In this document: positions 1-64,000 of the stretch, piece after piece
Layout: every line of letters starts with the position of its first letter
Numbering within the stretch: position 1 is the stretch's first letter
Origin: an uncultured Spirochaetota bacterium
GTDB lineage: Bacteria > Spirochaetota > Spirochaetia > SZUA-6 > CAVTHK01
Assembly: GCA_963734495.1 (NCBI GenBank)
Contig: CAVTHK010000003.1
Span: forward strand, 224,001 to 288,000
Length of the DNA stretch: 64,000 bases
Direction: 5' to 3'
Position numbers and translations under genes: made by a program
Notes under the pieces: generated by a model
Told to the model about the DNA's origin: nothing
Seen by the model: the letters and a program-made list of their open reading frames with translations, nothing else
The model's database searches: none

Positions 1-1457
1 TGAGCTTGAGGGCGCCCTCCATCGCGACCGGGTAGTTGATGCCGCGGCCGAGGAACAGGAAATTGGGGTGCCGCGCGTACTTTTCCGCGAGCGCGCGGAT
101 CTCGTCGCTGCGCTCGAGGATCTGGGCGACCTTGGCCGGGACCGCTTCGAGGTCCTGCAAAAAGAGCGTCGCCTCCTCGTGCGACATGTCGCGCATCCGC
201 GCCATCAGCAGCGTGAACAGGTAGAAGACCGTGATCTGCGAGGTGAAGGCCTTGGTCGACGCCACGGCGATCTCGGGGCCGGAGTGGATGTAGACGCCGC
301 CGTCCGAGGCCCTGGGGATGGAGGAGCCGACCACGTTGCAGATTCCGAGCACGCGGGCGCCCTTGCGCTGCAGCTCCCTCATCGCGTAGAGCGTGTCGGC
401 GGTCTCCCCCGACTGCGACACGGCGAAATACAGGGTGTTGCGCTCGACGATCGGGTTGCGGTAGCGGATCTCGGACGCCAGCTCGGCGCTGGACGGGATG
501 CGCGCCACCGACTCCAGCAGGTGCGCCCCCACCATGCCGGCGTAGAACGAGGTGCCGGCGGCGATGATCTTGACCCGCTCGATGTTGATGAGGTCGCGGG
601 TGGTCATGTTGAGGCCGCCGAGCACGGCGGTGGCCAGCTCGCGGTTGATGCGGCCGGTGTACGCCCGCCTGATCGACTCCGGCTGCTCGAAGATCTCCTT
701 TTCCATAAAGGTGGGGCGGTCGCCCTTCTCGATCTCCTCCAGCTCCCACGAAACCTTCTGCACCTCGCGGCTCACCTTGCGCTGGTGGGCGTCGGTCGTC
801 CTGTGGCTCGACGGCGTGAGGGAGCAGATCTCCCCGTCCTCCAGGTAGATCACCTGCTGGGTGTGGGCGATCATCGCCGTCACGTCCGAGGCGATCAGCA
901 TCTCGCGGTCGCCGATGCCCATGACGAGGGGCGAGCCGTTGCGCGCGCCGACGATGCGGTCCGGCTCGTCGGCGTGCACGACCACGATGCCGTAGGTGCC
1001 CCGCAGCAGGGCGAGGGCCTCGCGCACGGCCTCCTCGAGGTCGCCCTTGTAGTACTTGGCCACGAGGTGGGCGATGACCTCGGTGTCGGTCTCGGTCTTG
1101 AACACGAAGCCTTCGGCCTGCAGGCGCTCCTTGAGGACCGCGAAGTTCTCGATGATGCCGTTGTGGGCGAGCGCGATCCGTGCCGCTCGCGTCGGTGTGC
1201 GGGTGCGCGTTGGTGTCGTTGACCTCGCCGTGGGTGGCCCAGCGCGTGTGCCCGATGCCGCAGTGGCCCGCGAGCTCCGGCGGGATGAAGCGCTGGAGGT
1301 TGCGGATCTTGCCCTCTTTCTTGACGACCGCCAGGCCGTCGGCCGTGCCGACGCAGACGCCCGCCGAGTCGTACCCGCGGTACTCGAGGCGCTTCAGGCC
1401 GTCGATCAGGACCTGGGTCGCGTTCTTGGGCCCGCAGTAGCCGATGATCCCGCACAT
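1..1457 (-). CDS. glmS: Glutamine--fructose-6-phosphate aminotransferase (3' end outside window; apparent indel near 1180)
   Basis: Starts [24 protein letters not shown]; contains GHTRWATHG, then in the shifted frame HNGIIEN and TDTEVIAHL; later SQSGETADT and [11 protein letters not shown]. Confidence 0.95.
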
Positions 1458-1525
1458 CGAAATTCTCCTTCGGCGCCGGACTGGCGCTCCGCGCGCCGAC
1501 GGCGCTCCCGCCTGGCGCCCCGGCC

Positions 1526-4179
<2,654 letters not shown>

Positions 4180-4269
4180 CTACTTCTCCTTAGATCCGCA
4201 ACGGGCGCATGTCCGGCCGGCAAGGGCCTCACACCGGACACGAGGATCTGAACATGTTGCGTCGCAGCT

Positions 4270-4298
4270 AAAATATGGAGAATCTCCACCCGCGGCAA
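4270..4298 (-). promoter_or_regulatory. Putative sigma70 promoter of clpB with a palindrome in the spacer
   Basis: TTGCCG-17bp-TATTTT on the minus strand; spacer contains TGGAGA-T-TCTCCA (4276-4288). Confidence 0.5.
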
Positions 4299-4399
4299 AC
4301 AGCGCGGAGCGTCGCATCCGGTCTCGTACGCCGGTCCCGGCGCGCACGGGACGAGCACTGGTCGCTTCACCGGGACCCGACGCGCGCGCGAGAAGCTGG

Positions 4400-5837
4400 T
4401 CAGCGGGCGTTCTTCGCCCTTGCGCGCCCGCCGCGGCCCGCGGGCGCGGTCTGCCCGGCTTGCGCGGCCTGGCCCGCCTGCCCCGCCTGGCGGGCTCGCC
4501 CGTCAGGGGTCGTCGCCAGGCACTCGCGGAGCGCGGGTTTCGTCTCCAGGTCCTTCTTGAGCGCCTCGGCCCGCTCCTTGTTGACGTACGCCGGGCTCTG
4601 GAAGCTGTAGGTGAAGTTCGTGTGCACGTCGTAGGTGCCGGCCATGAGCGCGTAGGCGTCCTCGGCCATCACGAGCTCCTCGTCGGTCGGGATGACGAAG
4701 ATCCGGACCGGCGAGTCTTCCGTCGAGATGATCGTCTCCGCGTTGCGGGTCACCGCCGCCTGGTTGCGCCCGGCATCGAGCCGGATCCCGAGGCCGTCGA
4801 GCCCTTCCAGGGAGCCCCCGCGGATGGCAGGGCTCATCTCGCCGACGCCGGCGGTGAACACGATCGCGTCGACCCGGCCGAGCGCGGCGTAGTAGGAGCC
4901 GATGTACTTTCGGATCCGGTACGCCTCGATCTCGATCGCCAGCGGCCGCGAGCTTGTCGGTCTCGCGCGCCTTCATCACGTCGCGGCGGTCGGTGTACTT
5001 CTCCGTGATGCCGCGGATCCCGCTCATCTTGTTGAGCGTCCCCTCGAGGATGTCCGGGGCCACGCCTTCCTTGCGCATGATGTAGAAGTCGATCGCCGGG
5101 TCGTGGTCGCCCGCGCGCGTGCCCATCACGAGCCCCTCGAGCGGCGTCATGCCCATGGACGTGTCGTAGGAGCAGCCGTTCATGACCGCGTTGGCGCTCG
5201 CCCCGTTGCCGATGTGCATGCAGATCAGGTTGCAGTCGAACGGGCTCTTGCCGAGCAGGACCGCGGCCCTCTTGGCCACGTAGAGGAACGAGGTGCCGTG
5301 GAACCCGTAGCGCCGCACCCCGTACTCCCGGTACCACTTGTAGGGCAGGGCGTAGATGTAGGCCTTGGCCGGCATGGTCTGGTGCCACGCGGTGTCGAGG
5401 CTCACCGTGTGCGGGACGCGGGGCAGGACCTCGCGGGCGGCCTCGATGCCCATGATGTTGGCGGGGTTGTGCAGCGGGCTCAAGTCCGCGACGTCGCGGA
5501 AGATCCGCAGCGCCGCGTCGTCGACCACGATGCTCTTGGCGATCTTCTCGCCGCCGTGCACCAGCCGGTGGCCGACCGCCTTGATGTCGTTGATGTCGGT
5601 GAGGGCGCCGATCTTCGGGTCGAGCAGCGTGCGGATGATCAGGTCGATGGCTACGCGGTGGTTGGGGCAATCGTGCTCGATCGTCACGGTCTCGCGCCCC
5701 TTGGCGTAGTGGCTGATAAAGGAGCCGCCGACGGTCACGCGCTCCACGATTCCGCGGGCCCGCACTTCCTTGTTGTCCCAGTCGTAGAGCTGGTACTTGA
5801 CCGAAGAGCTGCCGCAGTTGAGCGTGAGTATGTCCAC
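4400..5837 (-). CDS. ackA: Acetate kinase (indel near 4945)
   Basis: GTG start after [59 protein letters not shown]. Confidence 0.95.
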
Positions 5838-5904
5838 CGGTCGTCCTCCGAAGCTGTCCCAACTGGCGAGAGGCCGCGATCTCGAGCCGTGAGCTTTGCG
5901 TCCG

Positions 5905-5933
5905 ATCTTAGGGAGCCCCCTCCGCTTTGTCAA
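5905..5933 (-). promoter_or_regulatory. Sigma70 promoter of ackA
   Basis: TTGACA-17bp-TAAGAT on the minus strand. Confidence 0.7.
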
Positions 5934-6041
5934 CGTGACGGCGGCGGCCGGCGGGCCACGTTCGTAAGCGAATGTAAGAACAGGTTGAAGGAAGGCGCCC
6001 GCGGCCTGCCGGGGCGGCACGCGGCTTGCTTTCCGCACGCC

Positions 6042-7356
6042 ATGGTGCGCGCGCTTGCTCGCGGCGCTCCTCCCGCTCGCCGCGGCCGGAGCGCAGCAGC
6101 TCACGCTCGAAAGCTGCGTCGAAGGGGCGGGAGGCCGGCGGGCGCGCGTGGAGCTGGAGGAGCCCGAGCGGCTGCGGGTCTTCGCCCTCGCCGACTACGA
6201 GGATGACGCGCTCGCGCGCGCGGCTGCCGGCGTCTCCACGCCGTGGCTCGTCGCGGGCCCGCTCGCGCCCGCCGGCCTCCTTCGGCTGATCGAGGCGCCG
6301 TTCGCGTGCGGGCCTGCGGCCGACGTGCACGACGAGGCCACGGGGCTGCTGCTCGACGGCTCCTTCGACGGGAGCTCCCGCAGCGGCGCGATCGCGTGGC
6401 CGGCGCCGGGCTCCCTCGGCGTGGGGGCGTGGGGCCGCGACGGCCGCCTGACCGCCGTGCTCGCGGCAGCGGGCCGCCCGCTGCCGCCCCTGCAGTGGGA
6501 GGCCGCCCTGGCCCGCTCGGCGCCCCCGGCCGACGCGGCCGGCGAAGACTGGTACTACGGGTACGCGCCCTGGCGGGGCGGGGCGCTTTCGCATGCGGCG
6601 GCTCGCCTGCGCGCGGACGCGGGCGCGCTCGCCGTCTCCGCGGCGGCCGCCGCGAGCATCGCCGAGCGGGCCGCGCCGGGGGCCTGGCTGCTGGCGCGCC
6701 TGGAGGCGTGCGGCCCGCAGGTCCGCGCAGATGCTCTCCTCGGCCTCTCGAACGGCGCCTACCGCGACACGGGCGGCGGGCTCGAGCGCACGCTGCGGCA
6801 CGCGGCCCTGCGGGTCGAGGCGCGCTCCGCCGCTGCCCGCCTCTCGGCCGAGGCACGCGGGAGCCGCGGCCTCGAGGCCTTCGGCGGCGAGGCGCCCTGG
6901 GAGCTGGCCGGCGGCGCGACCGCTGCCGTGGGCCGCGCGAAGCCGGCGCTCTCGCTCGAGGCGTCGGCTGCATGGAAGCGCCGGCGCGACGCCGCCGGCG
7001 AAGAGCTGTCTTCGGCGTCCTTCGATGCGTCCGCCGCAGCCGAAGCCGGCGCCTTTTCGGCGGAAGCCTCCGCCGCGAGCGGCGGGCGCATCGCCGTTTC
7101 GGGCCGCTGGAAGGGCCGCGGGACCGAGGTCTCGCTCGAAGGCTGCTGGAAGCGGAGCGCGCTCGACGCGGTCGAGGCGGCGTGGCGAGCAGGAGCCGAC
7201 GCCGCGCGCCTGGAGATCGCCGCCGGATGGCTCGCGGGCCCGCCGGCGCGCTGGCTGTTGTCGATCCGGTGGCGCAGAAACCTCGGGCGCCGGGAGCCTC
7301 AGCGGCCGTCCCAGTCGCCCACGAGAAGCACCTCGCGCTCGAGCTCGAAGCCGTAG
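6042..7356 (+). CDS. Hypothetical exported Ala/Gly-rich protein, possibly an outer-membrane beta-barrel (start and end uncertain; ATG 6042 is out of frame with the 6055 ORF)
   Basis: Signal-peptide-like LLAALLPLAAAGAQQ; long ORF 6055-7356 with amphipathic strand-like segments and many Trp. Confidence 0.55.
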
Positions 7357-8222
7357 GTTTCCTTCACCTTTATCTCTATCTCCCGCGCGAGGGCGTCGAC
7401 CTCGGCCGCGGTGGCGCGGCCGGCGTTCACGATGATGTTGGCGTGCAGCTCCGAGACCATGGCGCCGCCGATCCTCCTGCCGCGGAAGCCGAGGGAGTCG
7501 ATCAGCCTGCCCGACGGCATCCCGAAGGCGCGGTTGTTCTTGAACATGCTTCCGGCGCAGGGGTGGATAAAGTGGCCCTTGCGCTCGCGGTCGGCGCGGA
7601 TCTCGCTCATGCGCGCGCGCAGGGCTTCCGGCGACGCTCCCGGCTGCAGGCCGAAGGTCGCGCCCAGGATCACGCCTTCGCGCCCCTGGAAGGGCGAGCG
7701 CTTGTAGGAGTAGTCGCCTTGGCCGCGCGGCACGCGCTCGACCTCGAGCGAGTCGTTGAGCAGGTCCACGGACTCGAGGCAGTCGGACACCGAGCGCTCG
7801 TAGCAGCGCGCGTTCATCCAGACCGAGCCCCCCACCTGGCCGGGCATGGCGAAAAAGCCCTCCAGCCCCGCGAGCCCCGCGCCGGAGGTCTCGGCCGCGA
7901 GGTCGCTCATCGCGACGCCCGCCCCGGCGGCGACGCGGTTGCCCTCGATGCGGATGCCCACGAGCCGGCCCAGGTCGACCACGACGCCGCGGATACCGCG
8001 GTCGGAGACGAGAATGTTGGCGCCGGCGCCCAGGACAAAGCGCGGGAGGCCCTCGTCGTGGGCGATGCGACAGACGGTCTGCAACTGCTCCAGGTCGCCC
8101 GGCGCGACGTACAGGTCCGCGGGGCCGCCGATCGCGAACCACGTGTGCCGATCCATCGGCTCGGCGAGCCTGGGGGAGGCTGCCGGGTTGATATTCCGGG
8201 CGATCTGGCGTAGCCTGTGCAC
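7299..8222 (-). CDS. murB: UDP-N-acetylenolpyruvoylglucosamine reductase
   Basis: HTWFAIGGPAD, LGAGANILVSD, MPGQVGGSVWMNA, PCAGSMFKN, HANIIVN, LEREV. Confidence 0.95.
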   Translation of the reverse strand: MHRLRQIARNINPAASPRLAEPMDRHTWFAIGGPADLYVAPGDLEQLQTVCRIAHDEGLPRFVLGAGANILVSDRGIRGVVVDLGRLVGIRIEGNRVAAGAGVAMSDLAAETSGAGLAGLEGFFAMPGQVGGSVWMNARCYERSVSDCLESVDLLNDSLEVERVPRGQGDYSYKRSPFQGREGVILGATFGLQPGASPEALRARMSEIRADRERKGHFIHPCAGSMFKNNRAFGMPSGRLIDSLGFRGRRIGGAMVSELHANIIVNAGRATAAEVDALAREIEIKVKETYGFELEREVLLVGDWDGR

Positions 8223-8402
8223 GGTCGTATCATAACCTTTCCCGTCGCCCCATGTCCCGGCGCAGGGCGCGGCTCGAATGCGGGCCCGCCCGGAGGCGCA
8301 CGGGGGCTCCCCCGGAGGCGGCGGCGTCAGGACCGACAACCTTACGGCGTTCGCCGGCGACGCTGATTCTCTGTAACGGAAGGACCCTTCTGGTTGTTTT
8401 AT

Positions 8403-8924
8403 ATGGCACGGGACAACGGACTCGAAGAACGATTCCGCGCCTCCTACCAGCAGCTTTTTCCCCTGGTCTACAGGCTTGCGGTCCGGATCACGGGGGATAG
8501 CGACCGCGCGGAGGATCTCGCGCACGACGCGTTTCTCCGCCTGTACCAGCGGGGCGGAGCGCTGCCGGATGCGGACCAGACCAAGTACTGGCTGATCCGG
8601 GTGGTAAAAAACCTCTCGTACAACCACGAGAAGCGCAAGACGCGGGAGAGGCGGGCGCTCGAGCGGCTGGGGCGCGCGGAGCCGCAGCTCGAGCCTTCGA
8701 ACGAGGATCTTTTTCTCCGCGAGGAGGACCAGAGGCTCGTGCGCGAGCTGCTTGCGGCGCTGCCCCTGAACCTGAGGATGCCCCTGGTGCTCAAGGAGTA
8801 CGAAGGATTGACCTACCGGGAGATCGGGAAGATACTGAACATAAGCGAAGGAAACGTCAAAGTGCGGGTCTTTCGCGGGAGAGAGAAGCTTGCCCAACTA
8901 CTCGAGAAGCGGTCAGCGAATTGA
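8403..8924 (+). CDS. ECF-family RNA polymerase sigma factor
   Basis: Region 2 AEDLAHDAFLR..WLIRVVKN; region 4 LTYREIGKILNISEGNVKVRVFRGREKL. Confidence 0.92.
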   Translation: MARDNGLEERFRASYQQLFPLVYRLAVRITGDSDRAEDLAHDAFLRLYQRGGALPDADQTKYWLIRVVKNLSYNHEKRKTRERRALERLGRAEPQLEPSNEDLFLREEDQRLVRELLAALPLNLRMPLVLKEYEGLTYREIGKILNISEGNVKVRVFRGREKLAQLLEKRSAN

Positions 8925-8934
8925 CCGGAGGCTG

Positions 8935-9470
8935 ATGGCAGCCTATCTCGACGGGCTCCTCGACGCGGCGGCCGCGGCGAGGGTGACATCGCTCGTGGAG
9001 AGCGATCCCGCCTGGGCCGCGGAGTACCAGCGCCAGAAGAGGGTCGGGGAGATGCTCGCGGCGACCGCACCGGTCGCGGTCCAGGGCGCAAGTCGAGCGC
9101 GTCGTGGAGCCGGCTGAGCGCGTCGCTCGCCTCCGCTGCCCCCGAGCCGCTGTGGCGCCGCAAGGTGGCGGTTCCGTTCCCCGCGGCCGTGGGGGCCGCG
9201 GCCCTCGTCCTGCTGCTGGCCTTCGGGCTCGTCTACACGACGGCCCGCGGCTCCGTCGGCATGATGCGCATCACGACCGTGCCGAGCGGCATCAAGCAGG
9301 TGCAGATCCAGGCCCCCCTCGCGGACCTCCAGCAGCTCCTCAAGAGCCTCGAAACAGGCGCGCCGAGCCGCGACGTCATCATCAGCCTGCCGGACGACTC
9401 GGAGAAGTTCTTCGTCGGAGAGCCGCTGCTTCTGCGGGCCACCGACGTCGATCGGAGCCGCTTCCGATGA
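8935..9470 (+). CDS. Membrane-anchored anti-sigma factor (indel near 9095-9105)
   Basis: AYLDGLLD N-terminal anti-sigma-like domain directly after the ECF sigma; TM segment PFPAAVGAAALVLLLAFGLVY in the second frame. Confidence 0.75.
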
Positions 9471-10024
9471 ACGCGTTCGCCGGCGCCGCCTTCGCGCTGC
9501 TGGTGGCCTCGTCCGCGGCGGCCCAGCAGGGGACGGGCGCAAAGCCGCCCGCCGCCCCGCCCCCGGCCGGCCCGCCCGCTGCCACCACGCTCGAGGAGGC
9601 GCTCAAGGAGCTCTTCGACCAGGCCCTGCGCATCAACATCGTGGCGCGGGTGATGCCGGCCGGCGAGCAGCCCGTCGTCAACGTGGAGCGCTCGCAGCTC
9701 ACGCTGCCCGGCCACTCGGTGGCCGTCCGTTTCGAGGGCAGCAACATCCGCGTGACCGCCAACCTCACGCCCTACCTGCAGAACGACGGGAAGCTCATGC
9801 TGGTGGCCCAGGGCGAAGTCTGGGTGGCTGAGCCGACCTCGACCGCCGGGGCGGTCCGCTACCTCAGCTCCATCAAGAGCCTGCCGGTGTCGCTCGGGGA
9901 AAAGGTGTTCTTCTACCCCCTCGGAATCCCGGACGCCATCCAGGGCACCAACAAGTTCAACATCGCTCTCGAGATCCAGGTCGTGCCCGTGGACCAGCCG
10001 CCTCCCCAGCCGCCCCCGCGCTGA
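9467..10024 (+). CDS. Exported hypothetical protein of the ECF operon
   Basis: ATGA overlap with the anti-sigma stop; signal peptide MNAFAGAAFALLVASSAAAQ; beta-rich mature region. Confidence 0.8.
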   Translation: MNAFAGAAFALLVASSAAAQQGTGAKPPAAPPPAGPPAATTLEEALKELFDQALRINIVARVMPAGEQPVVNVERSQLTLPGHSVAVRFEGSNIRVTANLTPYLQNDGKLMLVAQGEVWVAEPTSTAGAVRYLSSIKSLPVSLGEKVFFYPLGIPDAIQGTNKFNIALEIQVVPVDQPPPQPPPR

Positions 10025-10027
10025 TCC

Positions 10028-11698
10028 ATGGACGAGACAGTCCCTTCGAAGCCGCCGTTCGACTTCCGGCGCAGCCTTCCGTACCTGATCCTGTTCACGC
10101 TCCTGCTCGCGCTCTTCCTGAGCTCGGCGCTCTCCCAGAGGCCGCCCGAAGTCCGTTCGATCGCGCCCGACGACGCCCGGCCCGGCGAGGAGCTGGTCAT
10201 CAAGGGGCGTTTTTTCGGCCGCGAGCGCGACGGCGCCCGCGTGAGCGTCAACGGGTATTCGCCGCCCTCGTCGGCCTACCTCTCGTGGACGGACCGCCGG
10301 ATCAGCGTGCTCGTCCCGGAGGAGATGCCCGCGGGCCTGCTCGCGGTCGTCACGAAGAACGGCGAGAGCCGCGAGGTGGTCCCGTTTACGAACGAGGCCT
10401 ACGTGCCGCAGCTCGCCTCGGGGCCGCTGGTCCCCGGCCAGCCGTACATCAGCGGCTTCGAGCCCAAGAGCGGCCCTCCCGGCACTCCCGTCACGATCAC
10501 GGGCATCAACTTCGGGCTCGACCGCGGCTCCGCGCGGGTGGAGTTCGCCTGGATCCCCGGCGACCGGACGCGGAACCTGCCCGACGTGGCGGGCTCCGAC
10601 ATGCTGCCGGCCCTCGAGTACAACCAGGACTACATCTCGTGGGAGGACCGCGAGATCCAGGTCCGCGTGCCGGACGGCGCCTCCTCCGGCAGCCTGCGGG
10701 TGGTCACCGACAAGGGCGAGAGCAACTCGGTCTACTTCGAGGTGCAGGACATCGTCGGCACCAAGCTCTTTACCAACAAGCGCATCTACCACGTGCAGTA
10801 CGGGGTGGAGGTCGCCGATGTGGCCACCTCGGGCACGCCGGGGCGGCTGCGGGTGTGGGTGCCGCGGCTCGTGCAGGGGCCGTCCCAGCGCGAGGTGCGC
10901 ATGATCGCCCGGGAGCCCGAGCCTCTCTTTGACAACTACGAAGGCTTTACGCTCTTCGCGTTCGACGACATCGGCAGGGGCGACCGCAGGCAGATCAGCC
11001 AGAGCTTCATGCTGTCCGCCTACGAAGTGGAGACGAGGGTCAACGCCGCGCGCGTCCCGACGGCCTACGACGCCTCCAGCCGCCTCTACCAGCGGTTCAC
11101 GGCCTCGGACCCGATCACGCCCTCCGAGGACGCGGGCCTCGTCAAGACCGCGCGCTCGATCGTCGGCCAGGAGACCAACCCGTACCTCAAGGCGCTCGCC
11201 GTCTACAACGCCGTGGTGGGCTTTCTCGGCTACGACCCGAAGGCGACGGACGTCCTGGAGTCCCTCAAGACGCGCAAGGGCGACGCCTCGGTCTACTCCC
11301 TGCTGTTCACCGCGCTGCTGCGGGCCGCCGGAGTGCCGGCGAGGCCGGTGGCCGGTTACGTCGTGGGGTCCGACGGCAAGGCCGTCAGGCACATGTGGGC
11401 CGAGTTCTACCTGGAGCAGCTCGGCTGGGTGCCCGTAGACCCGGCGCTCGCCGACGGGCTCAAGTTCGGCGACTTCCCGCGGGTGCTCAACCCCGCGTCC
11501 TACTATTTCGGAAACATGGACAATCAGCACATCATCTTTTCGCGCGGTCTCGCCGTGCTCAAGCCCATGGATCCGAGGGCCTCGGTCGTGACGCGCCGCG
11601 ACGCGCCGGGGCTCCAGACGATCCACGAGGAGTACTCGGGCGGGATCACGGGGTACACGGCGCGGTGGACGGAGCTCGAGGTGCTCGGGATCTACTGA
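10028..11698 (+). CDS. Membrane-anchored protein with two IPT/TIG domains and a transglutaminase-like domain (catalytic Cys replaced by Ala)
   Basis: N-terminal TM; IPT repeats PEVRSIAP..GEELVIKGRFFG..SWTDRRISVLVP and PYISGFEPKSGPPGTPVTITGINFG..SWEDREIQVRVP; TGase-like GDASVYSLLFTALLRAAGVPAR..HMWAEFY..GWVPVDP. Confidence 0.88.
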   Translation: MDETVPSKPPFDFRRSLPYLILFTLLLALFLSSALSQRPPEVRSIAPDDARPGEELVIKGRFFGRERDGARVSVNGYSPPSSAYLSWTDRRISVLVPEEMPAGLLAVVTKNGESREVVPFTNEAYVPQLASGPLVPGQPYISGFEPKSGPPGTPVTITGINFGLDRGSARVEFAWIPGDRTRNLPDVAGSDMLPALEYNQDYISWEDREIQVRVPDGASSGSLRVVTDKGESNSVYFEVQDIVGTKLFTNKRIYHVQYGVEVADVATSGTPGRLRVWVPRLVQGPSQREVRMIAREPEPLFDNYEGFTLFAFDDIGRGDRRQISQSFMLSAYEVETRVNAARVPTAYDASSRLYQRFTASDPITPSEDAGLVKTARSIVGQETNPYLKALAVYNAVVGFLGYDPKATDVLESLKTRKGDASVYSLLFTALLRAAGVPARPVAGYVVGSDGKAVRHMWAEFYLEQLGWVPVDPALADGLKFGDFPRVLNPASYYFGNMDNQHIIFSRGLAVLKPMDPRASVVTRRDAPGLQTIHEEYSGGITGYTARWTELEVLGIY

Positions 11699-11842
11699 GC
11701 ACAAGGATGTGCTCGCCCGGCGCGTACACGGATGTACAGGCGCCGGGCTGAGCGCCGGGCTGAGTCCATGGATGGACTCGCCCAGGCGCGTACATGCGCC
11801 TTGGCCCGCGTATTCGCCGGGGATGTACAAGCGCCGGGCTGA
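11697..11842 (+). repeat. Tandem two-hairpin repeat with CA-NGGA-TG loops (CsrA-site-like; REP-like element or sRNA)
   Basis: GAGCACA-AGGA-TGTGCTC (11697-11714); GCCCGGCGCGTACA-CGGA-TGTACAGGCGCCGGGC (11715-11748); GAGTCCA-TGGA-TGGACTC (11762-11779); interrupted fourth hairpin ending GGGATGTACAAGCGCCGGGCTGA. Confidence 0.8.
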
Positions 11843-11942
11843 CCCGCGGCCCCGGCGGGCGCCTGCGCCGCCCGAGGCGGCGCTCTCCGGGCGCTCGCGG
11901 GCTGCCGGCGAGCCACGAAAACCTCCGCGAACGCCTTCAAAG

Positions 11943-11971
11943 TTGACACCATCTGAGCCGATTCCTATACT
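11943..11971 (+). promoter_or_regulatory. Near-consensus sigma70 promoter of the Crp-family gene
   Basis: TTGACA-17bp-TATACT. Confidence 0.8.
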
Positions 11972-11992
11972 GTAGCTGCCGCAGTGGGGAAT

Positions 11993-13225
11993 ATGTCTGG
12001 TCCGCAATTAACGTTAGTCAACTTCCGCAAGGGCGCGTATGTCACCGTCGAGGGCAAACAGCGCGCCGATCAGTTCTACATCATCCGCAGCGGCAAGGTG
12101 CAGGTCCGCAAAGAGGTCGAGATCGCCGAGGAGCAGGAGGAGAAGGTCCTCGTCCCCGGCGACTTCTTCGGCGTCGTGTCGACGATGTCCGCCCACAGCC
12201 ACATCGAGACGGCGATCGCGATCACCGACGTTTCCCTGATCGCCGTCGGCCGCGACCAGTTCGGGCTGCTCATCCAGCGCAACGCGCCGGTCGCCATGAA
12301 GATCATCTTCCAGTTCTCCAAGCGCATGCGCGCGCTCGACGGGGCGCTCACGCGGGTGAACTTCAAGAACACCGCGGGGGAGAACCCGTCGCACCTGTTC
12401 AAGGTGGCCGAGTACTACCTCAAGCAGAGCCAGTACAACCAGGCCTACTACTCCTACTTCCGGTTCCTGCAGCACTGCCCGGACGACCCGAACGCCAAGG
12501 TGGCGCGCGAGCGGATGGCGAAGATCATGCCGTACGCCAAGGCGGTGTATCTCGACGGGGGAGGCAGCGACTTTACGCGCGTCTACCCGAAGAACACGAT
12601 GATCTTCTCCGAGAACGAGCCCGGCAAGGAGCTGTACATCATCCAGAAGGGCGTGGTGAAGATCAGCAAGATCGTCGACGACAAGGAAGTGCTGATCGCC
12701 CTCCTGCCGCAAGGCGACATCTTCGGCGAGATGGCGCTGCTCGACAACCGGCCGCGCTCCGCGTCGGCCGTCGCCCACGAGGACGTGACCCTGCTCGCGG
12801 TCAACCAGTCCAACTTCGCCCGGATGGTGCAGACGCAGCCCCAGATCGTCACGCGCCTCACGACCCTGCTCGCCGAGCGCATCTGGTTCGTCTACAAGCA
12901 GCTCGCCAACGCCATGATCAAGAACCCCCTGGGCCGCCTGTACGACTCGCTGATGCTGCAGCTCGAGAAGAGCAAGGTCAACATCGCCCACGGCGAGCCC
13001 TACACCTTCGAGTTCGGGCCCAAGGAGCTCACCGGCATGGTGGGGCTGTCGGCCAACGAGGGCGGCGACCTGCTGCGGCGGCTCTTCGAGAACAGGCGCC
13101 TCAAGGTCGTGGACAACAGGATCCAGACGTCCGACGTCGAAGAGATCAAGAAGCAGGCGGAGTACTTCAAGAAGATGGAGTCGATCGACAAGGCCCGCCG
13201 CGAAGCCCGCGCCGGCACCCAGTAG
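11993..13225 (+). CDS. Crp/Fnr-family protein: cNMP domain, TPR-like hairpin, second cNMP domain, C-terminal winged helix
   Basis: Two cNMP domains (FYIIRSGKVQV..PGDFFG; LYIIQKGVVKI..GDIFGEMALLDNRPRSASA); TPR-like LFKVAEYYLKQSQYNQAYYSYFRFLQHCPDD. Confidence 0.88.
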   Translation: MSGPQLTLVNFRKGAYVTVEGKQRADQFYIIRSGKVQVRKEVEIAEEQEEKVLVPGDFFGVVSTMSAHSHIETAIAITDVSLIAVGRDQFGLLIQRNAPVAMKIIFQFSKRMRALDGALTRVNFKNTAGENPSHLFKVAEYYLKQSQYNQAYYSYFRFLQHCPDDPNAKVARERMAKIMPYAKAVYLDGGGSDFTRVYPKNTMIFSENEPGKELYIIQKGVVKISKIVDDKEVLIALLPQGDIFGEMALLDNRPRSASAVAHEDVTLLAVNQSNFARMVQTQPQIVTRLTTLLAERIWFVYKQLANAMIKNPLGRLYDSLMLQLEKSKVNIAHGEPYTFEFGPKELTGMVGLSANEGGDLLRRLFENRRLKVVDNRIQTSDVEEIKKQAEYFKKMESIDKARREARAGTQ

Positions 13226-13244
13226 CCGCCCGTCTCCGATCCCG

Positions 13245-14310
13245 CTACAGAAGCTCCGAGCGCCCCTTTCCCTTGACTTGCTCGACCACGTCCCTCACGA
13301 GCTGAGAGCTCCCGGCGCGGCAGACCAGGCAGACACCGTTGCGGATCACGACGATCAGCCCGCTCACCCCCGCGAGGGCCACGGGGATGTCCGAGAGCAC
13401 GAAGTTCCCGTCGCCGCCCGCCGAGGCGACCTCGCCCTGGGGCCGGGCGAAGCGCGCCACTTCGTCCCAGCTCCCCACGTCGCTCCAGGCGAAGTCGGCC
13501 TCGACCATCGCGGCCCGGCGGCTTTTTTCCATGATGGCGTAGTCGATCGAGATCGAGCGGAGGCCGCCGTAGATCTCGCGCAGGCCCGCTGAAGGGGCGA
13601 CGATGCCGCGGCGAGGCGCCCGCTTCGCGAGCGCGGCCCGGCCGGCGCGGAACGGCTCGGCCAGCCACGGCGCCAGCGCGCCCGCCTCCTCCAGGAACGA
13701 GCGGCGGCGTGAACGCGAACATCCCGGAGTTCCAGTAGTAGCCGCCGCTTTCGAGGTAGCGGCGGGCGCGCTCGGCGTCGGGCTTCTCGTGGAAGCTGCG
13801 CACGGCGAGGCCCTCGCCGAGCCGCTCGCCGGCTTCGATGTAGCCGTAGCCGGTCTCGGGCCGGTCGGGCCGCACCCCGAAGACCACGAGGCGTCCCTCG
13901 GCGGCGAGCGCGGCGGCGCGGGCGACCGCGGCGGCAAAGCGCTCCTGCGGCTCGATGATGTGGTCGGCGGCCAGCACGAGCAGCGGCGCGTCCGCCTCGC
14001 CGCGGGCCTCGAGCCAGGCGCAGGCGTAGGCGATCGCGGGCGCCGTGTTGCGCGCGGCCGGTTCGGCGAGGATCGCGAGGCCGGGCGCCCGCAGCCCGCG
14101 CGCCTGCTTCAGGACCGCCTGCGCCTGGCTCTCGTGGGTGACGACGAGCACGCGGCCGGCAGGCCGCAGGCCGAGCGCGCGCGCCAGCGCCTGCTGGAGG
14201 AGCGATCGGCCGCTGCCGAGGTCCAGGAACTGCTTCGGCGAGCCTTCGCGCGATGCCGGCCACAACCGGGTGCCCGCGCCGCCCGCCAGGATCACGACGT
14301 GCTGGATCAT
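13245..14310 (-). CDS. manC: Mannose-1-phosphate guanylyltransferase (indel near 13708)
   Basis: VILAGGAGTRLWPASR..PKQFL, EPAARNTAPAI, PETGYGYI, FHEKPD, WNSGMF, SIDYAIMEK, WSDVGSW. Confidence 0.92.
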
Positions 14311-14420
14311 CGCCCCAATGTGACGCGCGGGGTCCTCCGAATCAACCCGCGCGGGGCCCCGCGGCCGCCGCCTCCGAGTCGCCTGCGGCGCCGCTCCCGC
14401 GCGGCAGCCTTCAGTTTGTG

Positions 14421-14450
14421 TTGACCTCGCTCTTGGGGTGAGGCTATGCT
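14421..14450 (+). promoter_or_regulatory. Sigma70 promoter for tRNA-Pro and tRNA-Arg
   Basis: TTGACC-18bp-TATGCT, 9 nt before the tRNA. Confidence 0.65.
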
Positions 14451-14459
14451 CATTGGCAT

Positions 14460-14532
14460 CGGGATGTAGCCTAGCGGCTAAGGCGCCTGCTTTGGGAGCA
14501 GGAGATCGGAGGTTCGATTCCTCTCATCCCGA
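14460..14532 (+). tRNA. tRNA-Pro (anticodon UGG)
   Basis: CGGGATG/CATCCCG acceptor stem; CCTGC-TT-TGG-GA-GCAGG; GGTTCGATTCC T-arm; CCA not encoded. Confidence 0.95.
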
Positions 14533-14537
14533 TGCGC

Positions 14538-14611
14538 GCGTCCATAGCTCAGGTGGATAGAGCATCTGCCTTCTAAGCAGAGGGTCGCTGGTTCGAGTCC
14601 AGCTGGACGTA
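14538..14611 (+). tRNA. tRNA-Arg (anticodon UCU)
   Basis: GCGTCCA/TGGACGT stem; TCTGC-CT-TCT-AA-GCAGA; GGTTCGAGTCC. Confidence 0.95.
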
Positions 14612-14782
14612 TCCAGGCAAGTCCTTGCGGCAGAGTGGGGCGCGGCGGCAGGCACCGTGCAGGGCGGATGCCGGAGCCGCCCTGCCGCGCGGCGACCGCG
14701 CAGTGCGCGCGAGAATGCATTTTGCTGTCGGCGAGCGTCATTCGAGCAGACGCACCGGCGCCGAGCGAGAAGTCTGCCCGGC

Positions 14783-15082
14783 CTAGCGCTCCAGCGGCAT
14801 CTCGTAGAGGATGTCCGATTTGTGCGTCCAGTAGCGGTTGAGGTTCAGGCCCTGACGGGTGCTTGTTCCCACGCGGGCCTTCTCGGCCGCCTCAAGGGAT
14901 GGGTAAGAGTATATGCAAACGCTCATTCCGTCCCTGTAGGACCGGTACCACGCCACCGTCTTCCCGCCGACAGACGCGACTACCTCATCCCGCTTCTTCA
15001 TCAAGTCGTCGACTTGCTTTGCGGTCAGCTGCCAACCGGCCTCCGTCGTACCCGTTACCTTCAACATCACATAGATCGCCAC
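14783..15082 (-). CDS. Small (99 aa) putative dimeric alpha+beta barrel protein, paralog 1
   Basis: GTG start after GAGGAGG; MAIYVMLKV..WQLTAKQ..SVGGKTVAWYRSY..YSYPSLEAAEKAR..RYWTHKSDILYEMPL; clearly homologous to the 16790 ORF. Confidence 0.75.
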   Translation of the reverse strand: MAIYVMLKVTGTTEAGWQLTAKQVDDLMKKRDEVVASVGGKTVAWYRSYRDGMSVCIYSYPSLEAAEKARVGTSTRQGLNLNRYWTHKSDILYEMPLER

Positions 15083-15161
15083 TTTGCTCCTCCTCAAGCC
15101 CACCGTGAAGACGTCGGGGCGAGAGTACACCAGTGGTCGGCGTCGGCGAGGTCGAGCGGAT

Positions 15162-15205
15162 GAGATATGTCCTCGACCGTCAACGAAGTGTCTCACGCCG
15201 TCAGT
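15162..15205 (-). promoter_or_regulatory. Conserved 44-bp upstream motif, copy 1 (putative activator-binding array)
   Basis: ACTGACGGCGTGAGACACTTCGTTGACGGTCGAGGACATATCTC; 40/44 identical to 17483-17526. Confidence 0.75.
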
Positions 15206-15457
15206 TGCCACTGTCCGCGAGGCGCGGTTTCGTTCGGATCTTGACTGTCAGGACTGATGACATCAGGAAGGCGGGCACGATCTGACTGCATGCAACAAAG
15301 CAGGCCCCGCGGCAGATCCAGTGTATATCGCGCCTGCTTACGCGGAATGTGCGGAGGGTATGTGGGGGGATTGCGACCTGGGCATGTTGCGTGGCCGAGT
15401 GCTTGGTGGTACTTTATTACAAGAGGCGGCCAAAGAAACACCCCGAAAGGCTCGAGG

Positions 15458-15856
15458 ATGGAAGGTAAGTGCAACGCGCTACTCATGGCCGATCGCATCA
15501 TCAAAGAGGACAACGGCAAGCGCGGGATCATTGGATCGTTCAACACCTTCAACTTGCCTTCGTTTCCAGGGCAAGCGCCGCCGTTTTTCATCTACGCTAA
15601 TCTTGAGGACTTCACGGACGAGGCGGAGTTTTCGGTAAGCATCGCAAGGGAAGGGGCTGAGTTGGTCGTGTTCTCCGCTGGCGGTGAGATCAAGTTTGCC
15701 AGCGGCAGGGAAGCAGAATTGATCGTGCCAGCTTTCGGTGTGACGTTCCCCAAGCCGGGCAACTACAATCTTGTTCTGAGAGTCGGCAACGGTCAATTCG
15801 GTTCGAGGAGAATCATCGTGAACGCGGTAACAATACCGCAGGGTGGGGGCGAGTGA
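15458..15856 (+). CDS. Hypothetical Ig-like beta-sandwich protein (DUF6941-like)
   Basis: LLMADRIIKEDNGKRGIIGSFNT..FPKPGNYNLVLRV pattern; visibly lower GC than the flanks. Confidence 0.65.
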   Translation: MEGKCNALLMADRIIKEDNGKRGIIGSFNTFNLPSFPGQAPPFFIYANLEDFTDEAEFSVSIAREGAELVVFSAGGEIKFASGREAELIVPAFGVTFPKPGNYNLVLRVGNGQFGSRRIIVNAVTIPQGGGE

Positions 15857-16062
15857 TGTCGAAACTCACTTTGTTGCCGGAAACGGTCAGCGCTGACGGC
15901 GTGCCAACATATAAGGTCCAGGAAACGACGTTCACGAACAACGTCTCACAGCAGTTGGTGATCATTCCTGAGAGCACTCGGGATCTCCTGCTCGCCTCTG
16001 AGAAAGCCCTGGCATCGGTCTGGGCGACCCCAGAGGAGGACGAAGCCTGGAAGGACCTTTGA
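15856..16062 (+). CDS. Putative type II antitoxin (DUF2281-like C-terminus)
   Basis: C-terminal LASEKALASVWATPEEDEAWKDL, a motif typical of antitoxins preceding PemK/MazF genes; start and stop overlap both neighbours. Confidence 0.75.
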   Translation: MSKLTLLPETVSADGVPTYKVQETTFTNNVSQQLVIIPESTRDLLLASEKALASVWATPEEDEAWKDL

Positions 16063-16371
16063 GAGGCGAAGTCGCAACGGTCCTGTTCCCGTTCTCCGAC
16101 CTTGCGAGCGCTAAGCCGCGACCGGTGCTTGTTCTCATAGACCTTCCCGGAGATGACGTTGTGGTCGCTGCAATCACATCTTCGGGCTCTGATCCGAACG
16201 GAGTCCTTCTAGGACCTGATGACTTTGTGCATGGGCGACTCGACCGTCCCTCCTACATCCGCCCAGCGAAGCTGTTCACGATCGAAGAGAAGACTTCGCA
16301 CGCACGTCGGACAGGTTACTGAAGCAAAGAGACGCGAGGTAGTCGCAAGACTCCTCAGGCTGCTCGGCTGA
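16059..16371 (+). CDS. PemK/MazF-family endoribonuclease toxin (indel near 16295; shifted frame ends VGQVTEAKRREVVARLLRLLG*)
   Basis: RGEVATVLFPFSDLASAKPRPVLVL..VVAAITS..GRLDRPSYIRPAKLFT. Confidence 0.85.
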
Positions 16372-16789
16372 AGGCGTGCGGCTCCCTGAAGGCAACCCGC
16401 AGGACTCGTGTAGCGGGGCAGCGACCGCTGCCGTCGCTTCGAAGGTCCGCTGCCGGAAGACCGCGACTGGGTTGCCCGCAAATCTCCCGTGGACGACTTG
16501 AGGTTGCCTCCGGTCATCCGGCGATTTGGTGATCTGCTTCAATAAGTGACTCGACCCGGGACTGCTGGGACTGCCCGGCTGCCGTCTGCCTGTATAGGAC
16601 CGGTACACCAGCGTGAACGCGGACTTAGCGAAATTGTTCCGTAGGGACACACTCTACGCAACAGTCTTCACAGCGATCCAAAGCACACCTCTTCCCAAGC
16701 GCTACCGCGTCATGGCCGAAAGCCTGTCTGACGTCGCACCGCTCACGAGCGCGGGCACGCGCCGGCTGCGGCGGACAAGCGCTCGAGTC

Positions 16790-17010
16790 TTACGAGTCCA
16801 GCGGCATCTCGGACAGGATATCCTCTTCGTAGGTGTAGTAGCGCTGGCTATTCAGACCGACGCGGCCCCAGATTCCCATGCGAGCCCTCTCGGCTGCCTC
16901 CAGGGATGGATACGAGGTGATGTAGAGCGGGCCTCGACCGATGTACGAGCGGTAGACCGCCACTGCCTTGCCGCCAACTGATACGACGATTTCCTGCCGT
17001 TTCTGCTTCC
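16790..17010 (-). pseudogene. 5'-truncated paralog 2 of the 14783-15082 gene
   Basis: KRQEIVVSVGGKAVAVYRSY..SYPSLEAAERAR..QRYYTYEEDILSEMPL aligns with paralog 1; the N-terminal ~28 aa and the RBS are missing. Confidence 0.7.
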
Positions 17011-17123
17011 TATCGTCCCCTGTGTCATCGCGAGCGGCATTGCAGGTGGTCGGTCGTGGCAAAGGCCGGGTCGCCGCGTCCGGCAGGACGCTCCGCCGAC
17101 AGGCCGGCAGCGCTGGATGTCTG

Positions 17124-17420
17124 CTATCCTCCCCAGCGCGTCCCCAGCATCGTCTCGGACTCCATGTAGCGGAACAGGCCCAGCGCGACCATGCCCTGGT
17201 AGTGCTTCTGGACGGCGTCCATGCTCGGATACTCGTGGACGCCGCACAGGCTCCACGACTCGTTGTTCCAGCCCGGGTCGCAGAACGCCAGGTTCTTGAC
17301 GCCGAGCTGCTCGCGGAGCTCGGCCTCTTTCGCGAACCGCTCGTTGCGCTCGGCCGCGCTCAACTGGTACCAGGCGTCGGTCCAGCGCACCCTGAAGAAC
17401 TTGTAGATCGGCCCTTCCAT
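17124..17420 (-). CDS. Small (98 aa) putative dimeric alpha+beta barrel protein (darcynin/chlorite-dismutase-like fold), paralog 3
   Basis: ATG after GGAGG; IYKFFRVRWTDAWYQLSAAER..HEYPSMDAVQKH..RYMESETMLG shares W-QL, YPS and RY landmarks with paralog 1. Confidence 0.8.
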   Translation of the reverse strand: MEGPIYKFFRVRWTDAWYQLSAAERNERFAKEAELREQLGVKNLAFCDPGWNNESWSLCGVHEYPSMDAVQKHYQGMVALGLFRYMESETMLGTRWGG

Positions 17421-17482
17421 GTCTTCGACCCTCCGCTCTGCCAGTGTAGAGGGGGCGTCCGACGCGCGCGACACACGCGGGC

Positions 17483-17526
17483 GAGATATGTCCTCGACCG
17501 TCAAACCAGTGTCTCGCGCCGTCAGT
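17483..17526 (-). promoter_or_regulatory. Conserved 44-bp upstream motif, copy 2
   Basis: ACTGACGGCGCGAGACACTGGTTTGACGGTCGAGGACATATCTC; last GACA is 40 nt from the -10 TACACT. Confidence 0.75.
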
Positions 17527-17619
17527 CACTGGTCGCAGCGAAGCCCGCTGTCGTGCCTGACGGCACCGCGCCAGGCACCGCGCAGGACGGATGCGCCCCG
17601 CCGCGCACGATGTCGCGCG

Positions 17620-18005
17620 CTACTCGTCGGCGAAGCGATAGCCGACGCCGATCTCGGTGTAGATGTATCGGGGGCGGGCCGGGTCGGGCTCGATCTTGCG
17701 CCGGAGTCCCGCCATGTAGATGCGGACGTAGTGATTCTGGTCGCCTCTGCCCGGCCCCCAGACCTCCGTCAGCAGGTAGTTGTGCGTGAGCACCTTGCCC
17801 GCGTTCCGCATGAGCACGATGAGAAGCCGGTACTCGATAGGAGTAAGGTGAAGGTCTCTGCCGGCCAGGTACGTCCTGTGAGCCTCCGCGTCGACCTCCA
17901 GCTCGCCGACCTTGAGCCTTCCTACCTCGTCCGCGGAGCGTCCGGGAGCGTCGGTCGTCCGGCGGAGGGCCACGCGGATGCGCGCGAGCAGCTCCCCGAC
18001 GCCGA
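17620..18005 (-). pseudogene. KdpE-like OmpR-family DNA-binding domain lacking the receiver domain
   Basis: GVGELLARIRVALRR..HLTPIEYRLL..NAGKVLTHNYLLTEVWG..YVRIYMAGLRRKIEPDPARPRYIYTEIGVGYRF; in-frame TGA about 16 codons upstream. Confidence 0.8.
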
Positions 18006-18209
18006 GACGATGGCCTGATACGACGGCTCGGCTTCGAGTGGCGAAACATGCTCACGCCGGAGGGGCGCCGGTACTGCCAGGCCGAGTTCGAGCCGTCGGG
18101 GTCCCGGTCCTCCACGGATGGCGTCAGCGGGCACGGGGGCACCACCGTCCACGAGAGATGAAGCGGCCTGCCCCACGGCCCGCGCCACGGCCTGCGCCGC
18201 GAAGTCGAC

Positions 18210-19353
18210 CTACCGAACGGTCCGCCCTTTCCAGATGATGCCGCGGCGCGCGATCGCGCGGTTGAGGGCGCGCCCCGTCAGGAACAGCAGGTTCAGGAAC
18301 AGCAGCGGGGTGAGCAGCGGCGCCCACCACCGGTGCCCCCGGTCGTACAGAACAGTCGCCCATAGCAGGAGAAACCCGGCGACCTCGGCGAGCACCAGGG
18401 GCTCGCCGCGTCCTGCCAGGAGCTCGAGCGTCGCGACGGCCGCGGGGATGACGACCACCACGGCCGCAAGGGCCGCGCCGAGCGCGACCGTCAGAGGCTG
18501 GCGCAGGCAGGTGTCGTAGATGTTCTTCAAGACGCTCTCGGCCGCTCCGCGATACCCACCGTGTGCGCGGCAGCTGACGTGGCCGGCCGCGTCGAGGAAT
18601 ACGGTGGCTGAATCCCGCGCGCTTGAGCTCGCGCGCGATCGAGACGTCCTCCCCGATGTGATCCGCGACCGCGGCATACCCGCCGACCGCCTCGAACGCC
18701 GCGCGCCGGAAGACCATGAGCTGCCCGATGGCGAGCGACAGCGCGGGGGCCCGCGTGTGCGGCACCAGCGCGAGCGGCAGCAGAAAGGCGGTCATCACGT
18801 ACATCGCCGGAACGACCAGCGCCTCGCCGACGGTGCGCACGTCCTGGCGCACGTACCCCGAAAGCAGGTCGGCCCGGTGCGCCAGCAGGTTGGTCACGGC
18901 CCATGCCACGCTGTGCGGCCCGTGGATCGTGTCCGCGTCGGTGAACATGAGGCACTCGCCCGTCGCCTCCGCGGCGAGCTGCTGCATGGCGTGCGTCTTG
19001 CCGCACCAGCCCGCGCGCGGAAGCGGCCGCCCCCGCAGCGCGCGGATCAGCCCCGGGTAGCGGGCCGCATACCGGGTCACGATCGCGCCGGTCCCGTCCG
19101 TGGACTCATCGTCGAGAACGATGATCTCGTAGCTTCCGTAGCTCTGCTCTGCCAGGCTCGCGAGGCAGTCGCCGATGGCGTGCTCCTCGTTCCGCGCGGG
19201 GATCAGGACGGACACTTTCGGCTGCCTGGTGCCGGCTCCCAGTCGCGGCTTCCGGGTCGAGATCCGCAACCACATGATGTTCGCGAGCGAAAGGGACGCG
19301 ACCCAGGCCAGTCCAGCAAGAAAGAGAATGTCGAAGGAAGGCAGCGGCCTCAT
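18210..19353 (-). CDS. Membrane glycosyltransferase family 2 (CrtQ/HpnB-like; indel near 18610)
   Basis: VSVLIPARNEE, LDDESTDGT, GWCGKTHA, FTDADT, AFEAVGGY..EDV; C-terminal WKGR. Confidence 0.88.
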
Positions 19354-19378
19354 CGTCGCGCCCCATCGGTCGCGCCGG

Positions 19379-21094
19379 TCACTTGGCGGCGAGGGCCGAC
19401 CCCACGCTCTTTGGCTCCGGATGCGGCGTCGGGGGGACCAGGGGCCTCGCCGACGCGAGCGGTTCCTCCGCGGCGTCGGCGAAGCCTTCCGTCTCGGCAC
19501 CCGTCGCGGGCGCTTCCTCGATTTCGTTGACCGCGACCCGCTGTCGCCTGCGCAGAAGCGAGAGCGGCACCACACCCAACAGCGTGACGATTCCCGCGAT
19601 CATGAAGCAGTCGTTGACGGCGGCGACGAATGCCTCGTTGCCGAGCCGCATGAAAAGCAGGCTACGCGCCTGCGCGGCCGCGTCGGCCGGCGTGCTGCCC
19701 ACCCTCATGGCGTGCGTCTGCAGCGCCCCGAGCGTCGAGCGCAGCGCGGGCGAGTTGGGGTCGAGCGCGAGGCCGCGCATCGCCGTGTGGAAGACGACCC
19801 GCTTCGCCTCGATCGCGCCCATGATCGCCACCCCGACGCTGCCGCCGACCTGGCGGATGACGTTGAGCATGCCCGAGGCCTGCGCCATCTTCTCTCGGGG
19901 AATCTCCGAGACGGCGATCGTGTTCAGCGGCGTGAACGCCAAGCCGGCGCCGATGCCGCGGAGGATCAGCGTCGCCGTGATCCAGCCGGGCTCGGTCTGC
20001 AGCGTCATCAGGCTGTTGCGGTAGAGCGAAAACCCGAGGAGGGCGATGCCGCAGATGCCGGGGAGCTTCGGACTCGTGCGGTCTGCGAGCATGCCCGCCA
20101 ACGGCGAGAGCGTGCCCTGGATGAGCCCGATCGGCAGGAACATCAGACCCGTCTGAAGAGCCGTGTACCCCAGCGACGTCTGGAGGTAGAGCGGCATGAG
20201 GAACGTGCTCCCGAACATCCCCACCCCGAAGATGAAGAGGATGGAGTTGGCGAAGGCAAAATTGAAGTTGCGAAAGAGCCGCAGCTCGATCATCGGGTGC
20301 TCGATCGTGATCTCCGCGGCGAGAAAGACCAGCAGCCCGACAAATGACACGGCGAAGCAGGTGAGCACGTAGTCGGAGGACCAGCCGCCTGTGTTCCAGC
20401 GCGCGTTCCCGGCCGACAGCGCGAGCAGGAGCCCCGCGAGGAACACGGTCATCGAGATGCAGCCGAGAAAGTCGAACCGCGTGTTCTCCTTCTTCCTGTA
20501 CTCCTTCTGGACCGCCGCCGTGAACAGGACGCCGAACGACCCGACCGGGACGTTGACGGTAAAGATGGCCCTCCAGTTGAGCCGGTCGATGAGGAAGCCT
20601 CCGGTCATGGGCCCGAGGGAGATCGACGCCGCCGCCGCTATCCCCCAGAAGCCGAGCACCATGCCTCTCTGCTCCCTCGGGAACTCGCGCATGACGATCG
20701 CCATGCCGAGGGGCATGAGCAGCCCGGCGCCCGTGCCCTGCACGACGCGAAAGAAGATCAGCGTTCGCTCGTTCCACGCCAGGCCGCAGAGCAGGGACCC
20801 TACCGTGAACAGCAGCAGGGCCGATCCGTACATCTTCTTGTAGCCGAAATTGTCCGCAAGCCAGCCGGAGACGGGAAGCATGATCGTGGTCGCCAGCATG
20901 TAGGCCGTGATGACCCACTGGATGGTGTCGACGGAGGACCCGAAGCCGGCCATGATGCTGGACAGGCCGACGTTGACGATGGACGCGTCGAGCACCGCCA
21001 TAAAGGTGCCCACCATCACGTTGAGCAGCACGAACCACCGGTAAAGAGGGCTGGCAGTGATGCCGGCGGCCAGGGCCGGCGCGGGGGCGCTCAT
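19379..21094 (-). CDS. DHA2-family (EmrB/QacA) MFS efflux transporter
   Basis: GTFMAVLDASIVNVGL, QWVITAYML, GWLADNFGYKK, LGPMTGGFL, WRAIFTVNVPVG; about 14 TM segments. Confidence 0.93.
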   Translation of the reverse strand: MSAPAPALAAGITASPLYRWFVLLNVMVGTFMAVLDASIVNVGLSSIMAGFGSSVDTIQWVITAYMLATTIMLPVSGWLADNFGYKKMYGSALLLFTVGSLLCGLAWNERTLIFFRVVQGTGAGLLMPLGMAIVMREFPREQRGMVLGFWGIAAAASISLGPMTGGFLIDRLNWRAIFTVNVPVGSFGVLFTAAVQKEYRKKENTRFDFLGCISMTVFLAGLLLALSAGNARWNTGGWSSDYVLTCFAVSFVGLLVFLAAEITIEHPMIELRLFRNFNFAFANSILFIFGVGMFGSTFLMPLYLQTSLGYTALQTGLMFLPIGLIQGTLSPLAGMLADRTSPKLPGICGIALLGFSLYRNSLMTLQTEPGWITATLILRGIGAGLAFTPLNTIAVSEIPREKMAQASGMLNVIRQVGGSVGVAIMGAIEAKRVVFHTAMRGLALDPNSPALRSTLGALQTHAMRVGSTPADAAAQARSLLFMRLGNEAFVAAVNDCFMIAGIVTLLGVVPLSLLRRRQRVAVNEIEEAPATGAETEGFADAAEEPLASARPLVPPTPHPEPKSVGSALAAK

Positions 21095-21309
21095 GGGATG
21101 GCCGGCCGGGCATGCGGTGGGAGGCGAAGGACGTGGACGCGGCTCAAGCGGAGGCCTCCAGGCGACAGGAACAGACGCATCCTATCATCGCAGGGGCGTC
21201 GGTCGCAACGGAGCCGCCGGCACCGCCCGCGCCTCCGGTCGGCCGGGCCCCGAGGGCCAAGGACGGCCCTGCCGGCCGGCAGCCGAGGCAGGCCGGGGCA
21301 GCCGGTTTC

Positions 21310-21339
21310 TTGACATCAGGCGGTGTCTGCAGCTACTAT
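21310..21339 (+). promoter_or_regulatory. Sigma70 promoter of the His-Arg-Lys tRNA cluster
   Basis: TTGACA-18bp-TACTAT. Confidence 0.7.
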
Positions 21340-21363
21340 CTGTCCTGCCGCTTGTGCGTGCTT

Positions 21364-21438
21364 GGTGGGTGTAGCTCAGGTGGTTAGAGCGCCAGCCTGT
21401 GGAGCTGGATGTCGTGGGTTCGAATCCCATTACCCACC
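21364..21438 (+). tRNA. tRNA-His (anticodon GUG)
   Basis: Encoded G-1; CCAGC-CT-GTG-GA-GCTGG; GGTTCGAATCC. Confidence 0.95.
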
Positions 21439-21466
21439 CTGTCGGCACGGCAGTGCCGGCGTACGT

Positions 21467-21540
21467 GCGCCTGTAGCTCAGCTGGATAGAGCGTCGGGCT
21501 TCGAACCCGAAGGTCGCAGGTTCGAATCCTGTCGGGCGTA
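21467..21540 (+). tRNA. tRNA-Arg (anticodon UCG)
   Basis: TCGGG-CT-TCG-AA-CCCGA; GGTTCGAATCC. Confidence 0.95.
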
Positions 21541-21543
21541 CTC

Positions 21544-21616
21544 GGGCCGTTAGCTCAGTTGGTAGAGCAGCAGACTCTTAATCTGCGGGTCGAAGGTTCG
21601 ACTCCTTCACGGCTCA
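21544..21616 (+). tRNA. tRNA-Lys (anticodon CUU)
   Basis: GCAGA-CT-CTT-AA-TCTGC; GGTTCGACTCC. Confidence 0.95.
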
Positions 21617-21653
21617 ACGGGGCGCAGGGCGCGGAAAGGCGTGACGCCCGAGG

Positions 21654-21683
21654 TTGACGCGGGTTTCCCGCCCGGAGTATAGT
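21654..21683 (+). promoter_or_regulatory. Sigma70 promoter of tRNA-Leu, tRNA-Gly and tig
   Basis: TTGACG-18bp-TATAGT. Confidence 0.7.
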
Positions 21684-21753
21684 TCCGGCGCGGCTCCCGG
21701 CCGGGCGCTGGGTCGACTGCGGGGCGTGTGAGTGCCTGCCGGGAACATCTCTC

Positions 21754-21835
21754 GCGAGAGTGGTGGAACTGGCAGACACGCTAGACTTAGGATCTAGTGC
21801 CGCGAGGCTTGAGGGTTCGAGTCCCTTCTCTCGCA
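21754..21835 (+). tRNA. tRNA-Leu (anticodon UAG)
   Basis: CTAGA-CT-TAG-GA-TCTAG; long variable arm; GGTTCGAGTCC. Confidence 0.95.
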
Positions 21836-21859
21836 AGGCAGGCGTGCGAAGGCAAACGT

Positions 21860-21931
21860 GCGGGAATAGCTCAGGGGTAGAGCGCCACCTTGCCAAGGTG
21901 GAAGTCGCGGGTTCGAGCCCCGTTTCCCGCT
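21860..21931 (+). tRNA. tRNA-Gly (anticodon GCC)
   Basis: GCGGGAA/TTCCCGC stem; CCACC-TT-GCC-AA-GGTGG. Confidence 0.95.
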
Positions 21932-22040
21932 CCTATTCCCAAAGGCGATCCGTCGTGATCGCCTTTTGTTTATCCGGGCGACGCCCGCGCGGGCGGCCGT
22001 GCGCGGGAGCGCGCCACTCGACGTGTCAGAGGAACGGCAT

Positions 22041-23390
22041 ATGCAGGCAAAAAGAGACATCGAGCTGCTCGACAACTCCTCGGTGCGATTGCGGATCACG
22101 CTCGGCGAGGAAGACGTGCAGAAGGAATACGACGCGGTGGTCAAGGAGTACACCGGCAAGCTGGCGCTCCCGGGATTCCGCCGCGGCAAGGTCCCGCCCG
22201 ACGTACTGATCCGCAAGTTCGGCGACACCCTCAAGGCCGAGGCCGCGCAGGCGCTCATCGAGAAGAGCCTCGGCGAGGCGCTGCCCGAGGTCGAGCACAA
22301 GCCGCTGCCGTACGCTCGTCCCGCGCTCAAGGACGAGTTCAAGCTCGAGCTCGGCAAACCGTTCGTCTTCGAGGTCACCTACGACACCTACCCGAAGATC
22401 GAGCTCGGGGAGTACAAGAACCTCGAGATCGAGGACCTGCAGGTCGAGATCGGCGACGAGGACATCGGGCGGGAGATGCAGGGCATCCAGCGGCAGAACG
22501 GGATCGTCGTGGACAAGCCCGAGGGCTCGAAGGTGGAAAAGGAAGACACGATCACCGTCGACTACGTCGAGGTCAGGGAGGACGGCGGCGAGGAAGCGAA
22601 GACCCGCCGCGAAGGCTTCACCTTCCAGGTAGGCTCCGGCTACAATCTCTACGGCATCGACGACGACGTGGCCGGCATGGCGAAGGGCGAGGAGCGGGTT
22701 CTCGAAAAGGAGTACCCCGCGGGCCACCAGTACAGCGACCTCGCCGGCCGCAAGGTGCGCCTCAAGGTCAAGGTCACGGCGCTCAAGCAGACTCAGCTTC
22801 CCGAAGTCAACGACGAGCTCGCGCAGGACGTGAGCGACCGCTTCCAGACGCTCGAGGACCTCAGGCAGGACATCCGCACCCGTCTCCAGCAGGCCGCGAA
22901 CGAGCGCCTCAGAGGGGTCAGGGTCGACCAGCTGATGAAGCAGATCGTGGCGGCTTCGAAGATCACGTTCCCCGCCTCCATGGTCGAGCGCGACCTGGAC
23001 CTGCGCTGGCACGAGTTCGTGCGCCGCATGGGCGGCAACGAGGACATGGTGACGCGCCTGCTCAAACGCGAGGGCAGAGCGGTCGAAGACCTGCTCGCCG
23101 AGTGGCGCCCGTCTGTCGAAGAGAGTATCAGGAGACGAGTGGCGATCCAGGAGATCGCGGATCGGGAGAAGGTCGAGGTCCCGGAGCAGGAGATCGACGA
23201 CGAGGTCCGCACCGCGGCCGAGGGGCAGAATCGCAAGCTCGACGACCTCAAGCGCGAGTACGAGCAGAGCGGGCTGCTCGCCGTGCTGCGCGAGGAGCGG
23301 CGTCTTGCCAAGGCCTACGACGTCCTGATCGCGTCGGCAAAGCTCAAGAAGGGCAGGAAGATGACCTTCGCGGAGCTTGCCCAGCCGTGA
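22041..23390 (+). CDS. tig: Trigger factor
   Basis: Ribosome-binding PGFRRGKVP motif; FKBP-like domain; upstream of clpP-clpX-lon. Confidence 0.95.
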   Translation: MQAKRDIELLDNSSVRLRITLGEEDVQKEYDAVVKEYTGKLALPGFRRGKVPPDVLIRKFGDTLKAEAAQALIEKSLGEALPEVEHKPLPYARPALKDEFKLELGKPFVFEVTYDTYPKIELGEYKNLEIEDLQVEIGDEDIGREMQGIQRQNGIVVDKPEGSKVEKEDTITVDYVEVREDGGEEAKTRREGFTFQVGSGYNLYGIDDDVAGMAKGEERVLEKEYPAGHQYSDLAGRKVRLKVKVTALKQTQLPEVNDELAQDVSDRFQTLEDLRQDIRTRLQQAANERLRGVRVDQLMKQIVAASKITFPASMVERDLDLRWHEFVRRMGGNEDMVTRLLKREGRAVEDLLAEWRPSVEESIRRRVAIQEIADREKVEVPEQEIDDEVRTAAEGQNRKLDDLKREYEQSGLLAVLREERRLAKAYDVLIASAKLKKGRKMTFAELAQP

Positions 23391-23491
23391 CGAGCCCCGG
23401 GGACGGCTGACGGCCTCGTTCGCGGAGGGGGTGGGTCGGACGCAACCTGGACTTTGGATAGGTGAATGGGTAAATTGACCGCGGAAACGCC

Positions 23492-24178
23492 ATGAAGAAC
23501 CTCTCTCAAGAGCTGATGATGCGCCTCAACCGCGCCAGAGCTCGGGCCCGCGCGAGGATCGAAGAGCAGGATAACAGCCTGGTCCCGATCGTCGTCGAGC
23601 AGAGCGGCGCCGGCGAGCGCGCATACGATATCTTTTCCCGGCTCCTCAAGGACCGCATCGTCTTTCTCGACGGCGAGATCCACGACGTGAGCGCCGATCT
23701 CGTGATCGCGCAGCTGCTGTTCCTCGAGAGCCAGGACCCCGAAAAGGACATCCAGGTCTACATCAATTCGCCCGGCGGCTCGGTGCTCGCCGGGCTCGCC
23801 ATCTACGACACGATGCAGTACATCAAGCCCGACATCCAGACCATGTGCCTGGGCCAGGCCGCTTCGATGGCCGCCCTTCTGCTGACCTGCGGCACGCACG
23901 GCAAGCGCTTCGCGCTGCCCTCCTCCCGCATCCTGATCCATCAGCCGTGGGGCGGCGTCGCGGGTCAGGCCGCCGACATCGGGCGGCAGGCGCGGGAGAT
24001 CCTGCGCCTGAAAAAGATGCTGCTCACCTACTTCGCCACGCACACGGGCAAGGACGAGGCGAAGGTTGCGGAAGATCTGGAGCGCGATACCTTCTTGTCT
24101 GCCGATGAGGCCAAAGAGTACGGCCTCGTCGACGAGGTGCTCGTGCGGAGGCGCGTCGAGGACAATGGCAAAAAGTGA
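23492..24178 (+). CDS. clpP: Clp protease proteolytic subunit
   Basis: [35 protein letters not shown]. Confidence 0.97.
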
Positions 24179-25407
24179 AGCCCAGAAGGTTTGCTCCTTC
24201 TGCGGGAAAAGCGCCGACATCGCGCGCCGGCTGATCGCGGGGCCGGGCGTCTACATCTGCGACGAGTGCGTCTACGTCTGCAAGAAGATCCTCGACGAGG
24301 AGGAAGACGTCATCTCGGGGGAATTCCTGCATGACCTGCCCACCCCCAAGGAGATCAAGTCCTTTCTCGACCAGTACGTGATCGGCCAGGAGAGCGCCAA
24401 GCGCGTGCTCTCGGTGGCCGTGTACAATCACTACAAGCGGATCTCCCGCGCGAACCCGGCCGAAGGCGACGTGGAGCTGGAAAAGTCCAACGTGCTCCTC
24501 ATCGGGCCCACGGGCACGGGCAAGACGCTGCTCGCCCGAACGCTCGCGCGCAAGCTGCGCGTGCCCTTCGCGATGGCGGACGCCACGACGCTGACCGAGG
24601 CGGGGTACGTCGGCGAGGACGTGGAAAACATCCTGCTCAAGCTCATCCAGAACGCGGGCAACAACATCCCGCTGGCCGAGCGCGGGATCGTCTACATCGA
24701 CGAGATCGACAAGATCGCCCGCAAGGGGGAGAACGTCTCCATCACCCGCGACGTCTCCGGGCGAGGGCGTGCAGCAGGCCCTGCTCAAGATCATCGAGGG
24801 CACCGTCGCCAACGTCCCGCCGCAGGGCGGGCGCAAGCACCCGAACCAGGAGATGCTGCGCATCAACACCGAGAACATCCTCTTCATCTGCGGCGGCGCG
24901 TTCGTCGGGCTGGACAAGATCGTGGAGCAGCGGACGGCCGAGCACCCGATGGGCTTCGGGGCCGACGTCAAGGGCCGGCGCGACCGCAAGCTCTCCGAGC
25001 TCTTCGCGAAGCTGCACCCGGACGACCTCATCAAGTACGGGATGATCCCCGAGTTCGTCGGCCGCGTCCCGATCGTCGTGGCCCTCGACGAGCTCAGCGA
25101 AGACACGCTGCGCCGCATCATCACCGAGCCGCGCAACGCCCTGGTCAAGCAGTACCAGGCCTCGCTCAAGCTCGACGGCGTCGAGCTGGAGTTCGAGGAG
25201 GAGGCGGTCGAGGCGATCGCGAAAAAGGCCATCGCGCGCCGCACCGGCGCCCGAGGCTTGCGCGCCATCGTCGAAGAGATCATGATGGACATCATGTTCG
25301 ACATCCCTTCGATCAAGGGCCGCAAGCGGGTCATGGTCACGCGCGACGTCGTCGAGAAGTCCGAGAAACCCGAGATCGTCGTGCTCGACAAGCGCAAGTC
25401 CGCCTGA
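24165..25407 (+). CDS. clpX: Clp protease ATP-binding subunit ClpX (1-nt insertion near 24760)
   Basis: C4 zinc finger [56 protein letters not shown]. Confidence 0.96.
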
Positions 25408-25473
25408 AAGCCCGCCGCATGACCCCCTTTGCCGGACGCGACCGATCCGGTCGGCCGTAAGGGACCCCAGCCG

Positions 25474-27933
25474 ATGGGCATCCTGCTCAAGAAGAACGAG
25501 CTCCCCCTGGTCCCGCTGAGGGACATCGTCGTCTTTCCCCGCATGATCGTTCCCTTCTTCGTGGGCCGCGAGCGCTCCGTCCAGGCGGTGGAGACCGCGA
25601 ACGCCCGCGGCCGCATGGTGTTCCTCGCGACGCAGAAGGACACGCAGGTCGACGACCCGGGAGTCGAGGACCTGCACGCCACCGGCACGGTGGCCCGCAT
25701 CCTGCAGATGCTCAAGCTCCCCGACGGGACGATCCGCGTCCTGGTCGAGGGGATGGAACGGGCGCAGCTCGTGAAGACCACGGACGCCCACGACTACATC
25801 GCGGCGCACGTCAAGCCCATCCGCGAGAGCGCCGAGGTCGGCTCGGAGGTTCAGGCGCTCATCCGCACCGTTCAGGGCGAGTTCAACCGCTACGTGGCCA
25901 TCAACAAGAAGGTTCCCGTCGACATCCGGGCGACGGTCGAGAAGGCCGCGGCGCCCGACGCCCTCGTGGACGTGATCGCCGCCAACATCCCCCTCAAGAT
26001 CGAGAAGAAGGTCGAGCTGCTCGCGCAAGCGGAGCCCGCGGCGCGCCTCGAGAGCCTCGCGGCCACCCTCTCGAGCGAGATCGAAGTGCTCGAGCTGGAG
26101 CGCAAGATCAACACCAAGGTGCGCCGGCGCCTCGAGAAGAGCCAGAGACAGTACTTCCTCAACGAGCAGCTCAAGGAGATCCAGAAGGAGCTCGGCCACG
26201 GCGACGAGGACCCGACGGGCGCAAAGGAGATCGAGGCCCGGCTCAAGGACAAGGGGCTCGCCGACGAGACGCTGCAGAAGTGCCTCAAGGAGGTCACGCG
26301 CCTCGCGCGGCTGCAGCCCATCTCGCCCGAGGCCGCGGTCTCCCGCACCTACCTCGAGTGGATCTGCGACCTGCCGTGGAAAGAGCTCTCGGAAGACAGC
26401 AAGGACATCGACAAAGCGCGCGAGATCCTCGACCAGGACCACTATGGATTGAAGAAGGTCAAGGAGCGGGTGCTGGACTTTGTCGCGGTCCGCCAGCTCA
26501 AGGACGTGGTCAAGGGGCCGATCCTCTGTTTCGTGGGCGCCCCCGGGACCGGCAAGACGTCTCTGGGCCGCTCGGTGGCGCGCTGCCTCAACCGCGAGTT
26601 CGTCCGCATCTCCCTCGGCGGCGTCCGCGACGAGGCCGAGATCCGCGGCCACCGCAAGACCTACATCGGCGCGCTGCCCGGAAAGATCATCCAGTCGATG
26701 CGCAAGGCCAAGACGCGCAACCCCGTGTTCCTGCTCGACGAGGTCGACAAGATGTCCAGCGACTTCAGGGGCGACCCGGCTTCGGCCCTGCTGGAAGTGC
26801 TGGACCCCGAGCAGAACGGAACCTTTGTCGACCATTACCTCGAGGTCCCGTACGACCTGTCGCACGTCATGTTCCTCACGACCGCGAACTCCGTGCACAA
26901 CATCCCCTACGCCCTGCGCGACCGGATGGAGGTCATCGAGATCTCGGGCTACACGGAGTTCGAGAAGGAGCGGATCGCGAGCCAGTTCCTCATCCCCAAG
27001 CAGATCGAGGAAAACGGCCTGGCGTGGGCCAAAGTCTCGTTCCAGAAGCCCGCGATCCACCGCCTGATCCGCGGATACACCATGGAGAGCGGCGTGCGGA
27101 ACCTCGAGCGCGAGGTGGCCAACATCCTCCGCAAGATCGCCCGCGACGCGGTCAAGGAGGGCGTGCAGACCACCGCGGAGAGCCGCGAGGCCTTCAAGGT
27201 CACCATCACGGAAAAGTCAATTGAAGGCTACCTCGGCAAGGAGAAGTTCCAGGAGTCGCAGTACGACCGAGAGCTCAAGCCGGGGCTCGCCTACGGGCTG
27301 GCCTGGACGGAGCTCGGCGGGGTGCTGCTGCCGGTCGAGGTCGCGCTCCTCAAGGGAAAGGGCGAGCTCTTCCTCACGGGGAGCCTCGGCGACGTGATGA
27401 AGGAAAGCGCCCACACGGCGCTCTCGTTCGTGCGCTCGCACGCGGCGGACTACGGGATCGGGGAGACCTTCCACGAGGACAGGGACATCCACATCCACGT
27501 GCCCGAAGGCGCGATCCCGAAGGACGGGCCTTCGGCCGGCATCACGATCACGGCCGCGCTCGTCTCGGCGCTGACCGGACGCATCGCGCGGCCGGGGCAC
27601 ACCATGACGGGGGAAATCACGCTGACCGGCCGCCTGCTCCCCGTCGGCGGCATCAAGGAGAAGGTGCTTGCCGCCCACCGCGCCGGCATGACGCACGTCC
27701 TGCTGCCGGAGCGCAACCGCAAGGACCTCGACGAGATCCCGGAGGAGGTGCTCTCCTCGGTCACGTTCGTGTTCGCCTCGTCCGTGGGCGAGGCGCTCGG
27801 CGCGCTCTTTCCGCCGGCCGAGGGGCCGCGCCCCGAGCCGGAGCCGGAGCACGCCGAGGGCGCGGCGGAGCGAGGCGGCGACCTTCCCCTGGAAGTCCTC
27901 GACGATGCGCCGGCGGCCCCTCCGCCGGTCTGA
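25474..27933 (+). CDS. lon: Lon protease
   Basis: [51 protein letters not shown]. Confidence 0.97.
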
Positions 27934-27936
27934 AGC

Positions 27937-28881
27937 TCAGGGCCTGTAGGTGAGGGTCCGCTCGAGGACGCGGACGATCTCGGCGCAGTACGCCCGCGCG
28001 ATCGATCGCTCGCCCGAGACCCGCTCGCTTTCGGCCTCGGATTCCAGCTTCGCGTAGATCCGGACCTCGCGCTGGAGCGCCTGCTCCCAGTCCGCCTTGT
28101 CGCCCGCCAAAGCCTCGAAGATCTCCCGGATCCTGTATTTCTCGTCGCTCGCGAAGGCCAGGGTCGATCGCGCGCGGGAGACTTTCTGGCTCTGATCGGT
28201 GAGCGTGGGGACGATCTGCGGGAGCTTGACGGCCGCGAGGATCGGCCTGGCCTCTTCGACCTCGGGCGTCTCCTCTTTGATGAGGGCGCTGTAGCTGCGC
28301 TTGATCTTGTCCACGATGTCCGCGAAGGTCTTGCGGTAGTTCCCCTGGAAGGTCTCGCGCGCTTCCGGCTTGATGGTGGGAAGCAATTTTTGCATGTTTT
28401 CGCGCTCACGACGCAGCTGGCCGGCCTGAAGCTGGATGTTTTTGACATTTGGGTTATTCCCGAGCTCCGGCGTCCGCTGGATCCGTTCGTTGATGTCGCG
28501 CAGGATCGGGGTCAACTCGAACGTTTCGGGGGCGATGCCCTGGTCCGGGGGTTTTTCGCGGGCGACCTTGAGAATCCCTTCGGCTATCTGTCGCTGGATG
28601 AGCATCGCGAAGAGGAGCGCATTCGTGTACGCGAACTGGCGACGGACCTCGTCGAGCGCGGGCGCGCGGAAGCGCGAGCCTTCGAGCAGGCCGAACAGGG
28701 GCGCCAGGGCCGCTCTCTTGTACTCGACGATCCCCTGCTCAACGGCAAACTCTAGCTTTTCGATCTGAATTCTCACCTGCTCGGGCGGGACCTGGAAATA
28801 GCCGTCAAGCGTGTCGTAGGCCTTTGCCGCCTCGCGTATGTCGATCCAGTCCCCCGCGACCCTCTTCTCGAGGCCTTCCAT
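27937..28881 (-). CDS. Hypothetical helical/coiled-coil protein (314 aa)
   Basis: Clean ORF; upstream TTGAAC-18bp-TACATT promoter. Confidence 0.8.
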   Translation of the reverse strand: MEGLEKRVAGDWIDIREAAKAYDTLDGYFQVPPEQVRIQIEKLEFAVEQGIVEYKRAALAPLFGLLEGSRFRAPALDEVRRQFAYTNALLFAMLIQRQIAEGILKVAREKPPDQGIAPETFELTPILRDINERIQRTPELGNNPNVKNIQLQAGQLRRERENMQKLLPTIKPEARETFQGNYRKTFADIVDKIKRSYSALIKEETPEVEEARPILAAVKLPQIVPTLTDQSQKVSRARSTLAFASDEKYRIREIFEALAGDKADWEQALQREVRIYAKLESEAESERVSGERSIARAYCAEIVRVLERTLTYRP

Positions 28882-29218
28882 GACGGTTGAGAATGTACCA
28901 GCGGGTTTGCGCGTTGTTCAAGCGGGCGCCGGCGGGGCCGCTGTCGCGCAGGGCGTCCTTCGCGCCGCCGGCCCTTTTTTGGCGGGACGCCACTTGCATT
29001 TCCGCCCAGCTATGATAGAATCCCCGTGTTCATGGCAGCGAAACAGAATCTGCAAGCTGTTTCGATCTCGTGCGGCGACTCGGACGTCGCGCGAGCCACC
29101 ACTACCTCAGCGACGAAAGGAGGTGCATCTGGCGCTTGACAACCGTCAAAAGGTACCCGATAGTAAGGGTCGCAAGAGCCGTTGGCTCTCAATAGAACAA
29201 CATAGGAGGAAGGGTAGT

Positions 29219-30441
29219 ATGAGAAGGCTGCTGTTTCTTGCGCTGTTCGCAGCGCTGGTGGCAGGAGTGAGCTTCGGCCAGCCGGCGATCACTGGCATGT
29301 TCCAGTACGGCGTGTACAGTGACTTCCAGAAGACGCCGGAGCAGGCGCTGTACGGCAAACTGATCATCACGGAGCCGCTCGACAAGTTCAGCACCATCGT
29401 CTTCAGGTTCCGGTGGAAGGACCTGAACTTCGTCAACGGCGAGGCCATCGTCACCGCACCGGCCGTGCCGGCGAACCCGACGGTCGTCAGCCCTGACTGG
29501 GACATCGATCGCTTCTACATCTCGACGGACGTGACCGGAGCTCTGGGAGTCACCGGCAACGTGACCATGAAGCTTGGCTTCGGGTTCCAGGATCCGAACG
29601 GCGCCGACCTGACTGGCGGCATCTCGCCCTTCGAGGTTGCTGACCTGTCCGGAAACGATGTCGGCGGCGGCAGCCAGGCGACGATCTTCCCGGTGTTCAC
29701 CTTCAACAAGATGGTCAACATCGGCGCGATCATCGCTCCGGGCCAGTTCAACAAGGACCCGTCGAATCCTCGTTGCCCAGAACAAGCAGGGCTACGAGAT
29801 CTTCGCCAACGGCGGCCAGGGCCCGGTCATGGCCGAAGCCGGCTTCGGCAACCTCTACTCGACGCCGGGCGGCGGCGCTCGCGAACAACGGCGAAGTCCT
29901 CAGGTTCATCTGGGGCGCTGCCAACTACAAGGCGACCCAGGGTGACCTCGCCTACGCGCTGGCGGTCAACGGGCAGTACAACCTGAACAGCGATGGCGCC
30001 GGGTTCATGCTCCGCAACCACTACGCTGCGGCTGCTGATGACGGCTCGGACGTCAACTGGGGCGTCGGTGTCGCGGCCAGCGTCACCTACCAGAAGAACT
30101 ACACTGCCAAGGTCGGCCTTGTGGGAATCGATGGCGCTCCGGTGGACCGTGCGGAAGCCCAGCTCATCGTGGTCGCCGATCCCAAGGTCACCTTTGATGC
30201 GGGTGCGGTCTTCAACCTGAACAGCGACTACACCAACGGCACCGGCGCGGACATGCTCAACGACTTCACCGTTGCTGCGACCATCAACCTCGGGCTCGCG
30301 AACTTCCGCATCGGCTACCTGTACATCGACATGAACGCGCCCTACTCGGTCATGTCGGATGACATCGGCCGCATCGGTGACGTGAACGGCAAGGCCTACC
30401 CCAGCTCGGGTGCCTTCATCGAGACCATCATCAACTTCTAA
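29219..30441 (+). CDS. Putative major outer-membrane beta-barrel (porin-like) protein (indels near 29770 and 29875)
   Basis: Signal peptide MRRLLFLALFAALVAGVSFG; strong RBS AGGAGG; amphipathic beta pattern; terminal aromatic signature GAFIETIINF*; has its own terminator. Confidence 0.75.
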
Positions 30442-30467
30442 CCTGACGTCACGCGAATCGTGATCGT

Positions 30468-30498
30468 GGGCCACCCGAAAGGGTGGCCCTTTTCTTTG
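30468..30498 (+). terminator. Rho-independent terminator
   Basis: GGGCCACCC-GAAA-GGGTGGCCC followed by TTTTTCTTT. Confidence 0.92.
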
Positions 30499-30520
30499 TC
30501 TCGCGCGGTCCGCGTGGGCC

Positions 30521-30570
30521 GTGCGGATCGCTACGGATCGGGGCGGATCTGTGGGGATCGGTAAGGATCG
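30521..30570 (+). repeat. Five 10-bp units NNNNGGATC(G/T)
   Basis: gtgcGGATCg ctacGGATCg gggcGGATCt gtggGGATCg gtaaGGATCg. Confidence 0.85.
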
Positions 30571-30580
30571 CGGCGCCCTG

Positions 30581-30610
30581 TTGCTTCTGAGCGCGGCCGG
30601 CTGTTATGAT
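30581..30610 (+). promoter_or_regulatory. Sigma70 promoter with extended -10 for the lipoprotein gene
   Basis: TTGCTT-18bp-TATGAT with TGn extension; ATG 8 nt downstream. Confidence 0.65.
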
Positions 30611-30618
30611 GGGGACCT

Positions 30619-31207
30619 ATGAAACGCTACTGGCTATGGGCCGCGGCGGCTGTCGCCGCGCTGGGCCTGGCGGCCTGCGATTCGGTGCCGCCCCCCGCCG
30701 CGCAGGACTCGCCGCTGAAGACCGTTCGCCGGGACGCTTACTTTGCCGTCGTCCGCTTCATGGATGAAGGCTCGCTCAAGGCCAAGTACCCGCGCGTCAA
30801 CCCGTTCATCTCATTCGAGAGGAAGCTGACGCCGACGCGCTTCATGGTCTTCAAGCTGAACTGGGAGGAAGTCAAGCGGCCGATCGTGCTCCGGATCGAG
30901 GACATGCAGTTCCGTCTGTCCAGCGTCAACGGCGCCCCCGTGGCCATTTTCCAGCTCAAATCGTACTGGGAGGTCGTCGACGACCAGATCGCGGACCGCT
31001 CCTCCGGGGACAAGATCGAGCGCGAGAGGCTCATCGACAGCGAGATGATGCCGAACGAGATCAAGATACCGGCGGGGGGCCGCTACAGCGGGCTCGTTGT
31101 GTTCAGCGCCAACTACCCCGCCATGGGCGACGGCCAGCTGACCATTCAGGTCCTCGACGAGAACAAGCAGCCGCTTCGACCGGATCGAGCTGCCATTCAA
31201 GTTCTGA
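30619..31207 (+). CDS. Hypothetical lipoprotein (probable indel near 31175; likely true end FDRIELPFKF* at 31207; ORF track ends 31266)
   Basis: MKRYWLWAAAAVAALGLAAC lipobox. Confidence 0.75.
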
Positions 31208-31301
31208 TCGGCGACGCCGCAGACCCTTCGCGCGCTGCAAGTCAACGCGATTCGCGTCCCCGTTGAACTGGGGTGAACCCTATCTCAACGGAGGTGCGAG
31301 G

Positions 31302-31718
31302 ATGAACAACCTCAACTCGGTGCTGATCGAAGGCAATCTCACCCGGGATCCCGAGCTCAGCTACACGGGCAAGGGCACGGCGGTGGTCAAGCTGGGCGTG
31401 GCCAACAACCGCTGGTTCAAGCAGGAAGACGAGCTTCAGAAGGAAACGTCGTTCTTCGACGTCACCGTCTGGGGGCGGCAGGCCGAGGTCTGCGAGCAGT
31501 ACCTCAAGAAGGGCCGCGGCGTGCGGGTGGTCGGCAGGCTCAGGCAGGACCGGTGGCAGGATCCGGAAGGGAACCCGCGCTCGAAGGTCGAGATCGTCGC
31601 CGAGCACGTGGAGTTCAGGCCCGAGCGCAAGAACGGCAACGGCGAGGGCCAGGACGAAAGCGAGCCCGCCGCCGCGGAGGCGGAGGCCGCGCCTTCACAG
31701 GCGAGCGTGCCGTTCTAG
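31302..31718 (+). CDS. ssb: Single-stranded DNA-binding protein
   Basis: MNNLNSVLIEGNLTRDPEL..YLKKGRGVRVVGRL; acidic tail ending VPF; RBS GGAGGTG. Confidence 0.95.
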   Translation: MNNLNSVLIEGNLTRDPELSYTGKGTAVVKLGVANNRWFKQEDELQKETSFFDVTVWGRQAEVCEQYLKKGRGVRVVGRLRQDRWQDPEGNPRSKVEIVAEHVEFRPERKNGNGEGQDESEPAAAEAEAAPSQASVPF

Positions 31719-31876
31719 AAGCGGGTCCGCCGCTGCCCTGACACGGCGCGCCGGCTGCGCGCCCGCCTTGCGACGCCCGAAGGGAGGCCGGCTCGCCGGC
31801 GGCCTCCCGCGGCCCGTTTCCCCGCGTTCGGGCCCGCCACGCGCCGACTCGCGTCGACGCCCGCCGGCGCCTCGCG

Positions 31877-31905
31877 TTGACACCTGCGGAACGATTGGCT
31901 AACCT
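31877..31905 (+). promoter_or_regulatory. Sigma70 promoter (leaderless-type spacing) of the hypothetical-trxA operon
   Basis: TTGACA-17bp-TAACCT; ATG 8 nt downstream with no SD. Confidence 0.7.
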
Positions 31906-31913
31906 TTGCCCCT

Positions 31914-32682
31914 ATGCCGACCAGGGGGAAGCTGAGCAAGGCCGAGGTTCAGCTTGCCGTCGACAAGATCGTCAAGAAGTACGACGAGTACTCGACCCGG
32001 TTCTTCAAGCCGCAGACGCTGAAGCTCGCGTTCGAGGAGAGGTACTTCAGCGCGCTGGGAGGCGGGCTCGACATGCAGTCGTTCCTCGAAGCCGAGATCG
32101 AGGTGGTCGAGGAGCTGATCCGCAAGGCGGAGGCGCAGCTGCAGCAGAGCCAGAACGCCCGCGGGCGGCCGCGGCCCGACTTCGCGGACCGCGTCGTGCG
32201 GGAGCTGCGGGCGAAGACTGAAAAGTACGACGACGTCGCGTTCCACAAGCAGGCCAACCCGGAGATCCGGCGGCTCGTCGGGGCGGTGAGCCGGCTCGGA
32301 GAGGGAGTACATGACGCAGCTGCACGATGCGCTGCGCGACACTTCGTACAATTTCTCTTCGCGGGAGATGCTGGACCTCGACAGCCGGCTGCGCGACCTG
32401 ACGTCGCCGGGCGGCAAGGACGCGCCCCCCAGGCTGACGCGCTACGTCGGGCTGCTGAGCGCGTTCCCCCGCGACTACAACGCCGTGGACCGCGAGGAGA
32501 AGTCTTTTCTCGTGGATGCGGCGTACCTGCTGCACGACCTGCGCGGGGTCATCGAGCGCGCCCGAGAGTCGTACCGCGATCTCGACGGCGAGAACCAGGC
32601 CCGGCTGGATCGTGTCGACGGGTACCTGCTCGGCATCCTCGAGGACTTCCGGCTCAAGGATTTCCGCAGACCCGCTCCTTAG
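31914..32682 (+). CDS. Hypothetical protein (indel near 32300)
   Basis: Coding-like frames 31914 to about 32300 and 32311-32682 join; the stop overlaps the trxA RBS. Confidence 0.7.
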
Positions 32683-32690
32683 GAGGAACG

Positions 32691-33011
32691 ATGAGCATCG
32701 TCAAGGTCACGACCGATACGTTCAAGAGCGAAGTGCTCGATTCGGATCAGGTCGTGCTTGCAGACTTCTGGGCAGTCTGGTGCATGCCCTGCCGCATGAT
32801 GGAACCCGTCGTGGAGAAGCTCGCCCTGGCCCACGACGGCAAGCTCAAGGTCGTCAAGGTGAACGTCGACGAAGAGGAAGCCCTCGCCGGCAGATACACG
32901 ATTCAGAGCATCCCGACCTTTCTGGTCTTCCACAAGGGACAGCTCGTCAACCAGGTCATCGGAGCCGTGCCGCAGCGCACGCTGGAGCAGCTCATCAAGG
33001 ACTACGTATAG
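32691..33011 (+). CDS. trxA: Thioredoxin (WCMPC active site)
   Basis: DFWAVWCMPCRMMEP..KVNVDEE..IQSIPT; RBS AGGAGG. Confidence 0.93.
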   Translation: MSIVKVTTDTFKSEVLDSDQVVLADFWAVWCMPCRMMEPVVEKLALAHDGKLKVVKVNVDEEEALAGRYTIQSIPTFLVFHKGQLVNQVIGAVPQRTLEQLIKDYV

Positions 33012-33209
33012 GAAGCGGTCGGACTTTGCGCGGTCGGTTGCCCACGCGGCGCGGAGTGTCCGGCCGCGGCGGACCGCGGCCGATCCAGGACGGCGTCGGA
33101 CCTGAGGCGCGCGGACGCCGACAGCCGCTTGCGACGCGTCCGGGGCTGCTTGCGGGCGCGCCGGGGTCGAGGCGCACGGGGCTGCGTCCGGGCAGCGCCG
33201 CGGCTTGCC

Positions 33210-34224
33210 TCAGGGCGCATACTCCTCCTGCCTGTTCTCGCCGCCGAAGGTGGCCCCTCGCGTCGGCACGATGTACCAGTCCAGACGCGTGCCGGTGTCG
33301 ATTCCACGCCTGCGGCAGATGGATCGCGTGCTCGTGGACAGCTCCGGGATTGACGCCGTCCTCCGGTCGGACGGCCTCGCCTTCGGCCGACCAGCCGCCG
33401 GCCTCCGCGATTTCGAAGGCTCTCGCCATGGTCTCGGCGCTCCCGAACCCGGCGTACTCCGTGTCCGAAGCGGAGGTCCGGTTGCTGTAGAGGATCGCGT
33501 CGAGGACGCCGCCGCCGATCCGCGAGTATACGGACAGCACGCCGTTGTTGCCGTTGAGCCCGCTGGCCCCGCGGACCCAGAAGTCGTAGGCGGTCGCGGA
33601 CGCGTCCAGCCCGCCCGAGAGAGTCTTGCTCGTGGTCTCGTCGACTTCCTCCGGGAGGCCCTCCGGCTTGAAATGAGCGAGGACGAAGTCGCCCGCCTCC
33701 ACCCGGAATGCGGGAAACACGATCCGGTCCGTCCAGCTGCCCGCGGTGCCGTTGCAGAGGACGACTCCGCCCATGTCGCCCGCTGATTCGAGGCGCAGCT
33801 CCACGATATCGGGGTGCGTGCTGCTGCCCCTGACGGTGAGCTCGTTGATGAGCAGCGAAGGCACATCGGCGTTGAAGCCGTACAGAGGCACGACGATGGC
33901 GGCGGTGTTGCCGCGGGCATCCGCGACGGTCAACTCGACGAGGTACGGGGCGCCGGGAGTCTGGACGCCGGTGTCGAGGAGCAGGCAGTCGCCCTCCGGC
34001 TGCGCCCGCGACAGCGAGAGCGGCGGGTCGCTCGCAAACGAGCCGGCGACGAGGGTCACCGGCTCGGAGAAGCGCATCTCCGCGCTCCCCGGGGCCGTGC
34101 ACGCCGCGGCCAGGAGCACGGGCGGGGTCAGGTCGATGTCCGCGGCGGCCCTTCCGTCGGCCTCCGGGCCGCAGGCCCCGAGGATCAGGCCGGCGCAGAG
34201 CGCCCACGCGCTCATTCTCTTCAT
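33210..34224 (-). CDS. Lipoprotein with Ig-like and lamin-tail-like domains (indel near 33345)
   Basis: Lipobox LILGAC; LLINEL..DIVEL; C-terminal ATFGGEN, resembling the LTD TPGxxN motif; RBS GAGGAGG. Confidence 0.7.
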
Positions 34225-34459
34225 GCTGCCTCCTCGCTTGATGTCTACTTCGTTCAACGCGAGGGCGGATCGTGCGCATTGGGTCCGCCGGCCGTGCCCG
34301 GCCGCGACAAAGGCGCCGCGCGGCGGTCTTTACTCTTGCGGGCGCTTGCCCGTATGATGAAAGCGCGCGGGAAGACCGCGCGGAAGAAGCGCGGCGGGCC
34401 GCGTCCGGGGCGCGGCGGACGTGCAAGAGCGCGCGGGAAGACCGCGCTAGGGGCACGCG

Positions 34460-35073
34460 ATGGCTGAAGAGACGATCCTCTACCAGAAGTTCGGCCGGAC
34501 GGTAAAGCCCGGAGAGAACGTCTTCTCCGAGGGCGATACCGGCGACCAGATGTTCATCATCCAGGAAGGCAGGGTCAAGGTCACCAAGAACCTGAGCGGC
34601 CGCGAGCACGTCCTTTCGACGCTGGGCAAAGGGCGATTTCTTCGGCGAGATGGCGATCGTCAACAACGTCCGGCGGACCGCGACGGTGACGGCGCTGACG
34701 GAGGTGCACCTGCTCGCGTTCAACCGCGAAGGGTTCCTCAGCATGGTGACGAAGAACGCCAAGATCGCGCTCAACATCATCGACAAGCTCTGCAGGCGCC
34801 TGCAGAACATGAACACGCAGATCCAGCACCTGCTCAAGCACAACTCGCGCGGCCTGGTCGCGCTCAACCTCAACTACGCTTTCCGCGGCGCCGAAGGCGG
34901 CGTCATCCGCACCGACCGCGCGATCGAGGAGATCGCCGTGAACCTGCAGATCTCGATCGACGACGTGCAAGGCGGTCGTCGACAAGCTCGCGGCCGATGG
35001 CGTGATCGCGACGCAGGGCAACCAGATCCTGCTGGTCGATCCCGCGAAGCTGCTCGCCGAGGCGGAAAAGTAG
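34460..35073 (+). CDS. Crp/Fnr-family cyclic-nucleotide-binding regulator (indels near 34630 and 34968)
   Basis: VFSEGDTGDQMFIIQEGRVKV..GDFFGEMAIVNNVRRTATV; short C-terminal HTH-like region. Confidence 0.85.
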
Positions 35074-35080
35074 GCGGGTT

Positions 35081-35660
35081 TCAGCCCCGGTCTTGGGGGC
35101 CGCTTCCGCAGGCGGTGCCGCGGGTGCAGGCGGGCGAGCCGCGGGCGCAGGCGGTGCCGTGGTGCAGGCGCAGGCGGTGCCGCTGGTGCAGGCGCAGGCG
35201 GTGCCGCGGTGCAGGCGCAGGCGCGGGTGCAGGTGCAGGCGCCGCCGCGAGCGCGGCCGGTGCCGGCTTGCGGTTCTTCAGGATAATGCCCCTGACCTTC
35301 TCTGCGAGCACGCGCGGCCCGCGGAGGGAGCGGGGGCGCGTCCGCGGGCTGGTTTTCGTAACGGGCCAGCAGCTGGTCGAACAGCTCGATCGCCTTGTCG
35401 TCGTCACCGAGCTTGTGATGGAGAAGGGCGATCTCGTACGACGCCCAGATGTTGCGCGCCGCGTCGTTGGGGAACTTGGCCTGGAACGCCTCGTAGTATC
35501 GCAGCGCGAGGCGGTAGTTGTCCTTGTCGGACGCTTCGATCGCGCGCTGGAAGTACTGGTCCGGCGTGAGATCCTGCGCGAGCGGATCGACAGTGCTGCG
35601 ACAGCCTGCTGCCGCGACCAGAGCGAGAACGACCGCGATCCAGGCAGCAGGGCGCGTCAT
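35081..35660 (-). CDS. TPR lipoprotein (BamD-like) with a Pro/Ala-repeat tail (indels near 35330 and in the tail)
   Basis: Lipobox AAAGC; YFQRAIEASDKDNYRLALRYYEAFQAKFP..WASYEIALLH; PAPAP repeats. Confidence 0.75.
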
Positions 35661-35972
35661 CAGTAGCTGTAGGCCTCGTCTTTGATCGGGAGGTTCTTCT
35701 TGAGCTCCCGCAGGTACTCCCGCGAGTCGCCCATCGGTTCGTAGCGCTCGCATTCGTCGATGGCGCGCCGTACGACCGTGAAGTACTTGTAGAGCTTCTC
35801 CGTGCCCAGGCGCTTTCGCCACTTGCCGGCGATGCACCGCACGCGCAGGTTGTACTGGCCGCTGCTCGCGGCGGGCACACGCACCAGCTTGCAGCTTCTG
35901 ACAATTCGCGCAGTAGATCTTGCCCCTGCGAGGATCACTGCCGTCGAGCACTTCGCGCACCGCGTCGGACAT
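35660..35972 (-). CDS. Small Cys-rich hypothetical protein, putative metal-binding (indel near 35895)
   Basis: KIYCANC..CKL..RVRCIAGKW..C; RBS GGAGG; TGATG overlap with the next gene. Confidence 0.7.
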
Positions 35973-36083
35973 CCGTGATGCCTCCGCTATCCTATGCCGG
36001 CATACTACAATAATCGTCCGAGCGCGGTCAATAGTTGAAGGCCTGCGCCCGCCGCGCCGCGTCGCGCGCCTGCGGCACGCGCA

Positions 36084-37284
36084 CTACCGCGCGAACGGCG
36101 CCGTGAGCATGTCCATGATCTGCGCCGCTCGCGGCCAGGGGACGTCCCTTGAGCGCCTTCCTTCTCGGAGAAGCCGGCCGCACGCGTCGGGCTCGACGTC
36201 CGTTCCGGCCAGCGCGAACGGGCACGGCGTCCCGCGTGTGGGTCTTCACGTAGCAGGGCGTCGGGTGGTCGGGCATCACGAGGATGCGCCACTGCGCGTA
36301 CCGGCGCGAGCGCGTCGAGCAGCGGCGCGACGATGGCGCGGTCGATCTCCTCGAGGCTGCGCACCTTCTCCTGCCATTCCCCGCGGTGGCCTGCTTCGTC
36401 CGGCGCCTCGATGTGCACGCAGACGAGGTCGTGGTCGGCGAGAGCCGCCACGCCCGCGGCGCCCTTGCCGCGGAAGTTGGTGTCCGTGTTCCCGGTGGCG
36501 CCCGTCCACCTCGATCGTCGGCCAGCCGATGAGGCTGCCGAGGCCGCGCGCGAGGTCCACGGCGCAGACCATGGCGCCGCGCAGGCCCCGCCGCCGTGCC
36601 GCGAACGGCTCGAGGCGGGCCGGCTTGCCCTGGCCCCAGAGCCAGATCGACGACACGCCTCGGCGGGCGCCGCGCCGCGGAAGAGGTCGCGGCTGCGCTC
36701 GATCATCGCCACAAGCGGCTCCGAGCCCTCGCCCGCGGGCAGATGGCGGGCGAAGGGCTGCCCGAGGATGTCGTGAGGGGCAGTGGTGCGCACGCCCGAG
36801 GCGTCGTGCGACCATACCATGAGGTTGCGGTAGCTCACCCCGGAGTAGAAGCGCGCCTCGGGCACTCCCATCTCGCGGTTGAGCGCATCCACGAGGCCGG
36901 CCGCGTCGCGCGCTGGAGACCCCCCCGCCGGAGTGGTCCTTCATCAGGTCGCCGTCGAGGGTCACGAGGTTGCAGCGGAAGACCCAGTCGCCGTCGGCGA
37001 CGGGTACGCCGCGGGCCGCCGCCTCGATGGGCGCCCGTCCCGTGTGGTCCCGCTCGGGGTCGTAGCCGAGGACCGACATGATGGCCACGTCGCTCCCGGC
37101 CTCCATGCTGTCGGGAATGCAGTGGACGGTCCCGCTGCGGCCCCGTCGGACGATGCCGTCCATGGCCGGGATGTCCGCCGCCTCCAGGGGTGTGCGGCCT
37201 GCCGAGCTCGCGCATCGGCAGGTCCGCCGCCCCGTCGATGATGACGAGGGCCATCTTGGCCTCAGAGCTCTTCGGGGTGCTCAT
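36084..37284 (-). CDS. apgM: Cofactor-independent phosphoglycerate mutase family protein, hom-linked (proposed homoserine kinase type); several indels
   Basis: IIDGAAD..TPLE, AGSDVAIMSVLGYDP..GRAPIEAAA, FRCNLVT, WLWGQG, HIEAPDEAGH, MPDHPTP. Confidence 0.85.
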
Positions 37285-38580
37285 CAACGATCTCGATCCA
37301 GGTCGTCGGTGCCCTTGACGACCGGAAGCCGGTCGATCGACGCGAGGGCGTCGCGCAGCCTTCCCTCGCTGGCCCTGTACGTCGTGATCACGACCGGGAC
37401 CCCCTCCGACGGCTGGCGCACCATCCGGCAGCTCCTTCTGCAGCACCGAGCTGATGCTGATCTCGTTGTCGCCGAGCCGCGAGGCGATCTGGGCGAGGAC
37501 GCCAGGGGAATCCTCGCACATCACGCGGAGGTAGTAGCGGCTCTGGTTCGACGCCTGGTCGAGCGGTCGCGCCGTCGGCGCCCGGTCCGGCCACAGGAAG
37601 GTCGCGAAGAACGGCTGCGCCGTCCCCGCCGCGATGGCGTGGATGTCGGCGACGACGGCCGAGGCCGTCGGCCGCCCGCCCGCGCCCCGGCCGTAGTACA
37701 TCGTGTGGCCCGTGGCGTGCCCGTACACGCTGATCGCGTTGAACGGCCCGGACACCCACGCGAGGGGGTGCTCCTTGGAGATGAAGGCGGGCCTCACGTA
37801 GAGATTCACCCCGTCGCGGCGCTGTTTCGCGACCGCCAGCAGCTTGACGACGAAGCCCAGCTCCTGGCCGTAAGCCACGTCGCGTGCCTGGAGCGTGTCG
37901 ATGCCGGAGACGGGGATGGAATCGAAGACGATCCGCTCGCCGAACGCCAGGGCGGAGAGGATCGCGAGCTTGTGCGCCGTGTCGGTGCCGCTCACGTCGA
38001 GGGTCGGGTCGGCCTCGGCGAGGCCCGCCGCCTGCGCCTCGGCGAGCGCCTCGCGGTAGCCCTTGCCCTCGCGCGTCATCTCGGTGAGGATGTAGTTGCA
38101 GGTCCCGTTGAGGATCCCGTAGAGCGCCGTGATGCGGTTCGCGATGAGGCCCTGGGTCACGGCCGCCACCACCGGGATCCCGCCGCCGCAGCTCGCCTCG
38201 AAGCCCATGCTGACGCCGTGCTTGCGGGCGAGCGACAGCAGCTCGTTTCCGTGGTGCGCGAGCAGCGCCTTGTTGGCCGTGACGACGTGCTTGCCCGCGC
38301 GCAGCGCCCGCTCGATGATGTCCCTGGCCGCGGTCAGGCCGCCGACCAGCTCGACCACCACCTGGATCGAAGGATCGGACAGCACCTTGTCGTAGTCGCC
38401 GCAGAACAGCTCCTCGGGCAAGCCGTTGGCGCGCGCGTTGGCAAAGTCGCGGTCGACGATGTACTTGAGCTCTATGCGGCTGTCTGTGCGCGCCGCGACG
38501 ACGGCGCGTTCCTGCGTGAGAAGCCTTGCTGTGGCTGCGCCCACTGTGCCGCAGCCGACGAGGGCGACATTCGTGTTCAA
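37262..38580 (-). CDS. hom: Homoserine dehydrogenase with C-terminal ACT domain (indels near 37400 and 37300)
   Basis: VALVGCGTVG, VVTANKALLA, FEASCGGGIP, GILNGTCNYILT, AEADPTLDVSG, YGRGAGG. Confidence 0.95.
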
Positions 38581-38754
38581 AAGAGGTTCTCCGAGCGCAG
38601 AGATCGTCCCGATCGTATCGGCCCGGGCAGCGTGTGTCAAGGACGCCGCCCGACGGCCGCGGCGGGCGGGACGGCGCGCCGAGGCACCGCGTGACGCAAA
38701 TCCGGCGGCGGGGTGATACAATAGGCGACAAGACCCGCGCAAGGACAAACACCG

Positions 38755-39824
38755 ATGAGAAAGGCCCTGTTCCTGCCTGATCCTGCTCGCATCCTGCGCC
38801 CTCGCCTTCGCGGAGCAGGTCGGCGAGATCCTCTTTGTGGACGGCGACGTCGACTCCTGCGCAACGAGCAGACGCTCACCGGGGCCGAGCTCGACATCGG
38901 CGGCGCCGATCGAGAACCTGGACCGCTTGCGCACCGGTGATGGACGGCCAGGTGACGATCGCGATCACGGCGTCGTACGGGGCGCCGGCGGAGATCCGCA
39001 TCGCCCCGCGAACGACCTTCTACGTCGAGATCGAGCAGACGGAGCGCCGCAGCACGACCACGCTCGGTCTCATGACCGGATCGATCGGACTCAAGGTGCA
39101 GAAGCTCAGCGGCAACCGCGACCTCGCGGTGCGGACGGACACCACGGTGATGGGCGTGCGGGGCACGACGTTCGACGTCAGCACCTCGCCCGCGGGCGAC
39201 GTGCTCGTGAGCACCCAGGAGGGGTCGGTCGCCTGCTCGGACTCCGAGAAGGGCGGCGAGATCGTCGCCGAGCCGGGGCAGGTCGTCGAGAGGCGCGTCG
39301 ACGACGGCACCTTCCGCTCGATCCCGGTCGCCGTCTCGAGCCTCGAGCAGTTCCGCCGCGACTGGATCGCCGAGCGCATCGCGGTGTTCCGCAGCAACGC
39401 CCTCCGCGTGACGCGGTCCTACGCGCAGCGCTACGACCAGCTGGTCGGCGAGTTCAACGATGCCTACGGCGACCTGATGCGCAACGGCGAGATCCTGGCC
39501 AAGTGGGTCCGGGAGGACAGGCAGGGCGGGATCGGCAGCCGTCTCGAGATCATGCGCGAGAAGCGGGCCGTCGTCGGCTCCCTGTTCCGGCTGCGCAGGA
39601 CGCTCTTCGTGTTCGAGCGCGTCTATTTCAGGCTCGCCGAGCTCGAGGGCTACTACAATGAGGGCGTCGGCCGCGGCGACCTGCGCCCCGGCCTGTCGGC
39701 AGCCCAGTTCTGGGCGCGCGTCGCGTCCGACCGCAGGGACCTCGCGGCGAAGATGGCGCGGGTCCGCTACGTGATCAAGCTCTACGCGAAGCGCAACGAC
39801 GGCCAGTTCCCCGGCGAGTCCTGA
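38755..39824 (+). CDS. Exported FecR-domain protein with helical C-terminus (indels near 38775 and 38935)
   Basis: MRKALFL signal peptide; VRTDTTVMGVRGTTFDV..VSTQEGSV FecR signature. Confidence 0.8.
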
Positions 39825-39911
39825 CCGGGTCGCTCGGGCCGGGACCGGTTCCGGAAACGGGACGGGAGCGCGGCGCATTTCGGCTATCGGGGCGGACCCG
39901 ACGGAGGCAAC

Positions 39912-39946
39912 AAAAAGAGACCGGCTCGCGCCGGTCTCTTTCTTTT
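39912..39946. terminator. Bidirectional intrinsic terminator between convergent genes
   Basis: AAAAAGAGACCGG-ctcgcg-CCGGTCTCTTTCTTTT. Confidence 0.8.
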
Positions 39947-40045
39947 CGGTTTTGGAGGCTCCGCGGTCCAGGAGCCTGTCGGACTTTCGGCAGGCCGTCG
40001 CTCGCGCCCCTGCCGGTTGTCTGGCCGCGGCGGACCGCGGCCGGC

Positions 40046-41143
<1,098 letters not shown>

Positions 41144-41379
41144 GCAGCTACCTCCAGGCGCTGAGCGAGATTATTCTATGGTTCCGGTAGTGTAACTCGT
41201 CGATGTCGCGTTGTCAAACGATATTTGCGCATCCGGAGCCTCCGGAGGCCTCCTGACGCGTCTAGGACGGGCCGCGGAAGCCCCTCGAGACCGGCCTCAC
41301 GGCACCCGCAGGCCGGGGGATGCGGCCACGAGCTGCCCGGGCGCGGCGCCAAAGGCGTCCTGATCCGTTGCGCCCGCGA

Positions 41380-42600
41380 TCATCTGAACCCGGCGGCCTC
41401 GAGCTTCTTGCGGAGCGGGGTCTGGGCGCTTCCGGCCAGCACCGCCTCTCGCAGCCACGGAAGGACCACCCCGTCCCGGACCGTGCCCCAGCCGGCCGGA
41501 AGCGGCTCCGGCGCGAGGAGCATGTCTCTGGGCGGGATGTGGCCGACGAACACAGGGTAGTGGTGCGGCTGCGGCAGGTCGTTCTCGGCCACGGCCACGA
41601 GCGCCGGCAGCCCGTCGGCCACGCCGAAGACGCCGGGCAGGCGCTTGAAGTGGTTGGTCTCCATCAGCCGGATCTGAGTCTGAGGCTGGAACAGCCAGAG
41701 GAGAAAACGCCGGGCGCCCCGGGGATTGCGCGAACCTCTGAGGGAACCGGCGTGGAGGACCTCGCTCACGGGGATCCGGTCCTTCTCGCCGAGCCAGCGG
41801 AAGTCCAGGTTCTGCCGCTTCTCCGGGGGGATGGCGAGGAACTCGCGCGAGTCCGACAGGTAGAACAGGATCCGGCTGTCCTCGATCAGCCGGTAGTAGG
41901 GGACGTGCAGGTACTTGGAATCGAAATCCCGCAGGTCGTCCGTGTTCAGGCTCTTTGACCAGTCCCGGAAACGATTCAGCGTCCCCTCGAGCACGGAGTC
42001 GTCCCACTGCACGCTGCGGCCGTCGCTCGAGCGGAAAGCGACTCCGTCGAGGGCAGCCGTGTAGTAGACGAACGCAGGCCGCCACGCCGGCGAAAAGCCG
42101 ACCTTGCGGGCGATCCGGCTCTTCTGCGCATCGAACTCGGCCGCCTTGGCGCGTATGTACTCCGGCGTGACGTAGCTTGCCGGAGCCTCTTCGGCGAGCG
42201 CCGCGGGCTTGAACACCACCATCGGCAGATTGAAGGAAACCGGCAGAAGGTACTGGTTGTTGTCCTGGCGGCCGGTCTCCAGCAGCGCCTTGTAGAACGA
42301 CCGCGGGTCCAGCCTGCCCTTGCCGAACAGGTCTCCGACCGATCGGAAGTGCTCCCGCATGTCGGGGCCGGCCATTCCCGCGGCCACCACGACGTCCGCC
42401 CCCGTGCCTCCCTTGCGCACCGCGGCCGCGGGGTCCGGCCGGTAAACGAGCTCCACCTTGACGTCGCGCTGCGCGGCGTTGAACACCTCCACGTAAGCTG
42501 CCATCTCGCTCCTGTCGGTCAGCAGGTAGACGGTGAAGGCAGACCTCTGTGAGCACCCGGCGACGAGCACGGCGAAGAACAAGGGGAAGGCGACTCTCAT
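41380..42600 (-). CDS. Lipoprotein, divergent sugar ABC substrate-binding-protein-like
   Basis: Lipobox LVAGC; FNAAQRDVKVEL, YLLPVSFN, ARRFLLWL..TQ; upstream of the MalK-type ATPase. Confidence 0.7.
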   Translation of the reverse strand: MRVAFPLFFAVLVAGCSQRSAFTVYLLTDRSEMAAYVEVFNAAQRDVKVELVYRPDPAAAVRKGGTGADVVVAAGMAGPDMREHFRSVGDLFGKGRLDPRSFYKALLETGRQDNNQYLLPVSFNLPMVVFKPAALAEEAPASYVTPEYIRAKAAEFDAQKSRIARKVGFSPAWRPAFVYYTAALDGVAFRSSDGRSVQWDDSVLEGTLNRFRDWSKSLNTDDLRDFDSKYLHVPYYRLIEDSRILFYLSDSREFLAIPPEKRQNLDFRWLGEKDRIPVSEVLHAGSLRGSRNPRGARRFLLWLFQPQTQIRLMETNHFKRLPGVFGVADGLPALVAVAENDLPQPHHYPVFVGHIPPRDMLLAPEPLPAGWGTVRDGVVLPWLREAVLAGSAQTPLRKKLEAAGFR

Positions 42601-42706
42601 ACGGTGCGCCGACTCTAGGGAAGGTGTCCCGCCTTGTCAAGAAACGACCCTGCCGGCGCCTGCCGGCGTGTTGAGCAAGCGGAGCGAAAGCGTCAGACTC
42701 TCCGGC

Positions 42707-43684
42707 ATGCCGGCCACGGAGCGCTACTCCTCCTATGCCGCCTACCTCCGGCGCCGCTACGGGGAGCCGGTCCACCGCGTCGCGGTGGACGCCGGGTTCT
42801 CATGCCCGCACAGGAGCGCGGACCGGCGCTCCGGGGGCTGCACGTTCTGCGGAGAGAGCGGCTCGCGAGCTCCCTACCTCGGCCCCGCGGACCGCAGCCC
42901 CGGCCCGGCCGGCTCGCCGACGGCCCTCGAGTCCCTCCGCGCGCAGATAGCGCGCGGAACGGCATTTCTGGAGCACCGCTACGGCGCGCGAGCCTTCATT
43001 CTCTATTTCCAGGCGTTCTCGAACACGTTCGCGCCCCTCGCGGCCCTGCGGGCGACCTACGACGCGGGCCTCGCCGCGGCGCCGTTCCGCGGCCTCGTGG
43101 TGTCCACCAGGCCCGACTGCGTGGACGCCGAGCGGGCGGCCCTGCTCGCGGGCTACCAGGGACCCGAGCGGGAGGTGTGGGTCGAGCTCGGGCTGCAGTC
43201 GGCCTGCGAGCGGACGCTGCGCCGGATCCGCCGCGGCCACGGGGCGGCCGCTTTCGAGCGCGCGTTTGCCCTGCTGCGCGAGCGCGGCCTGCGGGTGACG
43301 CCGCACCTGATCTTCGGGCTCCCGGGGGAGGGGTGGGAGGAGATCGAGGCGACGATCGACCTCGTCGCCCGCCTCGCTCCAGACGGCGTGAAGATCCACA
43401 ACCTCCACGTCCCCGTCGGGACTCCGCTCGCGGGCGAAGCGCGCGCGGGCGAGCTCGCGGTCCTGTCCGCCGAGAGGCACCTGGATTACGTGATCCGCGC
43501 GCTCGAGCGGCTGCCCCGGTCGACCGTGGTGGTGCGGCTCACCTGCGACACGCAGGCGGACCGGCTGGCGCTTCCCCGGCGCTTCCTCGACAAGGCGGCG
43601 TTCAGGCGCCTGTTGCTCGCGGAGATGGCCGCGCGCGACACCTGGCAGGGGCGGCTGCGGGGCGAGCCGCGGCCCGAGGGCTGA
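42707..43684 (+). CDS. Radical SAM protein, YhcC/YtqA (TIGR01212-type)
   Basis: DAGFSCPHR..GGCTFC, YFQAFSNT, TRPDC, VELGLQS, HLIFGLPGE, GVKIHNLH. Confidence 0.92.
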   Translation: MPATERYSSYAAYLRRRYGEPVHRVAVDAGFSCPHRSADRRSGGCTFCGESGSRAPYLGPADRSPGPAGSPTALESLRAQIARGTAFLEHRYGARAFILYFQAFSNTFAPLAALRATYDAGLAAAPFRGLVVSTRPDCVDAERAALLAGYQGPEREVWVELGLQSACERTLRRIRRGHGAAAFERAFALLRERGLRVTPHLIFGLPGEGWEEIEATIDLVARLAPDGVKIHNLHVPVGTPLAGEARAGELAVLSAERHLDYVIRALERLPRSTVVVRLTCDTQADRLALPRRFLDKAAFRRLLLAEMAARDTWQGRLRGEPRPEG

Positions 43685-43746
43685 CGGCGCCTGTACAGGG
43701 CGGCGGGCGCTCGTGTATCCTCGGGCGAAAACAAGGAGCAGGCAGG

Positions 43747-44682
43747 ATGAACCTCAAAGGTCGATCGCTCTTGACGCTCAAGGACTACACCGCGGAGGAG
43801 ATCCGCGGTCTTCTCGATCTCGCGCACAAGGTCAAGAAGGAGCGGCGCTCGGGCAAGGTCGGCAGGCGCTTCGCGGGCAAGGCACTGGCGCTCATCTTCG
43901 AGAAACGCTCCACGCGGACCCGGTGCGCATTCGAAACGGCGTTCGGCGAGGAGGGCGGCCACGTGTCGTTCCTCTCGATGGCCGACATCCACCTCGGCTC
44001 CAAGGAGACGATCGAGGACACGGCGCGGGTGCTGGGCAGGATGTTCGACGCGATCCAGTTCAGGGGATTCAAGCAGGCGACCGCCGAGGCGCTCGCCGCG
44101 TATTCGGGCGTCCCCGTCTACAACGGCCTCACCGACGTCTACCACCCGACTCAGTCGCTCGCCGACCTGATGACCCTCGAGGAGGCGTTCGGCCGCCTCA
44201 AGGGGCTGCGCCTCGCGTATGTCGGAGACGGGCGCAACAACGTCGCTCATTCCCTGCTGATCGCGTGCTCCAAGATGGGCGTCGACTTCGCCATCGGCGC
44301 CCCCGAGAGCCTCTCTCCCTCGCAGGAGCAGCTGGACTACGCCCGCGGGGAGGCCGCGCGCAGCGGCGCCCGCGTCGAGGTCACCTCCCGCCCCGAGCAG
44401 GCGGTCCGCGGCGCCGACGCCGTGTACACCGACGTGTGGGTCTCGATGGGGGAGGAGGCGCAGGAAAAGGAGCGTGTCGAGCTCCTGACGCCTTTCCAGG
44501 TGAACGATCGCCTCATGAGCGCTACGGGAAAAAAGGAGTCGATCTTCCTGCACTGCCTGCCGGCGGTGCGGGGGAACGAGGTCACCGGCCAGGTGCTCGA
44601 CGGACCGCAGTCGCGGGCCTTCGACGAGGCGGAGAACCGCAAGCACACCATCAAGGCGCTGATGCTCGCTACGATAAATTGA
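43747..44682 (+). CDS. argF: Ornithine carbamoyltransferase
   Basis: FEKRSTRTR, NGLTD..HPTQ, GDGRNNVA, DVWVSMG, HCLPA. Confidence 0.95.
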   Translation: MNLKGRSLLTLKDYTAEEIRGLLDLAHKVKKERRSGKVGRRFAGKALALIFEKRSTRTRCAFETAFGEEGGHVSFLSMADIHLGSKETIEDTARVLGRMFDAIQFRGFKQATAEALAAYSGVPVYNGLTDVYHPTQSLADLMTLEEAFGRLKGLRLAYVGDGRNNVAHSLLIACSKMGVDFAIGAPESLSPSQEQLDYARGEAARSGARVEVTSRPEQAVRGADAVYTDVWVSMGEEAQEKERVELLTPFQVNDRLMSATGKKESIFLHCLPAVRGNEVTGQVLDGPQSRAFDEAENRKHTIKALMLATIN

Positions 44683-44741
44683 AGAAGGTCGCCCGCCGCG
44701 CGCTCTGACCCGGGCCTGGGCCGGCGCGTTCGCGGGAGGAG

Positions 44742-46034
44742 CTACAGCGCCTGCGCCGCCCGGTACACCGCGTCGTAGAGCTCCTCGACCTGCTCGGGCT
44801 CCACGGCCGAGAACGCGATCCGCAGCAGCCGCTCGTCCATGGCGACGGTCCCGACGCCCTGCTCGAGCAGCTTCTGGCGCAGCTCCTCCGCGCTCCCCCT
44901 CTTGAGCCGGAAGCACATGAAGTAGCCGGAATTGAACGGCAGGAGCTCCAGCGCCGGAGGCACCTTGCGCCCGGCGAGGACCTGCTTGACCTTGCGGTAC
45001 TTCGCCTCGACCAGCCGGACGGCCGCTTCCTTTTCCTGCCGGTACGTCGGCTTCTCCATGGCCCGGATCAGCAGGTACTGGGCGGGGCGGCCGGCCATCG
45101 AGACTGTGGCGCGGATGGCGCCCATGGTCTTGTTCTCGAGGGCGGAGTACTGGGCCGGCTGGAGGCCCTTGGCCCCGTAGGTCAGCATGCCGACGCGGAA
45201 GCCCCAGACCATGTCTTCCTTGGTGCTCCCGTCGATCTTGACCGCGAGGATGTTCTCGTGCAGCGGAGCGAGATAGGTGAACAGCGACTCCTTGCAGGTC
45301 TCCTCCTCGAAGAAGAGGCCGAAGTAGGCGTCGTCGATGATCACCAGCATGGAAAGCCCGCGATCGGCCAGGTCCCCCAGGACGTGCACGATCGCCTGCG
45401 CCTCGTCGCGCGTCGGCGAATACCCGGTGGGGTTGTTGGGAAAGTTGAGCAGCACGATCGCCTTGCCCCGGCTCTCTTCGCGCACCAGCGCCTCTCTCAG
45501 CCCCGCGGCGTTGAAGCCGCCGGAGCGCGTGAAGAAGGGGAAGGTGACGAAGCGCGCCTCGCGCCGGTCCTCGTACATGAGGCGGTAGTTCTCCCACGCA
45601 AGGTCGGGGATCACGACGGGGTCGCCCGCGTCGATGAACAGGTCGCCGGCGATCGACAGCCCGTGGGTCAGGCCCGCGGTCACCAGGGGCACGGATGTGG
45701 GCACCCCCGCGAGGCCGGGGTTCTTCTCGACCATGGCGGCCTTCCAGATCTCTCTCAAGCGGGGCTCGCCCGCCGTCGTCGAGTAGCCGACCAGCTCCGA
45801 CGGCGACAGCGAGGGCACGGCGGCGCGGATCGAGGGCAGAGCGATGGGCTGGCCCTCGGTGAACGCCATGCCGGCGGTCGCGTTGAAGCGGCTGGCCTTC
45901 TTGTTGGCCTCCGCGGTCTGGGCGACGATCCCCTTGGGGAAGTAGGCGCGCCTTCCGTAGCGCGAGAGCAGGCGCTCCGCCACCGTTCCCGCCAGCGCCG
46001 CATTCGCCTCCTGCAGAGGAGTCACTGGAGCCAT
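44742..46034 (-). CDS. PLP-dependent aminotransferase class I/II
   Basis: LNFPNNPTGY, DDAYFGL, DGSTKE..WGFRVG, LRIAFS. Confidence 0.9.
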   Translation of the reverse strand: MAPVTPLQEANAALAGTVAERLLSRYGRRAYFPKGIVAQTAEANKKASRFNATAGMAFTEGQPIALPSIRAAVPSLSPSELVGYSTTAGEPRLREIWKAAMVEKNPGLAGVPTSVPLVTAGLTHGLSIAGDLFIDAGDPVVIPDLAWENYRLMYEDRREARFVTFPFFTRSGGFNAAGLREALVREESRGKAIVLLNFPNNPTGYSPTRDEAQAIVHVLGDLADRGLSMLVIIDDAYFGLFFEEETCKESLFTYLAPLHENILAVKIDGSTKEDMVWGFRVGMLTYGAKGLQPAQYSALENKTMGAIRATVSMAGRPAQYLLIRAMEKPTYRQEKEAAVRLVEAKYRKVKQVLAGRKVPPALELLPFNSGYFMCFRLKRGSAEELRQKLLEQGVGTVAMDERLLRIAFSAVEPEQVEELYDAVYRAAQAL

Positions 46035-46085
46035 CCCATCCTCCAAAACGCAGGCGGCGCCCGTCGCCGGGCGCCGCAGCGGACT

Positions 46086-47984
<1,899 letters not shown>

Positions 47985-48074
47985 ATCGACCGACCTCTAT
48001 ATCGGCCGCGGTCCTCCGCGGCCAGACTTGCCGAAGCGATGCAACTGGCGGCCTGCTGCAGGTCCGACAGCCTC

Positions 48075-48266
48075 CTAACGCGATTTACAGAGTCGCGCGA
48101 CCGCCGCAAGGGCGATCGCTACCTCGTGTTCCCCGTCCGCGTTCACCGGAGCGGGCTCGGGCCGCCGCGACCCGAGGGCGACCCTGACGGCCGCACCCGT
48201 GGCGAGGGAGGCTGCCACCCCCGCCGCCATACCGACCAGCAGCAGAACGACGTCGCGCGCGATCAC
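48075..48266 (-). CDS. Small OadG-like membrane anchor protein (63 aa)
   Basis: N-terminal hydrophobic helix, Pro-rich linker and EVAIALAAV motif; GTGA overlap with birA. Confidence 0.6.
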   Translation of the reverse strand: MIARDVVLLLVGMAAGVAASLATGAAVRVALGSRRPEPAPVNADGEHEVAIALAAVARLCKSR

Positions 48267-48997
48267 TGCACGTCTCCCAGGGTGAGTGTCACCCGGCCCT
48301 GGGGTGTGAGCACTGCGAGGGAGCCTTCCTCGGTGACGTCACAAGCCGTGCCAGTTATCCGGGAGTGGAGCGAGTTTACAGAAATCTGCCGACCTAGCAT
48401 AGGGGTCAGGGCCAGGAACTCGGACCGGATCCAGGGAAAGCCGGCCTCCAGAAACGCGGGGTAGCCGGCGAAGAACTCGTCCAGAACGGCTTCCAGGAAC
48501 GCGTCCCGCTCGACGGCCCGGCCCAGGACGAGGTTCAGCGACGCAGCCGGCTGATCGATGGCGGCGAGGTCCTCCTCCCGCATCGCCAGGTTAACGCCCG
48601 CGCCCACGACCGCGCCGCGCACGCGGCCGGGCGCGCTCACGGCCTCGGCGAGGATGCCCGCGAGCTTGCGGCCCCCCGCGAGCAGGTCGTTCGGCCACTT
48701 GATCGCAACCTCGGCGCCCAGGCCGCGGGCGACGCGCGCGAGGACCACGGCCATGTACTGCGTCAGGTTCGGGAACCCCGCGGGCGGACGCTCCTGCCGC
48801 GCCGGCTCGAGCTTGAGCACGAGGCTCGCGTACAGGTTCCCCGCCACCGACGAGCGCCACGCGCGCTCGAGGCGGCCCCGGCCCCGGGTCTGGCGGTCGG
48901 CGACGACGGCGAGGCCGTGGGGGAGCTCCTCGAACCGTTCGACGGCGTAGCGATTGGTCGACTCGATCTCGCCCAGGTGAAGGACGCGATGCCTCAT
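48263..48997 (-). CDS. birA: Biotin--protein ligase, group I (no HTH)
   Basis: ESTNRYA, QTRGRGRLERAW, IKWPND, KLAGIL, GAGVN. Confidence 0.93.
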   Translation of the reverse strand: MRHRVLHLGEIESTNRYAVERFEELPHGLAVVADRQTRGRGRLERAWRSSVAGNLYASLVLKLEPARQERPPAGFPNLTQYMAVVLARVARGLGAEVAIKWPNDLLAGGRKLAGILAEAVSAPGRVRGAVVGAGVNLAMREEDLAAIDQPAASLNLVLGRAVERDAFLEAVLDEFFAGYPAFLEAGFPWIRSEFLALTPMLGRQISVNSLHSRITGTACDVTEEGSLAVLTPQGRVTLTLGDVQ

Positions 48998-49005
48998 CGC
49001 ACGGG

Positions 49006-49191
49006 TCAGCGCTTGAGCACCCGTCGCTGAACGAGCTCGCGCATGCGCATGATGCCCTGCCTGCCATGCAGGGCCCAGGACCCGGCCGCGCCGGGCGCGG
49101 CGGCCGCACCCGCCTTCACCTTTGACGTCTCCTCTTCTTCCTCGAGGTAGCGCGCGACGCCGGCGAGAACCGCAAGCACTTCGGGGTTCAT
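49006..49191 (-). CDS. Small acyl-CoA carboxylase epsilon-like subunit (61 aa)
   Basis: EVLAVLAGVARYL..SWALHGR pattern, directly after the carboxyltransferase gene; RBS AGGAG. Confidence 0.65.
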   Translation of the reverse strand: MNPEVLAVLAGVARYLEEEEETSKVKAGAAAAPGAAGSWALHGRQGIMRMRELVQRRVLKR

Positions 49192-49199
49192 CTCGGCTC

Positions 49200-50753
49200 C
49201 TACAGCGGGATATTCCCGTGTTTCTTGGGAGGCAGCGCCTCGCTCTTGCTCTTCATGAGCTCGAGCGCGGCGACGAGCCGCACGCGCGTCTCCGCGGGCC
49301 GGATCACCGCGTCGATGTAGCCGCGCTCGGCCGCCAAGTACGGGTTGTAGAGCTGGTTCTCGTACTCCTCGATCTTCTGCCGGCGCGCGGCCTGCGGGTC
49401 GGCGGCGCCGTCGATCTCGCGGCGGTAGATGATGTTGACCGCGCCCTCGGCGCCCATCACCGCGATCTCGGCCGTGGGCCAGGCGAAGACCATGTCCGCG
49501 CCGAGGTGGCGCGAGCTCATGGCGATGTACGCGCCGCCGTACGCCTTTCGCGTGATGACCGTGAGCTTGGGGACCGTAGCCTCGGAGTAGCTCCACAGGA
49601 GCTTCGCGCCGTGGCGGATGATGCCGCCCCACTCCTGCTGCGCGCCGGGGAGGTAGCCGGGGACGTCGACGAACGAGACCAGGGGGATGTTGAAGGCGTC
49701 GCAGAAGCGGATAAAGCGGCTCGCCTTGTCGGAGGCGTTGATGTCGAGGCAGCCCGCGAGCACGGCGGGCTGGTTGCCCACGACGCCTGTCACGTGCCCG
49801 GCGATGCGCGCGAAGCCCGTGACGATGTTCTGCGCGTAGGCGGCGCTCGACTCAAAGAAGCTGTCGCGGTCCACGACCGCGGCGATGACCGCCTTGATGT
49901 CGTAGGCGAGGCGCGCGCTGTCGGGGATGATGGCGTCGAGCTCTGGGCACTCGCGGCGCGGACTGTCCTGGGGCGCCTGGTACGGCGGGTCCTCGATGTT
50001 GTTCGACGGGAGGTAGGAGAGCAGCTTCTTGATCTGGGCGATCGTGTCGGCTTCCGTCGCTCCGGAGAACTGCGCGTTGCCGCTCTTGACGTTGTGGGCC
50101 GCCGCGCCGCCGAGGTCCTCGTGCGTCGTGTCCTCGCCCGTGACGGCTTTGATGACCGCCGGCCCGGTGATGTACATGTAGCTCGTCCGCTCGGTCATGA
50201 ACGTCCAGTCGGTCATCGCGGGGGAGTACACGGCGCCGCCGGCGCAGGGGCCCATGATCGCCGAGATCTGCGGGATGACGCCCGAGGCCCGGGCGTTCCT
50301 GAAAAAGATGTCGCCGTAGCCCCGCAGCGAGTCGATGCCCTCCTGGATGCGCGCGCCGCCCGAATCGTTGAACCCCACCACGGGGGAGCCCGACTTGAGC
50401 GCGAGGTCGAGGATCTTGCAGATCTTGGCCGAGTGCATCTCACCCAGCGACCCGCCGCGCGCCGTGAAGTCCTGGAAGAAGGCGAACACCGGCCTTCCGC
50501 TGACGAGGCCGTGGCCCGTGACCACCCCGTCGGATGGGATCACCTGCTTGTCCATGCCGAAACGCGACGCCCGGTGATGCACGAAGCGGTCGATCTCCTG
50601 GAACGTGCCCTCGTCGAAGAACAGCGCCACCCGCTCGCGCGCCGACAGCTTTCCCTGCTTGTGCTGCTTCTCGACCTGGTCGTCGCCGCCCATCTTGAGG
50701 GTCTCGCAGTCCCTCTTCGCCAGGTCCTCGATTCTGCTACGGATCGATTCCAT
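49200..50753 (-). CDS. Acyl-CoA carboxyltransferase (PccB/MmdA/transcarboxylase 12S family)
   Basis: GKLSARER, QDFTARGGSLG, DSGGARIQEG, GPCAGGAVYSPA, DVPGYLPG, RKAYGGAY, KKHGNIPL. Confidence 0.95.
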   Translation of the reverse strand: MESIRSRIEDLAKRDCETLKMGGDDQVEKQHKQGKLSARERVALFFDEGTFQEIDRFVHHRASRFGMDKQVIPSDGVVTGHGLVSGRPVFAFFQDFTARGGSLGEMHSAKICKILDLALKSGSPVVGFNDSGGARIQEGIDSLRGYGDIFFRNARASGVIPQISAIMGPCAGGAVYSPAMTDWTFMTERTSYMYITGPAVIKAVTGEDTTHEDLGGAAAHNVKSGNAQFSGATEADTIAQIKKLLSYLPSNNIEDPPYQAPQDSPRRECPELDAIIPDSARLAYDIKAVIAAVVDRDSFFESSAAYAQNIVTGFARIAGHVTGVVGNQPAVLAGCLDINASDKASRFIRFCDAFNIPLVSFVDVPGYLPGAQQEWGGIIRHGAKLLWSYSEATVPKLTVITRKAYGGAYIAMSSRHLGADMVFAWPTAEIAVMGAEGAVNIIYRREIDGAADPQAARRQKIEEYENQLYNPYLAAERGYIDAVIRPAETRVRLVAALELMKSKSEALPPKKHGNIPL

Positions 50754-51048
50754 TTCTGCTCCCGGGTCCGCTTGGCCGCTCGAAGATCGGAGGAGCATAG
50801 CTAGTTTGCGCAAAAAGAGTCAAGAAAAAGCCGTACGCAGCCGTACGGCGGCCTCCGTACGATATCGCGCGGGCCGCGGCGGGCGGGCGGGACAGCCGGC
50901 GGGGCGGGCCGAACGGCGCCTTGACCAGTGTCCGGGCGGGCTGTAGGCTTCCGCAGGCACGATCCTCGATGCCCGGACCGGTCGCAGCGGCGGATCGGAC
51001 CCAGACGAAAGGACAAAAGGCTGCCGGCACGGCCGGTCGAGCTTGCCG

Positions 51049-52479
51049 ATGTACGTCTACCGCAGGCTATCCAATGTGCGCCGCGTCGTGTTCTGGCTCG
51101 CGGCCGCGCTATACCTCGTCACCTTCCCTGTCATCATCCTCGACGTCACGGGAATCGTGCTGCGCCCCGCCCAGCGCACGCCGTTCATCCAGACGGGAGC
51201 GCTGGAGATCGTCACCCGGCCCGACGGGTGCGAAGTCGTCGTGGATGGCCGGTCCGCCCGCTCGCTCACGCCGGCCGTCGTCGAAGGATTGCAGCCGGGG
51301 CGCCACGACGTGCTGATCCAGGGGCCCGGCGGCGCTTCGTGGCGTGGAGCGATCGAAGTCGCTCCCGGCGAGGTCACCTCCGTCAAGGGGCTGCCCGTCG
51401 CGCTGCCTTCGGTGACGCGGGTCCCGCTTCCCGCGGGCCCGGTGCTCGCTGTGCGCCGCAGCCTCGTCAGCGCTTCCGTTCTGGTTGCCGGGTCCGAGGA
51501 GCCGCGCCTCGCGGTGCTGGACCTCGCCGCGGGGCGCCTGGTGCCCCTGCGCGGGGCGCCGGTCCGGGGGACGGTCTCGGCGGTGCACCCCATGCTTTCG
51601 GACGCGGAGTTCCTCGTCCAGCTCGACCTGGGCAACGGCAGCTCGGCGATGCTCCTCGACCAGTCCGCCCTGGGCGGCTGGAGCTCGATCGAGCTGCCCT
51701 TCGGCCTGCCCGCGGGGGTCCTCCCGCTCGCCGTCTCCTGGCGTGATCGCGCCGTCATGTACCTCGACGGCCAGCTCGTCGTTCAGAGGAGCCCCGCGGG
51801 CGACCGCACCCTGTTCGCGACGAGCGCCCCGGTCGTGGCCTCGGGGTCGGCCCAGGGAGGGATGCTGCTGCTCGACAGGGACGGCTGGCTCTATCATCAG
51901 GCTCGCTTCCTCGCCCCCCGCGTCGTTTCCAGCTACCGGCTCGGCGCCCTCTCGGCCGTCGCCGAGGGCGCGCGGGGCAAGATCGTGGCGCAGAAGGGCT
52001 CGGTTCTCGTCGTGAAGGCGGGTCAGTCGCTGTTCCTGCTGACCCGCACGCGCGCCGTGGAAGTGACGGGAGTCGGAGGCGCGGCCTTTGACGAAGTCCG
52101 CGAGCGCATCATCGTGTGGAGCGCGAATCGCGTCGGAAGGCTCGACAATCCGTGGATCGAGAGCGAGCCGCACCCCGGCGCTCCGGCGGCGAAGCAGCCG
52201 ACGCTCAGCTGGAGCCTGCAGACCGAGGGGCCGGTCGAAAGGGTGATCGCGGTGCGCGACGGCGACGCCGTGATCATCGTGACCGACGCCGCTCTGCTCC
52301 TCGGGGTGCTGAGCGAGCGGGTCCTGCTCGAGCCGTTCAACATCGCCACCCTCGCGCCCGGAGGCGTCCGTCCCGTGATCGACGCCTCCGGCGCCGTCGT
52401 GCTCGCGGATGGGCCGGGTCCGGCGCAGCTTCTGCGGCTGGCCCCGCCGCCCCTGGCGATCCCGGGAGAGCAGCGATGA
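51049..52479 (+). CDS. Membrane-anchored PEGA-domain protein with a beta-rich (propeller-like) C-terminus
   Basis: N-terminal TM; TGALEIVTRPDGCEVVVDG..TPAVVEGLQPGRHDVLI PEGA signature. Confidence 0.75.
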   Translation: MYVYRRLSNVRRVVFWLAAALYLVTFPVIILDVTGIVLRPAQRTPFIQTGALEIVTRPDGCEVVVDGRSARSLTPAVVEGLQPGRHDVLIQGPGGASWRGAIEVAPGEVTSVKGLPVALPSVTRVPLPAGPVLAVRRSLVSASVLVAGSEEPRLAVLDLAAGRLVPLRGAPVRGTVSAVHPMLSDAEFLVQLDLGNGSSAMLLDQSALGGWSSIELPFGLPAGVLPLAVSWRDRAVMYLDGQLVVQRSPAGDRTLFATSAPVVASGSAQGGMLLLDRDGWLYHQARFLAPRVVSSYRLGALSAVAEGARGKIVAQKGSVLVVKAGQSLFLLTRTRAVEVTGVGGAAFDEVRERIIVWSANRVGRLDNPWIESEPHPGAPAAKQPTLSWSLQTEGPVERVIAVRDGDAVIIVTDAALLLGVLSERVLLEPFNIATLAPGGVRPVIDASGAVVLADGPGPAQLLRLAPPPLAIPGEQR

Positions 52480-54113
52480 GCTTTGCCTACACTCCATGGC
52501 CGGAGGACAAGCGGGCGCGGCGCCTCCAGCGGCTGCTCGACATGCTTCCGGGCCTCGTGAGCTGGAGCATCATCCTCGGCCTGGCCGCGGTGTCGCTCTT
52601 CGCCCCGATCTATGGAGCGGTGGCGCTCGTCGCGTTCCTCTACTACTACGTGTTCCGCATCTCCTACGTCGCCGTGTTCCTCATGCTCGGTTTTTTCCAG
52701 ATCTGGGTCGAGAGGCGCACGGACTGGGTGGCCCGCATCCGCGACCTCTACGACCCGCCCGCCGAGCCGCAGCCGGTCTCCGGCGTGCGGGCGCGCCTCT
52801 CGCTGCGCCGCCACTGGAGCAACCTGCGCGCCCTGCTGCGCGAATCCGAGGGCAAGCCGCTGCCGAAGCTCGACGATCTGCTGCACGTCGTCCTGATACC
52901 GGTGCTGCGCGAGCGGCGCTCCATTTACGAGGAGACGGTGCGCGGCGTCGCGGCGAGCACCATGGCGAGCGAGGAGAAGATCGTGGTCGCTCTCGGCGTC
53001 GAGGAGCGGGGCGGGGCGGAGGTCCTGGAGGCCTGCCGCGAGGTGCAGCGCGAATGGCGCGACCGCTTCGTGGATTTCCTCGTGATCGTGCACCCCGACG
53101 GGCTGCCCGGCGAGATCCCGGGCAAGGCCTCGAACGACACCTACGCGGCGCGCCAGGTCGTCGCCTGGCTCGAGGAGCGCGGCACCGACCTGCGCAACGT
53201 CGTCCTCACCTGCCTCGATTCCGACACGATGGTCCCGCCGAGCTACTTTGCCTGCCTCACCTACGCGTTTCTCGCCTGTCCGGAGAGGCTGCGCGCGAGC
53301 TTCCAGCCGATCCCGGTCTTCGATAAGAACCTCTGGTCGGTCCCCGCCCCCGTGCGCATCGCCGAGATGAGCACCACGGTCGTGCAGGTGATCGAGAGCA
53401 CGAACATGGACTGGCTGGTCTCGTTCTCGAGCCACAGCATCAGCCTGTACGGCCTGCGGGAGGCCGGCTACTGGCCCGTGGACATGGTCGCCGAGGATGC
53501 CGCGGGCTACTGGCAGCGCTACGTGCATTTCAGCGGCGACTACCGTGTCGTGCCGATCCCGGTTTCCGTCTCGATGGACGCCCCCGAAGGCGAAACGTTC
53601 CTGCAGACGATGCTCATATCCTACAAGCAGAAGCGCCGCTGGGCGTTCGGGGCCGAGAACGTGGCCGTCGCGCTCCGCGGCGTGCTCACGACGCGCGGTC
53701 TGGACCTCGCGCGCAAGCTCACCTGCGCGATCAAGCTCATCGACAACTACGTGACCTGGGCGACGTGGGCCTTCATCCTGAACTTCGTCATCTGGATGCC
53801 GCGGCTGGGCGCGCAGATCGCGAAGAGCTCCGCGCTGGCCGTGTTCAACTTCCAGCGCCTCTCCGGGACCGTGTTCAGCCTCTCCGGGGTCTACCTCGTG
53901 CTGCTGGTGGTGATCTCGCTGGCGCTCGCAACTCGCAAGGCCGCGCCCAGGGCGCCGCTCTGGCGCCTGCTGCTGCACCCCCTGGAATGGCTGCTCTTCC
54001 TGCCGATCACTTCGCTGCTCCTCGGCAGCGTTCCCGCGCTCGATGCGCAGACCCGCCTCATGCTCGGCAAGCGCCTCGGCTACTTCCCGGTCCCGCACAA
54101 GGACAAGGAGTAA
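52476..54113 (+). CDS. Processive-type membrane glycosyltransferase family 2
   Basis: ATGA-coupled to the PEGA gene; GKASN, LDSDT, AED and QKRRWA (D,D,D,QxxRW); TM helices on both sides. Confidence 0.85.
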   Translation: MSFAYTPWPEDKRARRLQRLLDMLPGLVSWSIILGLAAVSLFAPIYGAVALVAFLYYYVFRISYVAVFLMLGFFQIWVERRTDWVARIRDLYDPPAEPQPVSGVRARLSLRRHWSNLRALLRESEGKPLPKLDDLLHVVLIPVLRERRSIYEETVRGVAASTMASEEKIVVALGVEERGGAEVLEACREVQREWRDRFVDFLVIVHPDGLPGEIPGKASNDTYAARQVVAWLEERGTDLRNVVLTCLDSDTMVPPSYFACLTYAFLACPERLRASFQPIPVFDKNLWSVPAPVRIAEMSTTVVQVIESTNMDWLVSFSSHSISLYGLREAGYWPVDMVAEDAAGYWQRYVHFSGDYRVVPIPVSVSMDAPEGETFLQTMLISYKQKRRWAFGAENVAVALRGVLTTRGLDLARKLTCAIKLIDNYVTWATWAFILNFVIWMPRLGAQIAKSSALAVFNFQRLSGTVFSLSGVYLVLLVVISLALATRKAAPRAPLWRLLLHPLEWLLFLPITSLLLGSVPALDAQTRLMLGKRLGYFPVPHKDKE

Positions 54114-54160
54114 GGCCGCGACCCGTTTCGCCGCCGCATGGCTCGCCTGCCGCGGGGCCG

Positions 54161-55499
54161 TCAGCCGCCCTTCGCCCCGCCGCCCGCCGCCGGCGCCGGG
54201 CGTGTCGCGCAGGCCCTTGCGCCCGCCGCGGCCGAGCAGGCTCGCGCGCGTCAGGCTGGCGTCCTTCTTCTTTTTGAGCTCCAGGGCGACCTCCTCGATC
54301 CTGCGCCTTCGGTCGGAGGGCCTGCCCTGCTCAGGGGGCTCTTCGAAGAGCTCGCCCTGCATCGGCTGGCCCTGCGCTGGACGCGCGCCCTGCGCTGGCT
54401 CGCCCTGCGCCCGGGGCTCGCTTCCGCGGCGGTGCTCGCCCTGCCCGGGGGCCAGGCCCTGCTCGCGCGCCGCCTCGCCGGCGAGGCCGACGCCGATCAG
54501 GCGCACCGGGGTCGCGCCGTCCCAGCGGCGGTCGAGGAGCTCGAGCGCCACCCGGTGGATCTCGAGCGCGGAGGCCGGGGGCCGGGCGAGCGTCGTCTGG
54601 ATCGTGGTGGTCTTGAAGTCGTGCGTGCGCAGCTTGAGGAACAGCGTGCGCGCGGCCTCGCGCTCCTCGATGACGCGCTCCATGAGCAGCTGCGAGAGCT
54701 CGAGGAGGACGGTCCGCAGGTGCTCGCGGTCGACGGTGTCGTGCTCGAAGGTGATCTCGTGGCTGAGGGAGTGGCTCCGCGGCGTTTCGGAGTGAATCCC
54801 GGGGTCTTCGCCGCGCACGCAGCCGTGGAGGAAGCGCGCGGCGCCCTTGCCCAGCATCGACGCGAGCTGCGCTTGAGAGAGAGCGCGCAGCTCGGGGATC
54901 GTGGTGATGCCCGCCTCGCGCAGCCGCGCCCGCGTCTTTTTCCCCACGCCCCAGAGATCCTTGAGCGCGAGCCCGTCGAGAAACGCGATCGCCTCCCCTT
55001 CGGCGACGCGCACGAGGCCGTCGGGCTTGCCCGCTTCGCAGGCGAGCTTGGCGAGATAGCGGTTGGGGGCGATGCCGACGGAGACGTTCAGCCCCTCGGC
55101 CCCGCGGACCTGGTCCTTCATCCGGCGGCCGACCTCGAGGGAGTCGCCTAACAGCCGCTCGGTGCCCGAGAGGTCGAGGAAGGCTTCGTCCACCGAGATC
55201 TGCTGCAGGTGCGGCGTGTAGCCGGCGAGGATCGCCATGACGTTACGCGATACCTCGACGTAGCGGTCCATCCGCGCGGGCACGAAGACGCCCCTGGGAC
55301 AGCGCCGATACGCCTCCGATATGGGCATCGCCGAGCGCACGCCGAATCGCCGCGCCTCGTACGAGCACGCGGCGACGACGCCCCGCTGCCCCGGCATCGC
55401 GCCGACGATCACGGGTTTCCCGCGCAGCGTGGCGTTGTCCCGCTGCTCCACCGAGGCGTAGAACGCGTCGAGGTCCACGTGGAAGATCGTGGCGCCCAT
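54161..55499 (-). CDS. dinB: DNA polymerase IV (3' end approximate; the nearest stop is off-frame by one)
   Basis: HVDLDAFYASVE, CSYEARRFGVRSAMP, ISVDEAFLD, LAKLA..KPDG, WGVGKKT; clamp motif QGELF. Confidence 0.93.
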
Positions 55500-55611
55500 C
55501 GGACCTTCTGGATTACCACGGCAGCGAGCCGGCGCGCAAGGAGCGGGCGAGCTGGGAGCGGACGAGCCGGGAGCCGGCGGGCGAGGGGCCGCCGCGGCGG
55601 GCGCGGGCGCT

Positions 55612-57819
55612 CTACGTGCGGAAGCGGAAGCCGTCGTCCACGATCATGCGGCTGCGCACGACGCGGTTCCGGCCGGGAAGCTCGACGCTGGTGGGCATGT
55701 CGTCGTAGCGGAGGCGCACCGCCAGCGTGAACGTCTGTCCCTGCGGCAGCGTGAGCTCCACCTCGAGCGGCACCGGCGGATAGCGGCCCACGTGGAGCGT
55801 GTAGGCCCTGCCCGATTGGTCGCGCGTCGCGGGGAAGCTGGAGTCGTAGAGCAGGAACTTCTCCTGCGATAGGATCGCGAGCTCGATGCTCTCGGGGTTC
55901 CCCCGGGGCTCGATCGCGACCGTGACGTTCTCGCGGTCGAGCATGGGCGTGCTCGCGGCGCGGATCGTGAGCAGGTCGCCGGGGGCTTCGGCGGGCAGCA
56001 GCCGCGACTTCGCCCGGGTGGCCACGGTCTTGACCGAGCCCGATTCGGCATAGCGGATCCTGCCGAGCGGCGCGGAGCTCGTGACCTCGATGCGGCTGCT
56101 CCGGGCCGTCAGGTCGACGTAGCGGGTGACGTCGATGACCTGCGGCCGCAGCGGCCCGAACGGGGGGAACGCCAGCGCGGCGGCGAGAAGCGCCACCGAC
56201 AGCGCGGCCGTGACGGCGGGGGCGGCGCGGCGCACGGCCCGGGTCACGGCTTCGGAGAAGGGGGCGGACAGCGTCATGTCGAGCAGCAGCAGGACGTAGG
56301 GGAGCAGGAGCACCGCCACGACGAAGTTGCCCCTCAACGGAGCCGTCAGCACGATGCGGCCGGCGTCGCTTCCGGGCTGGAGGATGAGCGCGAGCCCGAC
56401 GCCGGCGATGCTGGCCGGCGCGAGCACGAGGCAGAGCAGCCGCAGCCAGGTCCAGCGGGTGGCCTCGTAGAGGAAGACGAAGAACACCGGCCACAGCAGG
56501 ATGACGGCCAGCGAGACGTTCGCGGCCGCGACGACCATGAGCCCGAAGATCAGCACAAGGAGCGCGGAAGCAGGGAAAAAGCGCTCCGGGATCCGCTCGA
56601 GCCATGGGCCGGCATGTCGCAGCAGCAGCCGGCTCGCCACGATCAGAAGGAATGCGGCGCCTGACACCTTGAGCGCCAGAAAGAGGCCGGGAGAGGCCTT
56701 CCACAGGTCCCGCACGCCGCGAAGCGCCTCCACCGCGTACACGAGCCCCGTGGCGGCAAGGAGGAACGCGAAGGTCGCCGCGAACAGGATCGGCAGGAGC
56801 CAGAGGTGCTCGCCGGTGATGACGATGTCTTCGGTGAGCCGTCGCCTCGCGAGCTGTATGTAGACCACCGAGACTGCGAACACGGCCAGCAGCAGGAGCA
56901 GGTAGTCGCGCTCCGAAAGGAAGTAATGGCGCGAGCCGATCCGGAACAGGAGGTAGTGCCTGTCCCAGGACTGCGGGATGCCGCCGCGGCTGGCCTCCAG
57001 GAAGCGGCTCCAGAACGCCGCGAAGGCTCCTGCGAACTCGCGATCGTTTCCGGCCGCTCCCGTGTACTCGCCTTCGATGGCGACCGCCGGATAGCCGTTG
57101 CGAAGAAATGGGCCGACCGGCGTCCGCAACTTGACCAGGCCCGCGCGGACGAGCTGGATCTCGTTGCCGTCCGCGCGGGCGTCCAGGCCCGCCTCGCCGA
57201 GCGCCCCGAGGGTGCGCCGGAGGAGCCACAGCGGCGCGACCAGCCCCTCGGAGCCGGCCCGCACCACGACGCGCTCGGGGACGGCGTCGAGGTTGAGGTA
57301 GAGCGCGAGCACGGGGTTCTCGGGGTAGTAGCCTTCGAGGAAGAGGCGGCTGCTCATCGGGTAGGCGTCGCCTTCGCCCTGCTCCGCGCCCAGGAAAAGG
57401 ATCTGGATCGTGAGCGGCGGCCGCGAGGACGCGGCCTGCCGGGCGGTCTCGAGAGCGAGCGCCAGGCCGATCGAATCGTCCCTCCCGGGCTCGGGCTGCT
57501 GCGCGGTGTCGATCGGGACGCAGAGCAGGACCGTATCGGGGCGTCCGCCCGGGATCGTCGCCACCACGGAAGAGGCGAAGGAGTGCATGACCTCGGAGTC
57601 CCGGAAGTCCTGGATGCTGTAGGCGACCCTCATCTGCGAGAGGCGGTCCCGCAGCAGGTCCACCAGCTTGCGCGAGTTCTCCGACCCTTCAGGGCGCGGA
57701 GCGAGCGCGCGGATGGCGGCGAGATCCTTGTCGAACTCGTGCCACGCGGCTTCGCACCACGAGCGAGGAGACCACAGGAGGAGCAGAGCAGCGACGGTCA
57801 GAATGAGCCGCATGGCCAC
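55612..57819 (-). CDS. Membrane protein with a degenerate M28-peptidase-like extracytoplasmic domain and about 8-9 TM helices
   Basis: PRPEGS, VVATIPG..VLLCVPID, DDSIGLALALE, FLGAEQ, LNLD; multiple TMs; beta-rich C-terminal domain. Confidence 0.7.
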   Translation of the reverse strand: MAMRLILTVAALLLLWSPRSWCEAAWHEFDKDLAAIRALAPRPEGSENSRKLVDLLRDRLSQMRVAYSIQDFRDSEVMHSFASSVVATIPGGRPDTVLLCVPIDTAQQPEPGRDDSIGLALALETARQAASSRPPLTIQILFLGAEQGEGDAYPMSSRLFLEGYYPENPVLALYLNLDAVPERVVVRAGSEGLVAPLWLLRRTLGALGEAGLDARADGNEIQLVRAGLVKLRTPVGPFLRNGYPAVAIEGEYTGAAGNDREFAGAFAAFWSRFLEASRGGIPQSWDRHYLLFRIGSRHYFLSERDYLLLLLAVFAVSVVYIQLARRRLTEDIVITGEHLWLLPILFAATFAFLLAATGLVYAVEALRGVRDLWKASPGLFLALKVSGAAFLLIVASRLLLRHAGPWLERIPERFFPASALLVLIFGLMVVAAANVSLAVILLWPVFFVFLYEATRWTWLRLLCLVLAPASIAGVGLALILQPGSDAGRIVLTAPLRGNFVVAVLLLPYVLLLLDMTLSAPFSEAVTRAVRRAAPAVTAALSVALLAAALAFPPFGPLRPQVIDVTRYVDLTARSSRIEVTSSAPLGRIRYAESGSVKTVATRAKSRLLPAEAPGDLLTIRAASTPMLDRENVTVAIEPRGNPESIELAILSQEKFLLYDSSFPATRDQSGRAYTLHVGRYPPVPLEVELTLPQGQTFTLAVRLRYDDMPTSVELPGRNRVVRSRMIVDDGFRFRT

Positions 57820-57844
57820 TTCGAAGGATAGCGCATCTCCCCGC

Positions 57845-57928
57845 CGCAGTGGAAGGTGCCGCCCCTCCCGCTCCCGACCGCCTCGCCCCTGCGCCGCCCC
57901 TCCGCCGCCGCGCAGTGGAAGGTGCCGC
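57845..57928 (+). repeat. Perfect 18-bp direct repeat in a divergent promoter region
   Basis: CGCAGTGGAAGGTGCCGC at 57845-57862 and 57911-57928. Confidence 0.8.
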
Positions 57929-57960
57929 GACGAGGCGATAGAGTATACGAGGAGCCTCCC

Positions 57961-58470
57961 ATGGACGTGCTACCGGAGATCCTTCAGAGGAGAAGCGCCC
58001 GCAGCTTCAAGGACCAGGCGGTCGAGAAGTCCAAGCTCGAGCGCATCCTGAAGGCCGCGCAGCTCGCACCCTCGGCGAAGAACCGGCAGGAGTGGCGCTT
58101 CGTCGTTGCGCAGAAGGCCGCCGACAAGGAGGCCCTGAGCCGCGCGGCGTTCGGCCAGGCGTTCGTCCGGCAGGCCGGCGCCGTCATCGCGCTGTGCCCG
58201 ACGAACGTCGACTACCGCATGCCCAACGGGCAGCTCTCCTACCCCATCGACCTGGCCATGGCCGCCGCGTTCATGGCGCTGCAGGCCACGCGCGAAGGGC
58301 TGGCAAGCTGCATGGTAACCACGTTCGACGAGCAGGAAGTGCGCGATGCGTTGTCGGTGCCCTTCACCATCCCGGTCGTGATGCTGCTCGTGCTGGGCTA
58401 CGCCGATCAGGAGCCGGAGCCGCAGGCGCGCAAGCCGCTGCGCGAGATCAGCTCCTACGGCCACTGGTGA
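57961..58470 (+). CDS. Nitroreductase family protein
   Basis: RRSARSF..APSAKNRQEWRFVV..EGLASC; RBS GAGGAG. Confidence 0.92.
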   Translation: MDVLPEILQRRSARSFKDQAVEKSKLERILKAAQLAPSAKNRQEWRFVVAQKAADKEALSRAAFGQAFVRQAGAVIALCPTNVDYRMPNGQLSYPIDLAMAAAFMALQATREGLASCMVTTFDEQEVRDALSVPFTIPVVMLLVLGYADQEPEPQARKPLREISSYGHW

Positions 58471-58534
58471 AGCCTGGCCGGTGAGGCCGGCCGATGAAGC
58501 AGGCTGGTGACGCGGCGCGCTTCCTGCCTGACGC

Positions 58535-60028
58535 CTACGGGCCGGCCGAGAGGATCTCCCTGACGACGCTCGCCTCGTCCCACGTCCGGGGGCCGTCGGC
58601 GTAATCGATGCTCTTCTCGTGCCCCTTGCCCAGGCACATGACCACGTCGCCCGGCCGCGCCGCCCCGAGGGCGGCCCGCAGCGCTTCGCGCCGGTCGGGG
58701 ATCAGGCGCACCTCGGCCGCTCCCTTCGCCCCGGAGGCGATCTGGCGCAGGATCTCCATGCGATCCTCGCCCCGCGGGTCCTCATCCGTGAGCACCATGA
58801 GGTCCGCGAGCTCCGAGGCGACGCCGCCCTGCGCCGGGCGCTTCTCCACGTCGCGCTCGCCGCCCGAGCCGAAGACCACGATGAGGCGGCCGCGGGCCAG
58901 GCCGCGGATGAACCCGAGCACCTTGCGGAACGCTTCGGGCGTGTGGGCGAAATCCACGAACACGTCGAACGGCTGGCCGCAGTCGACGCGCTGCAGGCGC
59001 CCGGTCGGCGCGCTGAGGCGCGGCCCGAGGGCCGCCAGATCGGCAAGCGCTTCGCCGGTGTGCACCGACACCGCCAGCAGCGCGCCCAGGAAGTTCTCGA
59101 CGTTGTGCCTGCCCGGCAGCGTGAGGCTCGCGGAGTGCTCGCCCGAGCGGCTGCGCAGCCGGAACCGGCTTCCCCATGCCCCGGTCTCCAGATCGCGGGC
59201 CTCGAGGTCAGCCGCCGCGCTGTTCAGGCTGAAGGTAAGCGTCGAGTGGGGCGCGCCCGCCTCCTCGAAGAGCCTCCAGTGCGCGTCGTCCCTGTTGGCG
59301 ACTCCGAAGCTCGTCTCCGCGGGCTTGAGCCCGCGGAACAGGTTCGCCTTGTCGCGCCTGTACTGCTCGAGGCTGCCGTGGAACTCGCGGTGCTCCGCGG
59401 TCACGTTGGTGAGGACCGCGACGTCGAAGGCCACGTCGGCGAGGCGCGCCGTGCGGGCCGAGAGCCCGTGGGAGGTCGCTTCGACGATCGCGAACGCGCA
59501 GCCCGCGTCGCGGATCTCCGCGAGGATCCGGTGCACTTCGTGGGCCTCGGGCGTCGAGGTGTGAATCGGGTTCGGCCGGGGAGGCCCGGAGGTCTTGATG
59601 TCGACGCTCGAGAAGAAGCCGCTGCGCTTCCCCGTCATCTCGAGAAGCTGCTGGATCATCCACACGGTGGTGCTCTTGCCGTCGGTTCCCGTGACGCCGA
59701 TCACGCGCAGGGCGCGGTCGGGGTGATCGTAGAGCGCGGCCGCGGCCGCCGACATCGCGGCGCGGGTGTCGTCGACGCGCACGTACGCGCGGTCGGGGCG
59801 ATAGCTCGGGAGCTCCGCCGAATGGAGCACCGCGGACGCGCCGCGATCGAGGGCCTGCTCGACGTAGCGGTGCCCGTCGGTGTGGATGCCCGGAAACGCC
59901 GCGAACAGCCAGCCGGGGGCGACGTGCCTCGAGTCGATCGCCAGGCCGCGGATCACCGAGTCGGCCCTCCCGCGCAGGCGGGCCCCGTGCATCCCGGCGG
60001 TCAGGGCGTCCAGTGTCTTTTCGGGCAT
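58535..60028 (-). CDS. murE: UDP-MurNAc-tripeptide synthetase (likely L-Orn or L-Lys adding)
   Basis: GVTGTDGKST, STPE, EATSHG, DFAHTP, VFGSGGERD, TDEDPRGE, GKGHE. Confidence 0.95.
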   Translation of the reverse strand: MPEKTLDALTAGMHGARLRGRADSVIRGLAIDSRHVAPGWLFAAFPGIHTDGHRYVEQALDRGASAVLHSAELPSYRPDRAYVRVDDTRAAMSAAAAALYDHPDRALRVIGVTGTDGKSTTVWMIQQLLEMTGKRSGFFSSVDIKTSGPPRPNPIHTSTPEAHEVHRILAEIRDAGCAFAIVEATSHGLSARTARLADVAFDVAVLTNVTAEHREFHGSLEQYRRDKANLFRGLKPAETSFGVANRDDAHWRLFEEAGAPHSTLTFSLNSAAADLEARDLETGAWGSRFRLRSRSGEHSASLTLPGRHNVENFLGALLAVSVHTGEALADLAALGPRLSAPTGRLQRVDCGQPFDVFVDFAHTPEAFRKVLGFIRGLARGRLIVVFGSGGERDVEKRPAQGGVASELADLMVLTDEDPRGEDRMEILRQIASGAKGAAEVRLIPDRREALRAALGAARPGDVVMCLGKGHEKSIDYADGPRTWDEASVVREILSAGP

Positions 60029-60062
60029 GGCCCACGGTAGCAACTGTCGCGGCCCCGCGCAA

Positions 60063-60178
60063 GCGCCAGGGATGGCGCGGGCCCGGGCGCTACAGGGATG
60101 TAAAGCGCCCGGGCAAGCGCCAGGCAAGCGCCAGGCGCCCGGGCAAGCGCAGGCAGCGCCAGGCGCCCGCGCAAGCGC
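60063..60178 (+). repeat. Second locus of the CA-NGGA-TG two-hairpin element, followed by degenerate CAAGCGCCAGG repeats
   Basis: GCGCCA-GGGA-TGGCGC (60063-60078); GCCCGGGCGCTACA-GGGA-TGTAAAGCGCCCGGGC (60081-60114). Confidence 0.8.
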
Positions 60179-60217
60179 GATCTGGACGAGACGCGAGCGC
60201 GCGGGGTAGCATCGGGC

Positions 60218-61892
60218 GTGCTCCGGCCGGCGCTCTTCGACGACTACCTCTCGCGCCAGCTCATCCCCTACATCGGCAATAAGCGCAGGCTGCTCCCTTT
60301 CCTCGACCAGGTCTTCGAGCGGCTCGAGGCGGACAAGCCGGTGCGCGTGTTCCTCGACCCTTTTGCCGGAAGCGGCTCCGTCTCGCGCCTGGCCCGCGTG
60401 CGCGGGTGGCGGGTCATCGCGAGCGACTGGGAGCCATTCAGCGTCGAGATCAACCGATGTCACCTCGGCGTCCAGGCCTCGGAGCTACCCGCGCTGTTCG
60501 CGGGACGCGGCGGCCTGCCCGCTGTTCTCGCCGAGATGAACGGCCTGCCGCCCCCGCGGCCCGAGCAGCGCTACGTCGCGCGCCACTTCGCGCCGCGGGA
60601 GACGGCCCGGGCCGATTATCGCCGCGAGCGGCTCTTCTACAGCACGGAGAACGCCCTGCGCATCGATGCGCTTCGCAACAGGATCGAAGAGCTCTATCCC
60701 TCCGGTGGGCTCGACCCGCGATCGGCGGCCGAGCGGTCGGTCCTGCTGGCCGGGCTCCTCTACGAGGCGGCCACCCACACGAATACATCGGGTGTGTTCA
60801 AGGCGTGCCACAAGGGCTTCGGCGGCCATGGCCGGGAGGCCCTGGGCCGGATCCTCGCCGCCATCGCCCTCGCGCCGCCCGTGCTCGTCGACGCGCCGCC
60901 GGCCTGCGTCCTCGCCGGGGACGCGCTCGACGTCGTGCGCGGCCGCTCCGCCGACCTCTGCTACCTCGACCCGCCGTACAACCAGCACCAGTACGGCAGC
61001 AACTACCACCTGCTGAACACCATCGCCTTGTGGGACCGGCCGCCGGTCTCGGACGAGCTCACGCCGGAAGGCCGCCTGCGCTTCAAGGCCGCGATCCGGT
61101 CCGACTGGGTTCGGACGCGCTCCGACTTCTGCGCGCGCGCCCGGGCGCCGGCCGCCCTGCGGGCCCTGCTCGACGCGGTCGATGCCGGCCGCATCGCGCT
61201 CAGCTACTCGAGCGACGGGATCATCCCGCTGGAGGAGCTGCGCGAGACCCTCGAGGCGCGCGGCCGGGTGAGCGTCTACTCGAGCGGATACGTGAAATAT
61301 CGAGGGGGAAGGCAGAGCGCCGCGCGCGAGACCAGCAACGAAGAGCTCCTCTGGGTCGTGGAGCGGGGCCGCTGCGCCGCCGCAGGCTCGCGCGCCCGCA
61401 TCGACGCGCAGCTCGCGCGCGGGCGGCTCGGGCTCCTGCTCCGCGGCGCGTTCGTCCCGCGCCGCGCGGCCGAGCTGCTGGCTGCGGCCGGCGGGCAGTG
61501 CGAGCCGCTTCAGGGCGTCCGCCTGCCGATGCCATCGCTCCACCGCTTCGCCGATCCGGAGGCGGCGATCGAGCGGCTGGCCGCGCTCCCGCCCGCAGCC
61601 CGGGCCGAAGTCGAGCGGAGGCTCGCGGCCGCCCTCTGCACCGATCGCGCGGAAGAGCTCGATGTCCTGACCGCCATCCTCCCGGGCATCGCCGGGGGCG
61701 GCGAGGCGGTCCGATGGGCGCGGCGCGCCGCGCAAGCTGCTCCGCAAGCTGGCGCATCGGAAGTACGCGGAGCTCTTCGCGGCGGGCGCGCGCGGGCTGC
61801 GGGCCGTGGCGGCCGCGGCGCCCGCCTACGGCTTTCTGGCGGACGAGGTCGAGCGGCTCGAACTCCTGCTGCGCGCGCGCCTCGCGGGGTGA
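60218..61892 (+). CDS. Orphan N6-adenine DNA methyltransferase (D12/alpha class) with a long C-terminal extension (indel near 61730)
   Basis: YIGNKRRLL, DPFAGSGSVS, ENALRIDALR, NTSGVFKA, YLDPPYNQHQYGSNYHLLNTI. Confidence 0.9.
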
Positions 61893-61893
61893 C

Positions 61894-63727
61894 CTATGAT
61901 TGCGCGGCGGCCGCGAGGTGCGCTGCGAGCGCGCGGGCGGTCTCGAGGCTGACCCGCGCGCGCTCTGCCAGCTCCTCGGGCGGCGCCTGGGCGATGGCTG
62001 CCAGCGAACCGTAGCTCTCCAGCAGCACGCGGCTGCGGGACGGGCCGATGCCCTTGACGCCTTCGAGGGTCAGGCGCTCCATGGCCTTCGCCTTCTGTTT
62101 CGTGCGCAGGCTGTTCGCGAAGCGGTGCGTCTCGTCCCGCACCGCCTGCAGGACTCTGAGCGCCGACGATGAGCGGGGGAGGACGACGGCGCTCGTGGCG
62201 CCGGCCGGCCAGATCTCTTCGTTCTCCTTTGCCAGGCCCACCAGCGGGATCCCCTCGAGGCCGAGCGAAGCGAGCACCGAGGCCGCAGCGCTCACCTGGC
62301 CGCGGCCGCCGTCGACGAGGATCAGCTCCGGCCGCTCCAGGCCGTCGTTGAGCACGCGCGTGTAGCGGCGCGCCACGACCTCGCGGATCGCGGCGTAGTC
62401 GTCGATCCGGTCGCCGAGGCTGCGGATGCTGAAGTGACGGTAGCCCGATTTCTCGGGTTTCCCGTCGACGAAGCTGATCATCGAGGCGACGGTCTGTTTC
62501 CCCGCGAGATGGGAGATGTCGAAGCCTTCGATCCGGCGCGGCGGCTTCGGCAGCCCGAGGGCCTGCTGGAGGGCCTCGAGCGCGCGGCGTGCCTTCTTCG
62601 CCCTGGCCGTAGAGCTGGATGTCCTGCTCGGCGTTCTCCATGGCGAGCGCCAGGATCTTCGCGTGGCGGCCCCGCTGCGGGAAGCGCGCCTCCACCGGCG
62701 GCCGTCCGGGCCGGGCCGCGGCCAGGTACTGCGCCAGCTCGGCCGCGTCTTCGCGCACGATCGACGGCAGGTAGGCCGCGCGGGGCGGCCGCGAGGTCAC
62801 GGGCAGCTTGCCGTAGTACTGCAGCACGAACTCGGCGACGGACTCCTCGCCCGAAGAGTAGACCTCGGTGCGGTAGACCTCCTTGCCGACCATGGCGCCG
62901 TCGCGCATCTGAAGCACGACGAAGCTCGCGCGGTTGTCCCGCGCTGCGAAGCCCACGTAGTCACGGTCGCTCTCGCCGCGGGCGCCGGCCACGTCCACCA
63001 CCTGCTTCTCGGGGGTGAGGTCGCGTATCGTGCGGATCTGGTCGCGGATGTGGGCGGCCTTTTCGTACTCCAGCCGGATGGACGCCTCGGCCATCGCGGC
63101 TTCGAGGTCCCCGACGAGCTCTTCCGTGCGGCCCGTGAGCAGCTTCCTGATCCGCTCCACGTTGACCTGGTAGGCCGCCTGGTCCACAGCGCCGACGCAC
63201 GGGCCCAGGCTGCGGCCCAGGTGGTAGTAGAAGCACGGGTGCCGGCGCGGCTTGAGAGGCCCCCTGCACATGCGGAGCGGGAACAGCTTGACGATGAGCG
63301 CGAGATACTCGTCGAGCCGTCCCGCCTGGGGATAGGGCCCGAAATAGCTCGACCCGTCGAACACGATGCGGCGCGTGCGGAAGACCCGCGGGTACGCCTC
63401 GTTCGTGATCCGGATGACCGGGTAGCTCTTGCCGTCCTTGAGGTTGATGTTGAAGCGCGGCTTCCACTGCTTGATCAGCGTGTTCTCGAGCAGGAGCGCG
63501 TCGTACTCGTCGCGGGTGACGATGACCTCGACGTCCGCCGCGTTGCGCAGGAGGATCCGCGTCTTGATGTCCTTGCCCGCGTTGAAGTACGAGCGGACGC
63601 GCTTGACGAGGCTCTTGGCCTTTCCGACGTAGATGATGCGCCTGGTCGCGTCCTTGAACAGGTAGACGCCGGCCTTGTCGGGGAGCTCCTTGACCCGCTC
63701 CGAGAGCGGCGCGACCGGCTCGCTCAT
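61894..63727 (-). CDS. uvrC: Excinuclease ABC subunit C (indels near 62500-62600)
   Basis: GIY-YIG LPDKAGVYLF..IYVGKAKSL; LKDGKSYP; LVDGGRGQ; RDETHRFA; HhH GIGP. Confidence 0.95.
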
Positions 63728-64000
63728 CGGGCTTCGGGGACCCCCGCGGGGCGCCGGGCGCGCGGCCGGCCCGGCCCGGCGGCCGCGCGGCGGTCGAGCC
63801 ACGTCCTCTGCCGCGGGCAGCTGCCGCAGCAGTCGATGAAATCCGCGAGGCGTCCGTACATCTCGTCCGAGACGCGGTGCTCGAGCAGGCAGGCGTCGTC
63901 GCCGGCCGTCTTCTCGTCCAGCCCGAGGACGGAAACGAGAAACGCGCGCAGCACCTCGTAGCGGCGCATGATGCCGGTGACCGTCTTTTTCCCGCGGTCC
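63724..64000 (-). CDS. DtxR/MntR-family metal-dependent regulator (5' part outside window)
   Basis: RRYEVLRAFLVSVLGLDEKTAGDDACLLEHRVS dimerisation motif. Confidence 0.8.
   Translation of the reverse strand, partial: DRGKKTVTGIMRRYEVLRAFLVSVLGLDEKTAGDDACLLEHRVSDEMYGRLADFIDCCGSCPRQRTWLDRRAAAGPGRPRARRPAGVPEAR

Follow-up and report, generated by a model that had tools for sequence, protein, structure and literature searches.

The closest described system to the element reported here is TwoAYGGAY (Rfam RF01731; Weinberg 2010, PMC2864571, of which part was accessible), a motif unexplained since 2010 for which both CsrA binding and mobility have been suspected. Its extended form is multicopy, according to the accessible portion of a preprint (bioRxiv 10.64898/2026.09.22.753630), and the partly available literature reports TwoAYGGAY from Pseudomonadota, Bacillota and gut metagenomes but not from spirochaetes. 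The spirochaete repeat that we describe is real and is a variant of this known but unexplained kind. In both, a hairpin (H1) is followed by a bulged stem capped by a second hairpin (H2), the two loops reading CA-N-GGA-Y-G, and several TwoAYGGAY seed rows carry GCAAG just before H1, as the repeat does. Paired loops of the AYGGAY type are thus present in the repeat, with the second loop position free; its commonest loop, AGGGAY, also occurs in TwoAYGGAY seed rows. Both are multicopy and variable in number, and for TwoAYGGAY the sources, as far as they are available, already propose CsrA binding together with a mobile-like spread.

The repeat differs from TwoAYGGAY in lacking an enclosing basal stem, in a loop spacing of 17-18 nt against ~22, in a length of 54 nt against 168 model positions, and in occurring as tandem arrays placed at stop codons or -35 boxes. 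Regarding the basal stem, 12 single units folded at -21.2 kcal/mol with their own flanks and at -22.2 kcal/mol with mismatched flanks, and the copies at stop codons begin directly at coding sequence. A genome search with RF01731, whose sensitivity is unproven since control genomes gave no signal, returned nothing at E<=1 among the 150 candidates scored of 242, and 20 loci scanned gave nothing at E<=10; RF01690 had no match in the genome, and Rfam scans left the element without any family match. Because it has no basal stem and no model score, we regard the repeat as a TwoAYGGAY-like core rather than as a member of that family.

Three further systems invite comparison. The CsrB/CsrC and RsmX/Y/Z RNAs likewise carry a series of GGA-loop hairpins, arranged two by two as would fit a CsrA dimer, but the repeat is not a stand-alone gene, has no terminator and no Rfam match, and occurs in dozens of polymorphic copies (a stand-alone promoter and terminator were sought by consensus scan on the window array and by eye on the remaining arrays). 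With REP/BIME sequences it shares short intergenic hairpins, mosaic arrays and a frequent position right after stop codons. The REPs linked to RAYT transposases carry a 5' tag, GTAG or CGTC. The spirochaete units appear to have no such common tag (GTAG precedes some TAG-type units and many of those in f2, a family of the same order, but not the CTGA or TCAA types), no Y1 transposase is found beside or with the repeat, and its stems covary instead of keeping their sequence. The GTAG tag of REPs is noted in the accessible part of PMC3184786. Subgroup IIB1 group II introns, in the available text of PMC12584367, are mobile and land at the stops of unrelated housekeeping genes with the protein left intact; found at start or stop codons, they are large ribozymes with a reverse transcriptase, whereas the repeat is 54 nt long, noncoding and also uses -35 boxes. 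A literature search, with most subscription papers outside its reach, found no description of the spirochaete repeat or of landing at -35 boxes.

An array at the stop codon of a transglutaminase-like gene

Coordinates given without a contig label refer to the window, the 64,000-nt stretch of contig CAVTHK010000003.1 that was analysed; the genome studied (G000) is 83% complete. The host gene (10028..11698, plus strand, as are all features of this array) encodes a TIG and transglutaminase-like protein of 556 aa, identified with Pfam. Its native TGA stop (11696-11698) is the landing site, forming with the last codon the target hexamer TACTGA (11693..11698) and serving as the outer 5' arm of hairpin 1. 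H1 of unit 1 (11697..11714, from sequence and folding; loop CAAGGATG) begins inside this TGA, with which bases 11713-11715 (TCG) pair. A long bulged stem (P2) capped by H2 follows (11715..11748, from folding and covariation; loop CACGGATG), and then 12 nt that duplicate the junction together with the 3' arm (11749..11760). Unit 2 opens with a junction TGA and hairpin H1' (11761..11779, H1' alone occupying 11762-11779; loop CATGGATG) and closes with a P2/H2 whose loop is split and which ends in CTGA (11780..11842), the covariance-model match extending over 11759-11845. Lodged between two G of this last GGA loop is a second module (11797..11821), composed of a CGCYYTGG tail and a hairpin of the TACT-loop type.

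The three hairpins that the first-pass annotation had placed at the stop of this gene are present as described, including the compensatory change (CA..TG against TC..GA) between hairpins 1 and 3, and the array holds three intact GGA loops. Its interrupted fourth hairpin is likewise confirmed, and is interrupted because the second module, 25 nt in length, breaks the loop. The unit length of ~65 nt needed correction to 53 nt, counted from TGA to TGA in this array; the apparent 65 nt arises from the 12-nt duplication of the 3' arm.

The array region folds at -90.2 kcal/mol (z = -4.2; 0 of 200 shuffles were as stable). The opposite strand also folds (z = -5.7), and since both strands fold and wobble pairs show no bias, the strand is not assignable from either. 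A consensus scan of the window array revealed no promoter belonging to it, nor did a terminator turn up between 11500 and 12100; the downstream gene, which encodes a cNMP-binding protein, has a separate sigma-70-like promoter (11943..11971, plus strand, consensus scan). A second array in the window, of the promoter class defined below, lies at 60059..60120 (plus strand) and abuts a minus-strand TTGCGC-N17-TACCGT upstream of a Mur ligase gene. Elsewhere in the window, genes resembling acetate kinase (4503-6104) and mannose-1-phosphate guanylyltransferase (13000-14310, minus strand), both named by eye, seem to shift frame midway, possibly through sequencing errors.

A dispersed family with covarying stems

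Across the genome, the repeat unit is ~54 nt long and consists of a junction triplet, H1 and the long bulged stem capped by H2. In a genome-wide search with a two-loop descriptor, GGA gave 33 matches and other loop trimers at most one each, with the exception of CCC (5), the reverse complement of the commonest loop, so that the hairpin pattern goes beyond chance. A covariance model built from 32 units returned 52 matches at E<=0.1 among 150 candidates scored, and merging profile matches with split-loop matches yields 51 arrays. All but one of 43 profile loci fall outside called genes, the calls coming from a purpose-made hexamer model (4524 genes, 76% coding) that misses some genes. Arrays run head-to-tail and are mosaic, with nested modules; terminal inverted repeats of the MITE type are absent from the unit structure.

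Over the 32 units, 89.9% of stem-pair cells are paired, compared with 29-40% in slid controls; 0 of 500 shuffles reached this level, which is a count and not a probability because the copies are related. Of the 17 stem pairs, 15 change on both sides. The descriptor forced two pairs beside each loop; the nine-pair P2 stem, which it did not force, is 91.7% paired. While the stems covary, the CA, the GGA and the closing G of the CA-N-GGA-Y-G loops are invariant. The earlier suggestion of a dispersed family conserved in structure is thus borne out by the 51 arrays, their covarying stems and the shuffled controls.

The second module recurs at the same place, as a 25-nt tail and hairpin between the two loop G, in 15 loops genome-wide under a strict pattern; under a looser one, 36 of 135 loops are split by it. 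With scan lengths set by hand, split loops number 6 of 38 in the stop class and 30 of 97 in the promoter class (Fisher P = 0.086). The module is also found standing alone elsewhere in the genome. Another dispersed repeat of G000 is a 17-mer present 13 times, five of these in a tandem array of 48-nt period (C1:335617-335809) and the others at eight places. Near-identical duplicates join C4 with C15 (flagellin locus) and C1:859k with C18:53k (one array), suggesting assembly redundancy or contamination.

Among 70 genomes of the order scanned, the repeat-rich ones are G000, the same-genus genome G001, family f2 (14 of 15 genomes with at least 11 matches and one with 8) and two genomes of family f5. 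All 19 repeat-rich genomes carry csrA; family f7, in which csrA is found in 0 of 22 genomes, has no repeat, and 28 further genomes of the order bear csrA without it. The co-occurrence of csrA and repeat is clade-level, the kin not being independent. Within the order, the 15 pattern matches in G032 resemble a 27-nt tandem repeat and are excluded from the element's tally. A sample of 151 genomes from the phylum, in each of which only 35 candidates were scored, gave at least 8 with a match. Scanning a genome collection for the G000-type pattern returned two loci, each titled as a spirochaete. In both repeat-rich f5 genomes, csrA is closely followed downstream by a small GIY-YIG gene (G012:C47:72887-73099, G018:C3:36039-36254).

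Landing sites, empty sites and a candidate pairing rule

The 51 arrays were classed by hand and the classes then checked in part, which assigned 15 to stop codons, 32 to promoters and 4 to other sites; C18:53709, a duplicate of C1:859557, was left out of the site-class and triplet statistics. Every stop-class array (14 distinct) starts exactly at a stop codon on the sense strand, and all 14 distinct arrays that start with TGA or TAG are at stops (context-matched product ~2e-6). TAC is the last codon at seven of these arrays, compared with 1.4% of genes, and 5 of the 46 called genes ending in TAC-TGA carry the repeat. H1 sequesters the stop codon in all 12 stop-class units tested. Arrays of the promoter class lie directly against an opposite-strand -35-like hexamer, at its upstream edge (TTGAC in 22 arrays; C3:175200, C7:123628 and C13:375262 are degenerate or start some bases off the hexamer). 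A TAnnnT box stands 16-18 nt from the TTG hexamer in 26 of the 32, compared with 40% in the best-matched context (P = 2e-6), although the null omits selection against insertions inside promoters, and part of the site enrichment may therefore come from selection combined with a degenerate RYYRR preference. Behind the promoter lies a divergent called gene in 31 of the 32, and the remaining promoter appears to drive a tRNA; 14 of these arrays are antisense to both neighbours. Host and neighbouring genes are functionally unrelated.

In G001, 11 of 12 loci fit the stop or -35 class by inspection, six of them confirmed by script. Among 27 arrays in family f2, 11 end long reading frames at TAG, 4 stand 7-8 nt from a -35 box, 1 is inside a gene and 11 are elsewhere; there, TAG is also seen away from stops and may be part of the element itself. 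None of 9 arrays from two distant spirochaete genomes and a few single matches lies at a stop or -35 box.

Some arrays occupy more unusual positions. At C7:143860-144202 of G000, a promoter-class and a stop-class array meet head-on, fused, between rpmB and a DUF503 gene, and neither is present in G001. In family f2, units at L063 (G028:C9:85800-90000) lie between tRNA genes, directly 5' of an opposite-strand tRNA, a third kind of gene edge. At L056 (G001:C120), a unit antisense at the start of an ABC-ATPase-like gene appears, by eye, to be read in frame as the N-terminus. The array at C2:200576-200663 of G000 stands beside an apparent gene, on the opposite strand, that we take to be 5S rRNA.

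Comparison with G001, a sister species ~80% identical to G000 and 99% complete, provides empty counterparts of these sites. Where a G000 array has an alignable G001 site, 12 of 14 are empty in G001, and in 10 of those 12 the native stop or promoter edge continues as far as the element (of the two less clean sites, C5:131455 gives a poor alignment and C5:135296 possibly retains a remnant). The other two sites are filled in both genomes with differing sequences and, conversely, six G001 arrays have empty G000 sites. Loci without synteny at the insertion side (C13:39356, C9:73242, and L050, L053, L055 and L057 of G001) were left out of the count. Among the relatives listed, the window site is empty in G001 and 18 others, with the orthologues ending at the same residue in 19 of 19; the contig of a closer relative skips the array, passing from 11698 to 11935 by way of 46 other letters. 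A metagenome scan for the host gene returned distant relatives only (29-49% identity). Since most comparable sites are empty in G001 and native edges are mostly kept, the repeat is likely mobile, while at ~80% identity loss and gain are not separable per site. Nor can a target duplication be fixed, given the divergence of the empty sites: most TGA arrays are bounded by CTGA on either side, yet CTGA also closes two copies at TAG sites. Most CTGA arrays have their 5' tetramer again at the 3' end, which TAG arrays do not.

The transposons of the IS200/IS605 group choose their target by pairing with an internal guide. The repeat may resemble them in this respect, as in 17 of 19 units the three bases after H1 can pair with the landing triplet (permutation mean 8.8; first units with a 3-nt inner arm), TGA facing TCG, TAG facing CTA or CTG (CTR) and CAA facing TTG; the permutation P of 5e-5 overstates the pairing because about three subfamilies underlie the count. 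No triplet pairing was seen in units with a 4-nt inner arm. The pairing fits an internal guide by analogy with IS200/IS605; it also fits exchange at a core common to element and target, or later repair of the hairpin.

CsrA, mobility and rival readings

The first-pass annotation put the hairpins forward as a candidate CsrA-binding element, possibly a CsrA-titrating sponge borne on 3'-UTRs. CsrA recognizes ANGGAN, in which the N positions are free. The loops do match the CsrA consensus, with CA, GGA and the closing G invariant, and csrA and fliW, the two genes it proposed to look for, are both in the genome, adjacent in the flagellar cluster. The CsrA keeps R6 and R44, and its nearest structure is PDB 5dmb, which we take to be the FliW complex. 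Four flagellin leaders each place an ANGGA hairpin 5' of the ribosome-binding site, with no Rfam family over threshold there. The CsrA SELEX consensus is quoted in PMC8668096, the accessible part of which also mentions a CsrA-like ncRNA in Leptospira biflexa and in vitro binding of a GGA hexaloop by Leptospira CsrA. The latter ncRNA, and the CsrA binding already proposed for the look-alike TwoAYGGAY (PMC4333381, as far as available), are precedents that deprive a CsrA-binding RNA element of novelty. On these grounds, binding of CsrA by sense copies is plausible, somewhat more so than its contrary.

We consider it likely that the 54-nt twin-hairpin repeat spreads as a non-autonomous mobile element, and predict that its sense copies bind CsrA as a side effect. 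The element would move as a folded single strand or small circle and be joined on the 3' side of a YRR triplet whose context is RYYRR-like, the triplet pairing with the element's own hairpin-1 arm and the joining enzyme being supplied in trans. Copies would survive where the gene end or promoter stays intact. Those at stop codons would be co-transcribed, presenting CsrA with a two-loop 3'-UTR site, with a possible effect on mRNA decay or a slight titration of CsrA. A more ambitious version, possible but doubtful, is that internal 3-base guides aim subfamilies of a mobile TwoAYGGAY core at safe edges (TGA/TAG stops or the -35 TTG), thus seeding CsrA sites transcriptome-wide in a supposedly FliW-only lineage, with a REP-like module parasitising the element and disabling its loops. 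Were CsrA to bind the stop-codon copies, a selfish repeat would rewire the CsrA regulon gene by gene; were it not to bind, the CsrA-like loop would be what the mobilising enzyme reads. Having both occupied and unoccupied sites, together with two target classes and a proposed rule of pairing, this minimal form makes both questions raised by TwoAYGGAY testable on a 54-nt substrate.

The 3'-UTR placement holds for the window copy, which lies in sense at a stop, but extends to only 15 of the 51 arrays, the 32 others classed at promoters pointing away from them. A dedicated sponge RNA is unlikely, because 14 arrays are antisense to both neighbours, the window copy yielded no promoter or terminator of its own and sites turn over within the genus; a quarter of the loops, moreover, are split. 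A distributed sponge, whereby the host keeps the copies and their transcripts titrate CsrA alongside FliW, would account for loops that vary only at the two positions free in ANGGAN, and would suit a genome with csrA, flagellin leaders bearing similar loops and a lower share of split loops in sense copies; the in vitro binding in Leptospira (PMC8668096, in part) points the same way. We nevertheless judge it improbable, given that only the stop-class arrays are clearly on mRNA in the GGA sense, that wobble pairs are not biased to the GGA strand (7 G-T against 12 A-C, P = 0.36), that the window copy lacks its own promoter and terminator, that sites are not conserved within the genus and that FliW is already present.

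Mosaic arrays, nested modules and the folding of both strands could belong to a plain DNA-level repeat of the REP/BIME type, with a degenerate RYYRR target, a gene-edge pattern due to selection alone and a CsrA likeness that is the coincidence of a transposase-read hairpin. Short spacers bear this out in part, GTCAA being a -35 box in 40% and TACTGA a stop in 50%, as do the distant genomes, where none of the arrays was at either kind of site. Yet the site enrichment remains after context matching, no RAYT is associated, and the loops vary precisely where CsrA is indifferent, which makes this reading distinctly improbable. Least probable by far is cis-acting control, in which the stop-codon hairpin slows termination or protects the 3' end with CsrA as a switch: H1 does sequester the stop codon, and in E. 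coli a REP no more than 15 nt from a stop is reported to lower translation (PMC12306157, citing earlier work, in the part available), but such control covers only the stop class, whose host genes share no function, and the arrays are not conserved in G001.

For the favoured reading of a mobile element, a mobilising enzyme was sought among Y1/RAYT, IS110 and GIY-YIG candidates, and none was found. The RAYT/IS200 transposase that the first-pass annotation had set against its own proposal does not appear in the genome at its 83% completeness, and Y1 transposases are also absent from G001 and four other repeat-rich genomes. Around 30 Y1 loci examined there was no element nearby; GGA words adjoining one RAYT-like gene (L096) are not hairpin units. 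G000 has a single GIY-YIG match, within a long frame that is probably UvrC, and 12 GIY-YIG loci had no paired loops. IS110 is present in 17 of the 19 repeat-rich genomes, yet 13 of the 22 f7 genomes have it too, and its five copies in G000 sit in attC-like sites. About ten such attC-like integron cassette repeats were observed in G000 (C1:1400-15600, C9:22600-26700, C11:87-1061, C18:961-2186), the five IS110-family transposase copies being inserted at the same point of these sites.
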